From Parcubacteria group bacterium (GTDB lineage Bacteria > Patescibacteriota > Minisyncoccia > Moranbacterales > UBA9337), in NCBI GenBank assembly GCA_041662245.1, contig JBAZSW010000007.1, positions 163 through 64,162 on the forward strand: DNA of 64,000 nt, given 5' to 3'. The position numbers and the translations under genes were made by a program. How positions within the stretch are numbered: position 1 is the first letter of the stretch; each line of letters begins with the position of its first letter. A model generated the notes under the pieces. That model saw only the letters and a list, made by a program, of their open reading frames with translations, searched no databases and was not told the origin of the DNA. This document shows, piece after piece, positions 1-64,000 of this stretch.

Positions 1-545
1 TAGAATATTACTTCAGCTTGGAGATTTCTTCTTCCAAAAGCAAAGGCATCTGATTTAGTTTGCATATAAATATCAAACTTATTTCCTTTAATGGCACCAC
101 CTCTATCTTCACAGGTATAAGTACCATAACCTTCAATTTTAACTTTAGCACCAAAAGGATATTGAGGAGGACAGGCTAGAGTTCGAGCTGGTTGAACTTT
201 TAGACCGCTAGCTGTAATTCCCTTAGAGTTACCACATTCGTCAGCCGATGCTGTATAAGCAGAAGCATTGATGATGAATTTTCCTTCGGGCAGAGAGCTC
301 CATTGATGAGATTGTTTTGTTTTCCAAATAGAAAGCAATTTTTCATCCCTCGGATCAGTAACTGGTTTTTCTTGGTCTGTCTTAGGGAAGTTGTACCCAA
401 CAGGGAGATTTCCTATATAAATTATATTATTTTTTATTTTAAATTTTAGAGCTGTTTCGGAATTAGTTTTTATTTCACTAGCTAAAGTTAATTTAGGTAA
501 AAATATGCTAGCAATCAAAATCACTAAAACGATAATATTACGCAT
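1..545 (-). CDS. 3D-domain (MltA/YuiC-like) cell-wall-binding protein; C-terminus runs off the window edge
   Basis: Translated by hand from the minus strand. ATG at 545, then signal peptide MRNIIVLVILIASIFLPKLTLA, then ...ASADECGNSKGITASGLKVQPARTLACPPQYPFGAKVKIEGYGTYTCEDRGGAIKGNKFDIYMQ..., which carries the three conserved Asp of a 3D domain. Absent from the ORF track because no stop codon lies inside the window. Confidence 0.7.
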   Translation of the reverse strand, partial: MRNIIVLVILIASIFLPKLTLASEIKTNSETALKFKIKNNIIYIGNLPVGYNFPKTDQEKPVTDPRDEKLLSIWKTKQSHQWSSLPEGKFIINASAYTASADECGNSKGITASGLKVQPARTLACPPQYPFGAKVKIEGYGTYTCEDRGGAIKGNKFDIYMQTKSDAFAFGRRNLQAEVIF

Positions 546-667
546 CAAAAATTTATTAAACATTATTGTCCCAAGCGCGCTTGGAGACAGCCGCTTTTTG
601 GGCGGACTTACCTTGCTTTTTGAGCAAGAGTTGAATCAGGGAGTCCACAGGGCACTTTCTGAGTCAA

Positions 668-706
668 CTTACAATGATAGCATATAATTAGCGTTTTGTC
701 AATGGT
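668..706 (-). promoter_or_regulatory. Sigma-70-like promoter for the 3D-domain gene (TTGACA-17-TATCAT on the minus strand)
   Basis: The reverse complement reads ccaTTGACAaaacgctaattatatgcTATCATtg. It sits about 120 nt upstream of the ATG. Confidence 0.35.
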
Positions 707-785
707 TTTCGGGAGGTATTATTTAATAAATAATTAATGAGTTAACGTATTAACGAATTATTTTGTTGATTTAATTAACTAAAAA

Positions 786-816
786 ATCTGCAGATTAATG
801 CAGATTTTTATGCTTA
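786..816 (-). terminator. Rho-independent terminator after the tRNA-Cys/tRNA-Leu transcript (perfect hairpin aaaatctgca/tgcagatttt plus a T-run on the minus strand)
   Basis: aaaaatctgcagattaatgcagattttta. The minus-strand RNA reads AAAAAUCUGCAUUAAUCUGCAGAUUUUUU, directly 3' of the tRNA-Leu. Confidence 0.6.
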
Positions 817-820
817 TATG

Positions 821-903
821 TGCCCGAGGCGAGACTCGAACTCGCACGATTTTACAATCGAGGGATTTTAAGTCCCTTGTGTCTACCATTTCACCACCCG
901 GGC
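821..903 (-). tRNA. tRNA-Leu(UAA), class II with a long variable arm
   Basis: Reverse complement GCCCGGGTGGTGAAATGGTAGACACAAGGGACTTAAAATCCCT...GCGAGTTCGAGTCTCGCCTCGGGCA. Anticodon loop CTTAAAA gives UAA. The acceptor stem pairs with one G-U. CCA is not encoded. Confidence 0.85.
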
Positions 904-1007
904 TTTTGGGTGTTCGTATTTGATATGAGCTTCTAAAAAATATCATTTTTCAGAAGCTAAAATAATTCATTCTAAATGAGTGATTTTTTTTCTTTAATCT
1001 TAATCGG

Positions 1008-1078
1008 AGGTCCGAGGCGGACTTGAACCGCCGTACAAGGTTTTGCAGACCTTTGCCTAACCGCTCGGCCATCGGACC
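1008..1078 (-). tRNA. tRNA-Cys(GCA)
   Basis: Reverse complement GGTCCGATGGCCGAGCGGTTAGGCAAAGGTCTGCAAAACCTTGTACGGCGGTTCAAGTCCGCCTCGGACCT. Anticodon loop CTGCAAA gives GCA. 7 bp acceptor stem and a GGTTCAAGTCC T-arm. Confidence 0.85.
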
Positions 1079-1318
1079 TTTATGCCAATTTACATTTTTA
1101 TGTCTGCAAATTATTTTCTAAGATTGGGACAATCTATTTATCAAATCAAATAAGTACAAATCTATATTAACAAAGCTAGCAGAAGTGGTCAATGGGGAAT
1201 TATTGTTGGCGAAGTTCTTATTAATTTCTAAATCTTTGGGGCGGGCAGTTGTTTGAATTTATTTGAATTTTTGCTTTTTAAATGTTAAAATTAAATCATA
1301 ACTTTTATTAGTAATAAT

Positions 1319-2341
1319 ATGAAACTATTAGTCACAGGAGGGGCAGGTTTTATTGGTTCGAATTTTATTCGTTATATTTTAGAAAAATATCCTCAGGACA
1401 AAGTGATTAATTTTGATGCGCTTACTTATGCAGGAAATTTGGAAAATTTGAAAGATATTGAAAATAACCCTAACTACATTTTTGTGCATGGTGATATAAT
1501 GGATTCATTGCTTTTGGATGAGGTGGTGGAAGATGCAGATGTTATCGTACATTTTGCCGCCGAATCTCATGTCGATAGATCAATATTAGACAGTGATTCT
1601 TTTGTGCGAACTAATGTTAACGGAACTTTAAATTTGTTAGAAATTGCTAAAAATAGCGGTAAAAAAAGATTTCATCATATTTCTACGGATGAAGTGTATG
1701 GGTCGTTAGAAAAAGATGCGCCAGCTTTCAATGAAAAAACCCCGTATGACCCAAGAAGTCCTTATAGCGCCTCTAAAGCATCTTCAGATCATTTGGTAAG
1801 ATCTTATTTTCATACCCATAATTTGCCAGTTACAATTTCTAATTGTTCTAATAACTATGGACCTTATCAATTTCCAGAAAAAATAATCCCTTTCTTTATT
1901 ACCAGTTTAATGGAGGAAAAAAAAGTTCCCGTTTATGGAACGGGGGAAAATATTCGCGACTGGCTACATGTCATAGATCACTGTGCCGCTATTGATAAAA
2001 TCGTTAGGGAAGGAAAAATAGGGGAGACTTATTGCATCGGCGGAGGAGAGGAAAAAACCAATCTAGAAATTACTTATAAAATTTTAGATTTAATGGGATT
2101 TGATGAAAAATATATTGAGTATGTGCCCGATAGAAAGGGTCACGATAAAAGATACGCAGTTGATTTTACTAAAATAAAAAATGAATTAGGTTGGGAGCCG
2201 TCTATTTCATTTGAAGATGGAATAAAAGAAACGGTGGCATGGTATAAAAATAATAAAGAATGGTTGGATAATATCAAAACTGGTAAATATATGGAGTACA
2301 GTCGAGATTATCGAAATGATAAACATAAGAAGATTAATTAG
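1319..2341 (+). CDS. rfbB: dTDP-glucose 4,6-dehydratase
   Basis: N-terminal GGAGFIGSNF Rossmann motif. YSASKASSD catalytic YxxxK. Typical RmlB length of 340 aa. Confidence 0.9.
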   Translation: MKLLVTGGAGFIGSNFIRYILEKYPQDKVINFDALTYAGNLENLKDIENNPNYIFVHGDIMDSLLLDEVVEDADVIVHFAAESHVDRSILDSDSFVRTNVNGTLNLLEIAKNSGKKRFHHISTDEVYGSLEKDAPAFNEKTPYDPRSPYSASKASSDHLVRSYFHTHNLPVTISNCSNNYGPYQFPEKIIPFFITSLMEEKKVPVYGTGENIRDWLHVIDHCAAIDKIVREGKIGETYCIGGGEEKTNLEITYKILDLMGFDEKYIEYVPDRKGHDKRYAVDFTKIKNELGWEPSISFEDGIKETVAWYKNNKEWLDNIKTGKYMEYSRDYRNDKHKKIN

Positions 2342-2355
2342 GGATAACTTAAATT

Positions 2356-3300
2356 ATGAAAAAAATTTTAATATTGGGCGCCAAGGGAATGTTGGGGCAA
2401 GAATTGGTAAATATTTTTAGTAAAGGCGATTACGAAATTATTGCTTGGGATAAAGAAGAGCTAGATGTCCTCAAAGAGAAAGAAGCTGTTAAAAAAATAT
2501 CGGCGACTAAGGCAAAGATTATTTTAAATGCCGTAGCTTACAATGCTGTTGATAAATGCGAAGAAGAAGAGGAATTTGAATTAGCTAAAAAAATAAACGG
2601 AAAGGTCCCTGGATATTTGGCTAAAATAGCTAGAGATATGGGAGCAATTTTTGTGCATTATTCTAGCGACTATGTTTTTGGAGCTCAGATGCCCGAAATT
2701 CCTGAACCAGTAGGTTGTACGGGAAGTTGCGGAAGTTGTGGATTACATGCTGGTTTTGAGCCGGAGATTGGCTATGGTGAGGATGATAAACCTGCTCCTG
2801 TTAACAAATATGGACAGACTAAATTATTGGGAGAAAAGGAGGTAATAAAAAACGGAGAAAAATTCTATATCATTAGACTGTCTAAGTTATTCGGTAAGCC
2901 ATCTTCTGCCCTAGGAGCCAAAAAAAGTTTTTTTGATACAATGATAAGTTTAGTAAAAAATCCTCCAGAAGGCGGAATAAGAGTTATTGATGGAGAAACT
3001 AGCTGTTTTACTTATGCGCCTGATTTGGCGCAAAAAACTAAAGAGATAATTGAATCCAAAAAAGAATTTGGAATTTATCATATTACCAACAGTGATGGGG
3101 TGACTTGGTATGATGCGGCGGAAGAATTGTTTGCGCAAGCAGGATTAGAACATATAAAGATAGAACCGGTGGACAGTGACGAGTTCCTTCGACCGGCTCA
3201 GCGTCCGTATTTTTCTGTGTTGCTTAATAAAAAATTAAATCCACTAAGAAGTTACAAAGAAGCTTTATCGGAATATCTAAAAGATAACTTTAAAAAATAA
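2356..3300 (+). CDS. rfbD: dTDP-4-dehydrorhamnose reductase (RmlD) carrying a ~25 aa Cys/Gly-rich insertion
   Basis: ILGAKGMLG N-terminus, YSSDYVFG and YGQTKLLGE motifs. Immediately follows rfbB. The inserted segment is PEIPEPVGCTGSCGSCGLHAGFEPEIG. Confidence 0.8.
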   Translation: MKKILILGAKGMLGQELVNIFSKGDYEIIAWDKEELDVLKEKEAVKKISATKAKIILNAVAYNAVDKCEEEEEFELAKKINGKVPGYLAKIARDMGAIFVHYSSDYVFGAQMPEIPEPVGCTGSCGSCGLHAGFEPEIGYGEDDKPAPVNKYGQTKLLGEKEVIKNGEKFYIIRLSKLFGKPSSALGAKKSFFDTMISLVKNPPEGGIRVIDGETSCFTYAPDLAQKTKEIIESKKEFGIYHITNSDGVTWYDAAEELFAQAGLEHIKIEPVDSDEFLRPAQRPYFSVLLNKKLNPLRSYKEALSEYLKDNFKK

Positions 3301-3317
3301 AATTAAAAAACAAAAAA

Positions 3318-3524
3318 ATGATAAGAATAAAAATGATAGTGAAAACGGAAATAGGAGTTTCTATTATTTTAGTATTTTCTTTATTAGTAGCAATTTTTAC
3401 CGTAGTAGGTTTTGGTAAAACAATTAAAGATTTGGATAGAATAAATGAGTCTGTCCAAAAAAATCAAGCGGCACTTAATGAATTGCCAAAAAATGAACAA
3501 GGAACGCCAGTGATAAGTCATTGA
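3318..3524 (+). CDS. Small hypothetical membrane protein
   Basis: 68 aa ORF with a single TM segment (GVSIILVFSLLVAIFTVVGF). The start could be the internal M. Confidence 0.35.
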   Translation: MIRIKMIVKTEIGVSIILVFSLLVAIFTVVGFGKTIKDLDRINESVQKNQAALNELPKNEQGTPVISH

Positions 3525-3623
3525 CAGTTCTACCTTTTTAATGTATAATCGCGAGATGTGCAATTTTGCGCAGAGTTATTTTTATTTGAAATAAAGGTGG
3601 TATAACCTTAATAGGGGAGCTGG

Positions 3624-4130
3624 GTGAATATGGGAAATTTGACTACTGGGAAGTTTCTGATTTTGGTGATACTTGTAGCTACGACAGTGGGTATATATCG
3701 TGGACAAGGAGATACAATTAAACGTTATGAAACGGAGATCAAGGACCTGAAGACAAAAATCGAGAAATTGGAAGGAGAGGTCAAAGCAGGAGATGGTATA
3801 ATCTTGTTGGAAAATTTGGGTAGTCTGGGGCTAAACATTCAAATGCTTTCTCTTATGGAGGCGGGGGATGTCGTTCTTGACGAAAGAACAGAAAAAGCCA
3901 TGAGAAAAAGAATAGTCGGTGATATAGCTTTTATGTTAAAAGTAATCAGTGATTATTCGCTATCTGTTTATGGAGAATTTCCCGAAAAACTCGGCAAGAG
4001 TTTTGAGTCAATTACAGGAAACATCCAAAGCGATAACGTCAGAAAGGCTTTGATTGAGCTTTCGCAAGTTTATCCTCTTCTGGAGAAATTTGTGAAAGGG
4101 AAAGAATTGGTGGAAATGACAAATAAATAA
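3624..4130 (+). CDS. Hypothetical protein with an N-terminal TM helix and a coiled-coil
   Basis: 168 aa ORF. RBS-like ggggagctgggtg upstream. No family recognised. Confidence 0.5.
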   Translation: MNMGNLTTGKFLILVILVATTVGIYRGQGDTIKRYETEIKDLKTKIEKLEGEVKAGDGIILLENLGSLGLNIQMLSLMEAGDVVLDERTEKAMRKRIVGDIAFMLKVISDYSLSVYGEFPEKLGKSFESITGNIQSDNVRKALIELSQVYPLLEKFVKGKELVEMTNK

Positions 4131-4260
4131 TTTTTCCAAAGAGAATTTATTCGTAACTGGATTTTACAGAAATGTAGAATCCAGTTTTTTATACAAAAAA
4201 ACACCAATTTTATTTGGCGGTTTTTTTGCTATGTGGTACGTGTTTTATATTGTATGAAAG

Positions 4261-4608
4261 TTATTTTTTCACTTCTTCCATAAATTTTTCAAATACCTCA
4301 GGGTTTTCTCCGGCTAGTTGAGATAACACTTTTCTATCAAGCTCAATGCTTTTATCTTTTAGAACTTTGATAAATTTGCTATAGGATAATTCAAATTTTC
4401 TTACAGCATTGTTTAATCGGATAATCCAAAGTCCTCGCATAGTCCTTTTCTTAGTTCTCCTATCTCGGTAAGCATATTTCCCCGCTTTCAGAAGGGCTTC
4501 TTTGGCTGCTCTAAAATTAGTACTTCTTCTCCATTTAAAACCTTTAGTTAAGGCTAGAACATTTTTTCTTCTTTTATTGGCGGAAACACCGCGTTTTACT
4601 CGTGTCAT
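4261..4608 (-). CDS. rplT: 50S ribosomal protein L20
   Basis: MTRVKRGVSANKRRKNVLALTKGF...RDRRTKKRTMRGLWIIRLNNA is the canonical L20 sequence. Confidence 0.95.
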   Translation of the reverse strand: MTRVKRGVSANKRRKNVLALTKGFKWRRSTNFRAAKEALLKAGKYAYRDRRTKKRTMRGLWIIRLNNAVRKFELSYSKFIKVLKDKSIELDRKVLSQLAGENPEVFEKFMEEVKK

Positions 4609-4611
4609 TGT

Positions 4612-4694
4612 TTTAGTAACTAGTAACTAGTAACTAGTAACTAGTTTTCAGAAATTAAATTACTGATTACCGATTACTGATTACTGGTTACTGC
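4612..4694. repeat. Heptamer-repeat inverted pair in the rpmI-rplT spacer: (TAACTAG)x4 then (ATTACTG)x5, which can fold as a long imperfect hairpin in the mRNA
   Basis: gtaactagtaactagtaactagtaactagt ... tactgattaccgattactgattactggttactg. The same repeat family occurs at 5503-5599, 31169-31207 and 31606-31650. Confidence 0.7.
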
Positions 4695-4698
4695 GTAA

Positions 4699-4890
4699 TT
4701 ATACTATTGCTTTTAAAATATTTTTAGCTTCTTGTCCTACTATTTCCACATCCGATCTCTTCTTTCTCTTGAGAGTACCGGTTTGTTTGGCATTAAAATG
4801 ATTTTGTTTAGTATATCTGCGTAAAACTTTCTTCCCCCCAGTTATTTTAACTTTTTTTACAAGAGATTTTTTACTTTTCATCTTTGGCAT
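4699..4890 (-). CDS. rpmI: 50S ribosomal protein L35
   Basis: MPKMKSKKSLVKKVKITGGKKVLRRY... is the canonical L35 sequence, sitting between infC and rplT. Confidence 0.9.
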   Translation of the reverse strand: MPKMKSKKSLVKKVKITGGKKVLRRYTKQNHFNAKQTGTLKRKKRSDVEIVGQEAKNILKAIV

Positions 4891-4950
4891 AAAATTTTCT
4901 TTAGATTACCTGAAATTATTATTTAAAACTTTCTATTTATCAAATTATTT

Positions 4951-5493
4951 TTATTCGGGAGCCAGTAGAATGTTAAATCCTCCCGGAAACCTCTTAACAT
5001 CTTCTTCTATTTTATGAGGAATGTCAATACTGCTTACGAATTTTCGGATACCTGCGACGGCTAAATCTTGATGAGCTTTCTCTCTCCCTCGCAAGCGTAA
5101 TTCAATTTTTACTTTGTTGCCTTTACTTAAAAACTTTTCTGTCTGTTTTTTCTTAAAAGCGAGATCATGAGCATCGGTTCTTACTCCAAGTCGGACACCT
5201 TTTACATCAGTTTTTTTCTGTTTGGCTTTATTTAAACGATCTTGTTTAGATTGACTGTATTGAAATTTTCCAAAATTGGCTATTTTGCAAACGGGAGGAT
5301 TGGTATTGGGAGAAACTTCCACTAAATCCAAATTTTTAGATTTGGCCAAAGCAAGGGCGTCTGTATTGCTCATTTCACCCAATTGCTCCTTATTTTCACC
5401 AATAACAAAAACAATTGGTGTTCGAATATACTCGTTTATTCGATAACGAGGTTTTTGTTGAGTGGGTTTTCTTTTAGTATGACGTCTTCGCAT
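4951..5493 (-). CDS. infC: Translation initiation factor IF-3 (start codon uncertain; an AUU start is possible)
   Basis: RINEYIRTPIVFVIGENKEQLGEM and C-terminal KVKIELRLRGREKAHQDLAVAGIRKF are IF-3 N- and C-domain signatures. Upstream of rpmI-rplT, as in the classical operon. Confidence 0.9.
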   Translation of the reverse strand: MRRRHTKRKPTQQKPRYRINEYIRTPIVFVIGENKEQLGEMSNTDALALAKSKNLDLVEVSPNTNPPVCKIANFGKFQYSQSKQDRLNKAKQKKTDVKGVRLGVRTDAHDLAFKKKQTEKFLSKGNKVKIELRLRGREKAHQDLAVAGIRKFVSSIDIPHKIEEDVKRFPGGFNILLAPE

Positions 5494-5502
5494 GAGATAG
5501 TG

Positions 5503-5599
5503 ACTAGTAACTGGTAATCAGTAACTGGCAATTATTTTTTTTGTATTTAGTCTGTAACATTTAACTTGTTACGAGTTACTAATTACGGATTGCTAATTA
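5503..5599. repeat. Imperfect inverted repeat of the same AGTAACT/AGTAATC heptamer family upstream of infC, with an ~35 nt loop
   Basis: tgactagtaactggtaatcagtaactggcaat ... ttgttacgagttactaattacggattgctaat. The arms are roughly reverse-complementary. Confidence 0.6.
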
Positions 5600-5600
5600 A

Positions 5601-6013
5601 TGTGGAGCTGGTGGGAATTGAACCCACGTCCAGAATTGGCTAAAAAAACATTTCTACAAGTTTATTTTATCTTTTGTTCTGTTGCAAAACAGAGTTCTGG
5701 GCTAATAAATATAAGATAAACGAACTTTATTAGTCGATCTTTCGATTAGTTTTGCCAGTTATGCGAAGGAGACATAGTTGGCTATTCTAGTGATTGACAC
5801 CGAGGTCTGCTTACTAGAAATGGGCAGTTCGATGGCTGAAGCAATTTAGGCTAAAGCAGGAGCGAAAGATGGTGCAAATGCGTTAGCAATTGCGTCTTTA
5901 GCTTTTGATATAAAGTTTGCACTTATAATCGTGTAACCGAGTTTTACGACTATTATTACTTGAGTCGACTTGCTTAGTTTTTAAAGTTCAAACTGTCGAA
6001 ACTAGACAGCCCC
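5601..6013 (-). ncRNA. ssrA: tmRNA (ssrA), standard one-piece form
   Basis: The minus-strand 5' end GGGGCTGTCTAGTTTCGAC is the canonical tmRNA start. The 3' end GGACGTGGGTTCAATTCCCACCAGCTCCA is the T-arm plus acceptor. An internal tag reading frame is visible: GCT AAA GAC GCA ATT GCT AAC GCA TTT GCA CCA TCT TTC GCT CCT GCT TTA GCC TAA, giving AKDAIANAFAPSFAPALA*. Located directly downstream of smpB. Confidence 0.85.
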
Positions 6014-6056
6014 GCCCGCATCGCTACGCGAAGCGTTGCGGGCGGGCCCGCCCAAG
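6014..6056 (-). other. GC-rich perfect 10 bp hairpin (cccgcccgca...tgcgggcggg) immediately 5' of tmRNA, possibly a precursor or processing element
   Basis: cccgcccgcatcgctacgcgaagcgttgcgggcggg. No T-run on either strand. A degenerate direct copy (ctacgcgaagtgttgtcggcgcg) lies at 6103-6127. Confidence 0.4.
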
Positions 6057-6135
6057 AAAATACTGGGTAAGCTCTGTTTGCAACGCTAGTAGTATTATCT
6101 ACTACGCGAAGTGTTGTCGGCGCGAATGTTTAATT

Positions 6136-6585
6136 TTAATTTATATTGCGAAGAATTCTCTTCATTTTTCGAGTGGAATCTTTCTTCTTGATATCCTCGC
6201 GTTTATCGTATTCTTTTTTACCACGACCAACACCAAACTCAAGCTTGATAAGTCTTTTTTTAGTATAAACCCGAATAGGCACAAGTGTCAAGCCTTTAAC
6301 CTTGCCTTTTCCCAATAAAGACTTGATTTCCGATTTTTTAACCAATAATTTTCGAGAACGCCTAGAATCGTAACCAGTAGGATCACCTGCGAATTTGTAA
6401 AAAGGAATGTCAGCGTTGGTTAAATATAATTCATTCCCCTTAAAAGTAACAAAACTTCCCTTGAGACTAAGGTGACCAGTTTTTATGGATTTTACTTCGG
6501 CTCCTGTCAAAACCAAACCCGCCTCATATTTATCGGTGAGGGCATAATCAAAACTGGCTCGTTTGTTTACGGCGATTGTTGTCAT
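6136..6585 (-). CDS. smpB: SsrA-binding protein SmpB
   Basis: MTTIAVNKRASFDYALTDKYEAGLVLTGAEVKSIKTG...GKVKGLTLVPIRVYTKK is the conserved SmpB sequence. Confidence 0.92.
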   Translation of the reverse strand: MTTIAVNKRASFDYALTDKYEAGLVLTGAEVKSIKTGHLSLKGSFVTFKGNELYLTNADIPFYKFAGDPTGYDSRRSRKLLVKKSEIKSLLGKGKVKGLTLVPIRVYTKKRLIKLEFGVGRGKKEYDKREDIKKKDSTRKMKRILRNIN

Positions 6586-6778
6586 ATGGTTTTAGTGTAA
6601 CAGATGTTTCGAATGTTGGAAATGCTTGAGATGCTTGTTTCATATATTGAGCAAAATAAATTTTAAAACAATTCTTTGACATAATTGTTGTAGAGTGATA
6701 TTGTTTTTTAAAGTCGAAAATGACTCTAAATTAGATCTTTTAATAAACCTAAAATAATTTTACCCAAGGAGAAATGCC

Positions 6779-7627
6779 ATGGAAAAAACAATACAGCAAA
6801 TGGTGGATAATATAATTAAAAGCCAAAGGCAGTTATTTATAGCAGAGAGAGAAGTGGTGCGCCTGAAAGAGAGAATCTCGGTAAATAGTAGCGATGTGAT
6901 TAGGAATATTGAAAAAGGAAAAAGTTCTGGAGATCCAATAAGGGATTTAGTTATCGCAAGACACCGTGTATTTGGAGCGACAGAATTAGAAGAAAAATAT
7001 CGCTCTTTGGAAAGTAGGCTCAAGGGTAACATTGGCCAGTGTGTCATTACAATAGAAAAAAAAGACTGGCAGGAGTTTGCCGGTTTTCCAAATAATCACA
7101 AGAGTCGAGAACAACTCAATATCGGAATTTTAAGCGGAGAATCGTTTATTTCTGGGAATGATGGTTTTCGTTTCTCCTTTTTCTTTCCTGTAGAAAAATG
7201 CATTGCCTATTGGACAAAATCTTCTGGGCGTGCTGGAGAGAGATACTCTTGTACTAAAAAAATGGATGTACCTCATTTTCTAAGTGAGGAAACATTGTCC
7301 TCTGGCAAATATAAAGCAGATTTCATTGTCTCAATTGGTAATCAGGAAATATCCGATTATCTAGAGACTGCACCCGAAGATAGCTTGTTATTTTTGATGG
7401 AGGTTACTCGGGAGCTAGGTATTGAGTTTGACTCTTCTGAATTTAAGGAGTTTGTAAGAGAGCAAGAAGAGAAGCTGTCGGAAGAAATTGCCGACCTTCG
7501 ATCAACGATACATTTAATTGGAGTAGGATGTGAATTTAAAGATGAAACTAAGGAATCTGCTGAAAAAAAATTAGCAGAAGTTTTGACCAAGGCTAGTAAG
7601 CTTGGAATAAGTGTTCCCTCTAAATAA
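6779..7627 (+). CDS. Hypothetical protein (282 aa), monocistronic with its own RBS and terminator
   Basis: RBS aaggag 7 nt upstream of the ATG. No recognisable domain. Followed by an intrinsic terminator. Confidence 0.6.
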   Translation: MEKTIQQMVDNIIKSQRQLFIAEREVVRLKERISVNSSDVIRNIEKGKSSGDPIRDLVIARHRVFGATELEEKYRSLESRLKGNIGQCVITIEKKDWQEFAGFPNNHKSREQLNIGILSGESFISGNDGFRFSFFFPVEKCIAYWTKSSGRAGERYSCTKKMDVPHFLSEETLSSGKYKADFIVSIGNQEISDYLETAPEDSLLFLMEVTRELGIEFDSSEFKEFVREQEEKLSEEIADLRSTIHLIGVGCEFKDETKESAEKKLAEVLTKASKLGISVPSK

Positions 7628-7639
7628 GATTTAATTATC

Positions 7640-7686
7640 AAAAAACAAAAGTCATCACCATTTTTGGTAGATGACTTTTTTATTTT
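7640..7686 (+). terminator. Rho-independent terminator (agtcatcacc...ggtagatgact plus a T-run)
   Basis: aaaagtcatcaccatttttggtagatgacttttttattttttt. Confidence 0.6.
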
Positions 7687-7696
7687 TTTAAAAAGA

Positions 7697-7731
7697 TTGA
7701 CAAATCAATGATTTAATGTTATATAACTTAT
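7697..7731 (+). promoter_or_regulatory. Near-consensus sigma-70 promoter TTGACA-17-TATATA
   Basis: ttgacaaatcaatgatttaatgttatataact, followed by the RBS gggagg and the ATG at 7779. Confidence 0.5.
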
Positions 7732-7778
7732 GGTAGAGGAGAGGATAGTTTTTTTATCTTATTTTTTGGGAGGTAAAG

Positions 7779-8111
7779 ATGAGCGAGGTAATGGTGTATG
7801 CTGGAGGAAATGGTGTAAGTGTTCCGGATGATTGTGAGCCATTTTTCTTTGCAAAGATAAATGAGGAAGATGGTTATCTGGTGATTTATGGGCATTCGGA
7901 TGGAAGACTATCCGATGGAAAAGCGGCTATCGGTCATGAAGGCGTTCCAATGGAAATATTTAAAATTAACCATGGGCACTGGATTGGAGCGGGGAAAAAA
8001 AGAGGAATCATAGAAGTGGACTACAAGGGTAGTCTTATGAACGTTGCATTTTCTCCAAAGGAGGGGCGTTACAATAACCACCCCTTCGAGAAAGTTATAG
8101 AAAACATCTGA
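7779..8111 (+). CDS. Hypothetical protein (110 aa)
   Basis: Strong promoter and RBS (gggaggtaaagATG). No recognisable family. Confidence 0.6.
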   Translation: MSEVMVYAGGNGVSVPDDCEPFFFAKINEEDGYLVIYGHSDGRLSDGKAAIGHEGVPMEIFKINHGHWIGAGKKRGIIEVDYKGSLMNVAFSPKEGRYNNHPFEKVIENI

Positions 8112-8189
8112 TTTGGTTGACTTTTGTTTCAATATCGTCTTATACTATTATAGGAATTGAAAATGACATTTGAGAATTTTGGCTACTTT

Positions 8190-8490
8190 TTAGTAGAATG
8201 AGTTCACAAGGTCGATTCTGAGATAGAAACAATCCTCTCGCGGTCTTCATTCAGAGGAGACTGCAATGTAGGTGGCAAAGCGGTTTAAATTTTTTGTTTC
8301 GAAAAACGTTTCGAAAAACGATTATTCAACACTGGGCTATTTTTTGCCCTGAGAATATCGGTTCAAAGAATTTCAATTCCCAGAGGGATCACTTCGGTGC
8401 TCCCTCTGATTTTATTTATAAGTAAATTTTTTTAATAAAAAATTAGAACTGGGCGGAAGGCATTGGGTAACCTTCCGCATTTTTTTATCT
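8190..8490 (+). ncRNA. Candidate structured non-coding RNA of unknown class, ending in an intrinsic terminator
   Basis: ORF-free 300 nt. Several local helices: gaatga...tcattc, tcctct/agagga, and cagaggga-UCACUUCGGUGC-tccctctg with a UUCG loop. A direct repeat ttcgaaaaacg occurs twice. The region ends with the terminator at 8452-8490. Confidence 0.3.
8452..8490 (+). terminator. Rho-independent terminator (gcggaagg...ccttccgc plus T7); possibly bidirectional, serving the minus-strand gene ending at 8546
   Basis: gggcggaaggcattgggtaaccttccgcattttttt. Confidence 0.6.
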
Positions 8491-8545
8491 CTCTTTGGAG
8501 ACTAATGCTTATCGTAAATACGAATACGATTAAAGAAATTAAATC

Positions 8546-8761
8546 TTATTTTGTGATATAACTTTTCGCACATTTTGCGCAGTGAGTTTTGCCATTGGGA
8601 TTAATTTCTTTTTTGCCAGTCTTGGGACACTCCAAAAGACGGGATGTCTTAGCGGGCTTGTTTTTGCTCAGTGCCCAAACTCCAACAATAATGACAACTG
8701 TTAAATAGACACTTATCAACCAATAGGCGTGGGTTTCACTTAATACTGATAGCTGAAACAT
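8546..8761 (-). CDS. Small membrane protein with a C-terminal zinc-ribbon (CxxTG...HCxKC)
   Basis: MFQLSVLSETHAYWLISVYLTVVIIVGVWAL...ECPKTGKKEINPNGKTHCAKCAKSYITK. RBS ggag before this internal Met. The longer ORF to 8815 lacks an RBS. Confidence 0.5.
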   Translation of the reverse strand: MFQLSVLSETHAYWLISVYLTVVIIVGVWALSKNKPAKTSRLLECPKTGKKEINPNGKTHCAKCAKSYITK

Positions 8762-9261
8762 TTGTTTCTCCTTCTTTTTTATGAATTTCAAATGTCTTCT
8801 TCCCCTAGGATCCAAATTTCTTTGTTCTATATATTATTTTATTTTAATAATTTTAACCCAATTCTAATTTTTTATTCTATTTTCAAAGAGTAACATTTCT
8901 AAAACAATTTAAACTTATGTAGTTATATGTTAGCAGATGCGGATAAATATGCAATTAAATTAGAATTAATCTAGCGCTAAATCATTAGCCAAATATTGCA
9001 CGTGCGTTCAATTGACCAATGATGAGCAATAGAAATTATTCTTGTTGCAAAAAAGGATGGATTACCCTAGAAGCCTAGGTGATAGAAAAGTAAAACAAAT
9101 TACTTTTTTATTTCGTCCTTCGAATCCGCTCCGATTTTCTCATTCCTCACAAAAGCCAAACTCTTGGATTTCTCTTAAATTATTAGTGCACCCAGTGTAC
9201 AATTTTCCATCATTGCATTTTAATATGTAAACATAATACATAATTATTTTGTCACCTTTAG

Positions 9262-9330
9262 TAGAAAAATCCCGCCTTTGCGAGCTACTAGCGGACTTAG
9301 TCCGCCGTAGCCCGCTACTGCGGGCAAAGG
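9262..9330 (-). terminator. GC-rich multi-hairpin structure followed by a U-run, directly 3' of tRNA-Ser (likely a terminator or processing signal)
   Basis: Minus-strand RNA: ...CCUUUGCCCGC AGUA GCGGGCUAC GGCGGAC UAA GUCCGC ...GCAAAGGCGGGAUUUUUC. Two local hairpins sit inside a closing helix. Confidence 0.45.
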
Positions 9331-9419
9331 CGGAGAAGGAGGGATTCGAACCCTCGATACGGTTTAACCCGTATAACAGGTTAGCAACCTGCCGCTTTCA
9401 GCCTCTCAGCCACCTCTCC
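9331..9419 (-). tRNA. tRNA-Ser(GCU), class II
   Basis: Reverse complement GGAGAGGTGGCTGAGAGGCTGAAAGCGGCAGGTTGCTAACCTG... with a long variable arm ...GAGGGTTCGAATCCCTCCTTCTCCG. Anticodon loop TTGCTAA gives GCU. Confidence 0.85.
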
Positions 9420-9554
9420 ATGTGTCTAATTTTAAAAAATATTAAATCACAATGAAAATAATATCAACAAATCAGGATTAAGGCAAGTTAATATGGTTTT
9501 TGATAGCTATCTTTTGTATTTTTTTTGGAGTAAAATAGAAAGGATTTAAATAAA

Positions 9555-10016
9555 TTGGAAAAGAAAATTTTTATGAAAAATAATATAATTTTAATTTCAA
9601 TAATTTTAGCGATAATTTTTGGAGCTAATTTTATTTGGGAATCAGCCCATTCTTTTTTATATATGCCTCATTATGCAGGATTTTGGAGTTTTGTTTTTAT
9701 ACATATTAAAGCAAGTCTTGGTGATATGCTTATTTATGTTTTACTCTATCTGAGCGGAGCTTTCGTTTTTAGAAACAATAAATGGTTTTTGACCCAAAGG
9801 AAATATCCTTATCTGTTTTTAATTTTTATGGGTTTTTGTTTAGCGATAATTATTGAGAACTTTGCTTTAAAATCGGGTAGATGGGCCTATAATGATTTAA
9901 TGCCCATCGTACCTATTATCAATATCGGACTAAGCCCAATATTGCAACTGGTAATTATACCTTCTGCTATAATGAAAGTAATTTCAACGTATTATAGGAA
10001 ATTTATTTTTATCTAA
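9555..10016 (+). CDS. Hypothetical multi-pass membrane protein
   Basis: 153 aa with 4-5 predicted TM helices. No family recognised. The start may be the internal Met at 9573. Confidence 0.5.
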   Translation: MEKKIFMKNNIILISIILAIIFGANFIWESAHSFLYMPHYAGFWSFVFIHIKASLGDMLIYVLLYLSGAFVFRNNKWFLTQRKYPYLFLIFMGFCLAIIIENFALKSGRWAYNDLMPIVPIINIGLSPILQLVIIPSAIMKVISTYYRKFIFI

Positions 10017-10023
10017 AAATAAG

Positions 10024-10620
10024 ATGCAAAAGAAAATAATAATATCTGGTAGAGAAATAAATTATCAGATTAGAAAATACAAATTATCCAAAAATTTAAA
10101 ATTGAGTATTCGGCCTTGTTTTGAAGATGAGATTGGTTGTGAAAAAAATTCTCGTTTAAAAATTTTAGTAGCTATCCCGAGTCGAGTAAGTTTAGTAGCA
10201 GTTGAAAAATTTATTCAAGAAAAGAGCGATTGGATAGTGGATAAATTAGATGAATTGAAAATTATCAGTCCAGAGCCGAAAATAATTTGGGATAAAAAAA
10301 CTCGCACAAGAGAAAGAAAAAAAGCTAAAAAAATAATTATTGAAAAAGTTACTTATTTTGGCAATCTTTATGGTTTTCAATTTAAGCGTATCGTTATTCG
10401 AGCACAGAGAACTAGATGGGGAAGTTGTTCTAAAGATGGAAACTTAAATTTTAACTACAAAATGATTTACCTGCCAGAGAAAATAATGGATTATATAATC
10501 GTTCATGAGTTGTGTCATTTAGATCAATTTAATCATTCCAAAAGATTTTGGTTTTTGGTTTCAGAAATTATTCCCGATTATCGAGAATTGAGGAAGAAAT
10601 TGAAGAAAATTAATATCTAA
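10024..10620 (+). CDS. YgjP/DUF45-family (SprT/WLM-like) zinc metallohydrolase
   Basis: C-terminal LPEKIMDYIIVHELCHLDQFNHSKRFW: an HExxH motif followed by NHS and FW, typical of DUF45. Confidence 0.7.
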   Translation: MQKKIIISGREINYQIRKYKLSKNLKLSIRPCFEDEIGCEKNSRLKILVAIPSRVSLVAVEKFIQEKSDWIVDKLDELKIISPEPKIIWDKKTRTRERKKAKKIIIEKVTYFGNLYGFQFKRIVIRAQRTRWGSCSKDGNLNFNYKMIYLPEKIMDYIIVHELCHLDQFNHSKRFWFLVSEIIPDYRELRKKLKKINI

Positions 10621-10809
10621 TAGAAGTTTGTAAAGTTTTAAAGATTATAAGGTTTGTAAAGTTTTATAAAGATATAAAAGTTGATGGCTGACCGCATCGT
10701 AATTGATGACTGGGTATCTATTTGCTTTTTTGAGAAGAATGTCTTAGTATTTTGGTAGTTATTTTTTAGGGCGTTTCTATCAATTCATTTTAATTTATGG
10801 GGGTAGAAT

Positions 10810-11067
10810 ATGAAACTTTTTGTCAACGGAAAATCAAGGCGAATTTGCTCAGATGTTGTAAAAGTGTTAACAATTCAATTTGATGAATTGGTGAAGTTAT
10901 TGAAAGGGAAAAATGAAGTTTTCAAATGGCTAAACGGTCTTGATGGAAATCATCTTACCGTCAGAGTTTTATTGAAAAATGCGGGACTTAAAACTTTGTC
11001 ATCGGACATAGGAATAGCTTTTCTAAAAAGTAAGTTTCCTTGTCCTGCCGGAATTAACTCCCATTAA
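10810..11067 (+). CDS. Hypothetical protein (85 aa)
   Basis: RBS gggggtagaatATG. Tandem direct repeats lie upstream at 10625-10673. Confidence 0.45.
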   Translation: MKLFVNGKSRRICSDVVKVLTIQFDELVKLLKGKNEVFKWLNGLDGNHLTVRVLLKNAGLKTLSSDIGIAFLKSKFPCPAGINSH

Positions 11068-11077
11068 GAGAGGCGAT

Positions 11078-11374
11078 ATGGAAGATTTGAAATTGAAAAT
11101 CAGCAACCTCGTCGCGGTGACCGTAACATCGATGAATAGTTTGGGGTTTTCCGAAAAAGATAAAAAAGATTTCTTGAAAGCGCTAGGAAAAGAGGTTTTT
11201 GCTGATGGCAATCTGGAATCCCTAGCTGAGTTGCCATTAAGAGAAATTGAGGTGGAGCATGGAGTCACCAGTATATTAATAAGTATGGCTGATAGGGGCT
11301 TTAATCTTGATGAAAAAAGATTATTGCTTCAATGTCTAGCGCAAGAACTTGCTATAGAATCAGAATTGCTGTAG
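11078..11374 (+). CDS. Hypothetical protein (98 aa)
   Basis: RBS gagaggcgatATG. Tightly linked to the preceding small ORF. Confidence 0.45.
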   Translation: MEDLKLKISNLVAVTVTSMNSLGFSEKDKKDFLKALGKEVFADGNLESLAELPLREIEVEHGVTSILISMADRGFNLDEKRLLLQCLAQELAIESELL

Positions 11375-11417
11375 CTTTCCAAAAGAGGATTTGCAAATAT
11401 TTATGTAGGTCCTCTTT

Positions 11418-12365
11418 TTACATTTTTTTTAAAATGTCTTTTACATTTTTTAAATTATTGATGCGTACTGCTTCGGCACGAAGAGCAGTGGCTTGGGGGT
11501 GACCTTTAAGATAGGCGGAGAGTTGAGCGCGAAAAGTAACAAAACCTTTTTCTCCATAATATTTTTTTACTAATTGCGCATGTTTTAAGATAATTCTTTT
11601 TTTCTCTTTCAAAGTGGGCAGGGTAAACTCGCCAAAATTGATAAATTCTTTGATTTCTTTAAAAATCCAAGGATTACCAATAGCCGCTTGGCCAATCATT
11701 AAAGCTTGGCAATTTGTTTTTGTTAGATAAAATTTGGCGTCTTGGGGATTTTTAATCCCGCCATTATAAATAATTGGAATTTTTAGAAGTGAATTTAATT
11801 TTTTTATAATTTTCCAATCGGGTTTTTCATGAAACATTCCTTGGAGAGTTCGAGCATGAACAACTAATTGATCAATGCCCGCCTTTTCTAACTGTGGAGC
11901 AAAGATTAATATTTCTTCTGGACTTTTGAGTCCCAAACGAGTTTTTATGGAGAGTGGCAGGGGGGTTGATTTTTTGATGGATTTGATTATTTTGATAACA
12001 TTTTTAATATCACCCATTTGTGCCGCTCCATAGCCTGCTTTTTGTGCTTTTTTAACAGGACAGCCTAGATTAATATCAATACCTAACGGTTTTATTTTTC
12101 GAGTGATAATTTTGGCTGATTCGCTCATGGAAATAGCCTCCTTGCCAAAAATTTGAACCCAAAAATTTTTTTCTTGGATGCTAAATTTTTCGGCTAAAGC
12201 AAGTGATTTATTTTCTTTTTTTTGACTGCGAAAAACTCCCTCTGCACTAACCATCTCACTCCAAGTGATGTCTGCTCCAAGCTCTTGGCAAATCTGGCGC
12301 ATGGCTTTGTCAGTAAAACCAGCCATAGGCGCAAGGACTAATTTGATATTTGAATTTTTTAACAT
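11418..12365 (-). CDS. dus: tRNA-dihydrouridine synthase
   Basis: LVLAPMAGFTDKAMRQICQELGAD...GCP...VHARTL are Dus-family TIM-barrel motifs. The start is set at MLKNSNIK; the longer ORF to 12434 is probably N-terminal over-extension. Confidence 0.8.
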   Translation of the reverse strand: MLKNSNIKLVLAPMAGFTDKAMRQICQELGADITWSEMVSAEGVFRSQKKENKSLALAEKFSIQEKNFWVQIFGKEAISMSESAKIITRKIKPLGIDINLGCPVKKAQKAGYGAAQMGDIKNVIKIIKSIKKSTPLPLSIKTRLGLKSPEEILIFAPQLEKAGIDQLVVHARTLQGMFHEKPDWKIIKKLNSLLKIPIIYNGGIKNPQDAKFYLTKTNCQALMIGQAAIGNPWIFKEIKEFINFGEFTLPTLKEKKRIILKHAQLVKKYYGEKGFVTFRAQLSAYLKGHPQATALRAEAVRINNLKNVKDILKKM

Positions 12366-12534
12366 ATTTTTTTGATGTATTAACACTTCTTTTATCTTAT
12401 AGATATTTAAAATTATGACAAGACTGTATCCCATTATTATTTATTTAGGATTGAAATAATGGAAAGATGTGTTAGAATTAATTCAAAGATACAATAAAAT
12501 TAATAATTTCTGGATATTTCTTAAAATTATCTAG

Positions 12535-13095
12535 ATGCTAAAAAATATGGAAAACAATGAATTGGATTCTATTAATAAATCTATTGAAAGCGATGCGCAA
12601 GAATTAGCAGAATTGGAATTGAGAACTAATCAAATCAAAGATCGTTTTGAAAAAAATAAATTGATTAAGCAAAAATTAGAAGGAAAAAATATCGTTGCTG
12701 AAAATTTTAATAAAGATTTGGAAATATGGGGATTGAGCGTAGATGAAGCGCTAAAAAATATAGAGACTCGTTTGGCAGATTGGCATCCTAGAGTAGGAGG
12801 GATTGATTTTAAAGCGATGACAGAAAAAGGATTCCTATTAAAGGAAATTGCCGTAGAGGGTGATAAAATAGAATTAGTAGGTGGCATAATAGGAAAGGTA
12901 GATGAACTTAAAGAAAAAGGTCTAGAATTAGCAAAAAAATCAGCCGAATCGATAATGATAAGGATAAACGCTGGGGAAAAAGATTTAAATAAACATTTCC
13001 CTCTTATTATAGGTGTATTTAAAATTTTTGATGATAATGTTAACGCGGACAAATATCAAAAAATATACGAAGAAGGAGAACAACTGTTAAAATAA
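12535..13095 (+). CDS. Hypothetical coiled-coil protein (186 aa)
   Basis: Clean ORF, acidic and helical. No recognisable family. Confidence 0.5.
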   Translation: MLKNMENNELDSINKSIESDAQELAELELRTNQIKDRFEKNKLIKQKLEGKNIVAENFNKDLEIWGLSVDEALKNIETRLADWHPRVGGIDFKAMTEKGFLLKEIAVEGDKIELVGGIIGKVDELKEKGLELAKKSAESIMIRINAGEKDLNKHFPLIIGVFKIFDDNVNADKYQKIYEEGEQLLK

Positions 13096-13165
13096 ATTAA
13101 AATATAAAAACATTATTTTTTGAAATGCTAAGATGTTAATAAGCTTTATGTTATAATGTGGGTAT

Positions 13166-14272
13166 ATGAAAATAGGAATCAATGCATCTTTTGCAAGAAA
13201 GCCTGGCAGTGGCACAGGGGAAGTAACACTAAATTACCTACGTGCTTTAAACAAAAAAGATAAAAATTCTAGCTTTGTTTTATATCTTGAAAAAGATATT
13301 GGTTTGGATTTGTCAGATAACTTTAGAAAAAATATTTTTTTGCCTTTTTACAAACGAGATGATTTAATTCGGAAAATTATTTGGGAAAAATTTTTATTGC
13401 CTAAAAAAGTCAAAAAAGATAATTGTGGGGCCTTTATCAGTTTGTATCAGTGTCCCACTGTTTTAAATAAGAAAATTGAGCATACCATGGTGGTTCACGA
13501 TATTGTTCCCGAATTATTTCCGGAATATGTAAATAATTGGCGCAAAAAATTTTACTGGTGGCTGACTAAACGAGCGATAAAAAAAGCAAACAAAATTATA
13601 ACAGTCAGTGTTAATACGAAAGAGGATTTGATAAAGCATTTGGGGATTAATCCAGATAAAATAAGGGTCAATCATAATGATGTTGATAATATTTATAAAA
13701 AAGAAGTTGCTGAATTTGATTCACAAGTCGTTTTAAAAAAATACAATTTAACTCCGGGATATATTTACACAGGAGGAGGATTGGATAAAAGAAAAAACAT
13801 TGATACTTTAATCTATGCTTACAAGATACTATGGGATAGGGATAAAAATATTCCCGACTTAGTTATTTCAGGAAAGTTAATGCCTCAAATGGCTCCTCTC
13901 ATAATTGACGTAGAAAAAATAGTTAAAGAATTAAAAATGGAAAGCAAAATTAAATTACTTGATTTTGTGGCTCAAGAAAATATGCCGGCTATTTATAAAA
14001 ATGCCAGTGTGTTTGTTTATCCATCCTTATATGAAGGATTTGGCTTACCACTTTTAGAAGCGATGAATGTGGGAGTAGCGGTTGTAACATCAAACAATTC
14101 TTCTTTGGGAGAAATAGTTAAAGACAGTGCAGTTTTATTTAATCCTAATGATAAAGAGGATATCGCTCAAAAAATTATACGAACTTTGAAAAATGACGAT
14201 TTGAGAAAAAATAATATTGCCAAAGCTAAAGAATATGCCAAAAATTTTTCTTGGGAAAAGTTTGTCAGCTAA
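13166..14272 (+). CDS. Glycosyltransferase family 4 (GT-B, RfaG-like)
   Basis: C-terminal YPSLYEGFGLPLLEAMNVGVAVVTSNNSSLGEIV is the GT4 E-x7-E region. Confidence 0.85.
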   Translation: MKIGINASFARKPGSGTGEVTLNYLRALNKKDKNSSFVLYLEKDIGLDLSDNFRKNIFLPFYKRDDLIRKIIWEKFLLPKKVKKDNCGAFISLYQCPTVLNKKIEHTMVVHDIVPELFPEYVNNWRKKFYWWLTKRAIKKANKIITVSVNTKEDLIKHLGINPDKIRVNHNDVDNIYKKEVAEFDSQVVLKKYNLTPGYIYTGGGLDKRKNIDTLIYAYKILWDRDKNIPDLVISGKLMPQMAPLIIDVEKIVKELKMESKIKLLDFVAQENMPAIYKNASVFVYPSLYEGFGLPLLEAMNVGVAVVTSNNSSLGEIVKDSAVLFNPNDKEDIAQKIIRTLKNDDLRKNNIAKAKEYAKNFSWEKFVS

Positions 14273-14328
14273 TAAAAAAAAGAAGGTAGCTCGAAATTAT
14301 CCAAGCTACCTTTGAATCAAGATTCAAA

Positions 14329-14586
14329 TCAAGAATGTTTTTTTGCCGGTACTATTAAAAATAACAAAGAAACAAGGTTTATAATAATTGATAAGATGCA
14401 GATTAATAAAAGTAGGCTGATAGCGAGAGGGATTCTCCTGATGACTTCAGATACATTATCAATTGCTATTATCGCAAAATTAGAGTCTCCGAGTAGTAAT
14501 AGAGCTATCATAAAAAGTGTTAAAAATGTTAACGTAACTGAACAAAGCCAAATTTTTAAAGCTAATTTCGACTCTCGATATTCCTC
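14329..14586 (-). CDS. Possible small two-TM membrane protein; competes with an overlapping plus-strand ORF at 14312..14617
   Basis: MEEYRESKLALKIWLCSVTLTFLTLFMIALLLLG... The strand choice is uncertain. A bidirectional hairpin sits at 14285-14312. Confidence 0.25.
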   Translation of the reverse strand, partial: EEYRESKLALKIWLCSVTLTFLTLFMIALLLLGDSNFAIIAIDNVSEVIRRIPLAISLLLLICILSIIINLVSLLFLIVPAKKHS

Positions 14587-14638
14587 CATAACTCCCCCCG
14601 ATTTGTTAAATTTTTGATAAAAATTAAAACACAAATAT

Positions 14639-16225
14639 ATGTTGATACAATTAAAAAGTTTTGTCAATAAAATTAATTCTGCCAAATATTATTTGTTGGC
14701 AGTCAATATTATTCTTGTTGGAGCGCTTATAATGTTGGCCAATTTTGGAATATTGCCCTTTAAAAAGATGAGCGATTTTATTTTTTTTGCGGGAATAGGT
14801 TTTATTTTTGCGCTTTATCGTCCTGGGTGGAGTTTTCTATTTTTTATTGGAACAATTGCCCTGGAAAACATAAATTTAGCACCCAAAGAATTAGGGGTAG
14901 CTATTCGTCCTTATCAGTTTTTAGGATTTTTGACATTTGTAGCAGTGGGAGTTCGTTATTATTCTCGTCGGCTTAATTTTAAATTGCCAAAATTTCGATG
15001 GACTGAATATTTAATAATATTATTAGTGTTAGGCGGATTTTTGGGAAGCCTCAATGCTCTCAATGGGGGAATTGCGTTAAAACAATCAATTATTATTCTT
15101 TCTTTTGGGCTATTATATTTTTTAGTGAGAGTGTTTATTCAAAATTTAGATGATATAAAAAGAATAATTCCTTTTTTTCTTAGTTCTTCTACGGTTATAA
15201 TAATTTATGGAATTTGGCAAAATTGGCAGTTTATGCGAGGAAAAAATAATTTTGAAGTGATGGCGGGGCGAACTAATGCTACTTTTACAGAAGCTGATTG
15301 GTTTGGTATTTTTTTGGTTTTTCTTTTGTCAATTTTATATGTGGTCGTTTATAACCTTTATAGTAAAATAAAGATTTTTGAGCTAGAACGTCGACGGGTT
15401 GCTTTTGCGCAAGTTTTATTTAGTGGATTTCTGATAATCTTAAGTTGGATCGCTCTGATAATTACGGTTTCACGTAGCGCTTGGTTGGGGGTGGCAGTAA
15501 TTACTTTGGGAGTATTATCCTATTGGATACTAAAGAAAAAGGTAAAATTAATTTTAATTATTTTGGCAAGTATTTTAATCGCTTTTGCATCGGTTTATTT
15601 TTTAAAATTAACTAATTTTCAGTTAGATAATAGAATTCAAAGCACTACTTCTGGTCAGCAAAAAATCACAATTGCTTGCGGTGGTGAAGTGCAAATCCCT
15701 GGTCCGATTGACGATATTACACAGTTAAAACAATATGGTTGTGAGCACATTAATTTAGAAGATATTAAAAAAGAACAATCTACTGGTCGGGTAATTAAAG
15801 AAATATATAGAAAGGATCCCAATGTTAGTATTCGCGCAAAAATTTATAAAAAATCATGGAATGAAATAAAAAACCATCCTATTTTTGGAATTGGTTGGGG
15901 AAATATTGCAGATATTTTGGGTAAGGACGAAAGAGGTACGGGGCTTAATTCAAGCAATATCTTTTTGGAAGTATGGTTGGGGGCGGGAATTATTGGGTTG
16001 CTGTCTTTTGCTGGTCTGGTAGGATATATTCTTGGACGAGGAAAATGGTTTTTTCTAAAAAAATTAAAAGAAGGCAAATTTTTTCGAGAGGATAGTGAAA
16101 TGGATTTCTTTTGCCTATTTTTAATTTTGAGCGCTACGGCGATAATTGTTCCCAATTTGTTTAATGCAGGAATTATGTTGGGATTTCTCTGGGCGTGGAT
16201 GGGGATAGTTATGGTTAGGGAGTAG
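14639..16225 (+). CDS. O-antigen ligase/polymerase family (Wzy_C-like) integral membrane protein
   Basis: 528 aa with at least 10 TM helices and a large loop. Motifs SRSAWLG and IFGIGWGN are typical of O-antigen ligase-like proteins. Lies within a glycosyltransferase cluster. Confidence 0.7.
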   Translation: MLIQLKSFVNKINSAKYYLLAVNIILVGALIMLANFGILPFKKMSDFIFFAGIGFIFALYRPGWSFLFFIGTIALENINLAPKELGVAIRPYQFLGFLTFVAVGVRYYSRRLNFKLPKFRWTEYLIILLVLGGFLGSLNALNGGIALKQSIIILSFGLLYFLVRVFIQNLDDIKRIIPFFLSSSTVIIIYGIWQNWQFMRGKNNFEVMAGRTNATFTEADWFGIFLVFLLSILYVVVYNLYSKIKIFELERRRVAFAQVLFSGFLIILSWIALIITVSRSAWLGVAVITLGVLSYWILKKKVKLILIILASILIAFASVYFLKLTNFQLDNRIQSTTSGQQKITIACGGEVQIPGPIDDITQLKQYGCEHINLEDIKKEQSTGRVIKEIYRKDPNVSIRAKIYKKSWNEIKNHPIFGIGWGNIADILGKDERGTGLNSSNIFLEVWLGAGIIGLLSFAGLVGYILGRGKWFFLKKLKEGKFFREDSEMDFFCLFLILSATAIIVPNLFNAGIMLGFLWAWMGIVMVRE

Positions 16226-16410
16226 AGGAATTTTTAATTACCAATTTTCGATAGGTTTCCAAGTGATCAAATGATTTAAGATATTAAAATATCAGCGTAT
16301 AAAATTAACGTATTCAAATACCAAAAAGATGATTTTTTTAGAGAAAAAGATAATAAAAGCCATGCTTTAGGGTGAACAATAAAAATGTTTAAAAGTTAAT
16401 TATCAAACGG

Positions 16411-17550
16411 ATGAAAATTGCAATTGATATTAGGAATATTGGCAAGCAAAGAACTGGAAGTGAAACGGTAGTTTTGGAGTTAACGAAGGGTCTCTTGGAA
16501 TTAGACAAAAAAAATAAATATTTACTGCTCACTGATACTGATGACCAAACAGTTTTGGAAAATATAAGGAGAGATTTAAATCTAAGTGATAAAAAAAATG
16601 TAAAAGTTATTTCTCTTGAGGCTAAAAATAAATTCATTTGGGCAGCTTGGACAATGCCAATATTTTTTCGAAAAAATAAAGTAAATATTTTTCATACAGA
16701 ATATATTTTGCCGTTTTTTATTCCTCGAGAAGTGAAGGTAGTAACTCATATTCACGACGTTTCTTTTAAGGTTTATCGGAAAATGATTTTAAAAAGGGAT
16801 CTGTTTTTTTTAGATTTGCTTATTCCTAGAAGCATAAGAAGGTCAGATAAAATAATTGCTGTCAGTCAATTTACTAAAGATGAAATTTTAAAATATTATA
16901 AAGTTAATTCTGATAAAATTGTAGTTGTTCTTAATTCAATAAACCTTATAGAAAAAGAAGATACTCGAGAATTCAGAGATTATATTAGGCAAAAATATAA
17001 ATTGCCAGAGAAATATATTTTGTATTTGGGAACTCTTCAGCCAAGAAAGAATGTTCCCGTTTTAATGGGAGCCTATGCTCGAATAAAAGATAAAATTCCA
17101 GAAATTAAATTAGTGTTAGCTGGCAATAAAAACGCGCATAACTTTGATAAGAAAATAGATGCAGTGCTAAAAAAAGATGAGTTGGAAAAAGATATTTTAT
17201 TTGCGGGATTTATTGATACAATAGATAAAGCTATCGTTTACAAAATGGCGGAGGTTTTTGTTTTTGCTTCTTTTTATGAAGGATTTGGAATACCTATTCT
17301 TGAGGCTATGAGTCAGGGCGTGCCTGTTTTAGCTTCAGATATTCCGCCTCATAGAGAAATAGGAATTGAGGCAAACGTTTATTTCAAACCATCAGATATT
17401 GATAAATTATCAAATATGTTATATAATATTTGTGTAGATAAAAAGAATAGAGAAGAGCTAATTAAGCTAGGTTTGGCTAGGAGTAGCGATTTCTCTTGGA
17501 AAAAGTCAGCTCAAGAGATGCTGAATGTTTTTAATTCGTTTAATAATTAG
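16411..17550 (+). CDS. Glycosyltransferase family 4
   Basis: FASFYEGFGIPILEAMSQGVPVLASDIPPHREI. Confidence 0.85.
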   Translation: MKIAIDIRNIGKQRTGSETVVLELTKGLLELDKKNKYLLLTDTDDQTVLENIRRDLNLSDKKNVKVISLEAKNKFIWAAWTMPIFFRKNKVNIFHTEYILPFFIPREVKVVTHIHDVSFKVYRKMILKRDLFFLDLLIPRSIRRSDKIIAVSQFTKDEILKYYKVNSDKIVVVLNSINLIEKEDTREFRDYIRQKYKLPEKYILYLGTLQPRKNVPVLMGAYARIKDKIPEIKLVLAGNKNAHNFDKKIDAVLKKDELEKDILFAGFIDTIDKAIVYKMAEVFVFASFYEGFGIPILEAMSQGVPVLASDIPPHREIGIEANVYFKPSDIDKLSNMLYNICVDKKNREELIKLGLARSSDFSWKKSAQEMLNVFNSFNN

Positions 17551-17562
17551 ATTAACAAAGAT

Positions 17563-18714
17563 ATGAAGTGGTTTGGCAAAAAAAATAATGGTTTAGGGGA
17601 TAACAATCCTGCAAAAAAAAGTAAGAAAAAAATAATTTTTATTAGTTTGGGAGTCATAGTTCTAATTGGAGGAATATTTCTTTGGAAAACAGGTGGTTTT
17701 TTAAATAAAATTAGTACTGGTGGGGGTATTTTCAGTAGTATCGTTAAATCTCTTCCTGGAGCAGACAATTCATTGAAAGGAGAGAAAGAAGGCAGAATTA
17801 ATATTCTGCTTTTGGGAATGAGAGGAGAACATGTGACGGGAGGAGGACTTCTTGCAGATACTATTGAAGTGGTAAGCATTAAACCTGCTGAGAAAAAAGT
17901 TTCCATGATTTCTATTCCCAGAGATCTTTATGTGACTGTTCCTGGAGAAAGCTATCAACAAAAGATAAATTATGTTTATTTTCATGGAGAAGAAAAAGAT
18001 AGAAATGGTGGAGGAATAAAAGAAATGAAACAAATTGTCTCAGATATTACAGGTCAGCCAATTCATTATGCGATTACGATAAATTTTGCAGGTTTTGAGC
18101 AATTAGTAAATGCTATTGGAGGTGTAAAAATTCATCTTGATCAAGCTTTCACAGAACCCCTTCAATTTCATGAAGAAAAAGTTTGTGACCCAAATGTGTT
18201 TACGGTAAAAAGTGGAAATTTTCAATATAAGAAAAATGATAAAGGAAAAATAGTGGCCACTTATCCACTTTGTTATAACTCTAGCGAAGAATGCGGAGGA
18301 GTATTTTCTCTTCCTGCCGGAGATCAAACGCTAGATGGTGCCAAAGCACTTTGCTATGTTCGTTCTCGTGTAACTTCCAGTGATTTCGATAGAGCCAGAA
18401 GACAACAACAGGTTTTGGCTCAAATAAAGAAGACGGCTTTCAGTGTGAATACGCTAACGGACTTTTCTAAAATTAACGATATCTTAAATAGCTTGGGCGA
18501 TAATACTAAAACCGATTTGGAGGGATGGGAGATGAAAAAATTGTTTGATACTTATAGAGGTTTGGGTGATGATATCACCATTACCCAGAAAGTTTTAGAA
18601 AATTCTGAAGAAGGACTTTTATATTCTCATGAAGGTGATGATCGAGGATATATTTTGATACCGCGTGGAGATAATTATGACAAAATAAAATCTTTATTTA
18701 ATAGTGTTATTTAA
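17563..18714 (+). CDS. LytR-CpsA-Psr (LCP) family cell-envelope phosphotransferase
   Basis: N-terminal TM, then RINILLLGMRGEHVTGGGLLADTIEVVSIKPAEKKVSMISIPRDLYVTVPG, the LCP core. Confidence 0.85.
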   Translation: MKWFGKKNNGLGDNNPAKKSKKKIIFISLGVIVLIGGIFLWKTGGFLNKISTGGGIFSSIVKSLPGADNSLKGEKEGRINILLLGMRGEHVTGGGLLADTIEVVSIKPAEKKVSMISIPRDLYVTVPGESYQQKINYVYFHGEEKDRNGGGIKEMKQIVSDITGQPIHYAITINFAGFEQLVNAIGGVKIHLDQAFTEPLQFHEEKVCDPNVFTVKSGNFQYKKNDKGKIVATYPLCYNSSEECGGVFSLPAGDQTLDGAKALCYVRSRVTSSDFDRARRQQQVLAQIKKTAFSVNTLTDFSKINDILNSLGDNTKTDLEGWEMKKLFDTYRGLGDDITITQKVLENSEEGLLYSHEGDDRGYILIPRGDNYDKIKSLFNSVI

Positions 18715-18749
18715 TTTAACTTCCAATCCGCAATTATTTATAAGGAGTT

Positions 18750-18790
18750 CGATTTTAAATAACAAAATCGAACTCCTTCATTGCTTATAG
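18750..18790 (+). terminator. Hairpin terminator after the LCP gene
   Basis: aaggagttcgattttaaataacaaaatcgaactcctt. Confidence 0.45.
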
Positions 18791-18802
18791 TAAAATTGAT
18801 TT

Positions 18803-19615
18803 ATGGATCTATCTATTATTATTAACAATTATAAAAATCCAGATTTGCTTCGTCTTTGTATTAAATCTATTCAGAAAAATACAAATAATGTTGATTATGA
18901 AATAATAGCCATTGATTGTGCCACGGAGGAAGTTACAGAGATGATGATGCGCGAAGAATTTCCTAAAATAAATTTTTTTTCTTTTTTGGAAAATGTAGGG
19001 TTCCAAAAAATGGTCAGAAAAGGAATTGAAAATAGCAAAGGAGATTATTTATTAATTTTGAATGGAGATGTTTTAGTAAAAGAAAATTCTATTAAAAAAA
19101 TGCTGGACTATATTAAAGGTGATAGTAGTATTGGCTTGATAGGTCCTAAATTATTAAATTTCAATGGAACTTCACAAGATTCATGTTTCCGATTTTATAA
19201 ACCCATTACTATTATCTATCGTAGGACAATTTTGGGAAAATTGCCCTTTGCCAAAAAACATCTAAATTGGTTTTTGATGCGAGATTATAATCATCAGGAT
19301 CCCAAAGAAGTTGATTGGATAATGGGATCGGCTTTAATGATTTCTCGAATAGCTCTTGATAAGGTGGGGTTTCTAGATACACGTTTTTTCATGTATATGG
19401 AAGATGTTGATTGGTGTCGGCGTTTTTGGGAAAATGGTTTAAAGGTGATATACTTTCCCTTAGCAGAAATGCTTCATTATCACGGTAAGGGAAGTGGCAG
19501 AAAAGGATTTTTTTATTCTATATTTCGCAATAAACTAACTTGGATTCATATTAGTAGCGCGATTAAATATTTTATAAAATATTGGGGAAAGAAAAATCCG
19601 CGATTTAATGAATAA
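18803..19615 (+). CDS. Glycosyltransferase family 2
   Basis: IIAIDCATEE...LNGDVLV...DWIMGSALMISR are GT2 DxD and acceptor-loop motifs. Confidence 0.85.
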   Translation: MDLSIIINNYKNPDLLRLCIKSIQKNTNNVDYEIIAIDCATEEVTEMMMREEFPKINFFSFLENVGFQKMVRKGIENSKGDYLLILNGDVLVKENSIKKMLDYIKGDSSIGLIGPKLLNFNGTSQDSCFRFYKPITIIYRRTILGKLPFAKKHLNWFLMRDYNHQDPKEVDWIMGSALMISRIALDKVGFLDTRFFMYMEDVDWCRRFWENGLKVIYFPLAEMLHYHGKGSGRKGFFYSIFRNKLTWIHISSAIKYFIKYWGKKNPRFNE

Positions 19616-20972
19616 AAAATTAATTAAAAACCTCACAATATATTTATTTATGCATGAGATAAAAAAAGAAAATGAAGGTGCTAATTTTGCGAAAGTTGTT
19701 ATTGAAGATAAAAAAATAATTGAAACTAAAAAGGAAGACAAGAAAAAAGATAATCAAAAAAATGTTTTAACTTATTATATAAAATTAGTTATTATATTTT
19801 CTGTTTTGGCTCTTACTTTTTGGATTGGCTTTGAACGAGGTCAAAAAAATAATCCTAATTTAACTAATCTCAACAAGTCTTTAAATTTGGGAAGTGTCAA
19901 CAATAAGAGTCAAGTAGACATGTCTTTGTACTGGGAGGCTTTTGACAAATTAAAAGAAAAATATGTTGATGCGGATAAATTAACTACTCAAGACTTAGTT
20001 TATAACTCCATAAAAGGAATGATGGCAACTACGGGTGATCCCTATACTGTTTTTATGGATCCTAAAGAGAGTAAAGAATTCAGTTCTGATATAAGCGGAA
20101 CATTTGAGGGAATTGGAGCAGAACTGGGTATCAAACAAGGAATTTTAACTGTGATTTCTCCTCTTAAAGATTCTCCAGCTGAAAAAGCTGGCTTACGGAC
20201 GGGGGATAAAATATTAAAAGTTGACGATTCTTCTACTTCAGAAATGAGTATCGATATGGCAGTTTCAAAGATAAGAGGTAAAGACGGCACGCAGGTTAAA
20301 TTAACTATTTATAGGATTGATAGTGAAGAAAAAACAAAAGATATAGTTGTAACAAGGGGGGTTATTAAAGTAGATAGTGTAACTTTTGAGATGAAAAATA
20401 CTAATATCGCTTATTTTAATGTAGTTCGTTTTGGAGATGATACTGCGATTATGTTCAGTCGTTTGATGAAGGAGATGCCTAAAAATACCAAGGGAATAGT
20501 TATTGATTTACGCAATAATCCCGGAGGATATCTGGATGTAGCTATCGACATGGCTAGCTTGATGTTGCCAGAAGGAGAAGTTGTTGTAATGGAGGAAAAT
20601 AAAAATGGCCAAAGAAAGAATTTTTATGCCAGAGGAGAAGATAAATTAAGTAAAATAAGAACAGTTCTTCTTATTAATGAAGGAAGCGCTAGCGCTTCGG
20701 AAATTTTAGCGGGAGCTTTAAGAGATAATCGCGACAATGTTACTTTAGTAGGTAAAAAATCTTATGGAAAAGGATCTGTTCAAGAACTCTTAAATTTAAG
20801 TGGTGAAACGACAGTAAAAATAACGGTAGCAAGATGGCTTACTCCTAAAGGAAATCAAATCAATGAAAAAGGAATCAGTCCTGACGTTGAAGTTAATTTA
20901 ACAGATGATGACTATAGTAAAAATAAAGACCCTCAAATGGATAAGGCCTTGGAAATTTTATTAAAAAAATAA
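19608..20972 (+). CDS. ctpA: Carboxyl-terminal processing protease (S41, CtpA-like) with a PDZ domain; start uncertain
   Basis: GIGAELGIKQGILTVISPLKDSPAEKAGLRTGDKILKVD (PDZ) and DLRNNPGGYLDVAIDMAS (S41 catalytic region). Confidence 0.85.
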   Translation: MNKKLIKNLTIYLFMHEIKKENEGANFAKVVIEDKKIIETKKEDKKKDNQKNVLTYYIKLVIIFSVLALTFWIGFERGQKNNPNLTNLNKSLNLGSVNNKSQVDMSLYWEAFDKLKEKYVDADKLTTQDLVYNSIKGMMATTGDPYTVFMDPKESKEFSSDISGTFEGIGAELGIKQGILTVISPLKDSPAEKAGLRTGDKILKVDDSSTSEMSIDMAVSKIRGKDGTQVKLTIYRIDSEEKTKDIVVTRGVIKVDSVTFEMKNTNIAYFNVVRFGDDTAIMFSRLMKEMPKNTKGIVIDLRNNPGGYLDVAIDMASLMLPEGEVVVMEENKNGQRKNFYARGEDKLSKIRTVLLINEGSASASEILAGALRDNRDNVTLVGKKSYGKGSVQELLNLSGETTVKITVARWLTPKGNQINEKGISPDVEVNLTDDDYSKNKDPQMDKALEILLKK

Positions 20973-21083
20973 AAAGTTATAAAAAAATTAGAATATATTA
21001 TCGATATGGAGGATTGTAATATGGACAGTCCTCTTTTGCTTCTGATTATTTGCAAAGCAGATTTATGATGATATTATGGCTGT

Positions 21084-22301
21084 ATGAAGACAAAAATAAG
21101 TGCAAAAGTAAATACAAGCGCACCACTAGCCAGTCGTATGAGGCCAAGGGCTTTTAAGGATTTTTTTGGTCATGGAAACTTGATGGAAAAAGATGCCTAT
21201 TTGAAAAAAATTATTGATGCAGACTCTTTGTTTTCAATGATTTTTTGGGGTCCCCCAGGAACAGGTAAGACAACCTTAGCGCAACTGATTGCCGAAAAAA
21301 CAAAGGCTGATTTTATAAAAATTAGTGCAGTGGATAGTGGAGCGCAAAAATTACGAAGCATTATTTCTCAAGCTGATGAAAATTTTAAACAAAATAAAAG
21401 AACTATTCTTTTTTTGGACGAAATCCATCGCTGGAATAAAGCTCAGCAAGATAAGCTGCTTCCTTATGTAGAAAAAGGATTGATTATCTTGATTGGAGCC
21501 ACGACCGAAAATCCTAGTTTTGAAATTAACTCCGCTCTTTTATCGCGAGCGCGAGTTTTTGTTTTACATAAATTGGAAGTGCCTAGTTTGGAAAAAATAA
21601 TTAAAAGGGCGCTGGTTGATAAAAAAGTTGGATTAGGTGAAAAAAATATCAAAATTAGCCAAGAAACCATCTCTTTTTTGGCTCATATCTCCAATGGAGA
21701 CGCGCGAATAGCTTTAAATGTTTTGGAAGCTTCAAGTAATTATTCTAATAAAATTGATAATGAATTAATTAAAAAAATTATTCAAAAAACTAATTTGATT
21801 TATGATAAAAGTGGAGATGAACATTATAATATAATTTCGGCTTTACATAAATCGATGCGGGGAGGAGATGCCGATGCTGCGGTTTATTGGATGGCACGAA
21901 TGCTTGAGGGAGGAGAGGACCCCATTTATATTGCGCGACGATTGGTTCGTTTTGCTTCGGAGGATATTGGATTAGCTAATAATACCGCCTTGCTTTTGGC
22001 CAATGCTACTTTCGATGCTTGTCAAAAATTGGGCGTACCAGAATGCAATGTACATCTTTCACAATGCGTGATTTATTTGGCCAAATCTTCAAAAAGCATT
22101 GTTGCCTATGAAGCCTATAATAGAGCTAAAAAAGATGTCGAAAAATTTGGAAATTTATCTGTCCCACTCCATATCCGCAATGCTCCTACAAAATTAATGA
22201 AAAATTTAAATTATGGAAAAGATTATAAATATACCCCCAAAGAAGATAGCTCTGATCAAGAATATTTGCCAGAAGAATTGAAGGGCAAAAAATATGTGTG
22301 A
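21084..22301 (+). CDS. rarA: Replication-associated recombination protein A (AAA+ ATPase)
   Basis: [17 protein letters not shown] Walker [17 protein letters not shown] Walker B, C-terminal MgsA domain. Confidence 0.9.
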
Positions 22302-22440
22302 CGCGAAAGTTCTTCGCACAATATTTAGTCATTTAAATCAGTAAATAATAAAAGGAGGCATAGACTCTTGGTTTTTCGATGGGGTGTCTTTTTTTGATTG
22401 ACATATGTTAAGTTAGCTTTAATAAATAACTCTATTAAAA

Positions 22441-22472
22441 AATCTCCTCAACATCTGACGGCCGTCAGATGT
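22441..22472. repeat. 32 bp perfect palindrome cctcaacatctgacggccgtcagatgttgagg, copy 1, between a putative promoter and the start of the PaaX-like gene
   Basis: The identical sequence recurs at 23107-23138. Perfect dyad symmetry. Confidence 0.9.
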
Positions 22473-22490
22473 TGAGGGAAAGTTATTATT

Positions 22491-23048
22491 ATGCATAAGT
22501 TTGGGTCGGTTCAAAAGAAAATTATGTTAGTTCTTTTGGGAGGAGTAGCTTTGGGCTTGTCTTCTTCTCCCCGTCAATATTTTTATACTTTCAGAAAAAT
22601 TAGTGATGATTGGAAAAGTATAAGAGAAGATAATTTTAATAGGTCAATTTCTGTTTTGGCAAAGGAAAAATTAATTGAGGAGAAAATATTGCCAGATGGT
22701 AGTGTAAAGCCAGTTTTAACCAAGGAAGGCAAAAAACAAGCAAGTTTATTAATGCTATTTAGAGATGTAGCAGATTTCAAAAAACCTAAAAATTGGGATA
22801 AGAAATGGAGAATAGTCATTTTTGATATTCCAGAGGGGGACAGAATATTTCGAAGTATATTGCGCCAGCATTTGCGAGCTTTGAGTTTTTTGAAATTACA
22901 ACAAAGTGTTTTTATTTCGCCTTATCCTTGTGAAAAAATAATTTCAGATTTAACGGATATTTATTCAGCTGGTAAATATATAAAAGTTATTACCGCGATA
23001 AGAGTTGATGATGAAAAAAGAATAAAAAAATACTTCTTAATAAAGTAG
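22491..23048 (+). CDS. PaaX-family-like small regulator with an N-terminal wHTH-like region and a Cas2-like core
   Basis: N-terminus IMLVLLGGVALGLSS...SISVLAKEKLIEE. Core WRIVIFDIPEGDRIFRSILRQHLRALSFLKLQQSVFISP resembles the Cas2/PaaX pattern (V.YD..+..R..LR..L...G..+Q.SVF). Confidence 0.55.
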   Translation: MHKFGSVQKKIMLVLLGGVALGLSSSPRQYFYTFRKISDDWKSIREDNFNRSISVLAKEKLIEEKILPDGSVKPVLTKEGKKQASLLMLFRDVADFKKPKNWDKKWRIVIFDIPEGDRIFRSILRQHLRALSFLKLQQSVFISPYPCEKIISDLTDIYSAGKYIKVITAIRVDDEKRIKKYFLIK

Positions 23049-23106
23049 TCTAATATATAATGATATAAAAACACCTTATTTCAATCTATGTTGAAAGGTT
23101 TAATCT

Positions 23107-23138
23107 TTCCTCAACATCTGACGGCCGTCAGATGTTGA
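23107..23138. repeat. 32 bp perfect palindrome, copy 2, 60 nt downstream of the PaaX-like gene; the flanks extend the dyad to ~38 bp
   Basis: aatctttCCTCAACATCTGACGGCCGTCAGATGTTGAGGaagatt. Confidence 0.9.
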
Positions 23139-23267
23139 GGAAGATTTTAAAGAGAGAGAAGATAGGGTGGATAAATGGTGGAGTGTGATGAAGGTTTTTG
23201 TAAAGTGAGGTTTGGTGATATACTAAAAATATTAAATGTTCGATTTTAGATGTAAAATTTTAAAAAT

Positions 23268-23786
23268 ATGAAAGTAATTTTATTGATGGCGATGTCGTTA
23301 AATGGTATGATTGCCCGCAAAGATGGGGATGAAGATTTTTTATCTCATGCTAACTGGCAGTCTTTTAGTGAATCGGCAAAGCAACATGGCTGTTTTATTG
23401 CTGGCAGGAAATCTTATGAGATTGTAGAAACGTGGCCGGATTATAATTACAGCAGTATTGATGCAAAATTGAAAATTATAGTTTCCAGAAATTCTGTTTT
23501 AGAGTTGCAAACTCCATTTGTGAGAGCTAGTTCGCCAAAAGATGCTATAGAAATAGCTAAAGCTGAAAATATTTCGTCAGCAATTCTTGTGGGTGGTAGC
23601 TCAAATAACAGTGCGTTTATGGCTGAGAATTTAGTAGATGAAGTAATTTTAAATATTGAGCCGGCAATTATCGGAAAAGGTATTCCAATTTTTGCCGAGA
23701 GCGAATTTGATAGACGTTTGAGTTTCATAGATGCTACAAAAATTGCGGAGGATATATTGCAAGTAAAATATAAGGTTATTAAATAA
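23268..23786 (+). CDS. Dihydrofolate reductase-like / RibD C-terminal domain family protein
   Basis: MKVILLMAMSLNGMIARKDGDEDFLSHANWQSF...AILVGGSSNNSAFMAENLVDEVILNIEPAIIGKGIPIF. Confidence 0.7.
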   Translation: MKVILLMAMSLNGMIARKDGDEDFLSHANWQSFSESAKQHGCFIAGRKSYEIVETWPDYNYSSIDAKLKIIVSRNSVLELQTPFVRASSPKDAIEIAKAENISSAILVGGSSNNSAFMAENLVDEVILNIEPAIIGKGIPIFAESEFDRRLSFIDATKIAEDILQVKYKVIK

Positions 23787-23810
23787 AAATTAATCTTTTT
23801 ACTAAACATT

Positions 23811-24497
23811 ATGAAAATAATCGGACTATTGGGCGGAACTTCTTGGGTTTCAACCGTTGAATATTATCGCCAGATCAATAAAAAAGTTAATGAGCGACTT
23901 GGCAAAAATCATTCGGCCAAAATTATTTTGAGCAGTATGGATTATGAAGAGATTAAACAATATAATTATCAAAATTGGGAAAAAATTGAAGATATTTTAA
24001 CAGATGAAATTATGAAATTGGATAGTTGCAAAGTGGACTGCATGTTAATTTGCAATAATACTTTGCATAAAGCACTAGATGATATTAAGCCTTACCTTTA
24101 TGCGGAAGCACCAATTTTTCATATTGTTGATTGCGTGGGTGAATATGCCAAAAAAAATAATTTTAAGAATATTTTACTTTTTGGGACAAAATTTACCATG
24201 GAGGATGGTTTCTATCATAAGAAACTTAAAGAATATGGTCTGAATATTATTACGCCAGCCGAAGATGAGAGAATGGAAATTCAAAGAATTACGCAGGAAG
24301 AATTGGCCAAAGAAAAATTTACAGATGTATCCAGGAAGTGGTTTCAGGAAATTGTTGCAAAGTATCCCTGCGATGCTGTGGTGGTTGGATGTACGGAATT
24401 GCCGATGATAATTAAGCAAGAAGATTATAATATCCCGATATTAAACACACTGGATTTGCATTGTGAAAAAGCAGTAAATTTTTCTTTGGAAAACTAA
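23811..24497 (+). CDS. Aspartate/glutamate racemase family protein
   Basis: MKIIGLLGGTSWVSTVEYYRQIN...DAVVVGCTELPMI are the Asp/Glu racemase N- and C-terminal catalytic Cys regions. Confidence 0.75.
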   Translation: MKIIGLLGGTSWVSTVEYYRQINKKVNERLGKNHSAKIILSSMDYEEIKQYNYQNWEKIEDILTDEIMKLDSCKVDCMLICNNTLHKALDDIKPYLYAEAPIFHIVDCVGEYAKKNNFKNILLFGTKFTMEDGFYHKKLKEYGLNIITPAEDERMEIQRITQEELAKEKFTDVSRKWFQEIVAKYPCDAVVVGCTELPMIIKQEDYNIPILNTLDLHCEKAVNFSLEN

Positions 24498-24500
24498 TTT

Positions 24501-25079
24501 ATGAAAGAATTTATAAAAATTGAAGGTAGGGATTTATTTTTGTTAAATACGGAATTATTGGGCTTGAAGGAAGCTCAACTTTGGATTGGGCTGAGTCCTG
24601 ACGGACCATTGGATAATAATGATCAAAGAGTGCTAGTGGAGAGGGCGAGAGAGATGGAAAATAAAAATAATCCAGGAAATAGAATTTCCGGAATAGAAGC
24701 GGTAAATTTAACAGAAAGCAAAAAATTTCCTAATTGGTTTGAAGTAAATACGTCTGCTTGGCAGGCAGGGATTTATCGGTTTAATATTCATAGCAATCCC
24801 AATGTACATTCACCAAATGGAACGGAGTTGCGACCAATTCGTGACGGTCAATATTCATGGCCGAATTTTTCAGATGAATATTTACTCAATTTGCCTGATG
24901 AGCAAAAAGAATTTTTATATCTTGAAAAAAATAAAGCCGGATTTTGCCTGCGAATAGAAATATTAGAAAATAGAGAAATAAAACCAACAGGGGATGGATT
25001 GGAATGGATTAAGAATTGGTCGGAAATTAAAAAAGAAACAGAGGCACATTATAGAGAAAAAATGAATTTTGCAAAATAA
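24501..25079 (+). CDS. Hypothetical protein (192 aa)
   Basis: Clean ORF that immediately follows the racemase gene. No family recognised. Confidence 0.5.
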   Translation: MKEFIKIEGRDLFLLNTELLGLKEAQLWIGLSPDGPLDNNDQRVLVERAREMENKNNPGNRISGIEAVNLTESKKFPNWFEVNTSAWQAGIYRFNIHSNPNVHSPNGTELRPIRDGQYSWPNFSDEYLLNLPDEQKEFLYLEKNKAGFCLRIEILENREIKPTGDGLEWIKNWSEIKKETEAHYREKMNFAK

Positions 25080-25164
25080 TAAAATAAAAATCACTATCTT
25101 TTTTATCTGCTCATCACCCGCCTGTAATGATACAACATTTCGGGCAGGTCATTTGGTGAGGGAA

Positions 25165-25213
25165 AAAGCTTCAGATTTTAATATGTCTAATCTGAAGCTT
25201 TTTTTATTTTATT
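25165..25213 (+). terminator. Rho-independent terminator
   Basis: aaagcttcagattttaatatgtctaatctgaagcttttttt. Confidence 0.65.
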
Positions 25214-25371
25214 AAAGCCATCGCTCGCATTAAATTAATTTAAACTCTATTTCATAATTAGACCAGAATTAACTATTTTTTTCAAAATATTGACAAATGT
25301 GGTATAATACAGCCGACGAAATAGGGTAAACCCGAATTTTGGTCGTGATAATAATTAAAAAATAAAAAAAT

Positions 25372-26697
25372 ATGGATAATACAACACAAAAAGAAGAAAT
25401 GATAAAAGAGGCTGAGGTAGTCAAAAAAACACCTAATGTTTCTGAAAAAAAAGAAGATTTTAAGCCAAAAAATGGATTATCGTTTAAAATATGGTTAATC
25501 ATTATTTTGGGCATGTTTTTATCTTCCGTTTTGGGTGGTTTTTTTGGTTTTTTGGCAGGAGGTTTCTCGGGAATATTATCTGCCAAAATAAAAACTAAAG
25601 TAGAACGTAAGCTTGGATTGAATAAAAGTAAAAATGCAATTGTCGAAAAAGGAACCATCTTACAGGAAGAATCGGCTGTAATTGATGTAGTAGAAAAAAA
25701 TTCTCCAGCGGTGGTAAATATTGTAATCAGTAAAGATGTCCCTAAATTTAAAAATAATGGATTTAATTTTTTCTTTGATCCTTTTGGATATCAGCAACAG
25801 CAAGACAATTCTGCTAATCAAGAAACAGAAAAACAAAAGGTGGGAGGAGGAACAGGATTTTTTGTTTCAGCGGATGGGATGATTGTGACCAATAAACATG
25901 TTGTTGAAGATCAGTCTGCCCAATATACCGTAATAACTAACGAAGGCAAAGAATATAAGGCTAATGTTTTGGCGCGTCATCCTTCTCTAGACATAGCAAT
26001 TATTAAAATTGAAGGTGACAATTTTCCGGTTTTGACATTGGGAGATTCAGACAAACTTAAGGTAGGACAATCAGCTATAGCTATCGGAAATTCATTGGGA
26101 GAATTTTCCAATAGTGTGAGCCTAGGAATTGTTTCGGGATTAAAAAGAGATATTACTGCGGGAGGAATGATGGGTGGTAGTGAAAAATTGACTAATATCA
26201 TCCAAACCGATGCCGCTATTAATCCCGGAAATTCTGGCGGACCACTTTTGGATATAAAAGGTGATGTGATTGGAATCAATGTGGCTGTCGCACAAGGAGT
26301 AGAAAATATCGGTTTCGCTCTTTCTGTTAATGATATTAAAAAAACAATCAACCAAGTGAAAGACAACGGTAAAATTTCAGTTCCTTATTTAGGAATTCGC
26401 TATTTAATTTTAGATGATAATATTCAAAAGGAGAACAGTTTGCCTTACAATTACGGAGCACTTGTTTCTAGAGGTGAAAAAATAACTGATTTTGCGGTAA
26501 TTCCTGGATCTCCTGCAGATAAAGCTGGTTTAGTAGAGAATGATATAATTCTTGAAATAAATGGTAAAAAAATTGATGAAGATAATCAAATAAATAATAT
26601 TATAACCTCTTTGGGCATTGGTGATGAAATTGACTTGAAAGTTTGGCACAAAGGAGAGGAAAAAGAAGTAAAGGCTACCTTGGAAGAAAGAAAATAA
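25372..26697 (+). CDS. htrA: HtrA/DegP-family serine protease (S1C) with a C-terminal PDZ domain
   Basis: GGGTGFFVSADGMIVTNKHVV (His), DIAIIKI (Asp), GNSGGPLLD (Ser), PDZ GSPADKAGLVENDIILEINGKKI. Extended -10 promoter TGgTATAAT at about 25306. Confidence 0.88.
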   Translation: MDNTTQKEEMIKEAEVVKKTPNVSEKKEDFKPKNGLSFKIWLIIILGMFLSSVLGGFFGFLAGGFSGILSAKIKTKVERKLGLNKSKNAIVEKGTILQEESAVIDVVEKNSPAVVNIVISKDVPKFKNNGFNFFFDPFGYQQQQDNSANQETEKQKVGGGTGFFVSADGMIVTNKHVVEDQSAQYTVITNEGKEYKANVLARHPSLDIAIIKIEGDNFPVLTLGDSDKLKVGQSAIAIGNSLGEFSNSVSLGIVSGLKRDITAGGMMGGSEKLTNIIQTDAAINPGNSGGPLLDIKGDVIGINVAVAQGVENIGFALSVNDIKKTINQVKDNGKISVPYLGIRYLILDDNIQKENSLPYNYGALVSRGEKITDFAVIPGSPADKAGLVENDIILEINGKKIDEDNQINNIITSLGIGDEIDLKVWHKGEEKEVKATLEERK

Positions 26698-26764
26698 AAA
26701 AATGAGGGAGGTATTTGTGTTTTAGAAAGATTAATAAATTTAATTTTTTTAAGTTAATGACTGT

Positions 26765-29374
26765 ATGGACATAAATAAATTCACCCAAAAAAGTCAAGAA
26801 GCACTAAGAGGGGCACAAGAAATTGCTTCGGCTAAAAATCAACAGCAAATAGATGGTCTTCATTTGTTGAGTTCTTTAATTTTACAAGCAGATTCAATTG
26901 TAGCGACAGTTTTAAGTAAGTTGGAAGTTCCTCTGGATAAATTAAAATTGGATGTAGATAAACAGATAGATAAACTGCCTAGAACTCAAAACTATCAAGG
27001 GGGACAAGTTTTTATTTCTCAAACAGTGGGAAGAATTTTAGATCAAGCTGAAAAAGAAATGCAAAAAATGGGAGATGAATTCGTTTCTACGGAGCATCTC
27101 TTTTTGGCGTTAATGGCTAATCCGCCTTTTGATAAATATTTAATTACCTATGGAATTGATTACGATAAAACCTTAAGAGTATTATCGTTGGCTCGAGGCA
27201 ATCAAAGAGTAGATAGTATTAATCCTGAAGAAAAATTTCAGTCTTTAGAAAAGTATACAATTAATTTTACCAAGTTGGCTCGAGAAGAAAAACTTGATCC
27301 TGTAATTGGAAGAGATGAAGAAATCCGAAGAGTGATTCAAGTTTTAAGTCGTAGAACTAAAAATAATCCAGTTTTAATCGGAGAGGCAGGAACAGGTAAA
27401 ACGGCTATCGTAGAGGGGTTAGCTCAGCGAATTATTGCGGGAGATATATCTGAAAATCTTAAAGATAAAGAAATTGTTAGTTTAGATTTAGGTGCACTTT
27501 TGGCGGGAGCAAAATTTAGAGGATCTTTTGAAGAAAGACTGAAGGCAATTTTAAAAGAAATAGAAAGTTCCTCTGGAAAGTATATTATTTTTATCGATGA
27601 ATTGCATACGCTAATAGGCGCAGGTGCAATGGAGGGGGCGTTAGATGCTTCCAACATGCTTAAGCCAATGCTGGCTCGAGGAAAAATGCGTACTATTGGA
27701 GCGACGACGACAAAAGAATATCAAAAATATATCGAAAAAGATGCTGCGCTTGAAAGGAGGTTTCAGCCAGTGCTAATTGCTGAACCATCAGAGGAAGATG
27801 CTATTGCAATTTTACGAGGAATAAAAGAAAAATATGAACTTCATCATGGAATAAAAATAACCGATGCGGCTATTATAGCAGCTGTAAAACTGTCCAAACG
27901 TTACATTACTGATAGATTTTTACCAGATAAAGCTGTTGATTTGATTGACGAAGCCGCTTCATCGTTACGAATTGAAATCGACTCTCGTCCTACGGAGGTA
28001 GATCAATTGGAAAGAAAAATCAGAAGACTGGAAATTGAGAGTAAAGCTTTAAAAAAAGAAAAAAGCGAAAAGGCTAAAGAAAAAGTTTTTCAAATTAGTA
28101 AAAATTTGGCTGAATTGAAAGAGAGATCTAAAAAATTAACTTTGCAATGGCAAGGGGAAAAAGATTTGATTACAGCTAGCAGAAAACACAAAGAAGAGAT
28201 TGACAAATTAAAATCAGAATCGGAAATGCTAGAAAGGAATGGCGAATTAGATAAAGTAGCGGAGATTCGTTATGGAAAAATTCCAGATTTAGAAAAGAAA
28301 ATTAAAGAAGAGTCAGCTAAATTGGCTAGATTGCAAAAAAACGGGGCTATTTTGAAAGAAGAAATTACCGAAGAAGATATCGCACAAGTAGTAGCACGTT
28401 GGACAGGAATTCCAGTTTCAAAAATGCTTCAAAGTGAAATTAAAAAACTGGCAAAGCTAGAGGAATTTTTAGCTTTGCGCGTGATTGGACAAGAGGAAGC
28501 GATAAAGGCCGTTTCCAATGCAGTGCGTCGTTCTAGGGCAGGAATATCCGAGGAAAGTCGTCCTATCGGTTCTTTTATTTTTTTAGGGCCTACGGGAGTA
28601 GGAAAAACAGAATTGGCTAAATCTTTAACAGAGGCATTATTTGACGATGAAAAGGCATTGGTACGATTAGATATGAGTGAGTTTATGGAAGCGCATTCTA
28701 CTGCCAAATTAATCGGCTCTCCTCCTGGATATATAGGATATGATGAGGGTGGACAGTTAACAGAAATAGTCAGAAGAAGACCTTATAGCGTGATTTTATT
28801 TGATGAAATAGAAAAAGCTCACCCTCAGATTTTTAATATTTTATTGCAAATTCTTGATGACGGACGTTTAACTGATGCTAAAGGAAGGACGGTCAGCTTT
28901 AAAAATGTAGTAATTATTATGACTTCTAACGTAGGATCAGATATTATCTACAAAAATAGTACGCTGGGATTTAGCGGTAAGAATAATCGCTCAGAGAAAA
29001 TAAAAGAATTAGAGATGCGAGAAAGAGTGCTGGGAGAATTAAGAAATAATTTTAAACCAGAATTTCTCAATCGAATAGATGAGATAATAATTTTTCATTC
29101 CTTAGATAAAAAGATGCTGGCTAAAATAGTGGAGTTACAACTAGCGCTTATTAAGACAAGATTAATCAAAAAAGATATTGAACTAAGCATTTCAAATGAA
29201 GTTAGCAAATATTTAACCCAAAAAGGTTTTGATCCAGTTTACGGAGCTAGACCCTTAAAGAGAGTTATCCAAAATGATATTTTAGACGAGTTGGCTCTAA
29301 AAATTATTGAAGGTAAGATTAAAAATGGCAAAGCGTCAGTTGATTTGAAGGGAAATAAAATTGTAATAAAATAA
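26765..29374 (+). CDS. clpB: ATP-dependent chaperone ClpB
   Basis: 869 aa. Two AAA+ modules (GEAGTGKTAIVEGLA, GPTGVGKTELAKSL) and the long M-domain coiled-coil typical of ClpB. Confidence 0.95.
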   Translation: MDINKFTQKSQEALRGAQEIASAKNQQQIDGLHLLSSLILQADSIVATVLSKLEVPLDKLKLDVDKQIDKLPRTQNYQGGQVFISQTVGRILDQAEKEMQKMGDEFVSTEHLFLALMANPPFDKYLITYGIDYDKTLRVLSLARGNQRVDSINPEEKFQSLEKYTINFTKLAREEKLDPVIGRDEEIRRVIQVLSRRTKNNPVLIGEAGTGKTAIVEGLAQRIIAGDISENLKDKEIVSLDLGALLAGAKFRGSFEERLKAILKEIESSSGKYIIFIDELHTLIGAGAMEGALDASNMLKPMLARGKMRTIGATTTKEYQKYIEKDAALERRFQPVLIAEPSEEDAIAILRGIKEKYELHHGIKITDAAIIAAVKLSKRYITDRFLPDKAVDLIDEAASSLRIEIDSRPTEVDQLERKIRRLEIESKALKKEKSEKAKEKVFQISKNLAELKERSKKLTLQWQGEKDLITASRKHKEEIDKLKSESEMLERNGELDKVAEIRYGKIPDLEKKIKEESAKLARLQKNGAILKEEITEEDIAQVVARWTGIPVSKMLQSEIKKLAKLEEFLALRVIGQEEAIKAVSNAVRRSRAGISEESRPIGSFIFLGPTGVGKTELAKSLTEALFDDEKALVRLDMSEFMEAHSTAKLIGSPPGYIGYDEGGQLTEIVRRRPYSVILFDEIEKAHPQIFNILLQILDDGRLTDAKGRTVSFKNVVIIMTSNVGSDIIYKNSTLGFSGKNNRSEKIKELEMRERVLGELRNNFKPEFLNRIDEIIIFHSLDKKMLAKIVELQLALIKTRLIKKDIELSISNEVSKYLTQKGFDPVYGARPLKRVIQNDILDELALKIIEGKIKNGKASVDLKGNKIVIK

Positions 29375-29582
29375 AGCAAAGGGGTTGGCTTAATTTAAAA
29401 AAGATGCTATAAATTAAATAGTAGCTTTGCTTTTATTTGGAGAGCCATAGTTGAATCAATCGTTCTGCTTATTAATTTTTTTGATAAATTGACAAAAATG
29501 AATACACTTTTAGATGATTTTATTAAAAAGACCCTTTGGATTTGGTTGCCTTTTTTTGCATGTTATCGCTTAACCAAAGAGC

Positions 29583-30014
29583 TTGCGAATAAATTGGATG
29601 AAAAAAAATAATAAATCTGACATCTTTTTTAATATAAATTTACTCCTAGTAGTTATTTGGATGGGGGTAATTTTTTATTTTTCATCTCTTCAGGGGGACG
29701 GGGTAAAATATAATCCACCCTTGTGGTTTTTTATTGAGAGAAAAGGTGCTCATATTGGTGAGTATTTTATCTTAGTTTTATTTTTAATAAAATTCTTTAT
29801 TAAAAGATATTCTAATTTAAAAGATATATTTGTTATCTCAGCTTTGGTGGCTCTTCTATATGCTTTTACGGATGAGATTCATCAACTATTTGTTTTTGGC
29901 AGAGAAGGGAAGATAACTGATGTAGGATTTGATTTTATTGGAATAAGTTTAGGAATTGTAATAGCATGGTTGTTTTTTAAGATAAAGAAAAGGAAATTAT
30001 CTAGTAAGTTATAA
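29583..30014 (+). CDS. VanZ-like family membrane protein
   Basis: ALLYAFTDEIHQLFVFGREGKITDVGFDFIGISLG matches the VanZ DExHQ motif. The start is probably the internal MKKNNK. Confidence 0.65.
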   Translation: MRINWMKKNNKSDIFFNINLLLVVIWMGVIFYFSSLQGDGVKYNPPLWFFIERKGAHIGEYFILVLFLIKFFIKRYSNLKDIFVISALVALLYAFTDEIHQLFVFGREGKITDVGFDFIGISLGIVIAWLFFKIKKRKLSSKL

Positions 30015-30121
30015 TAGGATATTCTTTCCTTTCCTTTTGGCAAGTGTTATAATAATTTCAATTGAGTTAATGTTTGATGGTACTCATGTTAGTTTTGATT
30101 TAGATTGATTAAATAAATTTT

Positions 30122-31168
30122 TTGATGCGTATTATGTTAGAAAAAATTAAAAAAATTAAAAAGGAGGCTATTGGCAATATAAATAATACTAATTCAATAA
30201 ATGAATTGGAAGATTTGCGCATCAATTACCTGGGTAAAAAAAGCGAATTTAATCAGATTTTAAAAGGCCTAAAGGATTTGACTGAAGAAGAGAAAAAAAA
30301 GGTAGGACCAATGGCCAATGAAGTCAAAAAAGAAATTCAAGAAACTTTAGAAAAAAGAATATTAGATTTGGAAGATTTAGTAGACATGGAAAAGGAATGG
30401 ATTGATGTAACCGCTCCTGGCAAAAAGATAAAAAGAGGACACTTACATCCTATTACTATTGTTCAAAGAGATATTGAAGATATCTTTACTTCGATGGGAT
30501 TTGAAATTGCTGATGGCCCAGAAGTGGAGAGTGAATTTTATAATTTTGATGCAGTTAATGTCCCTGCTGATCATCCTGGCCGTGATATGCAAGATACTTT
30601 TTGGATTAGTAAAGACGAGGATAGGGAAAAAGGAACAGGAACGGTTTTACGGACTCAAACCTCTTCAGTTCAAGTGCGTTATATGCAAACTCATAAGCCA
30701 CCCTTTCGCATAATCATTCCTGGCAGAGTTTTCCGTCAAGAGGCGACTGATGCTAGCCATGAGCATACCTTTCATCAATTTGAAGCTTTGGTGGTAGGAA
30801 AAAAAGTGAGTGTAGCTAATTTTCTTTATATTGCCGAAACATTTTTCTCCCAGTTCTTTGGTAAGAAATTAAATGTACGTTTGCGACCTAGTTATTTTCC
30901 TTTCGTGGAACCCGGTTTTGAGTTTGATATTAGTTGTGCTAATTGTGATGGAAAAGGTTGCAGTGCTTGCAAACAAACCGGTTGGTTGGAAGTGGGTGGA
31001 GCAGGAATGGTGCATCAAAATGTATTTGAAGCAGCTGGATATGAAAAGGGAATTTATCAAGGATTTGCTTGGGGATTTGGGCTAGAGAGACTGGCTATGA
31101 TGAAATATAAGATTGATGATATCAGACATTTTCATGGAGGGGATGTGCGGTTTACGAGGCAATTTTAG
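30122..31168 (+). CDS. pheS: Phenylalanine--tRNA ligase alpha subunit
   Basis: HPGRDMQDTFW, FRIIIPGRVFRQE, GFAWGFGLERLAMM are class II aaRS motifs 1-3 of PheS. Confidence 0.95.
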   Translation: MMRIMLEKIKKIKKEAIGNINNTNSINELEDLRINYLGKKSEFNQILKGLKDLTEEEKKKVGPMANEVKKEIQETLEKRILDLEDLVDMEKEWIDVTAPGKKIKRGHLHPITIVQRDIEDIFTSMGFEIADGPEVESEFYNFDAVNVPADHPGRDMQDTFWISKDEDREKGTGTVLRTQTSSVQVRYMQTHKPPFRIIIPGRVFRQEATDASHEHTFHQFEALVVGKKVSVANFLYIAETFFSQFFGKKLNVRLRPSYFPFVEPGFEFDISCANCDGKGCSACKQTGWLEVGGAGMVHQNVFEAAGYEKGIYQGFAWGFGLERLAMMKYKIDDIRHFHGGDVRFTRQF

Positions 31169-31207
31169 GATAGTAACTAGTAATCAGTAACTAGTAACTA
31201 GTATTAA
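31169..31207. repeat. Left arm of the heptamer (TAGTAAC)n inverted repeat flanking the four-helix-bundle gene
   Basis: gatagtaactagtaatcagtaactagtaactagtatt. It is reverse-complementary (about 29 of 33 positions) to 31606-31650. Confidence 0.75.
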
Positions 31208-31217
31208 TGTAAATGAT

Positions 31218-31589
31218 ATGAATAAAATAAATAATTTTTATGATTTGGATGCTTGGAAAAAGGGACATTTGCTGGTATTGGAGATTTATCAGATCACTGA
31301 CAATTTTCCTAGAAATGAAATTTATGGAATAATAAGCCAAATAAGGAGAGCAGCTAGTTCGATAACTGCAAATATTGCTGAAGGGTTTGCAAGATATCAT
31401 TTTAAGGATAAGATTAAATTTTATTATAATTCGAGAGGATCTGCAGCGGAGGTTCAGAATTTCTTATTTTTAGCTAAGGATTTAAACCATATTGACGAAG
31501 AAAGATTTAAAAAATTAGAAGAAAAAACAAATGAAGTTGGAAAATTAATAAATGGATTAATCCGATCAACGGAGAGACAAATAAAATAA
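31218..31589 (+). CDS. Four-helix-bundle protein of the 23S rRNA intervening-sequence (IVS) protein family
   Basis: DLDAWKKGHLLVLEIYQITDNFPRNEIYGIISQIRRAASSITANIAEGFARYHFKDKIKFYYNSRGSAAEVQNFL is characteristic of TIGR02436/PF05635 IVS proteins. Confidence 0.75.
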   Translation: MNKINNFYDLDAWKKGHLLVLEIYQITDNFPRNEIYGIISQIRRAASSITANIAEGFARYHFKDKIKFYYNSRGSAAEVQNFLFLAKDLNHIDEERFKKLEEKTNEVGKLINGLIRSTERQIK

Positions 31590-31605
31590 AAAATAATTAG
31601 TTTAA

Positions 31606-31650
31606 TCATAAATTACTAGTTACTAATTACGAGTTACTAGTTACTAACGT
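31606..31650. repeat. Right arm of the heptamer inverted repeat
   Basis: aaattactagttactaattacgagttactagttactaacg. Its reverse complement is tagtaactagtaactcgtaattagtaactagtaa. Confidence 0.75.
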
Positions 31651-31652
31651 AC

Positions 31653-34034
31653 ATGCTATTCAGTTACAATTGGCTTAAGGAATTAAGTGAAACAAAAAGA
31701 ACACCTGAAGAAATTGGAAAGGATTTAACTTTGCACAGTTTTGAGGTGGAAAAAATAGAAAAACTTGGACAAGGTTTGGAAATGGTTGTGATTGGTAAAG
31801 TTTTGGAAGTGGTTAAACATCCTAACGCCAATAAGTTAAATGTGGCTAAAGTTAATGTGGCTAAGGAAAATGAGCCTGATAATATTTTACAGATTGTATG
31901 CGGGGCACCTAATCTAGCTGAGGGACAAAAAGTACCTGTAGCTTTGGTGGGTGCAGTTTTGCCTAGTAATTTTGAAATAAAGGAAGCAGAAATTCGGGGG
32001 ATAAAATCATCGGGAATGATTTGTGCTGAAGATGAATTAGGAATTGGCGAATATCACAATGGAATTATGGTTTTAGATGAAAATGCGCCAGTAGGAGAGA
32101 AATTTGTCGAGTTTATGAATTTGAACGATAATATTTTAGAAATAGATGTCCTTCCTAATCGTGCTCATGATGCACTTAGTTATGAAGGAGTTGCACGCGA
32201 GATTGCACTTTTAGAAAAAAGAAATATTTTAAATGAAAACAAAAAGATAGCTGATGAGTTTACAGTTGATAATAATTTGAAAATTTCAATTGAAACAGAA
32301 AAATGCTCACGTTATATCGGAGCTAAAATTGTTGGCATTAAAATTATTGACTCGCCTGATTGGATTAAAAATAGATTGAGAGCTTCGGGCCTAGTTTCTA
32401 TCAACAATGTAGTTGATATTACAAATTATGTAATGTTGGAAACAGGACAACCTTTACATGCTTTCGATGCTAAAGGAATCAATGAGATAAAAGTAAAAAT
32501 GGCTAAAAATGGAGAAAAACTAGCTATTTTAAATGGTGAAGAGATAGCCCTAAGAGAAAATGATATTGTTATTACTGATGGAAACAATCCGATTGCCCTA
32601 GCGGGAGTAATGGGCGGATTGGAAAGTGGGATTGCGAATGAGACTACGGAAATTATTTTAGAAGGAGCTAATTTTGATGCGGTGAGTATCCGCAAGACAA
32701 AATATAGTCATAATATTCAATCAGATGCAGCTTATCGTTACGAGAGGGATATTGACGTTAATCTTACCGAAAGAGCAATGTTAAAAGCGCTTAAGTTAAT
32801 AATGGAAGTAACAGGAGGAGAAATAAAAGCTATCAGTGATAATTATCCCAATGAAATAAAATCTTGGGAAATTAAATTGGAATTAGAAAAAATTGCCAAG
32901 CTTTTAGGCGTAGAAATTCCATTAGAAGAAATAATTGATATTCTAGAAAAACTAGGAATAAAAGTTTCAAGAGAGGAAAATATTTTAAGTTGCTTAATTC
33001 CCACTCGGAGAATTGATTTGAAAAATCAGGAGGATTTAATTGAAGAAATTGGGAGAGTTTTTGGCTATACTAAAATTTTAACTAAACCTCTAAATGAAAA
33101 AATTCAAGCTCCTCATAAAAATGAAGAGCGAGAATTGGAAAGGGTATTGAAAGATATTATGGTTCACAGTGGTTTTGATGAAATCAAGGGATATTCTTTT
33201 TATTCACGAAAGGATGCTAAAACGCTAGGATTAAATGATGAAAATCACATATCTTTAATCAACCCCATGAATCCTGATCAGGAATTAATTCGTAGGACTT
33301 TAGTTAGTGGACTTTTGCGATCAGCTAAAAAAAGTTTAAGTTATTATGAAAATATTGCCATTTTTGATATGGGAAAAGTTTATGTTCCTAGTAGCAATTC
33401 ATTGCCTGAAGAAAAATTAATTCTAAGTGCTTTAATTGTAGAAAAAGGAAATGATGGAGAACAATTTTTTACTTTGAAGGGAGTTGTGGAAAATTTATTG
33501 ACCAAGATTAAAATTTTTGATATAAAATTTTCAGGTGAGTTTGATGAAGATAAAGAAGATGTAATATCTTTTCACCCTTCTCGAAAAGCCATTATCAGAA
33601 ATAGCCAAGGAGTAAAATTGGGAGTTATCGGTGAAATAACCAAGAGTGCTCATAAATATTTTGGAATTAAAAAAATGCGAGCTTGTGTTTTTGAATTGGA
33701 TGCAGTAGCTATGTTAAAAGAAATTACTCGCGAAAAAATTTATACGCCACTTGCTAAATTTCCAGCTGTTAATCGTGACATCTCCATGGTGGTGGATAAA
33801 AGAATGGTGACTTCAAAAGTAGCGGAGGTGATAGTTTTCTTTGGGGGAGATTTATTGCAAGATGTGACTTTATTTGATACCTTTATAAACCCTGAAACCA
33901 AAGAGCGTTCCATGGCTTTTCATCTAATTTTTGCTCATCCCGAAAGGACTTTGACTGCTCAAGAAGTGGACGATAAAATTGAAGAAATTAGTGCCAAGTT
34001 AGAAGAAGAATTGAAGGTGGTGATAAAGAAATAA
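31653..34034 (+). CDS. pheT: Phenylalanine--tRNA ligase beta subunit
   Basis: 793 aa. N-terminal tRNA-binding domain (VVIGKVLEVVKHPNANKLNVAKVNV), B3/B4, B5 and FDX-ACB regions. Confidence 0.93.
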   Translation: MLFSYNWLKELSETKRTPEEIGKDLTLHSFEVEKIEKLGQGLEMVVIGKVLEVVKHPNANKLNVAKVNVAKENEPDNILQIVCGAPNLAEGQKVPVALVGAVLPSNFEIKEAEIRGIKSSGMICAEDELGIGEYHNGIMVLDENAPVGEKFVEFMNLNDNILEIDVLPNRAHDALSYEGVAREIALLEKRNILNENKKIADEFTVDNNLKISIETEKCSRYIGAKIVGIKIIDSPDWIKNRLRASGLVSINNVVDITNYVMLETGQPLHAFDAKGINEIKVKMAKNGEKLAILNGEEIALRENDIVITDGNNPIALAGVMGGLESGIANETTEIILEGANFDAVSIRKTKYSHNIQSDAAYRYERDIDVNLTERAMLKALKLIMEVTGGEIKAISDNYPNEIKSWEIKLELEKIAKLLGVEIPLEEIIDILEKLGIKVSREENILSCLIPTRRIDLKNQEDLIEEIGRVFGYTKILTKPLNEKIQAPHKNEERELERVLKDIMVHSGFDEIKGYSFYSRKDAKTLGLNDENHISLINPMNPDQELIRRTLVSGLLRSAKKSLSYYENIAIFDMGKVYVPSSNSLPEEKLILSALIVEKGNDGEQFFTLKGVVENLLTKIKIFDIKFSGEFDEDKEDVISFHPSRKAIIRNSQGVKLGVIGEITKSAHKYFGIKKMRACVFELDAVAMLKEITREKIYTPLAKFPAVNRDISMVVDKRMVTSKVAEVIVFFGGDLLQDVTLFDTFINPETKERSMAFHLIFAHPERTLTAQEVDDKIEEISAKLEEELKVVIKK

Positions 34035-34189
34035 ATTATTTCAATAAAGGTTCTTTAAATAAAAAAAGATTTATTGGCTGGGTGTTTAATATTTGCATAT
34101 TATATTTTTTAGTAAATAAATATTAAGCACCAACGGGGTGTCTTAATGGAGGATGAAATTATTATCAATTTTACCAAGGAGCAAGTTCT

Positions 34190-34390
34190 ATGACAGTGCT
34201 AATAAAAAAACAATGTTCCCAATGTAAAAAAAAGATGGATACCATTGAGGAAGTTGTAAGTTGCGTTTATTGTGGAGGTGCATTGCATACACTCTTGGGT
34301 GTATGTTCACCCATAAGAAAGTCTTCCAAAAAGAAGAAGACTCGAGGAAACAGACATAGCAGTGTGCGAGAAATCGAAATAAGGGCTTGA
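34190..34390 (+). CDS. Small zinc-ribbon protein (CxxC...CxxCGG)
   Basis: RBS aaggag. MTVLIKKQCSQCKKKMDTIEEVVSCVYCGGALH... with a basic tail. Followed by an intrinsic terminator. The antisense ORF 34188..34448 is rejected. Confidence 0.5.
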   Translation: MTVLIKKQCSQCKKKMDTIEEVVSCVYCGGALHTLLGVCSPIRKSSKKKKTRGNRHSSVREIEIRA

Positions 34391-34404
34391 TAATACAATT
34401 TCTT

Positions 34405-34452
34405 CCCACACAGAAATTACAAGGGTGCTGATCTAACAAGATTGGCACCCTT
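34405..34452 (+). terminator. Rho-independent terminator
   Basis: aagggtgctgatctaacaagattggcacccttacttatttttt. Confidence 0.6.
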
Positions 34453-34673
34453 ACTTATTTTTTAAGGGGAGGATAAAATTAAGTAACGATTAAAAAGATA
34501 GAAATATGAATAATAATTAAGAAAATTGATAATTTTAGATTAGGTGATTAAATATAAATAGGGGGTTTCTCTACAATAAATGGCATTTGATTTAATTATA
34601 TCTTGGGTGTTATAATGGTTTTGTGAGTTTACTAAAGAAGAGAGAATTAATTATTGGGAAATAAAAATAAATT

Positions 34674-36002
34674 ATGAAAAATCTAAGAAAGCAGGATCCA
34701 AAGATTTATAATGCGATTAAAAACGAAATTAAAAGGCAAGAAGATGGATTGGAGCTTATTCCTTCTGAGATTGCTGCTTCAATTCCTGTAATGGAAGCTT
34801 TGGGGTCAGTAATGACTAACAAATACAGCGAAGGCTATCCTTTTAAAAGATATTATGGTGGACAAGAAAACACGGATATTATAGAAAATTTAGCTATCGA
34901 AAGAGCTAAAAAAATATTTGGCGTGCCTCATGTAAATGTGCAACCTTATTCAGGTAGTCCTGCGAATTTTGCAGTGTATGTGGCTACTTGTAATCCGGGA
35001 GATACTGTTTTGGGTCAAAATCTTCCCGATGGAGGACATTTAACTCATGGATGGAATGCTAGTGCTACCAGCAAATTTTTTAATACTATCTTATATCATG
35101 TAAAATCAGATGGTTACCTAGATTTAAAAGAAATACAAGAATTAGCCATTAAACATAAACCAAAATTAATTTGGGTAGGAGCTACGGCTTATGTAAGAGA
35201 ATTTCCTTTTAAGGAATTGGCTAAAATTGCTGATAGTGTAGGGGCTTATTTAGCGGCCGATATTGCTCACATCGCAGGATTAGTTGTTGCGGGAGCGCAT
35301 AAGAGCCCTGTGAAATATGCGCATATTATTACGACTACTACTCATAAGACATTGCGTGGTCCTCGAGGAGGAATGATTATGGTTACTAAAAAAGGATTGA
35401 AAAAAGATCCAGAGTTATCTAAAAAAATTGATAGAGCAATTTTCCCCAATCTTCAAGGGGGACCACACAATCATCAAACAGCAGCCATTGCCGTAACCCT
35501 AGGTGAAGCGATGAAACCTGCTTTTAAAAAATGGGGAATGCAAGTGGTAAAAAATGCCAAAGCATTAGCTAACGAATTGACTAAAAAGGGGGTGAAGTTA
35601 GTTAGTGGAGGAACGGATAATCATATGATGCTTATTGATTGTGGAAAAGGAAGAGGGATATTTTTACAAGAGGCTTTTGATAAAGCAGGAATGACGGTTA
35701 ATAAAAACACTATTCCAGCCGATCCATCATCTCCTTTTTATCCAAGCGGAGTGAGATTAGGAACTCCTTTTATAACTGTGCGTAATATGAAAGAAAAAGA
35801 GATGAAAAAAATTGCTACTTGGATGCAAATTGTCATAGAAGAAATAAAAGAATTTGATTTTCCCGAGGACAAAAAAGATTTTCCTCAATATATGAAAAAA
35901 TTCAGAACTTTTATTGGAAAAAATAAAAAAATAAAGGAAGTCCGTAGCGAAATTAAAGCTATGTGCAAAAAATTTCCAGTGTATCAGGATTTAAAGTGGT
36001 AA
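34674..36002 (+). CDS. glyA: Serine hydroxymethyltransferase
   Basis: LELIPSE, GYPFKRYYGG and TTTTHKTLRGPRGG (PLP lysine) are the canonical SHMT motifs. The promoter TTGATT-17-TGtTATAAT lies at about 34595-34630. Confidence 0.95.
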   Translation: MKNLRKQDPKIYNAIKNEIKRQEDGLELIPSEIAASIPVMEALGSVMTNKYSEGYPFKRYYGGQENTDIIENLAIERAKKIFGVPHVNVQPYSGSPANFAVYVATCNPGDTVLGQNLPDGGHLTHGWNASATSKFFNTILYHVKSDGYLDLKEIQELAIKHKPKLIWVGATAYVREFPFKELAKIADSVGAYLAADIAHIAGLVVAGAHKSPVKYAHIITTTTHKTLRGPRGGMIMVTKKGLKKDPELSKKIDRAIFPNLQGGPHNHQTAAIAVTLGEAMKPAFKKWGMQVVKNAKALANELTKKGVKLVSGGTDNHMMLIDCGKGRGIFLQEAFDKAGMTVNKNTIPADPSSPFYPSGVRLGTPFITVRNMKEKEMKKIATWMQIVIEEIKEFDFPEDKKDFPQYMKKFRTFIGKNKKIKEVRSEIKAMCKKFPVYQDLKW

Positions 36003-36050
36003 ATTAATGGTATAAAATTAGAAACACAATTAGTATGTGTTTCTACAAAG

Positions 36051-36121
36051 CGGGATGTAGTATAGTGGTAGTACGCAAGGCTGGGGGTCTTGTAGTCCGA
36101 GTTCGATTCTCGGCATCCCGA
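36051..36121 (+). tRNA. tRNA-Pro(GGG)
   Basis: CGGGATGTAGTATAGTGGTAGTACGCAAGGCTGGGGGTCTTGTAGTCCGAGTTCGATTCTCGGCATCCCGA. Anticodon loop CTGGGGG with U33, GGG at 34-36, G37. 7 bp acceptor stem. No CCA encoded. Confidence 0.8.
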
Positions 36122-36147
36122 CGTAATAGAATTAAGAATGAGGAATT

Positions 36148-36966
36148 ATGACTAGCAAAAAAAATAAGATAAAAGGAATAATCTTAGCAGGTGGAACGGC
36201 TACTCGTCTTTTTCCAATGACGGCCACAACCAGCAAGCAACTTTTACCAGTTTATGATAAACAAATGATTTTTTATCCTCTGAATACTTTGGTAACTGCG
36301 GGAATAAGGGACATTTTAATTATTGTTGCCCCAGAGCATAGCGGACAATTTTTAAATTTATTGGGTTCTTTATTTAGAAAATATGACATCCACATTTCCT
36401 TTGAAGTACAATCTGTCCCAAGAGGGTTAGCTGAGGCCTTGGTCTTGGGAGAAAATCATATCGGAGATGGTAGTGTGGCATTGATATTGGGAGATAATAT
36501 TTTTGAAAATAATTTTTCTTCTCAAATCAAATCTTTTAAATCAGGTGGACATATTTTTGCTAAAAAAGTTGTTGATCCTGAGAGATTTGGAGTAGTAAAA
36601 TTTAACAAAAATAATCGAGCCGTAGAGATTGTTGAAAAGCCCAATAATTGGATTAGCGATTATGCGGTTACAGGCTTGTATCTATATGATAATCAATCAG
36701 TAGAGATTGCTAAAAAAATGAAACCTTCCAAGCGAGGAGAAATTGAAATTACGGATATAAATAAGTATTATTTAAAGAAAAAAAAGTTGGAAGTCACATT
36801 GTTTGATGGAGAATGGCTGGATGCCGGAACTCCTGACTCATTATTGGAAGCTAGTCAAATAGTAAAAGAAAAAGGAATTTCAAAGAATTTTCATCCAATT
36901 TTAAAAAAAGCCATTGAAGAATTTAACGAAGAATTAAAAATAAGGTCAAAAAAGAAATTACAGTAG
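36148..36966 (+). CDS. rfbA: Glucose-1-phosphate thymidylyltransferase
   Basis: IKGIILAGGTATRLFPMTATTSKQLLPVYDKQMIFYPL is the RmlA N-terminus. Confidence 0.9.
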   Translation: MTSKKNKIKGIILAGGTATRLFPMTATTSKQLLPVYDKQMIFYPLNTLVTAGIRDILIIVAPEHSGQFLNLLGSLFRKYDIHISFEVQSVPRGLAEALVLGENHIGDGSVALILGDNIFENNFSSQIKSFKSGGHIFAKKVVDPERFGVVKFNKNNRAVEIVEKPNNWISDYAVTGLYLYDNQSVEIAKKMKPSKRGEIEITDINKYYLKKKKLEVTLFDGEWLDAGTPDSLLEASQIVKEKGISKNFHPILKKAIEEFNEELKIRSKKKLQ

Positions 36967-37156
36967 CAAATAGTAATTTGCTCAATTTCAAATTTTGAAT
37001 TTAAAATTTCCAATGAATTTCTAATGGATAAATGATTGAATTTAAGAAAATAAAATTTGATAATACATTTTAAAATAGTTAATAAATATAATTAAATAAA
37101 CATTAAAAATTATAATTTGATTCGAAATTCAAAACTCGAAATTCAAAATTATTTCA

Positions 37157-38032
37157 ATGATTATGCAAAAAATAAAAAAAGCAATTTTACCCGTTGCCGG
37201 ATTTGGAACTAGGTTCCTGCCGGCTACTAAAGCTCAACCCAAAGAGATGTTACCAGTAGTTGATAAACCCGTAATTCAATATTTAGTGGAAGAGGCAGTG
37301 GCTGCGGGAATTGAAGAAATAATTTTTGTAACTGGACGAGGCAAAAGAGCGATTGAAGATCATTTTGATAGCTCCTTTGAGTTAGAATACAATTTAGTAG
37401 AGAAGGATAAAAAAGATTTATTAGAGGAAGTAAGGAGAATATCGGGCTTGGCTAAATTTTCTTACGTAAGACAATCTCAGCCATTGGGCGATGGTCATGC
37501 AATTTTACAAGCCGCTCATCTTGTTGGAGATGAGCCTGTGTTGGTTATATTTGGAGATTGCCTCTATGATAGTGAGGTGCCTGCTTCAAGACAATTGATG
37601 GATACTTTTGAAAAATATGGTGACCCAGTTATTGGATTAAGCGCCATAGAAAAGAAGGATGTGTCAAAATTTGGAGTAATCGACGGAGTGGAATTAGATG
37701 AACATACTTGGGAAATTAAAAAAATGGTAGAAAAGCCAAAAGTTGAAGAAGCACCTAGCAATCTAGTGGCTGTAGGAAAATATATTATTACGCCGAGTGT
37801 TTTTGAAACATTAGCTAATATGAAACACGGTAAATCGGGCGAAATTAGATTAGCCGATGCTTTCGATATAATGTTAAGTGAAAATAAACCATTGTATGGG
37901 AGAATTTTAGAGGGAGCGTGGTTGGATACTGGTAATAAAATTAATTTCATGAAAGCAGCCATTCATTTAGGACTAAAACATCCGGAAATAAAGGATGATC
38001 TTAAAAAATATTTAAAGAGTTTGGGTATTTAA
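37157..38032 (+). CDS. galU: UTP--glucose-1-phosphate uridylyltransferase
   Basis: KAILPVAGFGTRFLPATKAQPKEMLPVVDKPVIQYLVEEA is the GalU N-terminus. Confidence 0.9.
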   Translation: MIMQKIKKAILPVAGFGTRFLPATKAQPKEMLPVVDKPVIQYLVEEAVAAGIEEIIFVTGRGKRAIEDHFDSSFELEYNLVEKDKKDLLEEVRRISGLAKFSYVRQSQPLGDGHAILQAAHLVGDEPVLVIFGDCLYDSEVPASRQLMDTFEKYGDPVIGLSAIEKKDVSKFGVIDGVELDEHTWEIKKMVEKPKVEEAPSNLVAVGKYIITPSVFETLANMKHGKSGEIRLADAFDIMLSENKPLYGRILEGAWLDTGNKINFMKAAIHLGLKHPEIKDDLKKYLKSLGI

Positions 38033-38037
38033 AATGC

Positions 38038-38787
38038 ATGAATCAAATAAAAATATTAGGAGTAAAAATAGATAATATTTCTGAAAAAGAAGTTCTCCTT
38101 AAAATAGAAGAATTTTTGAATGAGGATAAAATGCATCAAATTGTCACGCTTAATCCAGAAATTATCCTAAAGGCACAAGAAGATGATGTATTAAAAAGTG
38201 TTTTGAATAGGGCAGAATTGTCTTTGGCTGATGGAATAGGGATAAGATTTGCGTTGTGGCGATTTGGAAGGCATTTGCGAGTGAAAATGACGGGCATTGA
38301 TTTAATGTGGAAAATTTTAGAAATAGCCAACGAAAAAAAAATGACAGTTCTATTAGTGGCCAATAAAGGAGGGCTAAGTACTTGGCAGGAAACTAGGGAT
38401 GCTATTTTAAAAGTTTATCCTAATATAAAAATTAGTGGAGTATCTATTGATCCATCTGCTGGACATTTTGATAGGAGCATTGAACTTTCCAGTTTAAATA
38501 TAAAAGAGGGACATACTACTTTTGATATTTTATTTTGTAATTTTGGGGCCCCTTACCAAGAAAAATTTATCGCCAGTTTGAATCGTTGGAATAATTGGGC
38601 GCGTTTGGCTGTGGGAGTAGGGGGGAGCTTTGAATTTATAACTGGGAAGATAATGCGTGCGCCAAAGATATTTAGAAAAATCGGACTGGAATGGTTTTGG
38701 AGATTTTCTATTGAACCAAGATACAGAATTAAGAGAATCATTAAGGCTGTTATAATCTTTCCTATAAGAGTTTTATTTAATAAGTAG
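38038..38787 (+). CDS. tagA: WecB/TagA/CpsF-family (GT26) glycosyltransferase
   Basis: IVTLNPEI, ADGIGI, VGGSFEFITGKIMRAPKIFRKIGLEWFWR are GT26 signatures. Confidence 0.85.
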   Translation: MNQIKILGVKIDNISEKEVLLKIEEFLNEDKMHQIVTLNPEIILKAQEDDVLKSVLNRAELSLADGIGIRFALWRFGRHLRVKMTGIDLMWKILEIANEKKMTVLLVANKGGLSTWQETRDAILKVYPNIKISGVSIDPSAGHFDRSIELSSLNIKEGHTTFDILFCNFGAPYQEKFIASLNRWNNWARLAVGVGGSFEFITGKIMRAPKIFRKIGLEWFWRFSIEPRYRIKRIIKAVIIFPIRVLFNK

Positions 38788-38798
38788 TTATAAAGTAA

Positions 38799-39377
38799 AT
38801 GAAAATAGAATTCGAAGCTACTTTTGCCAATATAAACAAAAATGACATTAGAAATCGACTCAAAAAAGCTGGGGCGGTCTTAGCGCGAGGGGAATTTATG
38901 CAAAAGAGAGTTACCTTTAATTTTCCTACCGGACACGAAAATGAAAATGGATGGCTAAGGGTGAGGGATGAGGGTGATAAAATAACGATGATTATTAAAA
39001 TTATTGATGGCGAGAAAATTGAAAATCAAAAAGAAATAGGCTTAACTGTAAATGATTTTTCTGAAGCAGTGGAACTTTTAGAAACTATTGGTTGCAGGAA
39101 AAAATCTTATCAAGAAACCAAGCGGGAATTATGGATGCTGGACGAAGTGGAAATAATGCTAGATGAATGGCCATTTCTCGAACCTCTTGTGGAAATTGAG
39201 GGGAAATCAGAAGAAGCTGTCAAAAATGTTTCAGAAAAGTTAGGCTTTGATTACGCCCAAGCATTTTTTGGTTGTGTCAGCCCGCTTTATGCTAAAAAAT
39301 ACGGTGTAACCGAGGAATTTGTAAATAATCATGTGGCAGAAATAATTTTTGAAGGCAAAAATCCGTTTGAGAAATAA
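38799..39377 (+). CDS. CYTH-domain protein (class IV adenylyl cyclase / triphosphatase-like)
   Basis: N-terminal KIEFEATF (ExE), LRVRDEGDK, and EVEIMLDEWPFLEPLVEIEG (acidic beta-strands) fit CYTH. Confidence 0.7.
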   Translation: MKIEFEATFANINKNDIRNRLKKAGAVLARGEFMQKRVTFNFPTGHENENGWLRVRDEGDKITMIIKIIDGEKIENQKEIGLTVNDFSEAVELLETIGCRKKSYQETKRELWMLDEVEIMLDEWPFLEPLVEIEGKSEEAVKNVSEKLGFDYAQAFFGCVSPLYAKKYGVTEEFVNNHVAEIIFEGKNPFEK

Positions 39378-39381
39378 TTTT

Positions 39382-39612
39382 ATGAATAAAAAATCAGGTT
39401 GTTTTAATAAAAATATAATTTCAAAAAATATTTTTGAACGTGAAATTGAATTATGTAAGCAATTAAATAAAGAAAGTAAAAGCACAGGTTGCAATTGGGG
39501 AAAATGTGCCAATTGCGGTGTAATTCCATTACTTATAAAATTGCACAAGGGGATATTGCTTGAAGATAAAAAGGAATTAAAGGAAATAAAAAAAGAAATT
39601 TTTAATAAATAA
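39382..39612 (+). CDS. Small hypothetical Cys-rich protein
   Basis: MNKKSGCFNK...GCNWGKCANCGVIPLLIKLH. The start was chosen downstream of the CYTH stop. Confidence 0.35.
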   Translation: MNKKSGCFNKNIISKNIFEREIELCKQLNKESKSTGCNWGKCANCGVIPLLIKLHKGILLEDKKELKEIKKEIFNK

Positions 39613-39655
39613 TAAATAAAAATTTAAAATCGCTAATTATTAAGCAATCTTAGAT

Positions 39656-40024
39656 ATGGTTACACTTGGATTAAAAAAATTTATAGAGTCGAATGCAATG
39701 GCTCTGTCAACAGTTGGAAGAAATGGCAGTCCACATAATATTGCAGTGGCTTATGTTAAAGTTGTTGATGGTAAATTGGTGATATCTAATGCGCACATAA
39801 AAGAATCAATTAAGAATATAGAGAAAAATGAAAATGTTTCTTTGGCTATTTGGAATAAAGAATGGGAAAAAGCTTGTATTGGTTATGAAATTATAGGAAA
39901 AGCAAAAAACTATAGTAGTGGTAGGTGGTTTGATTTTGTTTGCAGCATGCCAGATAACGATGGGTATAAAATTAGCAGTGCCATAGTTGTAAAAATTATC
40001 AAGATAAAAAAACTTGAAGCATAA
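39656..40024 (+). CDS. Pyridoxamine 5'-phosphate oxidase-like FMN-binding split-barrel protein
   Basis: MALSTVGRNGSPHNIAVAYVKVVDGKLVISN...SLAIW is the PNPOx-like pattern. Confidence 0.65.
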   Translation: MVTLGLKKFIESNAMALSTVGRNGSPHNIAVAYVKVVDGKLVISNAHIKESIKNIEKNENVSLAIWNKEWEKACIGYEIIGKAKNYSSGRWFDFVCSMPDNDGYKISSAIVVKIIKIKKLEA

Positions 40025-40038
40025 AACATTTATTAAAG

Positions 40039-40419
40039 ATGAAAAATATGGGAATTAATGTTGAATTTAATCCAGATTTAGCCCTGCGAGATATCTCTAA
40101 ATATAAATCTGGAGAAAGAAGAATTGAAGAATGTGTGCCGGAAAATTTAGAAGAGGGAGAAGTTTATGAATTTCTCAAAAGCGGACAAAGATTGTATTAT
40201 TTGAGCGATAGTGAATTTTATGGCAATGGCCAGCTTCCATTGATGAAAACAAAGGGTAACGAAGATCTATCGCGACCACTAGCCAGTATAAAAATTTTAG
40301 AAGCCACACATTTTTTAGAAAATGGTGAAGTTTATACCAAGGGAAAATACCAAGTGATAAAAGTATTTGATGAAGCTGATCCGAAAATTCATTTTGAAGC
40401 ATGTAAAATAATTGAATAA
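40039..40419 (+). CDS. Hypothetical protein (126 aa)
   Basis: Clean ORF. No confident family. Confidence 0.45.
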   Translation: MKNMGINVEFNPDLALRDISKYKSGERRIEECVPENLEEGEVYEFLKSGQRLYYLSDSEFYGNGQLPLMKTKGNEDLSRPLASIKILEATHFLENGEVYTKGKYQVIKVFDEADPKIHFEACKIIE

Positions 40420-40458
40420 ATCGAGATTATAAAATAATATATTAATTAATAAATAAAT

Positions 40459-40791
40459 ATGTCAGAATTGATCATAAAAGAAAATCCAACACTGCCTGAT
40501 TTTCAAAAATATGCTACTGATATGGAGAGTCAAAGAGGTTTTCAAGACGAAACAATAATAGAACAATGTTTATTATTAGGAGAGGAAGTTGGGGAGCTTT
40601 TTAAGGCAGTACGTAAAAATAATACAACTTTGTCTTTCGATAATAAAAATTCCAAAGCCAAAGATGTCGCTAATGAACTAGCTGATATAATGATATATTT
40701 ATTTTGTATCTCCAATAGACTTGGTATAGACTTAGAAAAAGCGATTAGGGACAAGGAAGAAATAAATAAAAAAAGAATTTGGGAAAAATAA
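40459..40791 (+). CDS. MazG-like nucleotide pyrophosphohydrolase
   Basis: LLLGEEVGELFKAV...ANELADIMIYLFCISNRLGIDLE is the MazG EExxE/D helix pattern. Confidence 0.75.
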   Translation: MSELIIKENPTLPDFQKYATDMESQRGFQDETIIEQCLLLGEEVGELFKAVRKNNTTLSFDNKNSKAKDVANELADIMIYLFCISNRLGIDLEKAIRDKEEINKKRIWEK

Positions 40792-40931
40792 ATATATTAA
40801 TATAATGACATCCCTGACTTGTCGTACGCAGATGAAATTGAGGCTATATAATCAATTGTAATTAATCAAGATTTAGATAAATTAATCCCAGTTAAATAGT
40901 GCGGATTACCGCAATTTAACGGGACAAGTAT

Positions 40932-41519
40932 ATGCAAAGAAAAATAATTTTAGCTTCCAAATCGTATTGGCGAAAAGCTCTTCTGGAACAAATTGGATTA
41001 AAAGATTTTGAAATAGTTGAAAGTGATTACGAGGAGGATATGACAGCTTTAACTAATCCTAGAGAATTAGCCAAGTTTTTAGCTTTGAAAAAAGGAGAGG
41101 CTGTGGCAGAAAAATTTGATGATGCAATTATTATTTCTGGCGATACTTTTATAGTTTTTGAGGGAAAATTTATTGGTAAACCCAAAGATAGCGAAGATGC
41201 AAAGAAAACCCTTAGAATGTTTTCAGGAAAAGAGGTGACAGCTGTGAGTGGTTACGCTGTTATTGATACCAAAACTGGAAAAATAATTAATGATTTTAAT
41301 GAAGGCAATCTAATATTCAGAAATCTGAGTGAAGATGAAATTGATGATTATGTAGCGACGAAAGAGCCTTTAAGTTTAGCGGGATCATTTGGGATAATGA
41401 AGAGAGCCGCTGTTTTAATTGAGTCAGTCAATGGGGATTTTTATTCAATTGTCGGATTTCCCATTAATAAGATTTATTTAGCGCTAAAAGAGATGGGCGT
41501 GAATGTTTTTAAAATATAA
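40932..41519 (+). CDS. maf: Maf-like nucleoside triphosphate pyrophosphatase
   Basis: KIILASKSYWRKALLEQIGL...SGDTFIV...GKP are Maf family motifs. Confidence 0.88.
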   Translation: MQRKIILASKSYWRKALLEQIGLKDFEIVESDYEEDMTALTNPRELAKFLALKKGEAVAEKFDDAIIISGDTFIVFEGKFIGKPKDSEDAKKTLRMFSGKEVTAVSGYAVIDTKTGKIINDFNEGNLIFRNLSEDEIDDYVATKEPLSLAGSFGIMKRAAVLIESVNGDFYSIVGFPINKIYLALKEMGVNVFKI

Positions 41520-41784
41520 ATAAATTGACTATTCTTAGTTTAAAAGTTAGAATTTATAATAAGAATGAAGTAGACAATCAATGAATAGCGACGAGATTTC
41601 TCCGCTTCTAAATTTATGAGTACCATGTTATTTGACATGACAGGCATAACTTTATTCGGCCCGCTTCGCAGTAGCTTTAGCGAGGCGAGTCAAAATGACA
41701 TAATCGGAGATATTAAAAATTGGATATTTATTGATTTGGATATTGTTTGAAAATTGGTTATTGAATATTCCCCGAAAGGGGCAC

Positions 41785-41858
41785 GGGTGTATAGCTCAGT
41801 TGGTTAGAGCATTCGCATGACATGCGAGGGGTCTCTGGTTCGAGTCCAGATACGCCCA
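41785..41858 (+). tRNA. tRNA-Val(GAC)
   Basis: GGGTGTATAGCTCAGTTGGTTAGAGCATTCGCATGACATGCGAGGGGTCTCTGGTTCGAGTCCAGATACGCCCA. Anticodon loop ATGACAT gives GAC. Confidence 0.85.
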
Positions 41859-41940
41859 CTATTTTTAATCTTGAAAGAAGCTTTTTTAAAAGTACGTATT
41901 AATAAACAAAGCAGATTCAAATAATCTTTTGTAACTATAC

Positions 41941-42525
41941 ATGATAAATATAGAAGACTGCGAAAAAAAAGAGGATAAAGAACTTGTGAAGCTGTCCTTG
42001 GAAAATCAGGAATATTTTTATTGTATAATTTCTCGTTATGAGAAAATAATTCTATATTATATTCAGCGAATATCCTCATTATCCAAGGAAGATGCGGAAG
42101 ATATTTTGCAGGAAGTTTTTATTAGTGTTTATCAAAATTTAAACGATTTTGATGATAGTTTAAAATTTTCTTCTTGGATTTATAGAATTGCTCATAATAA
42201 AACAATTAGCGCTTGGCGAAAAACGAAATCTCGACCAAAAACTATTCCTACTGATAGTGATGAAAATTTATTTAATTTTATTGCCAGTAATGAAGATATC
42301 ATCGGAGAGCTCGAACGTAAGCACACCGCTAAAGAATTGAGGCTGTCTTTGGACAAATTGGATGAAAAATATAAAGAAGTTTTAATTTTAAAATTCTTAG
42401 AAGACAAAGATTATAAAGAAATTTCAGATATATTAAAAAAACCGATGGGAACAGTGGCGACCTTGATAAATAGAGCCAAGACAAAGCTTCGCGAAGAGAT
42501 AAATAGGCAAAAAATAATTAAATAA
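41941..42525 (+). CDS. RNA polymerase sigma factor, ECF (sigma-70 regions 2 and 4)
   Basis: DAEDILQEVFISVYQNL...FSSWIYRIAHNKTISAWRK (region 2), YKEISDILKKPMGTVATLINRAKTKLRE (region 4 HTH). Confidence 0.88.
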   Translation: MINIEDCEKKEDKELVKLSLENQEYFYCIISRYEKIILYYIQRISSLSKEDAEDILQEVFISVYQNLNDFDDSLKFSSWIYRIAHNKTISAWRKTKSRPKTIPTDSDENLFNFIASNEDIIGELERKHTAKELRLSLDKLDEKYKEVLILKFLEDKDYKEISDILKKPMGTVATLINRAKTKLREEINRQKIIK

Positions 42526-42535
42526 TTTAATTTTT

Positions 42536-43243
42536 ATGAGTGATCGGGCCAGTAAAATTTTAAAAGACATAGAGCAGAAAAAAATAAAACCAAAATCTAG
42601 ATGGTTATTTTTAGCTGAGGATTACTTACTGTGGGCTTTTTTTGTTTTAACTACATTGGTGGGTGCTTTGGCAGTAAGTGTAATAATATTTATTTGGGCA
42701 GATAATGATTGGGATATCTACAAATATTTAGAGAAAGATTTTTTTATCTATATGTTATGGAGCCTGCCTTATTTTTGGTTTATTGTTTTAGTGATTCTTT
42801 CTATAATTGCTTATTTTAATTATATTCATACTAGGAAAGGCTATTTACTAAATCCATATGGAGTAGTTGCAATAGGTTTATTGGGGAGCATTTTTTTAGG
42901 TTGGATATTTTTTGTAAGTGGGATGGGTAAAAGTGTTGATGAAATCTTAGATGACAATGTCGTTTATTATAATGGTTCGGATAAAAATAAGATATTTTTT
43001 TGGACTAATTCAAATAGGGGGCTTTTGGCAGGAGAAATTATTGAATTGAAAGATGGAAGCAGTTTGTTAATTATGGATTTTAATAAGGAGCGTTGGCAAG
43101 TAATGGGGGATGATACTATTTGGGAAAAAAGTGCTACACATAAAATAGGGGAAAGAATAAAAATTATCGGTAAAATTGAAAAAGAAGGCGTTTTCAAGGC
43201 ACGAGAAATTAGATCTTGGAATAACGCTTTTACCAATAGATAA
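42536..43243 (+). CDS. Putative anti-sigma factor: membrane protein with a C-terminal extracytoplasmic domain
   Basis: Immediately downstream of the ECF sigma gene, with 4 bp between them. 4 TM helices then a soluble domain. Assignment by gene context only. Confidence 0.45.
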   Translation: MSDRASKILKDIEQKKIKPKSRWLFLAEDYLLWAFFVLTTLVGALAVSVIIFIWADNDWDIYKYLEKDFFIYMLWSLPYFWFIVLVILSIIAYFNYIHTRKGYLLNPYGVVAIGLLGSIFLGWIFFVSGMGKSVDEILDDNVVYYNGSDKNKIFFWTNSNRGLLAGEIIELKDGSSLLIMDFNKERWQVMGDDTIWEKSATHKIGERIKIIGKIEKEGVFKAREIRSWNNAFTNR

Positions 43244-43358
43244 ATATAAAGACGCCGGATATTTGTGGCGACTTAACGTTATAGACGAAGGCGTTTTTAT
43301 TTTGTATAATGTATAGAGGAAATCAGAGATTAGCTGGGTAATTTTTTAAGAATAACCA

Positions 43359-44612
43359 ATGATTAAAATAAATAATTTAATAGGAAAATTCAAATTTTAC
43401 ATAACATCTTTTTTGTTTTTAGGAATGTTATTTTTTGCTCTCGGGACAACAATAGCAAATGCACAAGAAGTCACTAAAGAGAAAAATATTTTTGTTTTTG
43501 TAAGAGAAGGCTGTGGTGCTTGTGCTAAGGAAGAAGCTTTTTTAAAAACCATTAAGGACAGTAATATTAAGATTGCCCTTCTGGACATTCAAGATGCTGA
43601 AAACTATAGTAATTTTTTGAAAATTACGGATAAAAATAAATTATCCAAAGTCACTCCCATTACTCTAGTTGGAGGAGAGGTTTTGGTGGGATTTGATAGT
43701 AATGAACTGACGGGCAAGAAAATAATAGATTTGGCTGACAATGCTCATTTTGATATAGGTACTTATCTGCAAGAAGACTCGGCGATAGATAACGGCACTG
43801 AAGTTTGTAAGTTAGGTGGAGTAGATTCCTGTTCGAAAGATGATGTGGCGAAAAATGATTTAGAAAAAATAAAAGTTCCTGTTTTTGGAGTCATAAATAC
43901 CAAAGATTTTTCTTTATTGTCTTTGTCTGCTATTATTGGTTTTGTCGATGGATTTAATCCTTGTGCGATGTGGGTGCTGGTAGCCTTTTTAATTGCTCTC
44001 TCTCAAGTGGGAAGTCAACTTAAAATGTTTATAGTAGCAGGATTATTTATCATAGCAGAATCAGTGATGTATTTCTTAATTTTAAATGTCTGGTACAAAA
44101 CTTGGGATTTTATCAAATTAGATTGGCTGATGCTTCCGCTAGTGGGACTCTTAAGTCTGGGCGGAGGGATTTATTTTCTTTATAAATTTAGAAAAAATAA
44201 AGGGCAATTAGTTTGTGATGTAACTAGCCTCGAGCATCAAAGAAAAACTACCACAAAAATAAAAAATATTGCTACTCGACCACTTAATATTTTCGGAGCT
44301 TTTGTGATAATTGGTTTAGCTTTTTCAGTCAATATTATAGAGTTCGCTTGCTCAGTAGGGCTAGCCCAATCTTTCACAAAGATATTAGAGCTAAATAATT
44401 TGAGCTTTTGGGCTCAGCAATGGTACACGGGAGTTTACACTTTATTTTACATGGTGGATGATTTTATAGTTTTTGGTTTAGCCATTTTTGGTTATCGAAA
44501 ATTTTATCAGTTTGGTGCTAAGTATTCCAATTTAGCACTTTTAATTGGAGGAATTATTTTAATAATTTTAGGAATATTAATGATGACCGGTAAGAATGTT
44601 TTTGTTTTTTAA
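43359..44612 (+). CDS. Thiol-disulfide oxidoreductase: thioredoxin/glutaredoxin-like domain (CGAC) fused to a DsbD/CcdA-family transmembrane domain
   Basis: FVFVREGCGACAKEEAF (Trx-like CxxC), then LSAIIGFVDGFNPCAMWVLVAFL (CcdA/DsbD conserved Cys in a TM helix) and multiple TM helices. Confidence 0.75.
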   Translation: MIKINNLIGKFKFYITSFLFLGMLFFALGTTIANAQEVTKEKNIFVFVREGCGACAKEEAFLKTIKDSNIKIALLDIQDAENYSNFLKITDKNKLSKVTPITLVGGEVLVGFDSNELTGKKIIDLADNAHFDIGTYLQEDSAIDNGTEVCKLGGVDSCSKDDVAKNDLEKIKVPVFGVINTKDFSLLSLSAIIGFVDGFNPCAMWVLVAFLIALSQVGSQLKMFIVAGLFIIAESVMYFLILNVWYKTWDFIKLDWLMLPLVGLLSLGGGIYFLYKFRKNKGQLVCDVTSLEHQRKTTTKIKNIATRPLNIFGAFVIIGLAFSVNIIEFACSVGLAQSFTKILELNNLSFWAQQWYTGVYTLFYMVDDFIVFGLAIFGYRKFYQFGAKYSNLALLIGGIILIILGILMMTGKNVFVF

Positions 44613-44621
44613 TGAATTAAA

Positions 44622-46127
44622 GTGTATAAGTTTATGAATAATAAAAAAATTAGACTAAGATTTGCCCCCTCTCCAACGGGTTATATGCATGTGGGAAATT
44701 TTAGATCGGCTCTGTATGCTTATCTTTTTGTAAAAAAAAATAATGGAGAGTTTATATTACGCATCGAAGATACAGACAGAAAGAGGGAGGTTCAGGGTGC
44801 GGTAGAAAAAATAATTCAGATTATTAATTGGGCTGGATTTCAGTACCAGGAAGGAGTTTTTATGGAAGACGGAAAGATTGTTCAAAGAGGAGAATTTGGA
44901 CCTTATATTCAGTCTGAGCGCTTGGAAATATATAAGCAGTATGCCCAAGAACTAATAAAAAATAAAACAGCTTACTATTGTTTTTGTACGGAGGATGAAT
45001 TACAAGCGATGAGAGATGAGCAAATTGTCCAAAAGAAACCGCCTATGTATAATAGGAAATGTTTAAATTTATCTGCCGAAGAAATTGAGAAGAAAATAGC
45101 CAGTGGTGCTCCTTATGTTGTCCGACAAAAAATAAATACCCAAGGGATGACTGCCTACCAGGATATGGTGCGCGGACATATCGAATTTAAAAATGAACTT
45201 TTAGATGATCAGATTCTTATTAAGTCTGATGGATATCCTACTTATAATTTTGCTAATGTTATAGATGATCATCTGATGCAGATTAGCCACGTGTTTAGGG
45301 GAGAAGAATATATTTCGAGTACACCTAAATATATACAGCTCTATCAAAATTTTAATTGGGAGATTCCCGTGGTTGCCCATTTGCCACTTCTTCTAAATCT
45401 TGACAAATCAAAGCTCTCCAAGCGACAGGGGGATGTTTCAGTGGATGATTATATTAAAAATGGTTATTTGCGAGAGGCGATTATAAATTTCGTGGTGCTC
45501 TTGGGGTGGAATTTAGGAGAAGGTAGCACTCAAGAAATTTTTTCTCTCAAAGATTTAGAAAACATTTTTGATATCCAAAGAGTTCACAAAGCCGGAGCAT
45601 TTTTTGATATAAAAAAATTAGATTGGCTCAATGCCCAATATATTAAAAAGCTTTCTCTAAACGATCTGTATCAAAAATCATTGGAATTTTTTCAACAAAA
45701 AGATTTTTATAATAATGCTACTGCCGAAAAAAAAGTTGAAAGTTATCTAAAAAAAGTTTTAACCGTTGAACAGGAACGCTTGATAAAATTATCTGAAGTA
45801 GGGGAGGAGAATAAGTTCTTCTTTTCTGCCGAAGTGGATGTAAATGTCGATGATATGCGCTGGAAAGAAAACTCTGATAAGCAAACAAGAGAAAATTTAG
45901 AAAAAGCTAAGGATGTTTTAAAAAATATCTCTGACGAAAATTGGACTCTAGAGAATATTGAAAAAGAATTACTAGAAATCGCTGGTGACAAGAGAGGCGA
46001 TTTATTATTTCCGCTACGAGCTGTTCTTACGGGAGAAAAGAAATCACCCTCGCCCTTTCAGGTTTCTTGGGTGCTAGGGAAAGAAGAATCTTTAAAGAGA
46101 ATTGAAAAGGGGATAGCGTTAGTATAG
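44622..46127 (+). CDS. gltX: Glutamate--tRNA ligase
   Basis: RLRFAPSPTGYMHVGNFRSALYAYLF (HIGH region), KLSKRQGD (KMSKS). Confidence 0.95.
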   Translation: MYKFMNNKKIRLRFAPSPTGYMHVGNFRSALYAYLFVKKNNGEFILRIEDTDRKREVQGAVEKIIQIINWAGFQYQEGVFMEDGKIVQRGEFGPYIQSERLEIYKQYAQELIKNKTAYYCFCTEDELQAMRDEQIVQKKPPMYNRKCLNLSAEEIEKKIASGAPYVVRQKINTQGMTAYQDMVRGHIEFKNELLDDQILIKSDGYPTYNFANVIDDHLMQISHVFRGEEYISSTPKYIQLYQNFNWEIPVVAHLPLLLNLDKSKLSKRQGDVSVDDYIKNGYLREAIINFVVLLGWNLGEGSTQEIFSLKDLENIFDIQRVHKAGAFFDIKKLDWLNAQYIKKLSLNDLYQKSLEFFQQKDFYNNATAEKKVESYLKKVLTVEQERLIKLSEVGEENKFFFSAEVDVNVDDMRWKENSDKQTRENLEKAKDVLKNISDENWTLENIEKELLEIAGDKRGDLLFPLRAVLTGEKKSPSPFQVSWVLGKEESLKRIEKGIALV

Positions 46128-46159
46128 ACACATTAAAAAATAAATTTTAAAATCTCTAT

Positions 46160-47497
46160 ATGGAGATAAAAAATAAAAGAAAAAATAGAATTTATATTGT
46201 GAAGTTATTTATACTTTTTGTTTTTGCGTTTATTTTTTATTCTCCCAAATTTATTTTAGCTGATGATTCTACGAGTACAACTCTAACTGCCGAAGATCAA
46301 AAAAAAATAGATGAGACTAACGAAGAGCTTGAAAAACTTAATGAAAAAGCGGCTACTTATGAAAAATTGTTATTGCTCAAACAAAAGCAAAAAAATCTTT
46401 TGGGTACTCAAATAGATAGTTTAAACTCAGGAATATCTGATATCGAAAACAAAATTAAAGAAAATTCAATTAGCTTAGAAGAATTAAATAAACGAAATGA
46501 TGAGCTCCAAACTGAAATATTAAAAAATGAGGTTTTAATTCAAAATCAGAGAAAAATTCTTGCTGATATTGTCAGATCCTACCAAGAAAACAATGAAAAT
46601 ACGCTTACTAAAATTATTTTTAATATAGAAAGTTTTTCTAGTATCGTTAAAAGGGATGATTATTTGAGTCAGACTAGTGATAAGATACTGGAGATAACTA
46701 ATAATTTAAAATCTCTTCAGGTGGAAATAAAAAAGTCCCAAAGTGAGTTGCTAAAGAATAGAGATGCTTTAGTAGAAATTAAAATTAAATTGTCTGAAGA
46801 AAATACTAATCTGCGTTCAGCTAAGATTCAAAAAAATACACTTTTAATTCAAACTCAAGGCGATGAAGCCACTTATCAAGCCAAATTAGACAAGATAGAA
46901 AAACAAAAGAAACAATTATTGGGAGATATTGATGAATTGTATAATGCTAATTTTGCCGAAATTAGTGCTTTTGCTTCAAAATTAAGCAAGCCAACTTCGG
47001 GATTGGCAGAAACTAGTTGGTATTATTCCCAGAAAGATCCTCGTTGGGGAAATGAAACCATTGGAAATTCTAGATCAAAAATGAAGGATCTGGGTTGTGC
47101 CGTGAGCTCAGTGGCAATGGTTTTCACTTATCATGGAGAGCATATTAATCCTAAACAACTATCAGATAGGCCTATTTTTTCTTGGGATCTAATTAATTGG
47201 CCTAAAACTTGGGATAGTTTAACTCTTTCTAGTAGTACTGGTCATGGTGGAGTGAGCTGGAGTACGATTGATAAGGAAATTAAGAATGAAAATCCGGTTA
47301 TTGTTTTTATTAACGCTAAAAATGGGGCAGGGCATTATGTAGTGATTCATCATAAGGCAAATAATGGAAAATATGTAGTACATGATCCATATTGGGGAGC
47401 CAATATTTATTTGGATTCAAGTATGGAATTGTTATCAAAACTTTATAAAGTTTCTGTCTCTAAGAGTGCAATTAATCAGATGATAATATATAAGTAG
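46160..47497 (+). CDS. Secreted coiled-coil protein with a C-terminal peptidase C39-like (papain-fold) domain
   Basis: Signal/TM segment, about 250 aa of coiled-coil, then DLGCAVSSVAMVFTYHGE...GAGHYVVIHHKANNGKYVVHDPYWG, the Cys...His arrangement of Peptidase_C39_2. Confidence 0.6.
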   Translation: MEIKNKRKNRIYIVKLFILFVFAFIFYSPKFILADDSTSTTLTAEDQKKIDETNEELEKLNEKAATYEKLLLLKQKQKNLLGTQIDSLNSGISDIENKIKENSISLEELNKRNDELQTEILKNEVLIQNQRKILADIVRSYQENNENTLTKIIFNIESFSSIVKRDDYLSQTSDKILEITNNLKSLQVEIKKSQSELLKNRDALVEIKIKLSEENTNLRSAKIQKNTLLIQTQGDEATYQAKLDKIEKQKKQLLGDIDELYNANFAEISAFASKLSKPTSGLAETSWYYSQKDPRWGNETIGNSRSKMKDLGCAVSSVAMVFTYHGEHINPKQLSDRPIFSWDLINWPKTWDSLTLSSSTGHGGVSWSTIDKEIKNENPVIVFINAKNGAGHYVVIHHKANNGKYVVHDPYWGANIYLDSSMELLSKLYKVSVSKSAINQMIIYK

Positions 47498-47686
47498 GGG
47501 GAAGATAATTTCAAATTACAAATTTCCAATGTCAAATAAATTCCCAAAATCCTAAATTCCTAGATTTACAAAGTCTTAAATATAAACTTTTAATTTTGCA
47601 CGTTTCATTTCCATTTGCACTTCTCGTGTCGCACAACCCCCTTTGAATGAATTTATTAATTTTAATAGGTGATAAATAAATAATAT

Positions 47687-48145
47687 ATGAAGAAATTCAA
47701 ACTTGCTAAAGGGCAAGTAAATTATACCTATATTCATTGGGCGCCAGTGATAAATTGCGTTTTGGAATTTCAGGGCAAAATTTTAATTGTTCAAAGAAAT
47801 AAAAATTTAAATTTTTATCCAAATTATTATAATGGAATTTCCGGATTTTTAGATGATAATAAATCATTAGAGGAGAAAGTTAGAAATGAAATTAAAGAAG
47901 AACTGAGTTTAAAAAATGCTGATATAAAATCTATTACGTTGGGAAATATTTTTCATCAAAAAGCTTCTAAATATAACAAGACTTGGATAGTGCATCCCAT
48001 CTTGGTACGTGTTAAAACAAACAAAATAAAGCTTGATTGGGAGGCTCAAAATTTTAAGTGGATAGATATCAATGATGCTTCAAAATATAAACTTTTGCCA
48101 GGATTTAATAAGGTATTGGCAGAAATAAAAACTTTGTTACCTTAG
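47687..48145 (+). CDS. NUDIX hydrolase
   Basis: GISGFLDDNKSLEEKVRNEIKEELSL matches the Nudix box Gx5Ex7REVxEExGU. Confidence 0.8.
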   Translation: MKKFKLAKGQVNYTYIHWAPVINCVLEFQGKILIVQRNKNLNFYPNYYNGISGFLDDNKSLEEKVRNEIKEELSLKNADIKSITLGNIFHQKASKYNKTWIVHPILVRVKTNKIKLDWEAQNFKWIDINDASKYKLLPGFNKVLAEIKTLLP

Positions 48146-48189
48146 GATTTTTTTTGGATGTTCTTTAAAAAATAAACTTTATTTTTTTA

Positions 48190-48520
48190 ATTTTAAGGGT
48201 ACATCTATGTATGCTCCTAGGTCCCCAAAATGGTATTTTTTTGAAGTATTTTTTTGTGTTTTTAAAAACTCTAAAAAACTACATTTTTTAATAATATTTA
48301 GGTACATGGATGTATGCTAAGATTAATAAAAAACAAAATAAAAAATATAATTTTTTATTAGAATACAAAATATTAATATCTGTTGATGGGAATAGTCCCT
48401 TATCTTTACATTTTTTTGATTATGATAGGGGAGTAGTTAATCTAAGTAGTTATCTTAAATAAACACGAAATAGTGTATAGTTTTTTAAAAGAGATACATA
48501 GATGTATACTCTTAGATGGA
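48190..48520. repeat. Three dispersed copies of a ~22 bp motif containing a 14 bp palindrome (R-TACAT-NN-ATGTA-Y) in an ORF-free AT-rich region
   Basis: 48197 gggtacatctatgtatgctcctag; 48300 aggtacatggatgtatgctaagat; 48490 gagatacatagatgtatactcttag. Confidence 0.7.
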
Positions 48521-48906
48521 AATTTAAGAACCAGCAGACTATTTTACGTTGCAGCAGAAAGTCTTTGTAATAAATGTTAAGAAATAACTAATTAAAGTAT
48601 TTTTTATATTATAAAATAATTTATTCAAAGCAATTGCTATCTTATATGAAAATAAGTGTAGCTGTGCTAAATAAATGCTAGCAGAGGGACCAATGATGGT
48701 TTACTAATCGATTTAAAAGCGGTTATTCAATGCAAAATACGAGTTATTTTAGATAGAATGTCGTAAAATCTACATTGTGCGACATACTGAATATATAGAC
48801 AAACCACTTCTGTTTCACTCTATTTAATACCTCGTGCACGATGACACTGATATAAATAAAATGACATAAAGTGGTTTTTAATTTTTTGTACGTATATTGT
48901 TATCTC

Positions 48907-49122
48907 TTATCCAAAAATAACAAAAGGTTTCGGAACGCCTGCGAATTTTCCCTGTAGCTCCTGAATGAAAGCTTCTTTATCCTTCTCAGAAGCCTTTTCC
49001 CCCACTACAATATTGCAGTGGGTGCAGATAAGGTTTCCCGTTTTTTCTTCCCATTGTAGGGAACTCTGGCAGCTGGGACATCCCCACTCATTCTCGTCGG
49101 CCCTTCTTTCCGTTGATGGCAT
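48907..49122 (-). CDS. Small zinc-ribbon protein (CPxC...CxHC); GC-rich relative to its surroundings
   Basis: Strong RBS ggagg before the ATG. MPSTERRADENEWGCPSCQSSLQWEEKTGNLICTHCNIVVGEK... Confidence 0.6.
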   Translation of the reverse strand: MPSTERRADENEWGCPSCQSSLQWEEKTGNLICTHCNIVVGEKASEKDKEAFIQELQGKFAGVPKPFVIFG

Positions 49123-49295
49123 AATATTTCCTCCTCAATTTTTGAGAAAAAAGAAAAAACTAACCCTATTTGTACTCCCCCCTATTATAGCATATTTAGA
49201 CGATTTTGTCTATAGCTATAATATTGGGGGCTTTGTAAAATGAGTCCTGTATATCCAATGGACAATACAGGGTTTCTGAGAAGAGTAAGGAGTTA

Positions 49296-49697
49296 CTTAC
49301 GAAAATTCTAAATCTTTAGAATTTCAATTAAGGCCAATTCTATTTCCAGTGGAGAGAAACGTGGATAAGAAAGACCGCTACAACTGAGGTGCACCGTTGG
49401 AATTTCTAGAGAAGGGTCAATGTGCAACAATATATTTGGGAAATGATCACAGTGACGATAAATCAAAAGATTATACATTGAAACGATTAATTTCTCAATT
49501 GGCGCTCTTTCTTGAGCATCACTGTTAATGTAATTATCTGGAAGACGTTTTTTCCAAAAATTATTATTAATGATTTCAATTGTCGATCCGGGGCTATTCT
49601 TTTGAATAACCTCAGTAAACTATTTGATATCTTCTGCGTCAAATGGATGGCAAGTGCTGAGCATTAAAACTTTTAATGAACTATTTTTATATGTCAT
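49296..49697 (-). pseudogene. Frameshifted hypothetical gene
   Basis: Minus-strand ATG at 49697 gives MTYKNSSLKVLMLSTCHPFDAEDIK*. The ORF continues in the +1 frame as FTEVIQKNSPGSTIEIINNNFWKKRLPDNYINSDAQERAPIEKLIVSMYNLLIYRHCDHFPNILLHIDPSLEIPTVHLSCSGLSYPRF... to about 49296. Neither piece appears in the ORF track. Confidence 0.3.
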
Positions 49698-49868
49698 TTT
49701 TTATTCCTCTTAGGTAGAATGAATTTTTGGTGTACATATATATTTGTGTAATATTAAATTTATGGCACTAAGTAATTTTTGTCAATTGTAAGTAAAGTGA
49801 TTTAACTAAAATAAAAAAACTTAGTTTTTTCCACTAAGTTTTTTTTAAAAAATAATTGTAAAAAATTA

Positions 49869-50282
49869 TCAAAGCTTTATCCAAAAAGCTTCTGTCTCGG
49901 CAGGGATAAATCCTAAAGATGCATAGAGATTTCTGGCTGCTATGCGACTGGGGTTGCTCGTAAGACTTAGTGATTTTAATTTTTCTTTTTTAGCTACTGC
50001 GATTAATTCTTCTACTAATTTTTTACCAAGTCCCCCACCCCGGTAAACGCTACTGACTACGATATCTTCTAACTTTCCCACCATTCCTCTGGTAGGCACA
50101 GGATAAATAGCTAAAGCTCCAAAACCAATAATATCTCCATCACTTTCAATAACACGACAACAAACCGCTTTGTTATTTAAGAGAAGTTGAGGTTCAAAGT
50201 TAATGGGTCCCTCAGTTAATTCCTTAAGTAGCTCTCTAACTTTATCAGTATCTTCTTCTTTAAAAGGTCTAATATTAAACAT
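49869..50282 (-). CDS. GNAT-family N-acetyltransferase
   Basis: VYRGGGLGKKLVEELIAVAKKEKLKSLSLTSNPSRIAARNLYASLGF is GNAT motif A (the R/QxxGxG/A region). Confidence 0.8.
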   Translation of the reverse strand: MFNIRPFKEEDTDKVRELLKELTEGPINFEPQLLLNNKAVCCRVIESDGDIIGFGALAIYPVPTRGMVGKLEDIVVSSVYRGGGLGKKLVEELIAVAKKEKLKSLSLTSNPSRIAARNLYASLGFIPAETEAFWIKL

Positions 50283-50320
50283 ATTTTTTAAATTAATTTT
50301 TTATATAAAATAAATTTTTG

Positions 50321-50800
50321 CTAAGAAAAAAATGCTAATCCTAAAACAATTCCTCCTGAAAGCATGGTTCCCATCAATAAAAGTGGCAGTGATTTTTTGG
50401 CTGGAAAACCAAAGACAAAAGCCGCCAAAGCCCCCGTTAGTCCACCTAAAAGAGGAATGGGAATAGCCGCTAAAATAAAAACTGCCCAAAGTCCATATTT
50501 TTTAATTTTTTTGTCAGCTCTTTTTTTAGTATGTTCAAATAACCAATCAAAAAAACTTTTAAAAAATGAAACATGCTTGGATAAAAATTCAGAAATAGGA
50601 TCAAGCAAAAAAACTATCAAGATCATTGCAAAATAAGTGCCCAAAACTGAGTAAAGCCAAGCTAAAAAAGGGCTGAGATGGTAAACCTTAAGCGCTAAGG
50701 GGATAGAGGCTCGCAGTTCAGTAACGGGTATCATGGCTATTAAAAAAGTTGCCCATCCTTTGGGAAAATTCACAAACCAATTTATTATAATATCTTCCAT
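50321..50800 (-). CDS. Small integral membrane protein (4 TM), family uncertain
   Basis: 159 aa, hydrophobic. No confident family assignment. Confidence 0.5.
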   Translation of the reverse strand: MEDIIINWFVNFPKGWATFLIAMIPVTELRASIPLALKVYHLSPFLAWLYSVLGTYFAMILIVFLLDPISEFLSKHVSFFKSFFDWLFEHTKKRADKKIKKYGLWAVFILAAIPIPLLGGLTGALAAFVFGFPAKKSLPLLLMGTMLSGGIVLGLAFFS

Positions 50801-50959
50801 GATTAAAAAGTAATTTATTTATTAAGTATATTTTAGCATTATAAATAGTTTTGCGCTATATCCGGTTATCTTTACATAAAATGTTAAAAGTGTTATGCTA
50901 TAAAAATACAAAAATGGTTCATTTTTATAGCAATTACAAAAAATACAGGAGGTGCTATA

Positions 50960-51325
50960 TTGAAAAAGATAAGTGCTAAAAATATCGCAGGTGCACTTAG
51001 TACATCAATTGTAGTAGTTTCAATGGGCATATGGTTTATTTTTAAGTTTTTCAATGATTTAAGATTCAAACAAATCAATGAAATTGAAGAAATAAACAAT
51101 GTTATAATTTTTAAAGGTAATAGTAAAGAATTGTTTGTCTTAGAAAAATTTAGTAGATATTCTGTAGATATTTCAAACAACACGATAGCTTTCACATATT
51201 TCGGATGTGCTTTGAAGAATGATTGTCATAAGTTCAGAATTTCGAGAAGGATTTCGAAAAGATTAAAAGAAGTTCTCATTCCGTCCGATTTCCTTTATGA
51301 GCAAGGATTGTACCGCCTTCGTTGA
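50960..51325 (+). CDS. Hypothetical protein with an N-terminal TM/signal segment; TTG start
   Basis: RBS aggaggtg 7 nt upstream of the TTG. The antisense ORF 50893..51195 is rejected. Confidence 0.45.
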   Translation: MKKISAKNIAGALSTSIVVVSMGIWFIFKFFNDLRFKQINEIEEINNVIIFKGNSKELFVLEKFSRYSVDISNNTIAFTYFGCALKNDCHKFRISRRISKRLKEVLIPSDFLYEQGLYRLR

Positions 51326-51385
51326 AAGTCCTTGACTATGCAATCGAAAAGACTTGAATTATATAATTAATAATTTGAGTCTTTT

Positions 51386-51766
51386 TTATTTTTTTCGATA
51401 GTTCTCAATTGCTTTTTTAATAGCATCGGCCGCTAAGTTGCTACAATGCATCTTTAATTGAGGCAATCCCCCTAGTTCATCAGCGACTTGTTGATTAGTT
51501 ATTTTATAGGCTTCATCCAATGTTTTTCCTTTAACCATTTCAGTTGCCATTGAGCTTGTCGCAATAGCGGCTCCACAGCCAAGAGTTTGGAATTTTACAT
51601 CTTTAATGACATCTTCTCCCTGCTTATTTTTGATAATTTTTAGATAAATTTTCATAATATCCCCACATTTAGGATTACCTACTGTCGCTTCTCCATCAGC
51701 CTCGGGGATTTCTCCAAGATTGCGAGGTTTCATAAAATAATCTAAAACTTTTTTTGAGTATTGCAT
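51386..51766 (-). CDS. iscU: Fe-S cluster assembly scaffold IscU/NifU-like
   Basis: GNPKCGDIMKIYL, FQTLGCGAAIATSS, LPQLKMHCSNLAADAIK are the three conserved Cys regions of IscU. Confidence 0.92.
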   Translation of the reverse strand: MQYSKKVLDYFMKPRNLGEIPEADGEATVGNPKCGDIMKIYLKIIKNKQGEDVIKDVKFQTLGCGAAIATSSMATEMVKGKTLDEAYKITNQQVADELGGLPQLKMHCSNLAADAIKKAIENYRKK

Positions 51767-51912
51767 GTTATTCTCTACAAATTACGAGTAAAATGCTAAT
51801 TTACAATGGCATTTTATTCGTAGGTGCGTAGTTTAAAGTTAAACATTTGTTATTTAATTATTGAATATTTTTGGCATTTTTGTAATTTCGTAAAATTTGT
51901 ATTTCATAGAGA

Positions 51913-53115
51913 TTACTTAAATTCTGATAAAACATTTCCAGAAATTTTTCTTAATCTTTCAATAATTTCTTTTATTTTTTCTACTGTAAAATCAATCTCT
52001 TCTTGAGTAGTGTGCTTGCCCAAAGTTAGACGCAAACTGCCATGGGCCTGTTCGTGTTTAAGTCCAAGAGCCAAGAGAACATGAGACGGACTTAATGATC
52101 CAGAAGAACAAGCTGATCCAGTAGAAGCACAAATTCCTTCCATGTCTAGTGACAGTAGTAATCCTTCTCCCTCAATGTTGTCAAATCTAAAGTTGGCATT
52201 ATTGGGAGAACGATTTTCTCTAGGACCATTTAAATAAGAGGCGGGAATTTCTTTTAATACTTTTTCAATTAAATAATCTCGCAACTTGCTAATTTGAGAT
52301 GCATCGATATTTTTTATTTCATCAAGCGCTATTCCTAGTCCGGCGATAGCGGGGACATTTTGAGTTCCTGCGCGTAAATTAAATTCCTGTGCTCCTCCGG
52401 TTTGAATTTCTTTTAAGGGCGTTCCTTTCTTTACATAAAGAGCTCCTGTTCCCTTGGGTCCATAAAATTTGTGAGCCGAAAAAGACAATAAATCCACTCC
52501 TAATTTTTGGACATCACAATCTAAATAATTAATTGCTTGCACGGCGTCAGTGTGGAATAATATTTTATTTTTTCTTTCAATATTTAATTTTTTAATCAGA
52601 TTTCCAATTTCTGCTATGGGCTCAATCGTTCCAATTTCATTATTAACATACATTATGGAAACAAAGATGGTATTTTCACGAATAGCTTCTTCTAATTTTG
52701 CAATATTAACCAACCCCTGAGAGTCCACTGTTAAAAAAGTAGCTTCAATAAGGTCAGATTTTTGAAGATCTTCAATAGTTTCCAATACACAGTGATGTTC
52801 AATTGTAGAGGTTAAAAAATGAGGCTTGGCGGCGTTTTTGCCATTTTTAGCATAGTAATGGCTCAAAGCTCCTCGAATGGCTAAATTGTTGCTTTCTGTG
52901 GCCCCAGAAGTGAAAAATATCTCACTCATTTGAGAGTTCAAAAAACTGGCTACTTTTTGCCTAGTTTCATCTAAGGCATTCATAGCAGTTTGTCCCATAT
53001 TATGAACCGAAGAAGGATTGCCAAAATCATCCGAAAAATAAGGCAACATTTTAGCTAAAACTTTTTTATCGACAGGAGTGGTAGCGGCATAATCTAAATA
53101 TATTTTTTTGTTCAT
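51913..53115 (-). CDS. iscS: Cysteine desulfurase (IscS/NifS-like)
   Basis: IYLDYAATTPVD, SAHKFYGPKGTGALYV (PLP Lys), SSGSACSSGSLSPSHVL (active-site Cys loop). The start is set at MNKKIYLD. Confidence 0.92.
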   Translation of the reverse strand: MNKKIYLDYAATTPVDKKVLAKMLPYFSDDFGNPSSVHNMGQTAMNALDETRQKVASFLNSQMSEIFFTSGATESNNLAIRGALSHYYAKNGKNAAKPHFLTSTIEHHCVLETIEDLQKSDLIEATFLTVDSQGLVNIAKLEEAIRENTIFVSIMYVNNEIGTIEPIAEIGNLIKKLNIERKNKILFHTDAVQAINYLDCDVQKLGVDLLSFSAHKFYGPKGTGALYVKKGTPLKEIQTGGAQEFNLRAGTQNVPAIAGLGIALDEIKNIDASQISKLRDYLIEKVLKEIPASYLNGPRENRSPNNANFRFDNIEGEGLLLSLDMEGICASTGSACSSGSLSPSHVLLALGLKHEQAHGSLRLTLGKHTTQEEIDFTVEKIKEIIERLRKISGNVLSEFK

Positions 53116-53183
53116 AATGTTTTCTCTATTAGCCTCCAACTCTTCCCTTTAGCAAAGGGAGGGCTGGGGAAGGTTTTACTTTT

Positions 53184-53621
53184 TTATACTGATTCCAATT
53201 TTCTCTTATCCTTTTCTTTACTAAGGAGAGGAGGATCTGGTATTAAATCACTTAGTTTTATATTATCTAAAGTTTTCTTAATTTCTTGGCTCAACTTTAC
53301 CCAAACTTTTTTTGAGGCGCACTGGCTATTTTTGCATTCGGCACTTAAACATTTTTTTGGCTCAATTTTTCCTTCTAATATTTCTACAATTTCACCTACA
53401 GTTATGTTGGGAGGTTCTTTTGCTAAAGTATATCCCCCACTCTTTCCTTTTTGACTCAGGACAATTTTGGCCGATTTTAGTTTAATAAAAATCTGCTCCA
53501 AATATTTGGCGGAGATATGTTCTTCTTGGGATATTTCTGTAATGCTTTTTAAATAAGGATAATCTTTGGCTAAGGTTACCATGGCACGCAATCCGTATTC
53601 AGCTTTAGTAGAAAATTTCAT
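53184..53621 (-). CDS. iscR: Rrf2-family transcriptional regulator (IscR-like)
   Basis: MKFSTKAEYGLRAMVTLAKDY...ISAKYLEQIFIKLKSAKIVLSQKGKSGGYTLAK is an Rrf2 wHTH. Lies upstream of iscS-iscU. Confidence 0.85.
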   Translation of the reverse strand: MKFSTKAEYGLRAMVTLAKDYPYLKSITEISQEEHISAKYLEQIFIKLKSAKIVLSQKGKSGGYTLAKEPPNITVGEIVEILEGKIEPKKCLSAECKNSQCASKKVWVKLSQEIKKTLDNIKLSDLIPDPPLLSKEKDKRKLESV

Positions 53622-53734
53622 AAATTTATTCTATTCATACTATTTTACTATGCTTTAAGTATAATAAATTCTTGCAGAGTTGTCAAATAAAAAAACAGAG
53701 GAGAAACCACGTGGGTTTTTCCTCTGGAAACAGT

Positions 53735-54229
53735 TTAGGCAGCCATTCTTCTTTTTTTAAAATGAATTCGAAAAATTGTTTTTTTCTGCTGGGAGGGATG
53801 GCATAGTTCTTTGACTTTTCTTTTTCCGTCAGAGGAGAGTTTATAAGCAGATTGTATTCGGTGTTGTCCGAAATTAAGAACAATTCCAATCATATTTTTA
53901 GTGCAGAATTTTTCGAATTTTTTGGAATCTAGTCGGCTGAGATCTTCCTTTTTGACTAGTCTTTCGCTATGCAGATGATAGAGAGTATTGGAAATTACTT
54001 TTAAGAAATGAATTCTGTCGTCATCAAGCAATTTTATTGCTCGTTTTGCAAAATCCCACTCCTCCAATTTATCATAAATGAAATTTCGAGAAGACCATTT
54101 ATTGCTAGGAGCCAAAGATAAAATCAAAAGACAAATCCTTCGCCAATGTTTACCTGCTAGCAACTCCTCTACTTTTTCCTTTATTGTATTTTCTAAAATA
54201 GAATTTCCCGCCATGATCTGTACCTCCAA
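53735..54229 (-). CDS. Hypothetical protein (about 160 aa)
   Basis: Clean ORF between iscR and rlmN. No family recognised. Confidence 0.45.
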   Translation of the reverse strand: MEVQIMAGNSILENTIKEKVEELLAGKHWRRICLLILSLAPSNKWSSRNFIYDKLEEWDFAKRAIKLLDDDRIHFLKVISNTLYHLHSERLVKKEDLSRLDSKKFEKFCTKNMIGIVLNFGQHRIQSAYKLSSDGKRKVKELCHPSQQKKTIFRIHFKKRRMAA

Positions 54230-54324
54230 AAATTTTGGCTATTTTTTACTTAAAACAACTAGGACAAAATTAACTTTACAACTTTTGTTGAAATAGTCAA
54301 GGGCATTTTTTTAAAGACAACTTT

Positions 54325-55371
54325 TTATTTAGGAGTTTTTCCTGCCAATTGACCACAGGCTCCCGAGATATCATCGCCGAGACTTTTGCGAATAGTAACT
54401 GATATTTTTTCTTTTTCTAAAGTATTTTTAAATTTTTGAGTAGTTTCACGCGAGGAGGGGTTGAGCCCAAAACCGATAGAATTATAGCGAATTAAATTAA
54501 CATGCAATAATTTAATATTACCAATTTCTTTTAAAAATTTAGCCAGTAGTAAGGCATCCTGACGTGTATCATTAATTTTATCCATTAATATATATTCAAT
54601 AAATATTTTTCTTTTATTTTTAATCAAATATTTTTGTAAAACTTCTTTTAATTTATTTAAATCATAAAGCCGGTTAACTTTCATAAATTGACTTCTTCTT
54701 TGATTATTTGCAAAATGTAAAGAAATGGCAAGATTAGCTTGAGGAAATTCATCAAAAAAACTTTCTATTTTATCAGGAATTCCCGCCGTAGATACAGAGA
54801 TGCTCCTATTCCCAAAACCCATCAATTTTGGGTCAGTAAGTTCGCTAATACTTTCTCGGACATTTTCCCAATTTAAAAAAGGCTCCCCCATTCCCATAAA
54901 AACAATACTGTCTAATTTTAAATTTTCATTTTTAAATTTTAAATTATTCTTTATGTATTGACTCCAAAATAAAACTTGGCTGGTAATCTCATCTGCGCTC
55001 AAATCTCTTTTGAAGCCATTTTTTCCAGTAGCACAAAAAAGACATCCCAAGGAACAACCCACTTGCGAAGAAACACAGACTGACCAAAGGTTGGGTTTAG
55101 GAGAAATTAAAACTGTTTCGATTAAATTTTTATCTTCCAGTAGAAGCAGGGCCTTAATTGCTCGCTTATCCTTAGAAATTAAAATAGTCTGGATTTCAAA
55201 AGGAAGAATTTTTAGCTGAGTATTTAGGAGATTTCTTAAATCCAAAGGAATATTGGATATTTTTAAAAAGGAATCTACTCCCTCAGAAAAAATCGCTTTT
55301 TGAATTTGAGCCAATCGGTAGCGGGGAATATTATTTTTGGCAATTATTTCTTCTAATTTTTTATTATCCAT
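54325..55371 (-). CDS. rlmN: 23S rRNA (adenine2503-C2)-methyltransferase, radical SAM RlmN/Cfr family
   Basis: VCVSSQVGCSLGCLFCATG (CxxxCxxC), GMGEPFLNWENV, and a C-terminal catalytic Cys. Confidence 0.88.
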   Translation of the reverse strand: MDNKKLEEIIAKNNIPRYRLAQIQKAIFSEGVDSFLKISNIPLDLRNLLNTQLKILPFEIQTILISKDKRAIKALLLLEDKNLIETVLISPKPNLWSVCVSSQVGCSLGCLFCATGKNGFKRDLSADEITSQVLFWSQYIKNNLKFKNENLKLDSIVFMGMGEPFLNWENVRESISELTDPKLMGFGNRSISVSTAGIPDKIESFFDEFPQANLAISLHFANNQRRSQFMKVNRLYDLNKLKEVLQKYLIKNKRKIFIEYILMDKINDTRQDALLLAKFLKEIGNIKLLHVNLIRYNSIGFGLNPSSRETTQKFKNTLEKEKISVTIRKSLGDDISGACGQLAGKTPK

Positions 55372-55589
55372 AAATAAATTGATTTATTTAAGTTAGTTAA
55401 TTGTACTTTATATATAGTAATTCACTCGGATAATTAACACAAGAATAACAGCTATTTGGGTTGACGTCGTGCCATTTATGGACTAAGATTATTATCTGGA
55501 GATACAATAATTTGTGATTTCCGAAAGCAGTTCTTTGGGGTTTGTTTCTTTGTACATTTTATTAAAAGCTAACTTATTAAGGGGGCAAC

Positions 55590-55976
55590 ATGAAGAGAAA
55601 AAGAATTTCTGGCTCAAGCAATGATGATCTTAAAAAATTAAGAGAGTCATTGAGAAATCATTTGAAAAATTCTAAAGATCTCATTGATGTCTTAAGAGCA
55701 TATTTTGTAGAAGAAGATGGAAGTCATATTCTGTTTAAATGCCCCACGGGGAAAGACAAGCATTCTATATTTGATACATCTCAACAAGCGTTTTTTTGTG
55801 AATGTGGCTGCGTGGGCAAAGGGGATGTGTTTGCCCTAGTGATGCATGTTGAGGGGCTTACTTTTCCCGCTACGATAGCCAAATTATCTCGCGATACGAT
55901 AATTACGACAGCTAAACAATTGCGAAAAAAAAGAAAAAAAGGAAGAAATCCAAACTTTAGAGAACTATTTCAGTAG
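55590..55976 (+). CDS. Standalone CHC2-type (DnaG-like) zinc-finger protein with a basic C-terminal tail
   Basis: FKCPTGKDKHSIFDTSQQAFFCECGCVGKGDVFALVMHVEGLTFPATIAKL matches the primase N-terminal zinc-binding domain. No TOPRIM domain follows. A promoter TTGACG-17-TAAGAT lies at about 55465. Confidence 0.65.
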   Translation: MKRKRISGSSNDDLKKLRESLRNHLKNSKDLIDVLRAYFVEEDGSHILFKCPTGKDKHSIFDTSQQAFFCECGCVGKGDVFALVMHVEGLTFPATIAKLSRDTIITTAKQLRKKRKKGRNPNFRELFQ

Positions 55977-55991
55977 TCAAGTTGAGACCAC

Positions 55992-56032
55992 CGTATTTGC
56001 TAGGGGCAAATACGGTGTTTTTGTTCGCTAAT
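55992..56032 (+). terminator. Rho-independent terminator
   Basis: accgtatttgctaggggcaaatacggtgtttttgtt. Confidence 0.6.
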
Positions 56033-56256
56033 AATTTTAAATTAAGTTATAATGAAGTTGAAAAAGCTTTCAGAATAAACGAGCGAAAAATTGAGACCCA
56101 CCTGGAGTTCAGGGAAAAAATTTATTTTTTCCGATACTTTTTTCAAGGGACTCACGCGTTTGTCTTGCATTGAGAGCTTTTTTATTTGAATAATTTTTTG
56201 ATATTAAAATAATTTGAGGTGCCAGCAATGTTTTGCCGACACCTATTTTGAGAAGT

Positions 56257-56460
56257 TTAATTTAATAGTCTTTTTCGTTTGCTTTGATACTGTAAGCGTT
56301 TTAGTTCAGTTTCACTCTTAAGACCCAATTGCTCAAGAGTATGAATTCCTGAAGAGATTTCAACTATGAGATCGTTGATTTCTCTCTGCGCTTCTTTTTG
56401 AGAAAAGAGCCCCCTTCTCAATGATTCCAGCGTTACCATTGGATCAACATGTAAACTCAT
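56257..56460 (-). CDS. Small hypothetical helical protein (67 aa)
   Basis: Strong RBS aaggagga. MSLHVDPMVTLESLRRGLFSQKEAQREINDLIVEIS... Confidence 0.5.
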   Translation of the reverse strand: MSLHVDPMVTLESLRRGLFSQKEAQREINDLIVEISSGIHTLEQLGLKSETELKRLQYQSKRKRLLN

Positions 56461-56645
56461 TTTATCTTCCTCCTTTTTACCTATTTAATAAAAACAAAAG
56501 TTATTTTTATCTTACATTTTATATTAAAAAATGCAAGTTATTGAAAATTTACTCAAGATTTAAAATTATTTATTTTTGCTAGAATATTTAGATTATTTCT
56601 GATATAATTATGTATAATTAGATTATTAACACTTGCTTATTTTAT

Positions 56646-57758
56646 ATGCGCATCTCCTACTCAGCTCTCAATTCTTATAAAATTTGTCCGCTGAAATATA
56701 AATTTCAATATATTGATAAAATCAGGACCCCCAAATCCAAGGAGGCCGTTTTTGGAACACTGGTTCATTCTACTTTAAATTTTGTCCATACTCCTGGGAT
56801 TCTTTCTCCTTCTATGGAGCAAGCCATGGATCATTTTTCTAAGAATTGGAACAGTGATGTTTTTGCTGATGAACTTGAAGAAAGAGCGGCTTTTTCACAG
56901 GGGATAGAAATTATTCGTCGTTATTATCATGACAATGATATCTCTAAAATAAATATTGTGGCGCTAGAAAGTCCTTTCCAGATAAAATTAGGCGAGCATG
57001 TTGTGAGTGGTATTATCGATAGGATTGACCGGACGGAAGATGGTTATGAAATTGTAGATTATAAAACTGCCAAAAAAATGCCTTCTCAAGAAAAGGTGGA
57101 TAATGATGTGCAGTTAACTATTTACCTAGCTGCTTTTCTGGCAAGGTATCCGGAAGAAATAAAAAATTTAGATAAATTAAAAGTTAGTTTGTATTTTGTA
57201 AAACATGGAGCTAAGTTAACTTCTACGCGAACTGAGGAAGATTTAAAAAATATAGAAAAAACATTTTTGGAAGTAATTGAAAAAATCGGAGAAAGTGAAT
57301 TTCATCCTATTGTTAATCCCCTTTGCGATTGGTGTGATTTTCAAAATCGTTGTCCAATGTGGAAACACAAATTTAAAGAAACTAGAAAAATTGATACCCA
57401 AGAAGTTAATACTGCTATTAGCGAATATATAGCAGCTAAAGACGAAGCTAAACATATTCGTACTAAGATTGCTCAGTTGCAGGAAGTTGTTTCTAGATAT
57501 ATGGATCAAGAAGGAGTAGAAAGAGTTTTTTCCGATACAGGAATTATCGCTCGTACCCTGAGGCAAAGCTATAAATATGACGATCAAAAGTTGCGAGAAA
57601 TATTGGAGCCTTTGGGAAAATGGGAGGCTATAAATAAAGTTAATCAAACAGCTCTAAAGACTGTTTTGGCTACTCTACCTGCTTTGACTAAAAAGAAAAT
57701 AGAGGAAACAAAAAAAATCGACAAAGAATCAATTGGGTTTAGTATTAAAAAGCAATAA
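56646..57758 (+). CDS. PD-(D/E)xK nuclease superfamily protein, Cas4/RecB-like, with a C-terminal Cys cluster
   Basis: N-terminal ISYSALNSYKICPLKYKFQYID. VSGIIDRIDRTEDGYEIVDYKTAKK carries motifs II-III (D...E.K). QLTIYLAAF. C-terminal NPLCDWCDFQNRCPMWKH (Fe-S-type Cys triad). Extended -10 promoter TGaTATAAT upstream. Confidence 0.65.
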   Translation: MRISYSALNSYKICPLKYKFQYIDKIRTPKSKEAVFGTLVHSTLNFVHTPGILSPSMEQAMDHFSKNWNSDVFADELEERAAFSQGIEIIRRYYHDNDISKINIVALESPFQIKLGEHVVSGIIDRIDRTEDGYEIVDYKTAKKMPSQEKVDNDVQLTIYLAAFLARYPEEIKNLDKLKVSLYFVKHGAKLTSTRTEEDLKNIEKTFLEVIEKIGESEFHPIVNPLCDWCDFQNRCPMWKHKFKETRKIDTQEVNTAISEYIAAKDEAKHIRTKIAQLQEVVSRYMDQEGVERVFSDTGIIARTLRQSYKYDDQKLREILEPLGKWEAINKVNQTALKTVLATLPALTKKKIEETKKIDKESIGFSIKKQ

Positions 57759-57786
57759 ATAAAACTACCCCAATGAGCTTTAAAAA

Positions 57787-58503
57787 TTATTTTCCTCTTA
57801 TTATGCTTCCTTCAAAACTTTTTCCTTCAATATAATTTTGCATATTTTCAAGATGGCTTCCTCCGATAATGGCAACTTCAAGATTATTTTCTTGGGCTAA
57901 TTTAGAAGCAATGGGATCAAAAGGAGCATTCATCCCCGGATCCCAAGTCTCCCCTACTATCTTTCGAAATTCTGTCCAAGAAATTTTTTCTATTTTCTTA
58001 GCATCATTAAATTTATTGGGATCTTTATTGTATAGGTAAGTAATATTAGAAAGGTTAATCAATTTTTCAGCTTCAAATCTTTGGGCTAAAATTGTGGCCA
58101 CATAATCAGTGGACCACCCCGGACGCCATCCTGCCGCTACCATAACTTTTTCACCACTGGCAAAATGTTCTTTTACATCTTCCTTGGTGCGAGGGTTTTT
58201 GTTAATGCGAGGATGGGCATATTTTTTGAAAACTGTTTTTATGAAATGAGCATTCATTCGAGTAGCATGGATTCCTAACCAATCCCTTTCTTCACTATCA
58301 ATATTACCCACTTCTGCCGCTGCTTGAATATAATTTCGAGCTATTTTTCCTCCCCCTGTGATAATTACAAAACGATAACCTTTGTCAATTTCTTCTTCTA
58401 TAATAGTTTTAAATTTAATAATAAAATCAGAATTTATTTTTTCTGGAAAAATTAAAGATCCGCCTAAAGAAATAACGATTATGTTTTTACTAAAATTATT
58501 CAT
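57787..58503 (-). CDS. pyrH: UMP kinase (archaeal/short type)
   Basis: IIVISLGGSLIF, ITGGGKIARNYI, DWLGIHATRMNA, AAGWRPGWSTDYVATILAQRF. The start is set at MNNFSKN. The upstream 15 aa of the track ORF overlap a hairpin, caatccgccaaaggtggattg. Confidence 0.75.
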   Translation of the reverse strand: MNNFSKNIIVISLGGSLIFPEKINSDFIIKFKTIIEEEIDKGYRFVIITGGGKIARNYIQAAAEVGNIDSEERDWLGIHATRMNAHFIKTVFKKYAHPRINKNPRTKEDVKEHFASGEKVMVAAGWRPGWSTDYVATILAQRFEAEKLINLSNITYLYNKDPNKFNDAKKIEKISWTEFRKIVGETWDPGMNAPFDPIASKLAQENNLEVAIIGGSHLENMQNYIEGKSFEGSIIRGK

Positions 58504-58570
58504 TTTTTTAAGATTAATTATTATGTCCGCAAAAAAACAATCCGCCAAAGGTGGATTGTTTCGATTTCTA

Positions 58571-59551
58571 TTATTTATGAATTGTTTTTAATCCTCGATT
58601 GTAGCTACTTACCAGTAGCGCCGAAGCCACAAAGACTGAAGAATACGTTCCAAAGCCAATTCCTACCAATAAAGCTAAAGAAAAATATTTAATTGATTCT
58701 CCGCCAAATAATACAATCACTATTAAAACTATTATAACGGTAAAGGCGGTATTAAAAGATCGTGCCAATGTTTCCATTATGGAGCGGTTAGTAATGTTCT
58801 CAAAATTTTCCTTGGTGCTGGATCGGATTAAATTTTCTCTAATTCTGTCATAAACCACGATGGTGTCATTAACTGAATAACCTAAAATTGTCAGTAATGC
58901 AGCTATGAAGGAAACACCCACTTCAATACCGAAAAATCTTCCCATAAGAACAAAGAATCCAATAGTAATAATAATGTCATGCAATAAGGCTATAATGGCG
59001 CAAATTCCGTATTGCCAAGAGGTCACGGGATAAGAAACTTTTCTGAAAGCCCAAGCTATATATAACGCAATCCCGACGAGAGCTAAAATAGTGGCAATTA
59101 TTGCATTTCTTTTTAATTGATTAGATACCGATGCGCCTACAAAATCAACTCTGGTTTGTTCTACCTTTGCATTAAACTCATCTAATCTTTCAATAACTTT
59201 TTCATTAGTGGACTCATCTGAACCAACATAACGCAACACAACCACATTTTCATCGGATACCTGAACATTTAAGCTTTCCAAATTTAAATCAGTTAATTTG
59301 TTTTCAATATCCTCTCGTGTGGGAGCTTTATAGGGTTCATTTTCTGCAGTCTCAGTTGCAATAGTGCTATCATCTGGGATAGATGGCTCAGTAGGCAGCG
59401 TTTCTTTTTTTGAGAATTGAATTTCCATTAGAGTGCCTCCTCTAAAATCAATACCCAATTTTAGCCCCCAAGTGAATAATGCCACAATACTTAAAATAGT
59501 CAGTGTTCCTGAAAAAATGTAAGCATATTTTCTTTTTCCCATTATATCCAT
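58571..59551 (-). CDS. secF: Protein translocase subunit SecF
   Basis: GIDFRGGTLMEIQF, and the six-TM SecF core with VNDTIVVYDRIRE. Confidence 0.92.
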   Translation of the reverse strand: MDIMGKRKYAYIFSGTLTILSIVALFTWGLKLGIDFRGGTLMEIQFSKKETLPTEPSIPDDSTIATETAENEPYKAPTREDIENKLTDLNLESLNVQVSDENVVVLRYVGSDESTNEKVIERLDEFNAKVEQTRVDFVGASVSNQLKRNAIIATILALVGIALYIAWAFRKVSYPVTSWQYGICAIIALLHDIIITIGFFVLMGRFFGIEVGVSFIAALLTILGYSVNDTIVVYDRIRENLIRSSTKENFENITNRSIMETLARSFNTAFTVIIVLIVIVLFGGESIKYFSLALLVGIGFGTYSSVFVASALLVSSYNRGLKTIHK

Positions 59552-59571
59552 TTTTTTATTTCAAAATAAAA

Positions 59572-61263
59572 TTATTTTTTCCTTATTATCAGCCAAGGTC
59601 TTTTAACTAGCCAATCTCCAACGATAAACTGTAAAATTATCTTTACAATAACAATTGCTGTAAACATTGATAGGATAACTCCGATTACAAGTATTACCGC
59701 AAAACCTTTAATAAATCCTGTCCCCATCCAAATAAGAATCATGGAAGTAAGTATAGTAGAATAATTTCCATCTCGAATACTAGGCCATGCCCTACGAAAG
59801 CCTTCATTGATAGCGCCTTCCAAACCTCTTCCTCCGCGTAATTCTTCTTTTGTTCTTTCAAAAATTAAAACATTAGCGTCCACAGCCATTCCAATGGACA
59901 AAATAAATCCAGCAATTCCCGAGAGAGTTAATGTTATTGGCCAAGCAGAAATTGATCCAGACAGTTTAAAAATAGAAATCATCATAGCGGAATAAATAAA
60001 TAATGCTACAGTCGCAACAAAACCTAAAAATCGATAGTATAGAATCATAAATATTCCCACAATCAAAAGTCCCGCTACCCCCGCCTTTAAACTTTTTTCC
60101 AAAGAAAGTTTTCCTAAAGAAGCACCTACGCTTTGTTGAGAAACTAATTTTATGGGAGCGGGCAAGGCTCCTTCATTAAGCCTTTTTTTCAATTCCTTAG
60201 CTTCATCAGTAGTAAAATTTCCGGTAATTACCGCCTCTCCAGCTGTAATCTCAGCTTGTACTACAGGGGCACTAATTATTTCTTTATCTAAATAAATAGC
60301 TACTTTTTTCCCGATGTTTCTTTTGGTAATTTCTGCAAAAAGTTTTGATCCTTCAGTATCAAATTTTAATTGGACTTGAGGTTCTGATAATCCTTGATCA
60401 GTAAATACCACTGCTGTATCTTTTAAATTTTTTCCAGTTAATCCAGTTTCTTTATATATCCAATAATCCTGATACATTTCCGCAGTCTTTTTAGCAAATA
60501 AAATATGAGCTACATGTATTTCTTTAGCATCTCCCTCACCCCGTTCTTCTATTTTTTTAAGAATGTGCCAACCAAAATCAGTTGCTATTAAGTCAGGATA
60601 AATTTCTCCATCCGACATGCCTTGTTTAAATAATATATCGTTAATTTGAGCGGGCAGTTGATCTTTTTTTACAAAATCCAAATCTCCTTCTCTATCCTTA
60701 GAGCTGGGGTCTTCGCTCAACTCTTTGGCTAAGGCAGTAAAATCCCCACCCTCTTTTATTTTTTGTAATGTTTCCGTGGCAGATTGTTGGGATTTTTCAT
60801 TCATGGGAGCAAGCATCTGGTTATATTGTGCTATATCCGCTTGTTGTTCTTCTTCGGTTTTTTCTTCTTTAAATTCCAAGAAAGGAGTTTCTTTAATTAA
60901 ACTTTTTAAATCCTCAGCGCTTTTTGCTCCAGGGTATTCAATAATAATTCTGGGTGGATCACCAGCTACAGCTTGAATCAATGCTTCGCTAGTTCCGGTT
61001 GCGTTAACTTTTCTTTCTAATATATCCTGAGCTGCTTGCAGGGCGTCTTCTTTTTTATCTTCTTCCAACGTAGATGTGTCCACTTCATATTCCAAACGAT
61101 AGCCTCCTTGTAAATCAAGACCTAAATTTATTTTTGCCTTGCTAATAAAATTAAAAACCGGCGGCATAAATTTGACCGCGTCTGGATAAGCTACTGCTAT
61201 AGATATAATAGATAAAAGGATAACTAAAGCAAATTTAACTCTGATTTTATTTTGAATACTCAT
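59572..61263 (-). CDS. secD: Protein translocase subunit SecD, with a parvulin (PpiC)-like segment in the periplasmic head region
   Basis: LGLDLQGGYRLEYEVD and ...GKKVAIYLDKEIISAPVVQAEITAGEAVITGNFTTDEAKELKKRLNEGALP are SecD P1 regions. Between them: ALAKELSEDPSSKDREGDLDFVKK...LIATDFGWHILKKIE...EIHVAHILF. Confidence 0.9.
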   Translation of the reverse strand: MSIQNKIRVKFALVILLSIISIAVAYPDAVKFMPPVFNFISKAKINLGLDLQGGYRLEYEVDTSTLEEDKKEDALQAAQDILERKVNATGTSEALIQAVAGDPPRIIIEYPGAKSAEDLKSLIKETPFLEFKEEKTEEEQQADIAQYNQMLAPMNEKSQQSATETLQKIKEGGDFTALAKELSEDPSSKDREGDLDFVKKDQLPAQINDILFKQGMSDGEIYPDLIATDFGWHILKKIEERGEGDAKEIHVAHILFAKKTAEMYQDYWIYKETGLTGKNLKDTAVVFTDQGLSEPQVQLKFDTEGSKLFAEITKRNIGKKVAIYLDKEIISAPVVQAEITAGEAVITGNFTTDEAKELKKRLNEGALPAPIKLVSQQSVGASLGKLSLEKSLKAGVAGLLIVGIFMILYYRFLGFVATVALFIYSAMMISIFKLSGSISAWPITLTLSGIAGFILSIGMAVDANVLIFERTKEELRGGRGLEGAINEGFRRAWPSIRDGNYSTILTSMILIWMGTGFIKGFAVILVIGVILSMFTAIVIVKIILQFIVGDWLVKRPWLIIRKK

Positions 61264-61539
61264 ATTCCCGATTATAATTTATATTTTAAACCTTGGCAAT
61301 ATATTGCTATTTATTGCTTCTTTAATATTTCTGTCACGTGGACATTCGGGCATGCTTTAACATGATGTTAGCATAGTCAAAATTTCGACTTATTTTCCTG
61401 ACTTAGTCTGATTACATTCTTTGCAAAGCATCTGACAACTTTGGAAATTTTTTTATCTTCAATAATAATTTTCAGTTGTCTGATTTTTTCAGATGTTTTA
61501 CTTATTTCATTTTGCTTCATTCTAAGTGACGAATATAAC

Positions 61540-62550
61540 TTATCGAAGTTTTGACAATTTTTTTAATAATCCAATAGTTAAATCTCCTGCAGGATATATC
61601 CCATCAATTCTTTGCAAATATTCTTTTGAATAATAAATTTCATCAGCAACAAACAAATGCACTTGATGATCTCTAATTGCTCTTGCTTTTTCCTCGGAAA
61701 GATCAAGTCCTAACGTAATTTCTATCATTACATCTAATTTACTCATTTGAGCTGTTTTTATAAATTGTTTATATCTTTCTCGCAATGTTCTTTTTGCCCC
61801 TATTCCATAACTCTTGCCACTTAATTTAAAGAAAAAATCAAATTCTGTGGAACTGTCGTTTTTGTCATGCATTTTTCTTATGCTTTCTGCTCTAATACCC
61901 AAACCTATTAAAATGTTAAAAATTCTATCTTCATAACTTGATCCCGCGTCAGATATAATTGATTGATTTATACTTTCCGAAAACATAAGCATAAACATCT
62001 GATTCGGCTCCAAACCATTCTCCCTCAAATAAGAATATTGTTTGAAAAGAGTGTTTATATATTGTTCAGTTGATTCCGATATAAAGCTGGAGTCTCTTTC
62101 TTCAAGCTTCGAAAAAAACAGCAATGATAGAAGTGCACCATTGACCCTAGTGTAATAAGGTCTGCTCTTCGAAATAGTATCATATTCTATAGAAAGTTGA
62201 TTAATATTTTTTAATTTCGAAAGATTCGAAATTTCAGTAAGCTTGGCTTCAGCAAGAAGCAAGGGCTTTATCTGAATTAGTTTCAGAGCAAAAATAAAAA
62301 CCTCTAATTCAATATTATTCTTTATTTGATACAACAACGCCAGTAAAGGTGCTTTCTTTTTATCTGAGAAACTATCAACCACATTAATTAATATAGACAA
62401 TATCCTCTTATGACTTAATTTTTGATTTGTAAAATAAAACTCCAGAAATAAAATACTATCATTTTCTGAAAGCCTCATCTTTCCAAGCTCTTTAAAAATA
62501 TAGTATGCTCTTGAACTGATATTCTTTTTTGAAAAAATTTTTATTTCCAT
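61540..62550 (-). CDS. Hypothetical protein (336 aa), possible nuclease or specificity partner of the adjacent HNH protein
   Basis: Clean ORF 3 nt downstream of the HNH gene, in the same operon. A weak D...ExK-like stretch (EFDFFFKLSGKSYGIGAKR). Not assignable. Confidence 0.45.
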   Translation of the reverse strand: MEIKIFSKKNISSRAYYIFKELGKMRLSENDSILFLEFYFTNQKLSHKRILSILINVVDSFSDKKKAPLLALLYQIKNNIELEVFIFALKLIQIKPLLLAEAKLTEISNLSKLKNINQLSIEYDTISKSRPYYTRVNGALLSLLFFSKLEERDSSFISESTEQYINTLFKQYSYLRENGLEPNQMFMLMFSESINQSIISDAGSSYEDRIFNILIGLGIRAESIRKMHDKNDSSTEFDFFFKLSGKSYGIGAKRTLRERYKQFIKTAQMSKLDVMIEITLGLDLSEEKARAIRDHQVHLFVADEIYYSKEYLQRIDGIYPAGDLTIGLLKKLSKLR

Positions 62551-62553
62551 TGA

Positions 62554-63321
62554 TCAACCTTTAAATATATGTTGATTATGATATTCAATAAATTCCTCTG
62601 CTGGTAAATATTTTTCTGGTAATATTATGCTTCTATTTTCATAGTCAAGAAAAGTTTTAATTAAAAATGGCGTTTTCTCTTGTCTTTTTATTTCTTCAGA
62701 TATAACTATTTTAAAATCTTTGTTAATTGTTATATATCCCCTATCAAAAGCTTTGTCATGAATTGAATTTAATAAAAATCCATTTTTAGGATTTAATCTA
62801 TTTTCTTCATTTTTTGACCAAGGAATGATATGACTAGCAACCAGCAATGGCATCACAGATAATCCCGTAATACAACATTTATTATCAAAGTTTGACAATA
62901 TTAGCTTTCTAAAAAATGACTGTTTATCTCTTCCCTTTGGAGTTATCCCTTCTTTAATGTCAATATTGCAAGCATCATTCAAAGTGTCCTCATCTATAAA
63001 TATTTTAATTAATTCTGGATTTTTTAAACTTTCGATAATCTCGATACTTTTCTTTTCTAAAACATTCGTGTTGCTATATAAATTCCACACAATTTCATCA
63101 GATTTACTCCCGTTTGATAAGCCTTTAATTTGTCTTTTTTGTAAATTAGTGTCTAATCTAGCAAAATTTGATAATTTCATTGCTACTGACGATGGTGTCC
63201 TTTTTATAACTTTAGATAATTTTATTATATCTTTATTTCCCTTGTGCATTTTACCAAAAGGAAGTTGATAATATAATCTCAGAGCTAAAATCAATTCAAA
63301 TTCTTTCCAATTGTTTTTCAT
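62554..63321 (-). CDS. HNH endonuclease (HNH_2/restriction-enzyme-like)
   Basis: CCITGLSVMPLLVASHIIPWSKNEENRLNPKNGFLLNSIHDKAFDRGYITI matches C..TG...L.AaHI.P......N.L.L...H..FD.G. Confidence 0.75.
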   Translation of the reverse strand: MKNNWKEFELILALRLYYQLPFGKMHKGNKDIIKLSKVIKRTPSSVAMKLSNFARLDTNLQKRQIKGLSNGSKSDEIVWNLYSNTNVLEKKSIEIIESLKNPELIKIFIDEDTLNDACNIDIKEGITPKGRDKQSFFRKLILSNFDNKCCITGLSVMPLLVASHIIPWSKNEENRLNPKNGFLLNSIHDKAFDRGYITINKDFKIVISEEIKRQEKTPFLIKTFLDYENRSIILPEKYLPAEEFIEYHNQHIFKG

Positions 63322-63351
63322 AATTCTTTTAGTATAACCAAATTAATAAGG

Positions 63352-63651
63352 TTAACAAGAAAATCCTGCTAATAAAATATTAAAACGAGGAATTTCTGCT
63401 GGATCAATCTTTGTAATATCGCCATAGGGCAATTCTCCAAAATTTGCTTGGTATGTTTTTTTTGCTGGTTCATCCCATTCTGATGTAAAAACACATTCAC
63501 CACCAATACTCTCAAATCCAGTTCTGATTCCGCCTATACCAGCAAATAAATCTATAAATTTAAAATCAGCCATTTTTTCTTCTTGAGGAACATCAAATAG
63601 TGATTGTATTATAATTTTTTTTCTTACTTTTGTATTTACTTGATCAGGCAT
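63352..63651 (-). pseudogene. DNA (cytosine-5)-methyltransferase, 5' fragment only (motifs I-IV), truncated right after the catalytic Cys
   Basis: FKFIDLFAGIGGIRTGFE (motif I FxGxGG), CVFTSEWDEPAKKTYQANFG, DITKI, and ILLAGFSC* where the PC motif GFPCQ is expected. Stop codon TAA. Only 30 nt remain before the HNH gene. No downstream MTase motifs were found in any frame. Confidence 0.7.
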
Positions 63652-63712
63652 TATTTTTTGTTTAAGTTATATTTTTTTATTTTTCTTATTTTATCACATA
63701 AAATGGATACTC

Positions 63713-63994
63713 TTATTCTACAACTTCTCTCAGGCTTTTACCAGTTAATCTTGAACTATTTATTAATTTCAGCTTTTGAACCCTTTTTAATTTTTTAATG
63801 CGAGATTCCGCCATTGTTGCTTCGGATCTATTTTTAAATTTTTTAGAAAAAACTACCTTTACGGGTCGGCGCGAGGCGGTATATTTTGCACCCAGCTTGC
63901 TATTGTTGTGTTGGAGAAGTCTTCTCTTTAAATCAGTGGTAATCCCTGTATATAAAGTTTTGTCGGAACATTTAAGAATATATAAATAATACAT
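63713..63994 (-). CDS. GIY-YIG nuclease family protein (small UPF0213/YhbQ-like)
   Basis: MYYLYILKCSDKTLYTGITTDLKRRLLQHN is the GIY-YIG core. Confidence 0.8.
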   Translation of the reverse strand: MYYLYILKCSDKTLYTGITTDLKRRLLQHNNSKLGAKYTASRRPVKVVFSKKFKNRSEATMAESRIKKLKRVQKLKLINSSRLTGKSLREVVE

Positions 63995-64000
63995 TATTCA

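Follow-up and report, generated by a model that had tools for sequence, protein, structure and literature searches.

Inverted heptamer arrays in operon spacers of a Parcubacteria-group contig and the PF05635 gene that shares them

What are the inverted heptamer arrays that fill the spacers of a translation operon in a Parcubacteria-group (CPR) contig, and at what level could they act? In the stretch of DNA analysed here (64,000 nucleotides, hereafter the window), inverted arrays of a 7-nt unit, YNGTAAY, occupy both the rpmI–rplT spacer and the spacer between the tmRNA gene and infC, and a sequence-only reading had proposed that they are either a lineage-specific form of L20 autoregulation or empty IVS-like stems. 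The question touches two puzzles of about 30 years' standing: the role of the ORF found in rRNA IVSs, and the tandem heptamers that lie beside genes in Nostoc, Xanthomonas, Beggiatoa and Bacteroidetes. Both meet in this one small genome, which holds a PF05635 gene within such arrays and two gene-less stems, all of them conserved above the neutral rate.

One family of elements at three loci

The pattern TAGTAACTAGTAAC, with up to two mismatches allowed, has 18 matches in the window against 0.34 expected, a number that none of 100 shuffles reached, and every match lies within 4614–4693 (hairpin A, rpmI–rplT), 5498–5599 (hairpin B, tmRNA–infC) or 31171–31646 (cassette C, pheS–pheT) and nowhere else in the 64 kb. 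TRF assigns the arms a period of 7 and 4.1–5.0 copies. The heptamer inverted repeats that had been reported in the infC–rpmI–rplT spacers are therefore real, and A, B and C belong to one family. Each element takes up the whole spacer between two co-directional units, starting 0–5 nt past the stop codon or RNA end of the unit before it and stopping 4–6 nt short of the next AUG (Table 1). Rfam found no rRNA within the window, so that all three elements lie outside 23S and 16S rRNA genes. The tmRNA gene upstream of hairpin B had been absent from the sequence-only reading.

Table 1. Coordinates of the three elements and their flanking genes in the window (arms and loops of A and B in mRNA sense)
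Feature	Position	Strand	Evidence and remarks
rplT (L20)	4261..4608	−	Pfam; downstream of hairpin A; terminator-like site beyond it, 4219–4202
Hairpin A 3′ arm	4614..4645	−	(CUAGUUA)x4.6; 5 nt short of rplT AUG at 4608; TRF, (TAGTAAC)x4.6 with 100% matches; fold
Hairpin A loop	4646..4658	−	UUUAAUUUCUGAAAA region; nearly identical in orthologues L215 and L219
Hairpin A 5′ arm	4659..4693	−	(CAGUAAY)x5; 5 nt past rpmI stop codon; TRF, (ATTACTG)x5.0 with 89% matches; fold; sequence
rpmI (L35)	4699..4890	−	Pfam; upstream of hairpin A
infC (IF3)	4951..5493	−	Pfam; downstream of hairpin B
Hairpin B 3′ arm	5498..5532	−	AUUGCCA GUUACUG AUUACCA GUUACUA GUCACUA; 4 nt short of infC AUG at 5493; TRF (looser array), fold
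Hairpin B loop	5533..5567	−	A-rich part resembles cassette C 3′ end
Hairpin B 5′ arm	5568..5599	−	UAAUUA GCAAUCC GUAAUUA GUAACUC GUAAC; starts at first base after tmRNA 3′ end (5600); seen in sequence
tmRNA gene (ssrA)	5600..6013	−	ARAGORN; Rfam 114.6 bits; directly upstream of hairpin B
smpB	6136–6585	−	
pheS	30122..31168	+	ORF; syntenic L121 gene with Pfam tRNA-synt_2d; upstream of cassette C
Cassette C 5′ arm	31171..31203	+	(TAGTAAC-type)x4.7; 2 nt past pheS stop codon; TRF, sequence
PF05635 gene (23S_rRNA_IVP), 123 aa	31218..31589	+	Pfam E 5.2e-38; PDB 2GSC E 2.5e-14
Cassette C 3′ arm	31613..31646	+	(TTACTAG-type)x4.9; 6 nt short of pheT AUG at 31653; TRF
pheT	31653..34034	+	ORF and synteny with L121; downstream of cassette C

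On the transcribed (−) strand, the rpmI–rplT spacer folds into four 6-bp blocks with one C·A mismatch between blocks, which bears out the earlier description of a helix with a mismatch at every seventh position; the mismatch is periodic because the two arms use different unit variants. The fold energy of hairpin A is −24.9 kcal/mol (z −3.3), and that of the spacer alone −24.4 kcal/mol (z −5.1). The second, looser inverted pair noted upstream of infC is also present, and its fold is weaker (−19.6 kcal/mol, z −2.0; 6 of 200 shuffles were equally stable). The stems are imperfect, with one C·A mismatch per 7 nt in A and 2-nt internal loops in other copies. They are also AT-rich, and since no U-tract follows hairpin A or hairpin B, we rejected intrinsic termination as their role; the terminator-like site of the operon was found beyond rplT instead. 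The idea that the arrays stand in for missing Shine–Dalgarno sequences was likewise rejected, because just 8 of the 68 genes in the window have a Shine–Dalgarno-like motif at all.

The pheS–pheT copy is not a simple hairpin. It is a cassette of 476 nt whose arms stand 410 nt apart and pair into a stem of about 35 bp (−100.7 kcal/mol, z −4.4) that closes an ORF, the only PF05635 gene in the window, co-directional with pheS and pheT. PF05635 proteins are also annotated as 'four helix bundle protein' or 'S23 ribosomal protein'. Comparison of the gene with its syntenic orthologue gave a dN/dS of 0.077 at dS ~1, a sign of strong purifying selection. A phage origin for it was rejected, as no homologue was present in 50,697 phage records.

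Because the same unit family encloses a PF05635 gene at pheS–pheT, hairpins A and B are IVS-type cassettes without the ORF; as to their identity, the earlier proposal of empty IVS-like stems thus holds, heptamer arms being found in the 23S IVSs of Azospirillum and Coxiella as well. On balance, we favour the view that the stems of these elements work at the RNA level, most likely as substrates cut by RNase III. The full form, seen at pheS/pheT, is a PF05635 gene between two inverted arrays of 4–5 heptamers, with A and B as the ORF-less members of the family. Once transcribed, the arms would form an imperfect stem of about 28–35 bp whose base places the start of the following unit alongside the end of the preceding one. 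By analogy with 23S rRNA IVSs, RNase III cleavage would segment the smpB–ssrA–infC–rpmI–rplT and pheS–IVP–pheT transcripts, freeing the tmRNA 3′ end, releasing the IVP mRNA and leaving a short leader on the downstream gene. An uncut stem would mask the bases immediately before the next start codon, and translation of the downstream gene would then require either cleavage or the arrival of ribosomes from the gene before it. Whether by RNase III cleavage or by gating of the next start codon, we infer that action at the RNA level is the most likely. Points against this view are the imperfect stems, the marginal fold of hairpin B and a signature-motif scan, covering the 64-kb window only, that found no RNase III gene.

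Conservation of the elements in relatives

The elements were compared with those of a relative in which identity to the window at 4-fold degenerate sites is only 46%. Identity to this relative is 82% for A, 91% for B and 89% for the 3′ side of C, against 54–60% in ordinary spacers, and both arms of hairpin B are 100% identical in L215 (74/74 positions). With identities of 82–91% against 46% at neutral sites, the elements are not junk. L215, L216 and L219 also have hairpin A at this site, and L215, L219 and L221 have hairpin B; the recurrent hairpins fold with z-scores of −2.9 to −5.1.

This conservation bears directly on the possibility that the hairpins are selfish or neutral repeats, either microsatellites made by polymerase slippage or decayed mobile IVP cassettes, with no function for the host. 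The arms are homogenised separately, the 3′ arm of A consisting of 4.6 perfect copies and its partner of a different variant, which indicates slippage rather than maintained pairing, and slippage has been invoked for the over-representation of heptamers (PMC4692102). Array copy number and unit variants also vary among orthologues; the spacer of L218 and L220 differs from that of L219 despite the same L20 protein; and hairpin B is missing where a GIY-YIG gene occupies its site. The loop of hairpin B, moreover, weakly resembles the 3′ end of the IVP ORF, matching cassette C at 22 of 25 positions across the last IVP codons and the sequence past the stop (p ~0.007 against its own cassette, p ~0.055 once 26 cassettes are searched, and not significant for the loops of relatives), a likeness that is suggestive only of hairpin loops being remnants of a deleted IVP gene. 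Against a neutral origin stand the identities given above, reached at dS ~1, and the tight placement of the elements between stop and start codons at all three loci in the window, and we consider it improbable.

The relatives also speak to the proposal that the hairpins are a lineage-specific L20 operator, mimicking the 23S rRNA site, through which L20 represses its own operon. One hairpin does precede infC and one rplT, positions at which L20-dependent control or rpmI–rplT translational coupling operates in E. coli and Bacillus. No match to the Rfam L20_leader was obtained in the window, even at E ≤10, and the same arms flank an unrelated gene at pheS/pheT. At the rpmI–rplT site, relatives whose L20 is 76–87% identical carry other units or other hairpins (L218, L220, L221, L223 and L225), which is not what a mimic of a conserved rRNA site would lead one to expect. 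With no L20-leader signal and a unit sequence that changes in more distant relatives, this part of the sequence-only reading is unsupported, and we give it hardly any credence. The further claim that the arrays are confined to spacers of the translation apparatus stood for the three loci of the window and failed for the wider family: the arms in relatives and in other phyla adjoin unrelated genes, for example MerR-type genes.

Signs of selection on pairing were sought in three ways. For hairpin A, the four orthologues available gave a covariation term of +1.19 with 1 of 27 pairs compensatory, a result that shows no covariation and is uninformative. Unit-by-unit complementarity between arms was 180 against a permuted mean of 182, in a test that has no power because the units within one arm are nearly alike. 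Wobble pairs numbered 66 and A·C mismatches 52 (p 0.23), without sense-strand bias, so that the counts do not single out the sense RNA, as opposed to DNA or a binding motif, as the target of selection. Each unit has an invariant GTAA core (4–5 nt) and 2–3 free positions, and the variable positions are paired in only 51–64% of cases; recognition of a motif would explain this pattern equally well.

The lack of a sense-strand preference would also suit arrays that act as DNA, as a cruciform or slipped structure, a site of recombination or replication, or terminal repeats that move the cassette. Inverted repeats at both ends of a gene recall transposon ends, an old hypothesis for IVSs (PMC4990558), and non-B DNA has been suggested for the heptamers of Xanthomonas and Nostoc (PMC4692102). 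No transposase or recombinase lies inside the cassette, no target-site duplication was found at A, B or C, and the AT-rich unit cannot form a G-quadruplex. Together with the orientation of cassettes described below, these points make action as DNA quite improbable.

PF05635 genes and period-7 arrays across bacteria

PF05635 genes usually have an inverted period-7 array on either side, with a unit that varies in sequence, and run in the same direction as the genes next to them in operon spacers. This layout held at 77 metagenome loci, 10 plasmid loci and one genuine 23S IVS of Azospirillum. Among 80 metagenome PF05635 loci, period-7 arrays (score ≥0.8) flank 54% of the genes, whereas periods of 5, 6, 8 and 9 reach 0–4%; in downstream flanks, period-7 arrays accompany 44% of IVP genes and 6.9% of other ORFs. 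The two arms are reverse complements, with 82% complementarity over a median of 34 nt. In 31 of 41 cases a co-directional start codon lies within 24 nt of the end of the downstream array, in 31 of 52 a co-directional stop codon lies within 27 nt of the start of the upstream array, and 57 of 61 upstream neighbours run in the same direction as the cassette. All ten plasmid loci, from cultured bacteria, have the same array layout, and in Azospirillum (L235) a PF05635 ORF sits between heptamer arms within a genuine 23S rRNA IVS (Rfam LSU, 1132 bits). Across phyla, the period of 7 is retained although the unit sequence changes completely. The retained period and the 31 of 41 cassettes that end close to a start codon count further against selfish or neutral repeats; the co-orientation with the upstream gene, like the sense orientation inside 23S rRNA, is not required of an element that acts purely as DNA. 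Together, these comparative data point to inverted period-7 arrays as a hallmark of PF05635 genes, whether they lie in rRNA or in ordinary operons. Operon models and gene finders used on CPR genomes should accordingly count spacers of this kind as structured elements, not as noise.

The converse does not hold. When loci were seeded with GTAAY arrays, an IVP gene lay within 8 kb in only 7 of 120, in 4 of them adjacent, so that most such arrays are ORF-less and the idea of an IVP beside every array was rejected. Many phyla are represented among 135 GTAAY arrays, of which 87% are intergenic.

The survey also allows a different role for the protein to be weighed, in which the arrays are binding sites of PF05635 itself. 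A homopentameric ring would recognise some five GUAAY cores at 7-nt spacing, in the manner of the TRAP ring with its spaced triplets. By binding to one arm it would open the hairpin or shut it, and in this way control how the gene 4–6 nt downstream is translated or processed; the ORF-less hairpins would form a small regulon of the single IVP gene. The only PDB match of the window protein, 2GSC, is reported to be a toroidal homopentamer (PMC4990558). Five units are the commonest number in the 5′ arms of GTAA-type cassettes (12 of 24), and the arms in the window have 4.1–5.0 copies. The invariant core with its 2–3 free positions is in keeping with such recognition, as is the abutment of arrays on start codons, shared with the TAACTGA repeats, for which an unknown binding protein has been proposed (PMC4679880). 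A related protein, bAvd, binds nucleic acids and partners a reverse transcriptase, the Pfam match of the window protein to PF22296 being weak. Moreover, unit and protein go together: GTAA-type units accompany every IVP with at least 52% identity to that of the window, and other units the more distant ones, and the unit of the resident IVP is common to all three loci in the window. Joint inheritance of arms and gene as one cassette would explain this agreement equally well, however, and one genome may hold arrays whose units are unlike those of a nearby IVP (L011, L057, L119 and L221). Xanthomonas arrays favour 4 units rather than 5, and 113 of the 120 GTAAY-array loci have no IVP gene within 8 kb. 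We regard binding by PF05635 as a serious but rather unlikely alternative to ORF-less IVS-type elements that act through their RNA stems.

More broadly, and only tentatively, PF05635 might be the partner of bacterial heptamer repeats in general, its pentameric ring binding, and perhaps helping to propagate, arrays of about 4–5 heptamers; the IVP cassette and the ORF-less hairpins would then constitute a widespread system, located in operon spacers and rRNA helices, that sets RNA processing or downstream translation. Were this true, the STRR, TAACTGA and GGGAATC repeats and the rRNA IVSs would share one explanation.

Relation to known repeats and to rRNA IVSs

IVS elements and heptamer repeat pairs are each of a known kind. 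In the literature searched, which excludes subscription journals, we found no paper tying heptamer arrays to PF05635 in general. The YNGTAAY unit itself matches no described family, standing 1–2 positions off TAACTGA and being unrelated to GGGAATC and CCCCAGT.

The L20 leader (RF00558) and the E. coli rpmI operator have only their operon position in common with the elements of the window, which match them in neither sequence nor structure and are not operon-specific. REP and BIME sequences are likewise short imperfect palindromes in transcribed operon spacers; they have no 7-nt periodic arrays, though, and their partners are RAYT transposases, not PF05635. As for the signs of a MITE or REP, no target-site duplication is visible at the three loci, and no transposase was noticed in those regions of the window that were read or annotated, a minority of its ORFs having been scanned.

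The STRR repeats of heterocystous cyanobacteria are tandem heptamers abundant in intergenic DNA, and PF05635 genes on cyanobacterial plasmids are flanked by such arrays; STRRs have been described as dispersed direct arrays for fingerprinting, with no link to a protein family in the literature searched. The TAACTGA repeats of Beggiatoaceae, Cyanobacteria and Bacteroidetes (MacGregor 2015, PMC4679880) are near-identical to the TAACTAG or TTACTGA of the window. They form arrays of 2–6 copies a few nucleotides before start codons, including those of ribosomal-protein operons and a site upstream of pheS, and the genes that they precede lack a Shine–Dalgarno sequence (PMC4679880), an absence that is unremarkable in the window. 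They are mostly single direct arrays, with one inverted pair in 170 sets (PMC4679880), whereas the arrays of the window are inverted pairs.

The GGGAATC heptamers of Xanthomonas, which form about 70 inverted pairs (Rehm et al. 2015, PMC4692102), share more of this anatomy: convergent arms of about four units stand 36–67 nt apart in co-directional operon spacers (groES–groEL, atpA–atpG and gltB–gltD), a few nucleotides from the upstream stop codon, and they are transcribed and conserved in position between species. The authors did not connect these repeats to PF05635 (PMC4692102). One array, 6 nt past bccP, extends over the annotated start of XCC0516, which is the PF05635 protein that was crystallised. 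The Xanthomonas unit is G-rich and was read as a G-quadruplex former (PMC4692102), a structure that the AT-rich CPR unit is unable to adopt; G-quadruplex formation cannot be the general reason for heptamer arrays.

The 23S rRNA IVSs that carry an S23p/PF05635 ORF, of the Leptospira and Coxiella type and in Azospirillum L235, resemble cassette C in having a sense ORF inside a stem of about 28–35 bp. Tandem heptamers make up their arms, as they do in the window: the Coxiella unit is GACAGAT (PMC4990558), and Azospirillum L235 has GGACAGA/GGACGGA. RNase III cuts the Coxiella IVS stem in vitro, with the 5′ cut at the first of three GACAGAT repeats (PMC4990558); excision by this enzyme, demonstrated for rRNA IVSs, is what we infer for the elements of the window. 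Unlike rRNA IVSs, these elements lie between protein-coding genes or follow a tmRNA gene, and A and B, two of the three, have no ORF, although ORF-less IVSs are known from Salmonella, going by the work cited in PMC4990558. What IVSs and the window elements have in common is that both replace a connection whose loss the host RNA tolerates.

Inverted heptamer arrays in three operon spacers

Inverted heptamer arrays of one unit family, YNGTAAY, occupy three spacers of the window (32.6% G+C): rpmI|rplT (element A), tmRNA|infC (element B) and pheS|pheT (element C). A two-unit heptamer pattern allowing up to two mismatches matched 18 times in the window against 0.34 expected, with all matches confined to these three loci, and GTAAY cores in 7-nt register across the whole 64 kb gave the same six arrays and no others. 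Each element fills its gap entirely, starting 5, 0 and 2 nt (A, B and C, respectively) after the preceding stop codon or, at B, the end of the tmRNA, and stopping 5, 4 and 6 nt from the next AUG. Because only 8 of all 68 crude gene calls in the window follow a Shine–Dalgarno-like motif (leaders are AU-rich), the lack of one after the hairpins is unremarkable in this organism. Together, the elements form one family with a shared anatomy, tightly placed between units of co-directional operons.

Heptamer arrays of the window and the genes around them
Feature	Position	Strand	Source
rplT	4261-4608	-	
(TAGTAAC)x4.6 array, 100% matches	4614-4645		TRF
(ATTACTG)x5 array	4659-4693		TRF
rpmI	4699-4890	-	
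infC	4951-5493	-	
Looser heptamer array upstream of infC	5498-5532		TRF
Partner of the 5498-5532 array	5568-5599		read from sequence
tmRNA gene	5600-6013	-	
smpB	6136-6585	-	
pheS	30122-31168		
PF05635 ORF	31218-31589		
pheT	31653-34034		

The transcribed strand of the rpmI–rplT spacer is predicted to fold into four 6-bp blocks with a single C.A mismatch between blocks (-24.9 kcal/mol, z -3.3 to -5.1); the tmRNA–infC fold is weaker (-19.6 kcal/mol, z -2.0). TRF, the pattern counts and the predicted fold thus agree with the arrays as the sequence-only reading had described them. Between the pheS–pheT arrays, which lie 410 nt apart, is a 123-codon ORF with a Pfam match to PF05635 (23S_rRNA_IVP, hereafter IVP; E 5.2e-38) and a weak one to bAvd; its only PDB relative is 2GSC (XCC0516, Xanthomonas). 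In the predicted fold the arms pair into an approximately 35-bp stem closing the ORF, so that cassette C is built like an rRNA intervening sequence (IVS) but sits inside a protein-coding operon. Because the YNGTAAY units are shared, the rpmI|rplT and tmRNA|infC hairpins correspond to cassette C stems that lack the ORF, and the earlier suggestion of empty IVS-like stems was essentially right.

The same reading had also raised L20 autoregulation, which is not supported. Rfam L20_leader gave no match in the window, even when the cutoff was relaxed from the gathering threshold to E<=10, and the same arms lie beside unrelated genes: TAGTAAT/CAGTAAC arms flank an IVP cassette that has an NHL-repeat gene on one side and a MerR-type gene on the other (L123), and the GTTACTA arm recurs in a Bacteroidales MAG (L018), where it stops 6 nt before an unrelated ATG. 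In a Kuenenbacteria MAG (L051, PFBP01000013.1, 2213-2245), a 33-nt ATTACAG/ATTACGG x5 array lies in frame inside lgt (Pfam LGT, E 8e-59), adding about 11 residues. An operon-specific role was therefore rejected, and a lineage-specific L20 operator that mimics the rRNA site is highly improbable.

Other repeats and stems occur nearby. The tmRNA gene does not encode the 3′ CCA (...GCUCCAC A UUAAUU, window 5598-5602), and hairpin B begins directly after the discriminator base; the tmRNA 3′ ends in two relatives read ...CUCCACCACG (L216) and ...CUCCACCGCG (L220). At 6014-6056, a G+C-rich 10-bp hairpin (CCCGCCCGCA...TGCGGGCGGG), unusual for a 33% G+C genome, abuts and overlaps the tmRNA gene at its 5′ end. 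The 190-nt spacer 36967-37156, ahead of the gene at 37157, has GAATTTN-type repeats at its 5′ end and (TCGAAATTCAAAAC)x1.9 at its 3′ end, stopping 6 nt short of the ATG; it may represent another inverted 7/14-nt array, with a different unit, and folds weakly (-23 kcal/mol over 194 nt).

Conservation and turnover in relatives

A Moraniibacteriota MAG that is syntenic with the window in both regions (L121/L122, L215) served for comparison. Identity between the two is 46% at 4-fold degenerate sites (dS ~1) and 60% (infC–rpmI) and 54% (smpB–tmRNA) in ordinary spacers, with 82% for element A, 91% for element B (both arms 100%) and 89% for the 3′ side of cassette C. The IVP gene has a dN/dS of 0.077, in the same range as 0.040 for rplT, 0.052 for pheS and 0.110 for rpmI. 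The window elements are thus under selective constraint; neutral slippage, an unlikely origin for the arrays, is hard to reconcile with this conservation. The elements also share their architecture with genuine IVSs. The arms of cassette C differ in evolutionary rate: the 3′ arm is conserved (89%), and the 5′ arm has changed its unit number, being two or three units longer in L121 (9933-10000, versus window 31169-31217).

Hairpin A with the same loop is present in L216/L217 and L219 (L20 90% and 87% identical), and hairpin B in L219 and L221. The more distant L221 has AACAT-type heptamer hairpins in its infC–rpmI and rpmI–rplT spacers, and L223 and L225 carry other hairpins. L218, L220 and L219 encode an identical L20 protein (P0130) despite completely different rpmI–rplT spacers, the first two with a hairpin on a 15-nt unit (CCTAAAAAGCTACGA x2) and the third with a YNGTAAY hairpin. 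The stem-loop in these spacers is therefore persistent and its sequence replaceable, which favours a structural or motif-array role and disfavours a mimic of a fixed rRNA site.

Hairpin B is missing where a small GIY-YIG gene follows tmRNA or abuts infC. Such ORFs (81-88 aa; L216 395-661, L219 1248-1493, L220 1893-2150, L221 696-941) vary in position around the smpB–tmRNA–infC junction of relatives, before or after tmRNA, and small mobile genes seem to use the tmRNA locus as a hot spot.

PF05635 genes and period-7 arrays

An array-seeded scan (four GTAAY units in register, one genome per species) gave at least 120 loci, from Cyanobacteria, Bacteroidota, Chloroflexota, Planctomycetota, Acidobacteriota, Verrucomicrobiota, Nitrospirota and CPR. 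Among the loci listed, 87% of arrays are intergenic, many lying 15 nt or less from a start codon, and most lack an IVP gene, which is nearby in 7 of 120 and adjacent in 4. Arrays inside long ORFs (18 of the 135 matches listed, across phyla) nearly always read RTTAC on the coding strand.

The reverse test was seeded with the protein and covered 80 metagenome loci (IVPs 37-75% identical). Period-7 self-similarity of at least 0.8 flanks 54% of these IVP genes, on both sides in 29%; for periods 5, 6, 8 and 9 the rates are 0-4% for either flank and 0% for both flanks together. Downstream flanks show period 7 in 44% of IVP genes versus 6.9% of other long ORFs at the same loci. The unit varies by locus (GTAATnn, CAGGGGT, CAGGATT, AGAAGAT, CAAGACT and others), and each downstream arm is the reverse complement of its upstream arm, with 82% complementarity over a median of 34 nt. 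Arrays end 24 nt or less from a co-directional start codon downstream (31/41) and start 27 nt or less from a co-directional stop codon upstream (31/52); the upstream neighbour is co-directional with the IVP gene in 57 of 61 cases versus 29 of 36 control gene pairs.

An independent sample from cultured bacteria, 27 matching plasmid records of which 10 were inspected, repeated the pattern in all 10. Two of these PF05635 genes, both cyanobacterial, lie between cas6 and cas4 of CRISPR–Cas operons: Anabaena sp. 90 pANA02 (L231) has ACAGGTG/CACCTGT arms, whereas the arrays of Pseudanabaena galeata pPg_01 (L232) are direct (AAAAGCT x15 upstream, AAAAGCC x10 downstream), an exception to the inverted rule. 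In another of the ten, on Azospirillum lipoferum 4B plasmid AZO_p2 (L235, NC_016586.1 13692-15439), the host of the element is a 23S rRNA gene (Rfam LSU, 1132 bits), which makes the element a classical IVS. Its arms are GGACAGA/GGACGGA heptamers, CAGAGGA CGGATGA CAGAGGA CGGAGGA on one flank and ATCCGTC CTCTGTC TTCTGTC ATCCGTC on the other. PLSDB, whose gene table has no RNA genes and so could not show the 23S gene, lists no feature over this stretch.

Possible function and relation to known elements

In vitro, RNase III cleaves the Coxiella IVS stem; three GACAGAT repeats, a number that varies among strains, directly precede its S23p ORF, and the 5′ cleavage site is at the first of them (PMC4990558). 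By analogy, we slightly favour the reading that the stem acts as RNA in the polycistronic transcript, as an RNase III substrate like rRNA IVSs. Cleavage would free the tmRNA 3′ end from infC at B, separate rplT from rpmI at A and, at C, cut the IVP mRNA out of its place between pheS and pheT. An uncut stem would mask the 30-40 nt immediately upstream of the next AUG, which could couple rpmI and rplT through mRNA structure, as happens in E. coli.

Several observations are neutral on this RNA-stem reading or speak against it: the stems are imperfect, hairpin A shows no covariation among four orthologues, and IVP-cassette arms show no sense-strand wobble bias. In addition, conservation is concentrated in the GTAA core, variable positions being paired only about half the time, as would suit the main rival, a homopentameric PF05635 ring that reads about five spaced cores in a TRAP-like manner, with the hairpins as putative operators. 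Five units are also commonest in 5′ arms (12/24), but Xanthomonas GGGAATC arrays prefer four (PMC4692102), and we consider this rival possible though rather doubtful. DNA-level roles of the arrays, hard to reconcile with the orientation bias, are very unlikely.

A broader outcome than the window hairpins, and a more interesting one, is the general tie between PF05635 genes and inverted period-7 arrays; if it holds genome-wide, it opens both the IVS protein and bacterial heptamer repeats to testing. We found no general link of this kind in the literature searched, which left most subscription journals outside its coverage. GGGAATC arrays are transcribed and conserved in position, and frequently occur as inverted pairs with 36-67 nt between them in operon spacers, for instance groES–groEL and atpA–atpG (PMC4692102). 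A four-unit array of X. campestris ATCC 33913 (622956-622983; S2 Table A, row 15) sits 6 nt downstream of bccP (XCC0517) and extends over the annotated start of XCC0516 (PMC4692102), the crystallised PF05635 protein (PDB 2GSC), an overlap that passes there without comment. In Beggiatoaceae, Cyanobacteria and Bacteroidetes, TAACTGA repeats, which differ from the window unit by one or two bases, stop a few nt short of start codons, some of them within ribosomal-protein operons or ahead of pheS, and a binding protein has been proposed for them (PMC4679880). CPR rRNA insertions with PF05635 ORFs are also on record (PMC11270868). rRNA IVSs and inverted heptamer pairs in operon spacers are known kinds of element, and those of the window are a variant of both; what is new is their occurrence in a CPR bacterium, the mRNA and tmRNA contexts and the AT-rich unit.

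Follow-up and report, generated by a model that had tools for sequence, protein, structure and literature searches.

The 476-bp cassette in the spacer separating pheS from pheT consists of two mutually complementary arrays of tandem heptamers around a gene for a four-helix-bundle (4HB) protein of the family known from intervening sequences (IVSs) of 23S rRNA. We read it, with moderate confidence, as an IVS-type element lodged in an mRNA, with a helix in the host transcript, processing by RNase III and a sequence-specific reader of the repeat. Comparison with its homologues shows it to be one copy of a widespread element that has moved during evolution, and it ties a functionally uncharacterized protein family to the puzzling 7-base repeats reported from bacterial genomes. 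The features of the locus are listed below by position in the window, which is the whole 64-kb stretch of DNA that was analysed.

30122..31168, + strand: pheS (Phe-tRNA ligase alpha), the upstream host cistron (PF01409, E 1.6e-99; PF02912)
31171..31203, + strand: 5' arm, about five tandem NNGTAAY heptamers (TAGTAAC TAGTAAT CAGTAAC TAGTAAC TAGTA)
31218..31589, + strand: 4HB protein gene, 123 aa, matching the PF05635 and TIGR02436 profiles
31613..31646, + strand: 3' arm, about five tandem RTTACNN heptamers, reverse-complementary in type to those of the 5' arm
31653..34034, + strand: pheT (Phe-tRNA ligase beta), the downstream host cistron (B3_4, tRNA_synthFbeta, tRNA_bind, FDX-ACB and B5 domains)

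The pheS stop codon (TAG, 31166-31168) lies 2 nt ahead of the cassette and the pheT ATG (31653) 6 nt behind it. An earlier note on this DNA had placed the end of pheS at 31168 and the start of pheT at 31653, and both coordinates are confirmed; its statement that the gap is filled exactly holds for the whole cassette, arms and open reading frame (ORF) together, and not for the ORF alone. Tandem Repeats Finder returned period-7 arrays on both sides (TAGTAAC, 4.7 copies at 31171-31203; TTACTAG, 4.9 copies at 31613-31646), and a repeat finder extended the inverted-repeat arms to 31166-31203 and 31614-31651, each 38 nt long and 84% complementary to the other, with 93% over an inner stretch of 27 nt, in agreement with the description of the arms as TAGTAAC-type heptamers that are reverse complements of each other. 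The element is thereby enclosed by terminal inverted repeats, as IVSs are; the rRNA context that also defines IVSs is absent, since Rfam found no rRNA in the window and the cassette is flanked by pheS and pheT. On the + strand no promoter-like site was predicted in 29900-32000 and no terminator-like site within the cassette. The sole + strand terminator-like match lies inside pheT at 31932-31954, and the 3' arm is followed by ACGTACATG; an intrinsic terminator or attenuator, which would have a GC-rich stem and then a U-tract, was rejected because no such + strand site falls inside the cassette. PADLOC gave no match, and a defence-system reading was dropped.

The enclosed ORF encodes a protein of 123 aa (pI 9.3) of the S23p / 23S_rRNA_IVP / Avd-like family. 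Its matches to PF05635 (E 5e-38, 130 bits against a cut-off of 33.8, profile positions 2-106 of 106) and TIGR02436 (E 9e-35, 119.2 bits against 24) are both far above cut-off and bear out the proposed assignment to the IVS four-helix-bundle family. S23p-family proteins are about 110-130 aa long with conserved NIAEG and RGS..E motifs, and the 4HB protein, of fitting length, carries ANIAEGF and RGSAAEVQ, which are conserved across its orthologues and in the alignment with the homologue 2gsc (E 2.5e-14), an entry with five chains. The four-helix bundle described by Lin et al. 2006, as cited in PMC4990558, assembles into a homopentameric toroid, and from this report and the homology to 2gsc we infer that the 4HB protein may likewise be a homopentamer. 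The gene is present in single copy within the window. Strong purifying selection acts on it (dN/dS about 0.1; 0.08-0.14 between orthologues at dS of at least 1), and identity among orthologues is 69-85% for the 4HB protein vs 40-70% for PheT.

Avd, a protein of the same family, forms pentamers and binds a stem-loop in RNA (bioRxiv 10.1101/2023.10.23.563531). The chance that the 4HB ORF itself encodes Avd, the accessory protein of diversity-generating retroelements (DGRs), is negligible: although it has weak matches to two Avd-type models and to a PHROG family named 'Avd protein of DGR' (E 5e-14), the matches to the two models stay under the cut-offs of those Avd-specific models (bAvd PF22296, 36.6 bits vs 40; DivGenRetAVD NF033474, 31 vs 80), neither a reverse transcriptase nor a template/variable repeat pair lies beside the gene, whose locus comprises ClpB, a VanZ-like protein, PheS, PheT and SHMT, and the orthologues are spread over dozens of housekeeping operons. 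The sub-cut-off models and the lack of a linked reverse transcriptase effectively refute this identity.

Cassettes of like kind occupy many other intercistronic spacers and are oriented as their host genes. GTAA-core arrays flank the gene on both sides in 49 of 77 homologous loci, with a modal size of five units per side (24/49 upstream, 26/49 downstream), and the lag-7 autocorrelation over the 42 nt before the ATG is 0.61 in the clade of at least 55% identity and 0.54 in the clade below 55%, vs 0.31 for 255 control gene starts. Upstream neighbours run in the direction of the cassette in 44 of 46 loci and downstream neighbours in 37 of 42; ORFs stand on both flanks in 39 of the 49 arrayed loci. 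Host stop codons lie 0-3 nt ahead of the array or within it, the 5' arrays end 1-6 nt ahead of the 4HB ATG, and the next ATG mostly follows 2-9 nt past the second array. Since the neighbouring genes span 133 Pfam families, a role as a specific partner or regulator of pheST was rejected. No cassette was found by Rfam inside an rRNA gene among 15 related loci, including loci without an ORF on one flank. Across copies the arms share only a core of 4-5 nt per unit, and the number of units differs.

Within the window, TAGTAACTAGTA with at most two mismatches occurs 26 times vs 5.0 expected (maximum of 12 in 100 shuffles), and phase-locked GTAA arrays of at least three units occur six times vs 0.08 in shuffles. 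These six arrays form three convergent pairs, all intercistronic, with the unit YRGTAAY, unlike published types; the window thus shows the tandem 7-nt units, intergenic position, multiple copies and convergent pairing of dispersed heptamer repeats. That the arms are a coincidental low-complexity repeat beside an ordinary small gene is an idea to which the AT-rich genome (32.6% G+C) lends some colour, and it is refuted by the excess of arrays, by the autocorrelation and by the recurrence of the architecture in 49 of 77 independent loci as well as in cyanobacteria, Xanthomonas, Azospirillum and, from the literature, Coxiella; we give it practically no credence.

When the 521-nt transcript was folded, the arms formed the closing stem (14 + 4 + 12 bp) in both the minimum free energy (MFE) and centroid folds (MFE -104 kcal/mol, z -3.8), as expected in the earlier note, and the arm-arm duplex at pheS-pheT has an energy of -39 kcal/mol. 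The arms are thus predicted to pair into an interrupted stem of about 30-38 bp. Mean duplex energies are -33.8 kcal/mol for a locus's own arms, -26.2 for arms of different loci and -14.4 for shuffled arms, and the match at variable positions is 0.67 within a locus's arms vs 0.485 between loci (p ~1e-14). Arm mismatches in 47 loci comprise 57 of G.U-compatible and 52 of A.C type, besides 109 of transversion type; the first two counts are nearly equal on the sense strand, and this comparison gives no strand-specific sign that an RNA helix is under selection.

Under the favoured mechanism, the cassette would have no promoter of its own and would ride on the pheST transcript, where the arrays would pair into the interrupted helix with the pheS stop and the pheT start at its base. 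By analogy with the IVSs of Coxiella, Leptospira and Salmonella, this helix would be a substrate of RNase III, whose cut would free the 4HB mRNA and part the pheS cistron from that of pheT, while the uncut helix would sequester the 4HB start region. A signature search for the RNase III gene (rnc) found none within the window, a small part of the genome. The heptamer would be recognized by a sequence-specific reader, most economically the encoded, putatively pentameric 4HB protein. That a reader exists is argued by the repeat itself: four to five of its seven positions are invariant across independent loci while flanking positions that serve only for pairing drift, and the core changes with the clade of the protein. 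With the 4HB protein as that reader, the following gene-less hairpins elsewhere in the genome would also be explained.

4614..4693, - strand: gene-less hairpin 1, 5 + 5 units with a 13-nt loop (RNA fold -24.4 kcal/mol, z -4.3)
5498..5599, - strand: gene-less hairpin 2, more degenerate (RNA fold -19.6 kcal/mol, z -3.1)

The window holds these two such hairpins, both built of heptamers as in the pheS-pheT cassette. The first exactly fills the spacer between rpmI (stop codon 4699-4701) and rplT (ATG 4606-4608), both on the - strand, and the second lies between the 3' end of the tmRNA (5600) and the infC ATG (5491-5493), also on the - strand. A stem-loop of the REP/BIME kind, serving differential mRNA stability or translational coupling (pheS/pheT, rpmI/rplT) with the 4HB gene as a passenger, would suit the precise fit of the hairpins into the rpmI-rplT and tmRNA-infC spacers, the meeting of upstream stop and downstream start at the stem base, and the intergenic, transcribed GGGAATC pairs of Xanthomonas (PMC4692102). 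We regard it as distinctly unlikely, as a passenger would lack both the dN/dS of about 0.1 and the conservation above that of PheT, and a passive stabiliser leaves unexplained why the repeat tracks the protein clade.

Arrays also exist independently of the cassette. When (GTAACTA)n loci were sampled by repeat pattern from viral and metagenome contigs, only 3 of 140 had a 4HB gene, and most arrays were direct and unpaired; the notion that every array marks a 4HB gene was rejected on this count. These arrays bear on another alternative, in which the arrays are protein-binding sites when single-stranded and the helix is secondary: by analogy, a pentameric ring would wrap the array with one subunit per heptamer, and the putative binding would control translation of the next gene, the 5' array that of 4HB and the 3' array that of pheT. 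TRAP, a ring protein that wraps triplet repeats, provides a precedent. Besides the mostly unpaired arrays, this alternative is favoured by the invariance of 4-5 of the 7 positions while pairing-only positions drift, by the modal five units set beside the five chains of the 2gsc crystal, by the distances of 1-6 nt from array to 4HB ATG and of 2-9 nt to the next ATG, and by the TAACTGA arrays of Beggiatoaceae, which likewise end about 1 nt ahead of start codons (PMC4679880). A Shine-Dalgarno sequence precedes only 5 of 58 host genes, and such scarce use implies that an unstructured upstream region matters for initiation. In the Microgenomates-type clade (below 55% identity), 4-5 units upstream are accompanied by only 1-3 downstream, which fits function of a single array better than a long stem. 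Against it, both arms are equally long in the element's own clade, pairing is stronger between the two arms of one locus than across loci, and the helix of the Coxiella IVS has been demonstrated to serve RNase III as its functional substrate (PMC4990558). We regard single-strand binding as possible but doubtful.

The site itself was compared among related Moraniibacteria. The cassette is present between pheS and pheT in L001, L002, L008, L010 and L015, the site is empty in L089 and L090, with a spacer of 12-18 nt, and L086 and L088 carry other cargo (a NUDIX gene or a 181-aa ORF). The cassette is an insertion into an otherwise 12-18-nt spacer and has been inherited there within a group of Moraniibacteria. 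The 3' arm is identical at 33 of 35 positions between the window and L001, and the arms are far better conserved than synonymous sites. Comparison of filled and empty pheS-pheT sites revealed no target-site duplication or transposition footprint, and a MITE/REP-type palindrome was rejected for want of such a duplication and of sequence conservation in the termini beyond the 4-5 nt cores. The NUDIX and 181-aa cargos are not flanked by GTAA arrays; a 12-nt inverted repeat, together with some AAAGCTA(A) repeats, was all that was found around them, and this makes no convincing counterpart of the cassette arms. Elsewhere, L054 (Moraniibacteriota) has two cassettes that are 96% identical, and in L091, a viral contig, arrays bracket another cargo ORF.

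The arrays could instead be sites acting in DNA, as MITE-like ends, homology patches or slippage-prone hot spots that exchange cargo, with the RNA hairpin incidental. The varied content of the pheS-pheT spacer in close relatives (4HB, NUDIX, a 181-aa ORF or nothing), the gene-less hairpins as possible landing pads, the twin cassettes of L054, the other cargo within the arrays of L091 and the differing repeat copy number of Coxiella strains (PMC4990558) would all agree with this, and the missing G.U asymmetry is what a constraint on DNA predicts. The lack of target-site duplication and of a cassette-encoded transposase speaks against it, as do the NUDIX and 181-aa cargos with a 12-nt inverted repeat as their sole flanking one; the co-orientation (44/46 and 37/42) and the dN/dS of about 0.1 moreover argue that expression from the host transcript matters, not DNA mobility alone. 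On this evidence we judge a purely DNA-level role unlikely, and retain the IVS-type reading.

A period of 7 nt was seen in every lineage sampled, and the repeat sequence tracks the lineage of the protein. Arrays adjoining the gene are 99 GTAA and 4 GATT in clade A vs 30 GATT and 7 GTAA in clade B, and the repeat of the Microgenomates-type clade is GATTNNN. Small 4HB genes are likewise bracketed in many bacteria of the Candidate Phyla Radiation (CPR), in the cyanobacterial plasmids sampled (AGGAGTC, GGAGATA, AGGGAAN) and in Xanthomonas, and the hosts of insertion are transcribed spacers of essential operons (pheST, accBC, ilvBN-like, cas, rRNA). Orthologues of XCC0516, the family's crystallised representative in Xanthomonas, occupy the accB-accC spacer and have GGGAATC and GATTCCC-type arrays on their flanks; GGGAATC is a genome-wide repeat of Xanthomonas whose pairs are intergenic and transcribed (PMC4692102), and XCC0516 is bracketed by this very repeat.

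Bona fide 23S rRNA IVSs have the heptamer-array architecture too. On plasmid AZO_p2 of Azospirillum lipoferum, where a true rRNA IVS came to light (only the plasmid matches yielded one), the 4HB ORF lies inside LSU rRNA (Rfam), between GACGGAT/GACAGAG arrays and their complements of about five heptamers each. The published IVS of Coxiella has tandem GACAGAT heptamers as the stem arm upstream of the S23p ORF, is cleaved by RNase III at the first heptamer repeat and differs in repeat copy number between strains (PMC4990558). The two 23S IVSs share the heptamer GACRGAN. The earlier note's proposal of an IVS-type, possibly mobile architecture in an mRNA spacer is supported by the Azospirillum and Coxiella IVSs, by the empty sites and by the spread over dozens of unrelated operons. 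Going beyond that note, heptamer arrays emerge as a hallmark of the protein family at large.

To our knowledge, the function of S23p proteins, the reason for rRNA IVSs and the over-representation of intergenic heptamers (STRR 1990, TAACTGA 2015, GGGAATC 2015) have stood unconnected for decades; the present comparison suggests that they are aspects of a single phenomenon. In the open-access full-text literature, no publication was found that connects PF05635/S23p with heptamer arrays generally; S23p is unmentioned in the main text and supplement of MacGregor 2015, as are XCC0516 and accBC in Rehm 2015. More broadly, and as a possibility rather than a probability, S23p-type pentamers may be sequence-specific partners of the heptamer repeats of their lineages: GTAAY in CPR, GGGAATC in Xanthomonas, STRR-like repeats in cyanobacteria and perhaps TAACTGA. 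Each subunit would then read one 7-nt unit, which would account for arrays of about five units; by lying within an array pair, the gene of the protein would come under autoregulation and gain a way to spread; the arrays and hairpins that operons carry without the gene (rpmI-rplT, tmRNA-infC) would be targets in trans; and rRNA IVSs would be copies that landed in rRNA. If true, this would amount to a post-transcriptional (or recombinational) system that is widespread and has so far gone undescribed. The crystal structure 2gsc and culturable Xanthomonas, with about 186 GGGAATC sites, make the idea open to direct tests. Links of the 4HB family to CRISPR or other loci from guilt-by-association screens may merely reflect insertion of the cassette.

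Among known systems, REP/BIME and MITE palindromes resemble the cassette in being short, multi-copy, imperfect, intercistronic and transcribed with the operon. They differ in that the cassette arms are arrays of 7-nt units with an invariant core, not a unique palindrome, in that the loop of some copies contains a gene for a conserved protein, and in the absence here of target-site duplication and of a RAYT-type or other transposase. Avd (PDB 4DWL; bRT-Avd:RNA cryo-EM) has a homologous fold, likewise a four-helix bundle, and as a basic barrel of five subunits it binds a structured stem-loop of RNA; the 4HB gene, unlike that of Avd, sits in an intercistronic cassette, lacks a reverse transcriptase and template/variable repeats, and scores below cut-off with Avd models.

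The dispersed heptamer repeats include the STRR heptamers of Calothrix and Nostoc. Others are GGGAATC in Xanthomonas and GGGGAYT in Nostoc (PMC4692102), and TAACTGA in Beggiatoaceae, Cyanobacteria and Bacteroidetes (PMC4679880). Like the cassette arms, they are tandem 7-nt units in operon spacers, often abutting start codons and often in convergent pairs capable of forming stem-loops, with a copy number that varies among relatives, and the two gene-less hairpins of the window are of this kind. Studies of dispersed repeats connected no protein with them, whereas here the repeats bracket a PF05635 gene.

IVSs of rRNA insert in 23S helix 9, 25 or 45, or in 16S. Those 23S IVSs that carry an S23p ORF (Coxiella burnetii helix 45, Leptospira, Azospirillum) have the same protein family in the loop as the cassette, and the sizes are alike (476 bp vs 428-444 nt for the Coxiella IVS; PMC4990558). 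Tandem-heptamer arms of varying unit number and dependence on the host transcript are further common features. The cassette differs from them in its host, a protein-coding operon, and in its heptamer, NNGTAAY rather than GACRGAN. Excision by RNase III has been demonstrated for rRNA IVSs and would extend to the cassette by analogy. The ORF of the Coxiella IVS is decaying and probably untranslated, whereas that of the cassette is under strong purifying selection.

The spacer between pheS and pheT is occupied by an IVS-type (rRNA intervening sequence-type) cassette in operon mRNA, in which a gene for a four-helix-bundle (4HB) protein lies between two heptamer arms. The window is AT-rich (32.6% GC), and its relevant features are as follows.

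30122..31168: pheS (Pfam), with its TAG stop at 31166-31168
31166-31203 and 31614-31651: inverted-repeat arms, 38 nt, 84% complementary
31218..31589: 4HB ORF, 123 aa (PF05635, TIGR02436)
31653: start of pheT (Pfam)
4614-4693: gene-less hairpin, 5 + 5 units with a 13-nt loop, exactly filling the rpmI-rplT spacer
5498-5599: more degenerate gene-less hairpin in the gap that separates the 3' end of tmRNA from the infC start

Over its full length the ORF belongs to both PF05635 (23S_rRNA_IVP; 130 bits, cut-off 33.8) and TIGR02436 (119 bits, cut-off 24), bearing out the IVS-family four-helix-bundle identity proposed in the earlier note, and its coordinates together with Pfam matches for PheS and PheT confirm the placement given there. 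That note also had the ORF filling the pheS-pheT gap exactly, which holds for arms plus ORF (leaving 2 nt from the pheS stop and 6 nt to the pheT ATG) but not for the ORF alone. The arms are, as had been claimed, reverse-complementary; both are period-7 tandem arrays of about five units, TAGTAAC-type 5' of the ORF and its complement 3'. Folding of the 521-nt transcript predicted the anticipated long stem, a closing helix formed by both arms (14 + 4 + 12 bp, z -3.8); the predicted energy of the arm-arm duplex is -39 kcal/mol. No promoter-like or terminator-like site was predicted on the + strand within the cassette. The window contains 26 near-matches to the heptamer motif (5 expected) and six phase-locked GTAA arrays (0.08 in shuffles), which form three convergent pairs, one of them the cassette. 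Both gene-less hairpins share their YRGTAAY heptamers with the cassette arms, and the 4HB gene is single copy, with no second one in the 64 kb. Between smpB and tmRNA this 33% GC genome has a GC-rich island (6010-6125), with a ~10-bp stem (CCCGCCCGC...GCGGGCGGG) overlapping the tmRNA 5' end and a direct repeat (CTACGCGAAG(C/T)GTTG) at ~6024 and ~6102; it may be a tmRNA processing or promoter element.

The 4HB protein has roughly 2,000 close relatives (best matches 70-93% identical) from Moraniibacteria, Parcubacteria, Magasanikbacteria, Falkowbacteria, and others, and the family comprises 19,383 clusters (50% identity, E <= 1e-3). Seventy-nine genomic loci were fetched for comparison, of which 77 were analysable. 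GTAA-core heptamer arrays of at least three units flank the 4HB gene on both sides in 49 of the 77, most often with five units per side (24/49 upstream, 26/49 downstream), a consensus of NNGTAAY in which positions 1, 2, and 7 differ among loci and among units, and a narrow range of cassette lengths (median 454 bp, range 417-593). Several family representatives (P0250, P0279, P0301, P0331, and others) reach 300-890 aa and have the 4HB domain N-terminal; they may be genuine fusions, or the gene call may have run past the 3' array into the downstream host gene. One metagenome cassette (locus L155, 422-1081) has 7 + 11 heptamer units and is probably a decaying copy because its 4HB frame is broken into two fragments that overlap. 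On a CPR contig (L037, 4682-4952), the Rfam group I intron model RF00028 matches with 95.7 bits ~270 nt 3' of a 4HB cassette.

The pheS-pheT cassette recurs in five related genomes (61-86% identical to the window in pheS, 40-70% in pheT, and 69-85% in the 4HB protein), whereas in other Moraniibacteria (L089 and L090; pheS 74-76% identical) the site is empty, with TAA and ATG 12-18 nt apart. The two closest relatives (L086/L087, 4536-5187, and L088, 4536-5168; pheS 90-92%) have replaced the 4HB gene in this spacer by a NUDIX hydrolase gene (167 aa) or by an unknown ORF of 181 aa, which indicates cargo turnover at a single site. In these relatives AAAGCTA(A) 7/8-mer repeats lie immediately 5' of pheT. 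Genes adjoining homologous cassettes represent 133 Pfam families (e.g. sigma-70, MetRS, G6PD, the large and small subunits of acetolactate synthase, and NiFe hydrogenase subunits) and are co-directional upstream at 44/46 loci and downstream at 37/42. The upstream stop codon falls 0-3 nt before the array or within it at 7-nt steps, and the 3' array usually ends 2-9 nt before the next ATG. At a Moraniibacteriota locus (L054, 3950-5690), one 174-aa gene is flanked by two 4HB cassettes that are 96% identical and have GTCACTN heptamers, with further arrays between them; it looks as if a cassette had recently been duplicated or transposed locally. Comparison of filled and empty pheS-pheT sites revealed no footprint of transposition. 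Given the occupied and empty sites, the varied neighbours, their co-direction, these twins, and the lack of a predicted promoter or terminator of its own, the cassette is an insertion, mobile over evolutionary time (mobility being one option in the earlier note), that lands or survives in intercistronic spacers and needs host-operon transcription. On an IMG/VR viral contig (L091, 2835-3461), a convergent GTAAC-type array pair 549 nt apart has no 4HB gene and encloses an opposite-strand ORF of 151 aa with two CxxC pairs and hydrophobic segments, which may be another cargo type.

Homologues below 55% identity (Microgenomates-type) lack GTAA arrays and have GATTNNN arrays immediately 5' of the ATG, with 1-3 inverted units following the stop. 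Lag-7 autocorrelation over the 42 nt before the ATG is 0.61 in the clade of at least 55% identity and 0.54 in the clade below it, versus 0.31 for 255 control gene starts; gene-adjacent arrays number 99 GTAA and 4 GATT in 4HB clade A versus 30 GATT and 7 GTAA in clade B. Evidence outside CPR comes from ~16 loci across phyla. On cyanobacterial plasmids, 4HB copies lie between co-directional genes and are flanked by AGGAGTC/CCTGACT-type, GGAGATA/TATCTCC, AGGGAAN/TTTCCCT, or AAAGCTA arrays; at three of these loci (L083, 1456-1885, L085, and L233) the cassette is inside cas operons, at cas10/cmr2-cmr3 and cas6-cas4. Opportunistic cassette insertion could thus explain why '23S rRNA IVP' has been reported as statistically associated with CRISPR adaptation modules (PMC10910872). 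XCC0516 has a five-chain crystal structure (2gsc), and its Xanthomonas orthologues are placed between accB and accC, flanked upstream by GGGAATC GGGAGTG GAGAATC GGGAATC and downstream by CATTCCC CATTCTC GACTCCC TATTCCC, ending at the accC ATG. The X. campestris GGGAATC heptamer has been described at ~186 sites, 70 of them in convergent pairs, in a paper with no mention of the XCC0516 gene (Rehm et al., PMC4692102). Across the lineages sampled, the 7-nt period is general and the repeat sequence follows the protein lineage, a family-wide association of S23p-type proteins with lineage-specific heptamer arrays that is apparently undescribed in the open-access literature. Sampling from the array side (pattern GTAACTAGTAACTAGTAAC, viral and metagenome contigs) gave 140 loci, with 109 internal arrays that had no partner and 9 hairpins that held no gene; only 3 of the loci have a 4HB gene, and arrays are therefore far more widespread than cassettes. 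This excess fits either trans targets of the 4HB protein or an independent slippage origin of the repeats.

Among pheS-pheT orthologues the 4HB gene has a dN/dS of 0.08-0.14, with synonymous sites near saturation, and the arms stay almost identical (33/35 positions of the 3' arm between the window and one relative, L001); protein and arms are therefore both constrained. Mean duplex energies are -33.8 kcal/mol for a locus's own arms, -26.2 for arms of different loci, and -14.4 for shuffled arms, and variable positions match at 0.67 within loci versus 0.485 between loci (Mann-Whitney p ~1e-14). These positions pair far from perfectly, G.U-compatible types are not in excess among sense-strand mismatches (57 vs 52), and the arm comparison gave no strand-specific signature proving RNA-level selection. 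The invariant GTAA/TTAC cores ensure an interrupted helix.

The insertion is co-oriented with its host operon, its protein and arms are conserved, and the helix is predicted. It shares its architecture with IVSs that are cut by RNase III. The cassette would be co-transcribed with pheST, the paired arms would set the pheS stop and pheT start at the helix base, and RNase III cleavage would free the 4HB mRNA and uncouple the two cistrons. Of the 58 window ORFs that reach 120 aa, only 5 carry GGAG/GAGG/AGGA within 20 nt 5' of the start codon, and initiation in this organism seems largely to proceed without Shine-Dalgarno pairing; structure next to the start codons is therefore likely to matter for 4HB and pheT translation. 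The invariant core, the five-unit preference, and a repeat type that co-varies with the protein clade all argue that the heptamers have a sequence-specific reader. The encoded protein, which is basic (pI 9.3), homologous to pentameric 2gsc, and related to Avd, which binds an RNA stem-loop, would be the obvious candidate.

True rRNA IVSs share this build. A tblastn match on Azospirillum lipoferum plasmid AZO_p2 (L237) falls within a 23S rRNA gene (Rfam LSU 1684-4882, 4HB ORF 2893-3240), flanked by GACGGAT GACAGAG GACGGAG GACAGAA and the complementary ATCCGTC CTCTGTC TTCTGTC ATCCGTC. The Coxiella IVS has 2-4 tandem GACAGAT heptamers, strain-variable in copy number, 5' of the S23p ATG; they belong to a 28-bp stem, the first of them is where RNase III cleaves, and the S23p ORF is decaying and probably untranslated (PMC4990558), whereas the window 4HB gene is conserved. 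Location in rRNA defines an IVS; Rfam found no rRNA in the window, and no cassette in the 15 related loci screened lies inside rRNA. By analogy, the window cassette would work like an IVS while strictly not being one. Because the Azospirillum and Coxiella elements share its build, it has, as the earlier note proposed, bona fide IVS anatomy with an mRNA as host.

What the first reader, a model, noticed from the sequence alone, without database searches (positions are those of the whole stretch)
61540..63651. Decayed restriction-modification-like locus: C5-MTase truncated immediately after its catalytic Cys, followed by an HNH nuclease and a co-transcribed 336 aa unknown
The Dcm-like ORF has a perfect motif I (FIDLFAGIGG) and ends ...ILLAGFSC-stop exactly where the catalytic PC motif should sit. 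Only 30 nt separate it from an HNH_2-type endonuclease gene, which is followed after 3 nt by a 336 aa protein of unknown function. There are two readings. Either an ancestral MTase was interrupted and lost its 3' two-thirds, leaving an orphan nuclease that must be inactive, methyl-dependent (type IV, McrA-like) or protected elsewhere. Or the HNH plus unknown pair is a distinct defence module that inserted into an MTase gene. The GIY-YIG gene next door adds to the nuclease density.
Basis: partly seen in the sequence, partly recalled or inferred. Interest (0 to 1): 0.55.

Follow-up and report, generated by a model that had tools for sequence, protein, structure and literature searches.

The report
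MTase gene beheaded by mobile HNH nuclease
This is an ordinary two-gene restriction-modification cassette in which the protective methylase gene was cut off at its catalytic motif and replaced by a mobile HNH nuclease gene while the restriction enzyme stayed intact, and the same replacement recurs in unrelated bacteria including the gonococcus.

Summary
All genes lie on the minus strand. A 99-aa C5-MTase stub ends GFSC-TAA. A 255-aa HNH_2 gene follows after 30 nt, and a 336-aa gene after 3 more.

The 336-aa "unknown" is the stub's own restriction enzyme, with an EcoRII-C/Ecl18kI fold. In 69 of 73 evaluable homologous loci an intact Dcm-like MTase sits directly upstream of it, with no HNH. Only the HNH is foreign.

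The window is a mosaic. The stub and most of R resemble intact cassettes (80-84% nt). The HNH, a mutated motif-IV remnant and R codons 1-20 resemble other stub-HNH-R loci.

The same architecture occurs in six other contexts:
- four further Patescibacteria-type loci, one with a different R family;
- an alphaproteobacterium;
- the N. gonorrhoeae NgoAXIII remnant.

HNH and R keep all family-invariant residues. The truncation is not a sequencing error, because about 700 nt of the MTase gene are physically absent.

The HNH domain is closest to the modification-dependent enzymes VcaM4I and TagI. My best reading is a recombination-spread swap of MTase for a methyl-dependent nuclease, like dam/drg. 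How an intact R is tolerated without its MTase is unexplained.

The parts
63652..63685 (-). Left edge of the horizontally acquired M-R cassette: the 5' leader and putative promoter region of the MTase gene.
   Evidence: Nucleotide homology to the intact cassettes L028 and L029 begins 34 nt upstream of the stub ATG. The flanks beyond that point are unrelated. GC content across the cassette is 26-31%, against 33-38% in the neighbouring genes.
63352..63651 (-). C5-cytosine MTase stub of 99 aa. It holds motifs I-III and a mutated motif IV (GFSC instead of GFPC), followed by TAA.
   Evidence: Pfam DNA_methylase at E=1.6e-24, profile positions 1-71 of 324, and NCBIfam Dcm subfamily PRK10458 at E=2.9e-23. 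The stub is 81% aa identical to the N-terminus of the intact 334-aa MTase of L002. It ends at position 90 of a 327-position profile built from 51 intact MTases.
63345..63366 (-). Left junction: GGATTTTCTTGT TAA CCTT. This is a motif-IV remnant with Pro changed to Ser and CAG changed to TAA. MTase homology ends here.
   Evidence: Alignment with L002, L007, L028 and L029, which read GGATTTCCTTGYCAGCCTTT, shows where homology stops. L021 shares the derived T in the Pro codon and the TAA.
63322..63351 (-). A 30-nt spacer unique to this locus. It contains a weak promoter-like match (TTGTTA-16-TATACT, 63358-63331).
   Evidence: The promoter match is 9 of 12 positions only and is not evidence of function.
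62554..63321 (-). Inserted HNH_2 nuclease gene of 255 aa. It has an N-terminal all-helical domain (about residues 7-115) and a C-terminal beta-beta-alpha-Me HNH domain.
   Evidence: Pfam HNH_2 at 2.2e-12 and PADLOC PDLC04132 at 5.8e-84, full length. The AlphaFold model has pLDDT 90. The best PDB matches are VcaM4I and TagI. All invariant residues are kept. It is 79% identical to the L004 HNH, 75% to L021, and 61% to L023 and L026.
62491..62550 (-). R gene codons 1-20. This is a donor-derived tract marking the right recombination junction.
   Evidence: Codons 1-20 are 68% nt identical to the L004 R gene but only 45-53% identical to the intact-cassette R genes. From codon 41 onward the pattern reverses, at 76-82% against 49-68%. 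The window also lacks the 4-aa insertion found in the intact-cassette type.
61540..62550 (-). Cognate type II restriction endonuclease (R) of 336 aa. It has a helical N-terminal domain and an EcoRII-C/Ecl18kI-like PD-(D/E)XK catalytic domain.
   Evidence: Pfam EcoRII-C at 1e-4, residues 188-309, and many family members carry precomputed PF09019. Foldseek's top hits are Ecl18kI and EcoRII-C at probability 1.00, E about 2e-3, TM-scores 0.31-0.45. All 56 invariant columns are kept. dN/dS against intact-cassette R genes is 0.06-0.07. An intact MTase lies directly upstream in 69 of 73 evaluable loci.

Best explanation
**Shown.** The locus began as a mobile two-gene type II restriction-modification cassette. 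A Dcm-like C5-MTase was followed by an EcoRII-C/Ecl18kI-fold endonuclease.

A segment was then imported by recombination from another locus that already had this arrangement. The segment carried four things:
- a mutated motif-IV remnant, including the TAA stop;
- a short spacer;
- a complete HNH_2 nuclease gene;
- the first ~20 codons of an R gene.

It replaced everything in the MTase gene after the catalytic Cys codon. The MTase is irreversibly dead. HNH and R are intact, tightly packed in one orientation, and conserved. HNH genes of this family have landed in the same way in several divergent M-R cassettes.

**Inferred.** The HNH is a modification-dependent (type IV-like) nuclease that attacks the 5mC mark made by the kind of MTase it displaces. 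Nuclease and MTase cannot coexist, so the only stable way to carry the nuclease at this locus is as an allele that removes the MTase. This parallels three known cases:
- drg replacing dam in Neisseria;
- DpnI versus DpnII in pneumococci;
- the PcaRCI/PcaRCII conflict.

The stub survives as promoter, leader ORF and homology arm. R is still expressed with the HNH. The host must be shielded from R by something outside the window, for example an unlinked MTase giving a mark the HNH ignores, such as m4C.

The confidence of 0.5 is for the whole statement. The shown structural and evolutionary part alone I would put near 0.9, and the methyl-dependence of the HNH near 0.45.
For: **Structure and cognate pairing**
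- Intact M followed by R is present in L002/3 and L007-9 and in 69 of 73 evaluable genome loci.
- The MTase breakpoint and the absence of the 3' part are shown.

**Recurrence of stub-HNH-R**
- L004-6, L021-22, L023-25 (a different R family, with an intact second MTase downstream) and L026-27.
- L072, an alphaproteobacterium, with an HNH only 34% identical.
- N. gonorrhoeae, arranged vsr-stub-HNH.

**Mobility and mosaicism**
- The HNH proteins of the window, L004 and L021 are 75-79% identical, while their R proteins are only 45-50% identical.
- Each of these R proteins is closer to an R from an intact cassette: 85%, 66%, 80% and 54%.
- The crossover lies near R codon 20.
- The window and L021 share derived junction mutations.

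**Integrity**
- Invariant residues are kept in both proteins.
- R dN/dS is 0.06-0.07.

**Indications that the HNH is methyl-dependent**
- The only PDB relatives are the modification-dependent enzymes VcaM4I and TagI.
- More distant family members are solitary, with no MTase nearby.
- PcaRCII is described with the same architecture, a helical N-terminal domain plus a VcaM4I/TagI-like HNH. It restricts Dcm-type 5mC at CCWGG/CCNGG and conflicts with a Dcm homologue (PMC8989522).
- The dam/drg replacement and the NgoAXIII MTase remnant are described in PMC6789123.
Against: - No experiment or sequence comparison ties this HNH to PcaRCII. Its sequence could not be retrieved.
- The N-terminal domain matches no known modified-base reader.
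- The NCBIfam PT-DNA_restrict score of 70.7 is far below its cutoff of 180.
- An intact R without a linked MTase should be lethal. The window still holds 22 CCWGG and 34 CCNGG sites, with observed/expected about 0.5.
- The 64-kb window encodes no other DNA MTase.
- If protection comes from an unlinked 5mC MTase of the same specificity, a 5mC-dependent HNH would itself be lethal.
- In L023 and in the gonococcus the HNH coexists with active or intact C5-MTases of other specificities. It would therefore have to be sequence-selective.
Confidence: 0.5

Rival explanations
1. The HNH is a selfish, homing-like endonuclease. It recognises the conserved motif III/IV coding DNA of intact C5-MTase genes, cuts it, and is copied in from an HNH-bearing allele during recombinational repair. 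The mutated junction then makes the invaded allele immune to cutting. R retention would be incidental.
For: - There is presence/absence polymorphism among otherwise homologous cassettes, and the HNH and R phylogenies disagree.
- Co-conversion-like donor tracts lie on both sides of the HNH.
- All seven stub ends fall between profile positions 64 and 90 of 327. Three lie at motif IV (the window, L021, the gonococcus) and three at motif III.
- In a rough NJ tree the stub-linked HNHs are not monophyletic, which suggests repeated landings.
- At least three MTase types have been hit.
Against: - The family at large is solitary and its HNH domain resembles restriction enzymes, not known HNH homing enzymes.
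- There is no intron or intein, so every homing event would kill the MTase and expose the cell to R.
- The clustered breakpoints can equally be explained by one ancestral junction spread by recombination and later trimmed by deletions.
- The NJ tree has long branches and is weak evidence.
Confidence: 0.2
2. HNH and R have become a cooperating or mutually regulating two-nuclease module that no longer needs an MTase. For example, the HNH protein could restrain or license R, as in a toxin-antitoxin or abortive-infection pair.
For: - HNH and R are always co-oriented and abut or overlap: ATGA overlaps in L004, L021 and L026, and a 3-nt gap in the window.
- R stays intact in all five loci of this R family despite the dead MTase.
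- An analogous architecture exists with a different insert. L112-114 carry stub, a NOV_C/DUF3883 protein, an intact R.HaeII and Vsr, in at least 24 contigs.
Against: - The same HNH clade pairs with a different R family (L023).
- A relative has no R at all (the gonococcus).
- Most family members are solitary.
- No co-variation or interaction evidence exists.
Confidence: 0.12
3. This is plain decay. The cassette is a dying R-M system in which the MTase was hit first. HNH and R are unexpressed or inactive relics with no joint function.
For: - Full-length type II R genes next to corrupted MTase genes are documented: 11 cases in 1,040 genomes (PMC3488263).
- Lone stubs and an internally deleted MTase occur in related loci (L109-111, L067).
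- Stub dN/dS is slightly raised, at 0.20 against 0.07-0.12.
Against: - The same three-part architecture recurs in seven contexts, always with intact HNH and R ORFs.
- All invariant residues are retained.
- R dN/dS is low.
- The HNH clade has diverged to 57-79% identity without acquiring a single disrupted copy.
Confidence: 0.1
4. This is a sequencing or assembly artefact. The MTase is really full length and the locus is an ordinary type II R-M system.
For: None beyond the general frequency of frameshift errors in MAGs (PMC3488263).
Against: - About 700 nt of MTase coding sequence are missing and an unrelated 768-nt gene sits in their place.
- A second assembly gives the identical sequence.
- The same architecture appears in independent samples and organisms.
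Confidence: 0.01

Closest known systems
EcoRII / Ecl18kI / SsoII-type type II R-M systems (Dcm-like C5-MTase plus a PD-(D/E)XK endonuclease of the EcoRII-C family)
   Same: - The stub matches the Dcm subfamily.
- R matches Pfam EcoRII-C, and its model's best PDB matches are Ecl18kI and EcoRII-C.
- Relatives show the canonical adjacent M-R pair.
- R carries K253-x3-R257-E258-R259. From memory, this resembles the K-x3-RER CC:GG-reading motif of Ecl18kI. I did not test this here.
   Different: - The MTase is truncated after motif IV, so there is no modification function.
- R has an unrelated helical N-terminal domain of about 185 aa.
- The recognition sequence is unknown.
PcaRCII of Pectobacterium carotovorum, a methylation-dependent HNH endonuclease in conflict with the Dcm-like M.PcaRCI (PMC8989522)
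   Same: - It has the same described architecture: an N-terminal helical DNA-binding domain plus an HNH domain resembling VcaM4I and TagI.
- It is antagonistic to a Dcm-type MTase.
   Different: - In Pectobacterium the conflict is resolved by promoter methylation that silences the HNH gene at a separate locus. Here the MTase gene itself is destroyed by the HNH gene.
- Sequence homology to PcaRCII could not be tested.
dam / drg (dam-replacing gene) in Neisseria, and the DpnII / DpnI cassettes of S. pneumoniae
   Same: An MTase-containing allele and a methyl-dependent nuclease allele alternate at one chromosomal locus and are exchanged by recombination in the flanking homology. drg is covered in PMC6789123. 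DpnI/DpnII is from my own knowledge.
   Different: - Those are whole-gene replacements for 6mA at GATC.
- Here only the 3' 70% of a C5-MTase gene is replaced.
- A stub remains, and the cognate restriction enzyme for unmethylated DNA is kept.
NgoAXIII remnant of N. gonorrhoeae (Vsr plus a truncated 112/133-aa MTase between pheS and pheT)
   Same: It has a C5-MTase stub broken just after the PCQ codons, followed by a 249-aa homologue of the window's HNH at 42% identity. The stub itself is already described as an inactive remnant (PMC6789123).
   Different: - No R gene follows.
- A 280-nt segment separates the stub from the HNH.
- The cited paper does not mention the HNH.
Solitary type II restriction genes next to corrupted MTase genes (PMC3488263)
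   Same: A full-length type II R lies next to a truncated MTase, and orthologous intact systems exist elsewhere.
   Different: Here the corruption is not a frameshift or a random deletion. It is a recurrent replacement by one particular nuclease family.

Membership tests
Functional type II R-M system | A complete C5-MTase with the catalytic PC motif, ENV, QxRxR, TRD and motifs IX-X | tested here: not met
   Only profile positions 1-71 of 324 (Pfam) or 6-90 of 327 (own HMM) are present. PC has become SC followed by a stop. No 3' part is found in the window.
Functional type II R-M system | A restriction endonuclease gene adjacent to the MTase gene, with the same pairing conserved in relatives | tested here: met
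   69 of 73 evaluable loci have an intact MTase directly upstream of R. L002 and L007 show the same arrangement.
EcoRII-C / Ecl18kI PD-(D/E)XK endonucleases | The catalytic-domain fold and family profile match | tested here: met
   The Pfam EcoRII-C match is E=1e-4 at 22.9 bits, just under the 25-bit gathering score, although relatives carry precomputed PF09019. Foldseek gives Ecl18kI and EcoRII-C at probability 1.00, with TM-scores of only 0.31-0.45. A profile search of PDB sequences found no hit.
EcoRII-C / Ecl18kI PD-(D/E)XK endonucleases | Cleavage of unmethylated CCNGG/CCWGG-type sites | not testable with these tools
   This can only be inferred from the fold and the Dcm-like partner. The sites are present in the window at about half the expected count.
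HNH_2 nucleases | A beta-beta-alpha-Me motif with catalytic His, Asn and His | tested here: met
   H164, N180/N185 and H188 are invariant in a 57-sequence alignment. Pfam HNH_2 is above its cutoff. The alignment to VcaM4I is shown.
Modification-dependent (type IV) HNH restriction enzymes (VcaM4I, TagI, PcaRCII, ScoMcrA type) | An N-terminal reader domain for modified DNA (EVE, SRA, SBD or wH) | tested here: inconclusive
Modification-dependent (type IV) HNH restriction enzymes | No active cognate MTase linked to the gene | tested here: met
   The MTase is truncated here and in all six related contexts. More distant family members are solitary.
Modification-dependent (type IV) HNH restriction enzymes | Cleavage requires modified DNA | not testable with these tools
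   This needs in vivo toxicity assays and in vitro cleavage assays.
NCBIfam NF045808 phosphorothioate-dependent restriction endonuclease | A score at or above the curated cutoff of 180 bits | tested here: not met
   The score is 70.7 bits and covers only residues 74-254.
Homing endonuclease genes | Presence/absence polymorphism at a fixed site in a conserved host gene, with co-converted flanks | tested here: inconclusive
   The polymorphism and the donor tracts are present. Breakpoints cluster at motifs III and IV but are not identical. Inheritance from one ancestral junction explains this equally well.
Homing endonuclease genes | Residence in an intron or intein, or between genes, so that the host gene stays functional | tested here: not met
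   The insertion deletes about 235 codons of the host gene.

The most novel reading that the evidence does not exclude
Nuclease genes such as this HNH_2, and the NOV_C/DUF3883 gene in L112-114, form a class of elements that specifically take over R-M cassettes. They recombine into the conserved 5' part of the C5-MTase gene, delete the methylase and keep the restriction enzyme. There are two possible forms:
- a selfish 'MTase-homing' nuclease;
- a double-restriction locus that cuts a site whether or not it carries 5mC, with the host protected by an unlinked, orthogonal mark.
Probability: 0.2. Interest if true: 0.8.

Novelty: new variant of a known kind. Interest (0 to 1): 0.6.

Why it matters
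R-M systems are regarded as addictive. Losing the MTase while the restriction enzyme remains should kill the cell.

Here one nuclease family repeatedly removes the MTase yet leaves an intact, conserved restriction gene. This occurs in lineages from Patescibacteria to an alphaproteobacterium, and the same stub-HNH arrangement, without an R gene, occurs in the gonococcus. Three outcomes are possible:
- If the HNH is methyl-dependent, this is a compact genetic route for flipping a locus from 'make the mark' to 'attack the mark'. It extends the dam/drg and DpnI/DpnII idea to 5mC and to partial gene replacement.
- If the HNH is a homing-type enzyme, it would be a parasite of R-M systems.
- In either case it gives a concrete system for asking how cells tolerate an orphan type II restriction enzyme. 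It also explains a long-annotated gonococcal 'MTase remnant'.

Tried and rejected
**Searches that led nowhere**
- The metagenome-contig scan with the HNH protein returned only relatives at about 40% identity, with no MTase nearby. The close relatives had to be reached through the look-up of encoding contigs instead.
- The viral-contig scan found four solitary HNH homologues and no stubs.
- A profile search of PDB sequences with the R family gave only spurious internalin/LRR hits on the helical N-terminal domain. The NCBIfam internalin hits are the same artefact.
- The PcaRCII sequence is present only as an image in the paper's supplement, so direct homology could not be tested.

**Ideas considered and dropped**
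- A search for a second DNA MTase in the window by DPPY/FxGxG motifs gave only ClpB and SHMT as false positives.
- Site avoidance would explain R tolerance only if the sites were gone. CCWGG and CCNGG are halved but not eliminated, and R's specificity is unknown anyway.
- A stub-HNH fusion by readthrough is unlikely. The two are in the same frame in the window, but two TAA codons separate them, and the frames differ in L021.
- An alternative genetic code does not rescue the ORF, because the stop is TAA.
- The GIY-YIG gene is not part of the system, because it lies outside the cassette homology.
- L028 and L029 are not orthologous positions. Their flanks differ, so 'an intact MTase at this same chromosomal position in a sister genome' could not be shown.
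Full report
**1. The observation**

All genes in 61.3-64.0 kb lie on the minus strand. In order they are:
- a 93-aa GIY-YIG gene (63994-63713);
- a 99-aa ORF (63651-63352) reading ...FKFIDLFAGIGG...ILLAGFSC-TAA;
- a 30-nt gap;
- a 255-aa ORF (63321-62554);
- a 3-nt gap;
- a 336-aa ORF (62550-61540);
- a 47-aa ORF;
- secD and secF.

Pfam assigns the 99-aa ORF to C5 DNA_methylase at E=1.6e-24, but only profile positions 1-71 of 324 are covered. The 255-aa ORF matches HNH_2 at 2.2e-12. The 336-aa ORF matches EcoRII-C weakly, at 1e-4 over residues 188-309.

PADLOC matches the HNH end to end at 5.8e-84. NCBIfam places the stub nearest the Dcm subfamily. It also gives the HNH a sub-threshold hit to phosphorothioate-dependent enzymes, 70.7 bits against a cutoff of 180. 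The description is therefore accurate.

The contig is from a Parcubacteria-group MAG.

**2. The 336-aa protein is the MTase's own restriction enzyme**

Its family has more than 900 detectable members. In the closest relatives on long contigs, an intact 334-340-aa C5-MTase sits directly upstream with a 4-nt gap or an 11-nt overlap, and no HNH is present (L002/3, L007-9).

I scanned one genome per species and obtained 80 loci. Of these, 73 had evaluable upstream sequence, and 69 of the 73 show one full-length MTase match immediately upstream of R. The four exceptions are:
- L044, where the MTase match is split;
- L067, where the MTase has an internal deletion;
- L095, where no MTase is found;
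- L072, discussed in section 4.

The hosts span Patescibacteria, Campylobacterota, Alphaproteobacteria, Neisseriaceae and DPANN archaea. The flanking genes differ from locus to locus, so this is a mobile two-gene M-R cassette.

An AlphaFold model of R has pLDDT 80. Its best PDB matches are Ecl18kI and the EcoRII catalytic domain, at probability 1.00 but with modest TM-scores of 0.31-0.45. The window's R keeps all 56 invariant columns of a 57-sequence alignment.

**3. What happened to the MTase**

At the DNA level the stub aligns with the intact MTases of L002, L007, L028 and L029 at 80-84% identity. The alignment starts 34 nt upstream of the ATG and runs to ...GGATTT**T**CTTGT **TAA** CCTT. 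The intact genes read GGATTTCCTTGYCAGCCTTT at this point and then continue.

So the Pro codon of the PC motif has become Ser, and the Gln codon has become TAA. Homology stops 4-7 nt later. The remaining ~235 codons are absent from the whole window, and the HNH gene occupies their place.

A second assembly gives the same sequence. This is a real, irreversible truncation and not a read error.

**4. The arrangement recurs**

Every close relative of the HNH (61% identity or more) sits between a C5-MTase stub and a restriction gene, in unrelated chromosomal contexts:

| Locus | Stub | HNH | R | Flanking genes |
|---|---|---|---|---|
| L004-6 | 64 aa | 255 aa | 338 aa | der and plsY |
| L021-22 | 79 aa | 253 aa | 335 aa | gdh and relA |
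| L026-27 | partial | 255 aa | 328 aa | next to pyrG |
| L023-25 | 51 aa | 257 aa | 251 aa, BsaWI-like (a different R family), then an intact second C5-MTase | not recorded |

Two more distant cases turned up:
- L072, an alphaproteobacterial MAG, has a stub, an HNH only 34% identical and a 321-aa R, all downstream of mutL.
- N. gonorrhoeae has, between pheS and pheT, vsr, a 133-aa MTase stub, 280 nt of intervening sequence and a 249-aa HNH homologue at 42% identity. No R follows.

The gonococcal stub is the published NgoAXIII 'MTase remnant'. N. lactamica has the 362-aa version, and meningococci carry the NmeDI system at this locus (PMC6789123; PMC7973814). The HNH next to it is not mentioned in that paper.

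More distant HNH homologues have no MTase sequence nearby. These come from Bacteroidota-like metagenome loci, four viral contigs and a Hymenobacter plasmid.

**5. The HNH moves between cassettes by recombination**

The HNH proteins of the window, L004 and L021 are 75-79% identical, but their R proteins are only 45-50% identical. Each stub-linked R is closer to an R from an intact cassette:
- the window's R is 85% identical to L028 and L029;
- L021's is 66-67% identical to L044, L045 and L049;
- L072's is 80% identical to L099;
- L004's is 54% identical to L036.

The window is visibly a mosaic. The stub follows L028 at 84% nt. The HNH follows L004 at 81% nt, in one blastn segment that runs 57 nt into R. 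The R gene shows the switch directly:

| R codons | nt identity to L004 | nt identity to intact-cassette R genes |
|---|---|---|
| 1-20 | 68% | 45-53% |
| 41 onward | 49-68% | 76-82% |

On the left side, the window and L021 share the derived T in the Pro codon and the TAA. The last ~15 nt of the stub therefore travelled with the HNH.

Against a profile of intact MTases, the stubs end at these positions out of 327:
- 90 in the window;
- 88 in L021;
- 87 in the gonococcus;
- 75 in L072;
- 72 in L004 and in L026/27;
- 64 in L023.

All of these fall just after motif III or motif IV. In L023 and L027 the stub resembles a different MTase type, the one found intact downstream in L023.

A rough NJ tree makes the window's clade monophyletic. 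It places the L072 and gonococcal HNHs on separate long branches.

**6. State of the genes**

- The HNH keeps H164, N180/N185, H188 and every other invariant column.
- The HNH model has pLDDT 90. It shows an all-helical N-terminal domain (residues 7-115) and a C-terminal HNH domain.
- R dN/dS against intact-cassette relatives is 0.06-0.07.
- Stub dN/dS is 0.20 against L028, compared with 0.07-0.12 among intact genes. This is a mild relaxation measured on only 99 codons.
- In several loci the stub ORF overlaps the HNH start, and the HNH stop overlaps the R start as ATGA.
- No terminator-like site lies within the window's cassette.
- I infer co-transcription from the old MTase promoter, with the stub serving as leader ORF and recombination arm.
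- The cassette has 26-31% GC, against 33-38% in its neighbours.

**7. Mechanism**

The HNH domain's only relatives of known structure are VcaM4I and TagI, both modification-dependent restriction enzymes.

A published enzyme with the same described architecture is PcaRCII. It restricts DNA carrying Dcm-type 5mC at CCWGG/CCNGG and is incompatible with a Dcm-like MTase (PMC8989522).

Replacement of an MTase by a nuclease specific for its mark, at the same locus, is known for dam and drg in Neisseria. It is also known for DpnII and DpnI in pneumococci (my own knowledge).

My best reading, at confidence about 0.5, is that the HNH is a 5mC-dependent nuclease. On this reading its gene can only be carried stably as an allele that removes the resident MTase, and that allele spreads among related M-R cassettes by recombination.

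I did not show modification dependence. The N-terminal domain matches no known reader domain.

**8. The unexplained part**

An intact, conserved type II restriction gene without its MTase should be lethal. Yet R is intact in all five loci of this family and in L023.

- The window has 22 CCWGG and 34 CCNGG sites, about half the expected number.
- It encodes no other DNA MTase.
- The rest of the genome was not available to me.
- An unlinked 5mC MTase of the same specificity would protect against R but would clash with a 5mC-dependent HNH. An orthogonal mark such as m4C would satisfy both.

Two alternatives remain open. The HNH could be a homing-like parasite of MTase genes, or HNH and R could regulate each other.

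A parallel architecture with a different insert suggests the phenomenon is wider than this HNH family. L112-114 carry a stub, a 249-aa NOV_C/DUF3883 protein, an intact R.HaeII and Vsr, in at least 24 contigs next to a serine recombinase. I chose that stub partly because it ends near motif IV, so its breakpoint is not independent evidence.

Full-length type II R genes beside corrupted MTase genes have been catalogued before (PMC3488263).

**9. Verdict**

Reading 2 is wrong about which genes belong together.
- The locus is a new variant of known kinds: an orphaned restriction gene, and an MTase/methyl-dependent-nuclease allelic swap.
- Three features are distinctive. The gene replacement is partial. 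It recurs across phyla through recombination. The restriction enzyme is retained.
- Interest is 0.6.

Noticed in passing
L112:4001-6082, also L113 and L114: The architecture is the same but the insert differs. An 86-aa C5-MTase stub ending GFPCQAFSIICV* is followed after 3 nt by a 249-aa NOV_C/DUF3883 nuclease-like protein, then an intact HaeII-family REase (354 aa) and, in L113, Vsr. The locus lies near a large serine recombinase and is seen in at least 24 contigs.
   Followed up: partly
L108:2950-4738 (N. gonorrhoeae NZ_CP119142.1, about 373.3-375.1 kb): The published NgoAXIII remnant (Vsr plus a truncated MTase between pheS and pheT) is followed by an intact 249-aa HNH_2 gene that the cited literature does not discuss. 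A 113-aa ORF with no Pfam match lies between the stub and the HNH. PLSDB lists this 2.17-Mb chromosome as a plasmid.
   Followed up: partly
L010:2705-3007, L011:1411-1710, L012:4796-5098, L013:4715-5026, L015 about 3215-3430: Solitary HNH homologues in Bacteroidota-like contigs are each followed by a conserved ORF of about 100 aa, beginning MPNIKFNYLYRDGGNYKKF..., with no Pfam match. It may be a partner protein.
   Followed up: no
L023:5806-7859: Downstream of the stub and HNH lie a BsaWI-like REase and an intact C5-MTase. The MTase reading frame runs on into an HpaII-REase-like N-terminus (PF09561, E=1.6e-11). This looks like a composite locus of CCGG-type systems. The stub's first 19 residues are nearly identical to those of the downstream MTase.
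   Followed up: partly
L109:4001-4246, L110:938-1183, L111:186-476: These are lone C5-MTase stubs of 81 and 96 aa sitting between housekeeping genes, with neither HNH nor R. They are probably the last remnants of lost cassettes.
   Followed up: no
L067:2966-3460; L095 upstream of 3501; L044:2348-3444: Other members of the R family also have a damaged or missing MTase: an internal deletion in L067, no MTase in L095, and a split match in L044. In each case R appears full length or nearly so.
   Followed up: no
L052:4563-5090, L054:4501-4809, L091:4595-5578, L100:5684-6520: Some cassettes carry a second C5-MTase, or a fragment of one, downstream of R, giving an M-R-M arrangement.
   Followed up: no
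window, whole 64 kb: Several short palindromes occur at about half the Markov expectation: CCWGG 0.47, CCNGG 0.49, GCWGC 0.47, GGCC 0.56 and GATC 0.57. This suggests past or present restriction pressure at several sites.
   Followed up: partly
window 61377-61520 (-): A 47-aa ORF lies directly downstream of R with no family match. It is reproduced in the second assembly (L001) but absent from the other loci. Intact cassettes carry different small genes at this position, for example a 107-aa HTH_24/DUF977 protein in L002.
   Followed up: partly
window 63713-63994 (-): The 93-aa stand-alone GIY-YIG protein lies outside the cassette homology and has no counterpart at the other stub-HNH-R loci. It is most likely an unrelated host gene.
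   Followed up: yes
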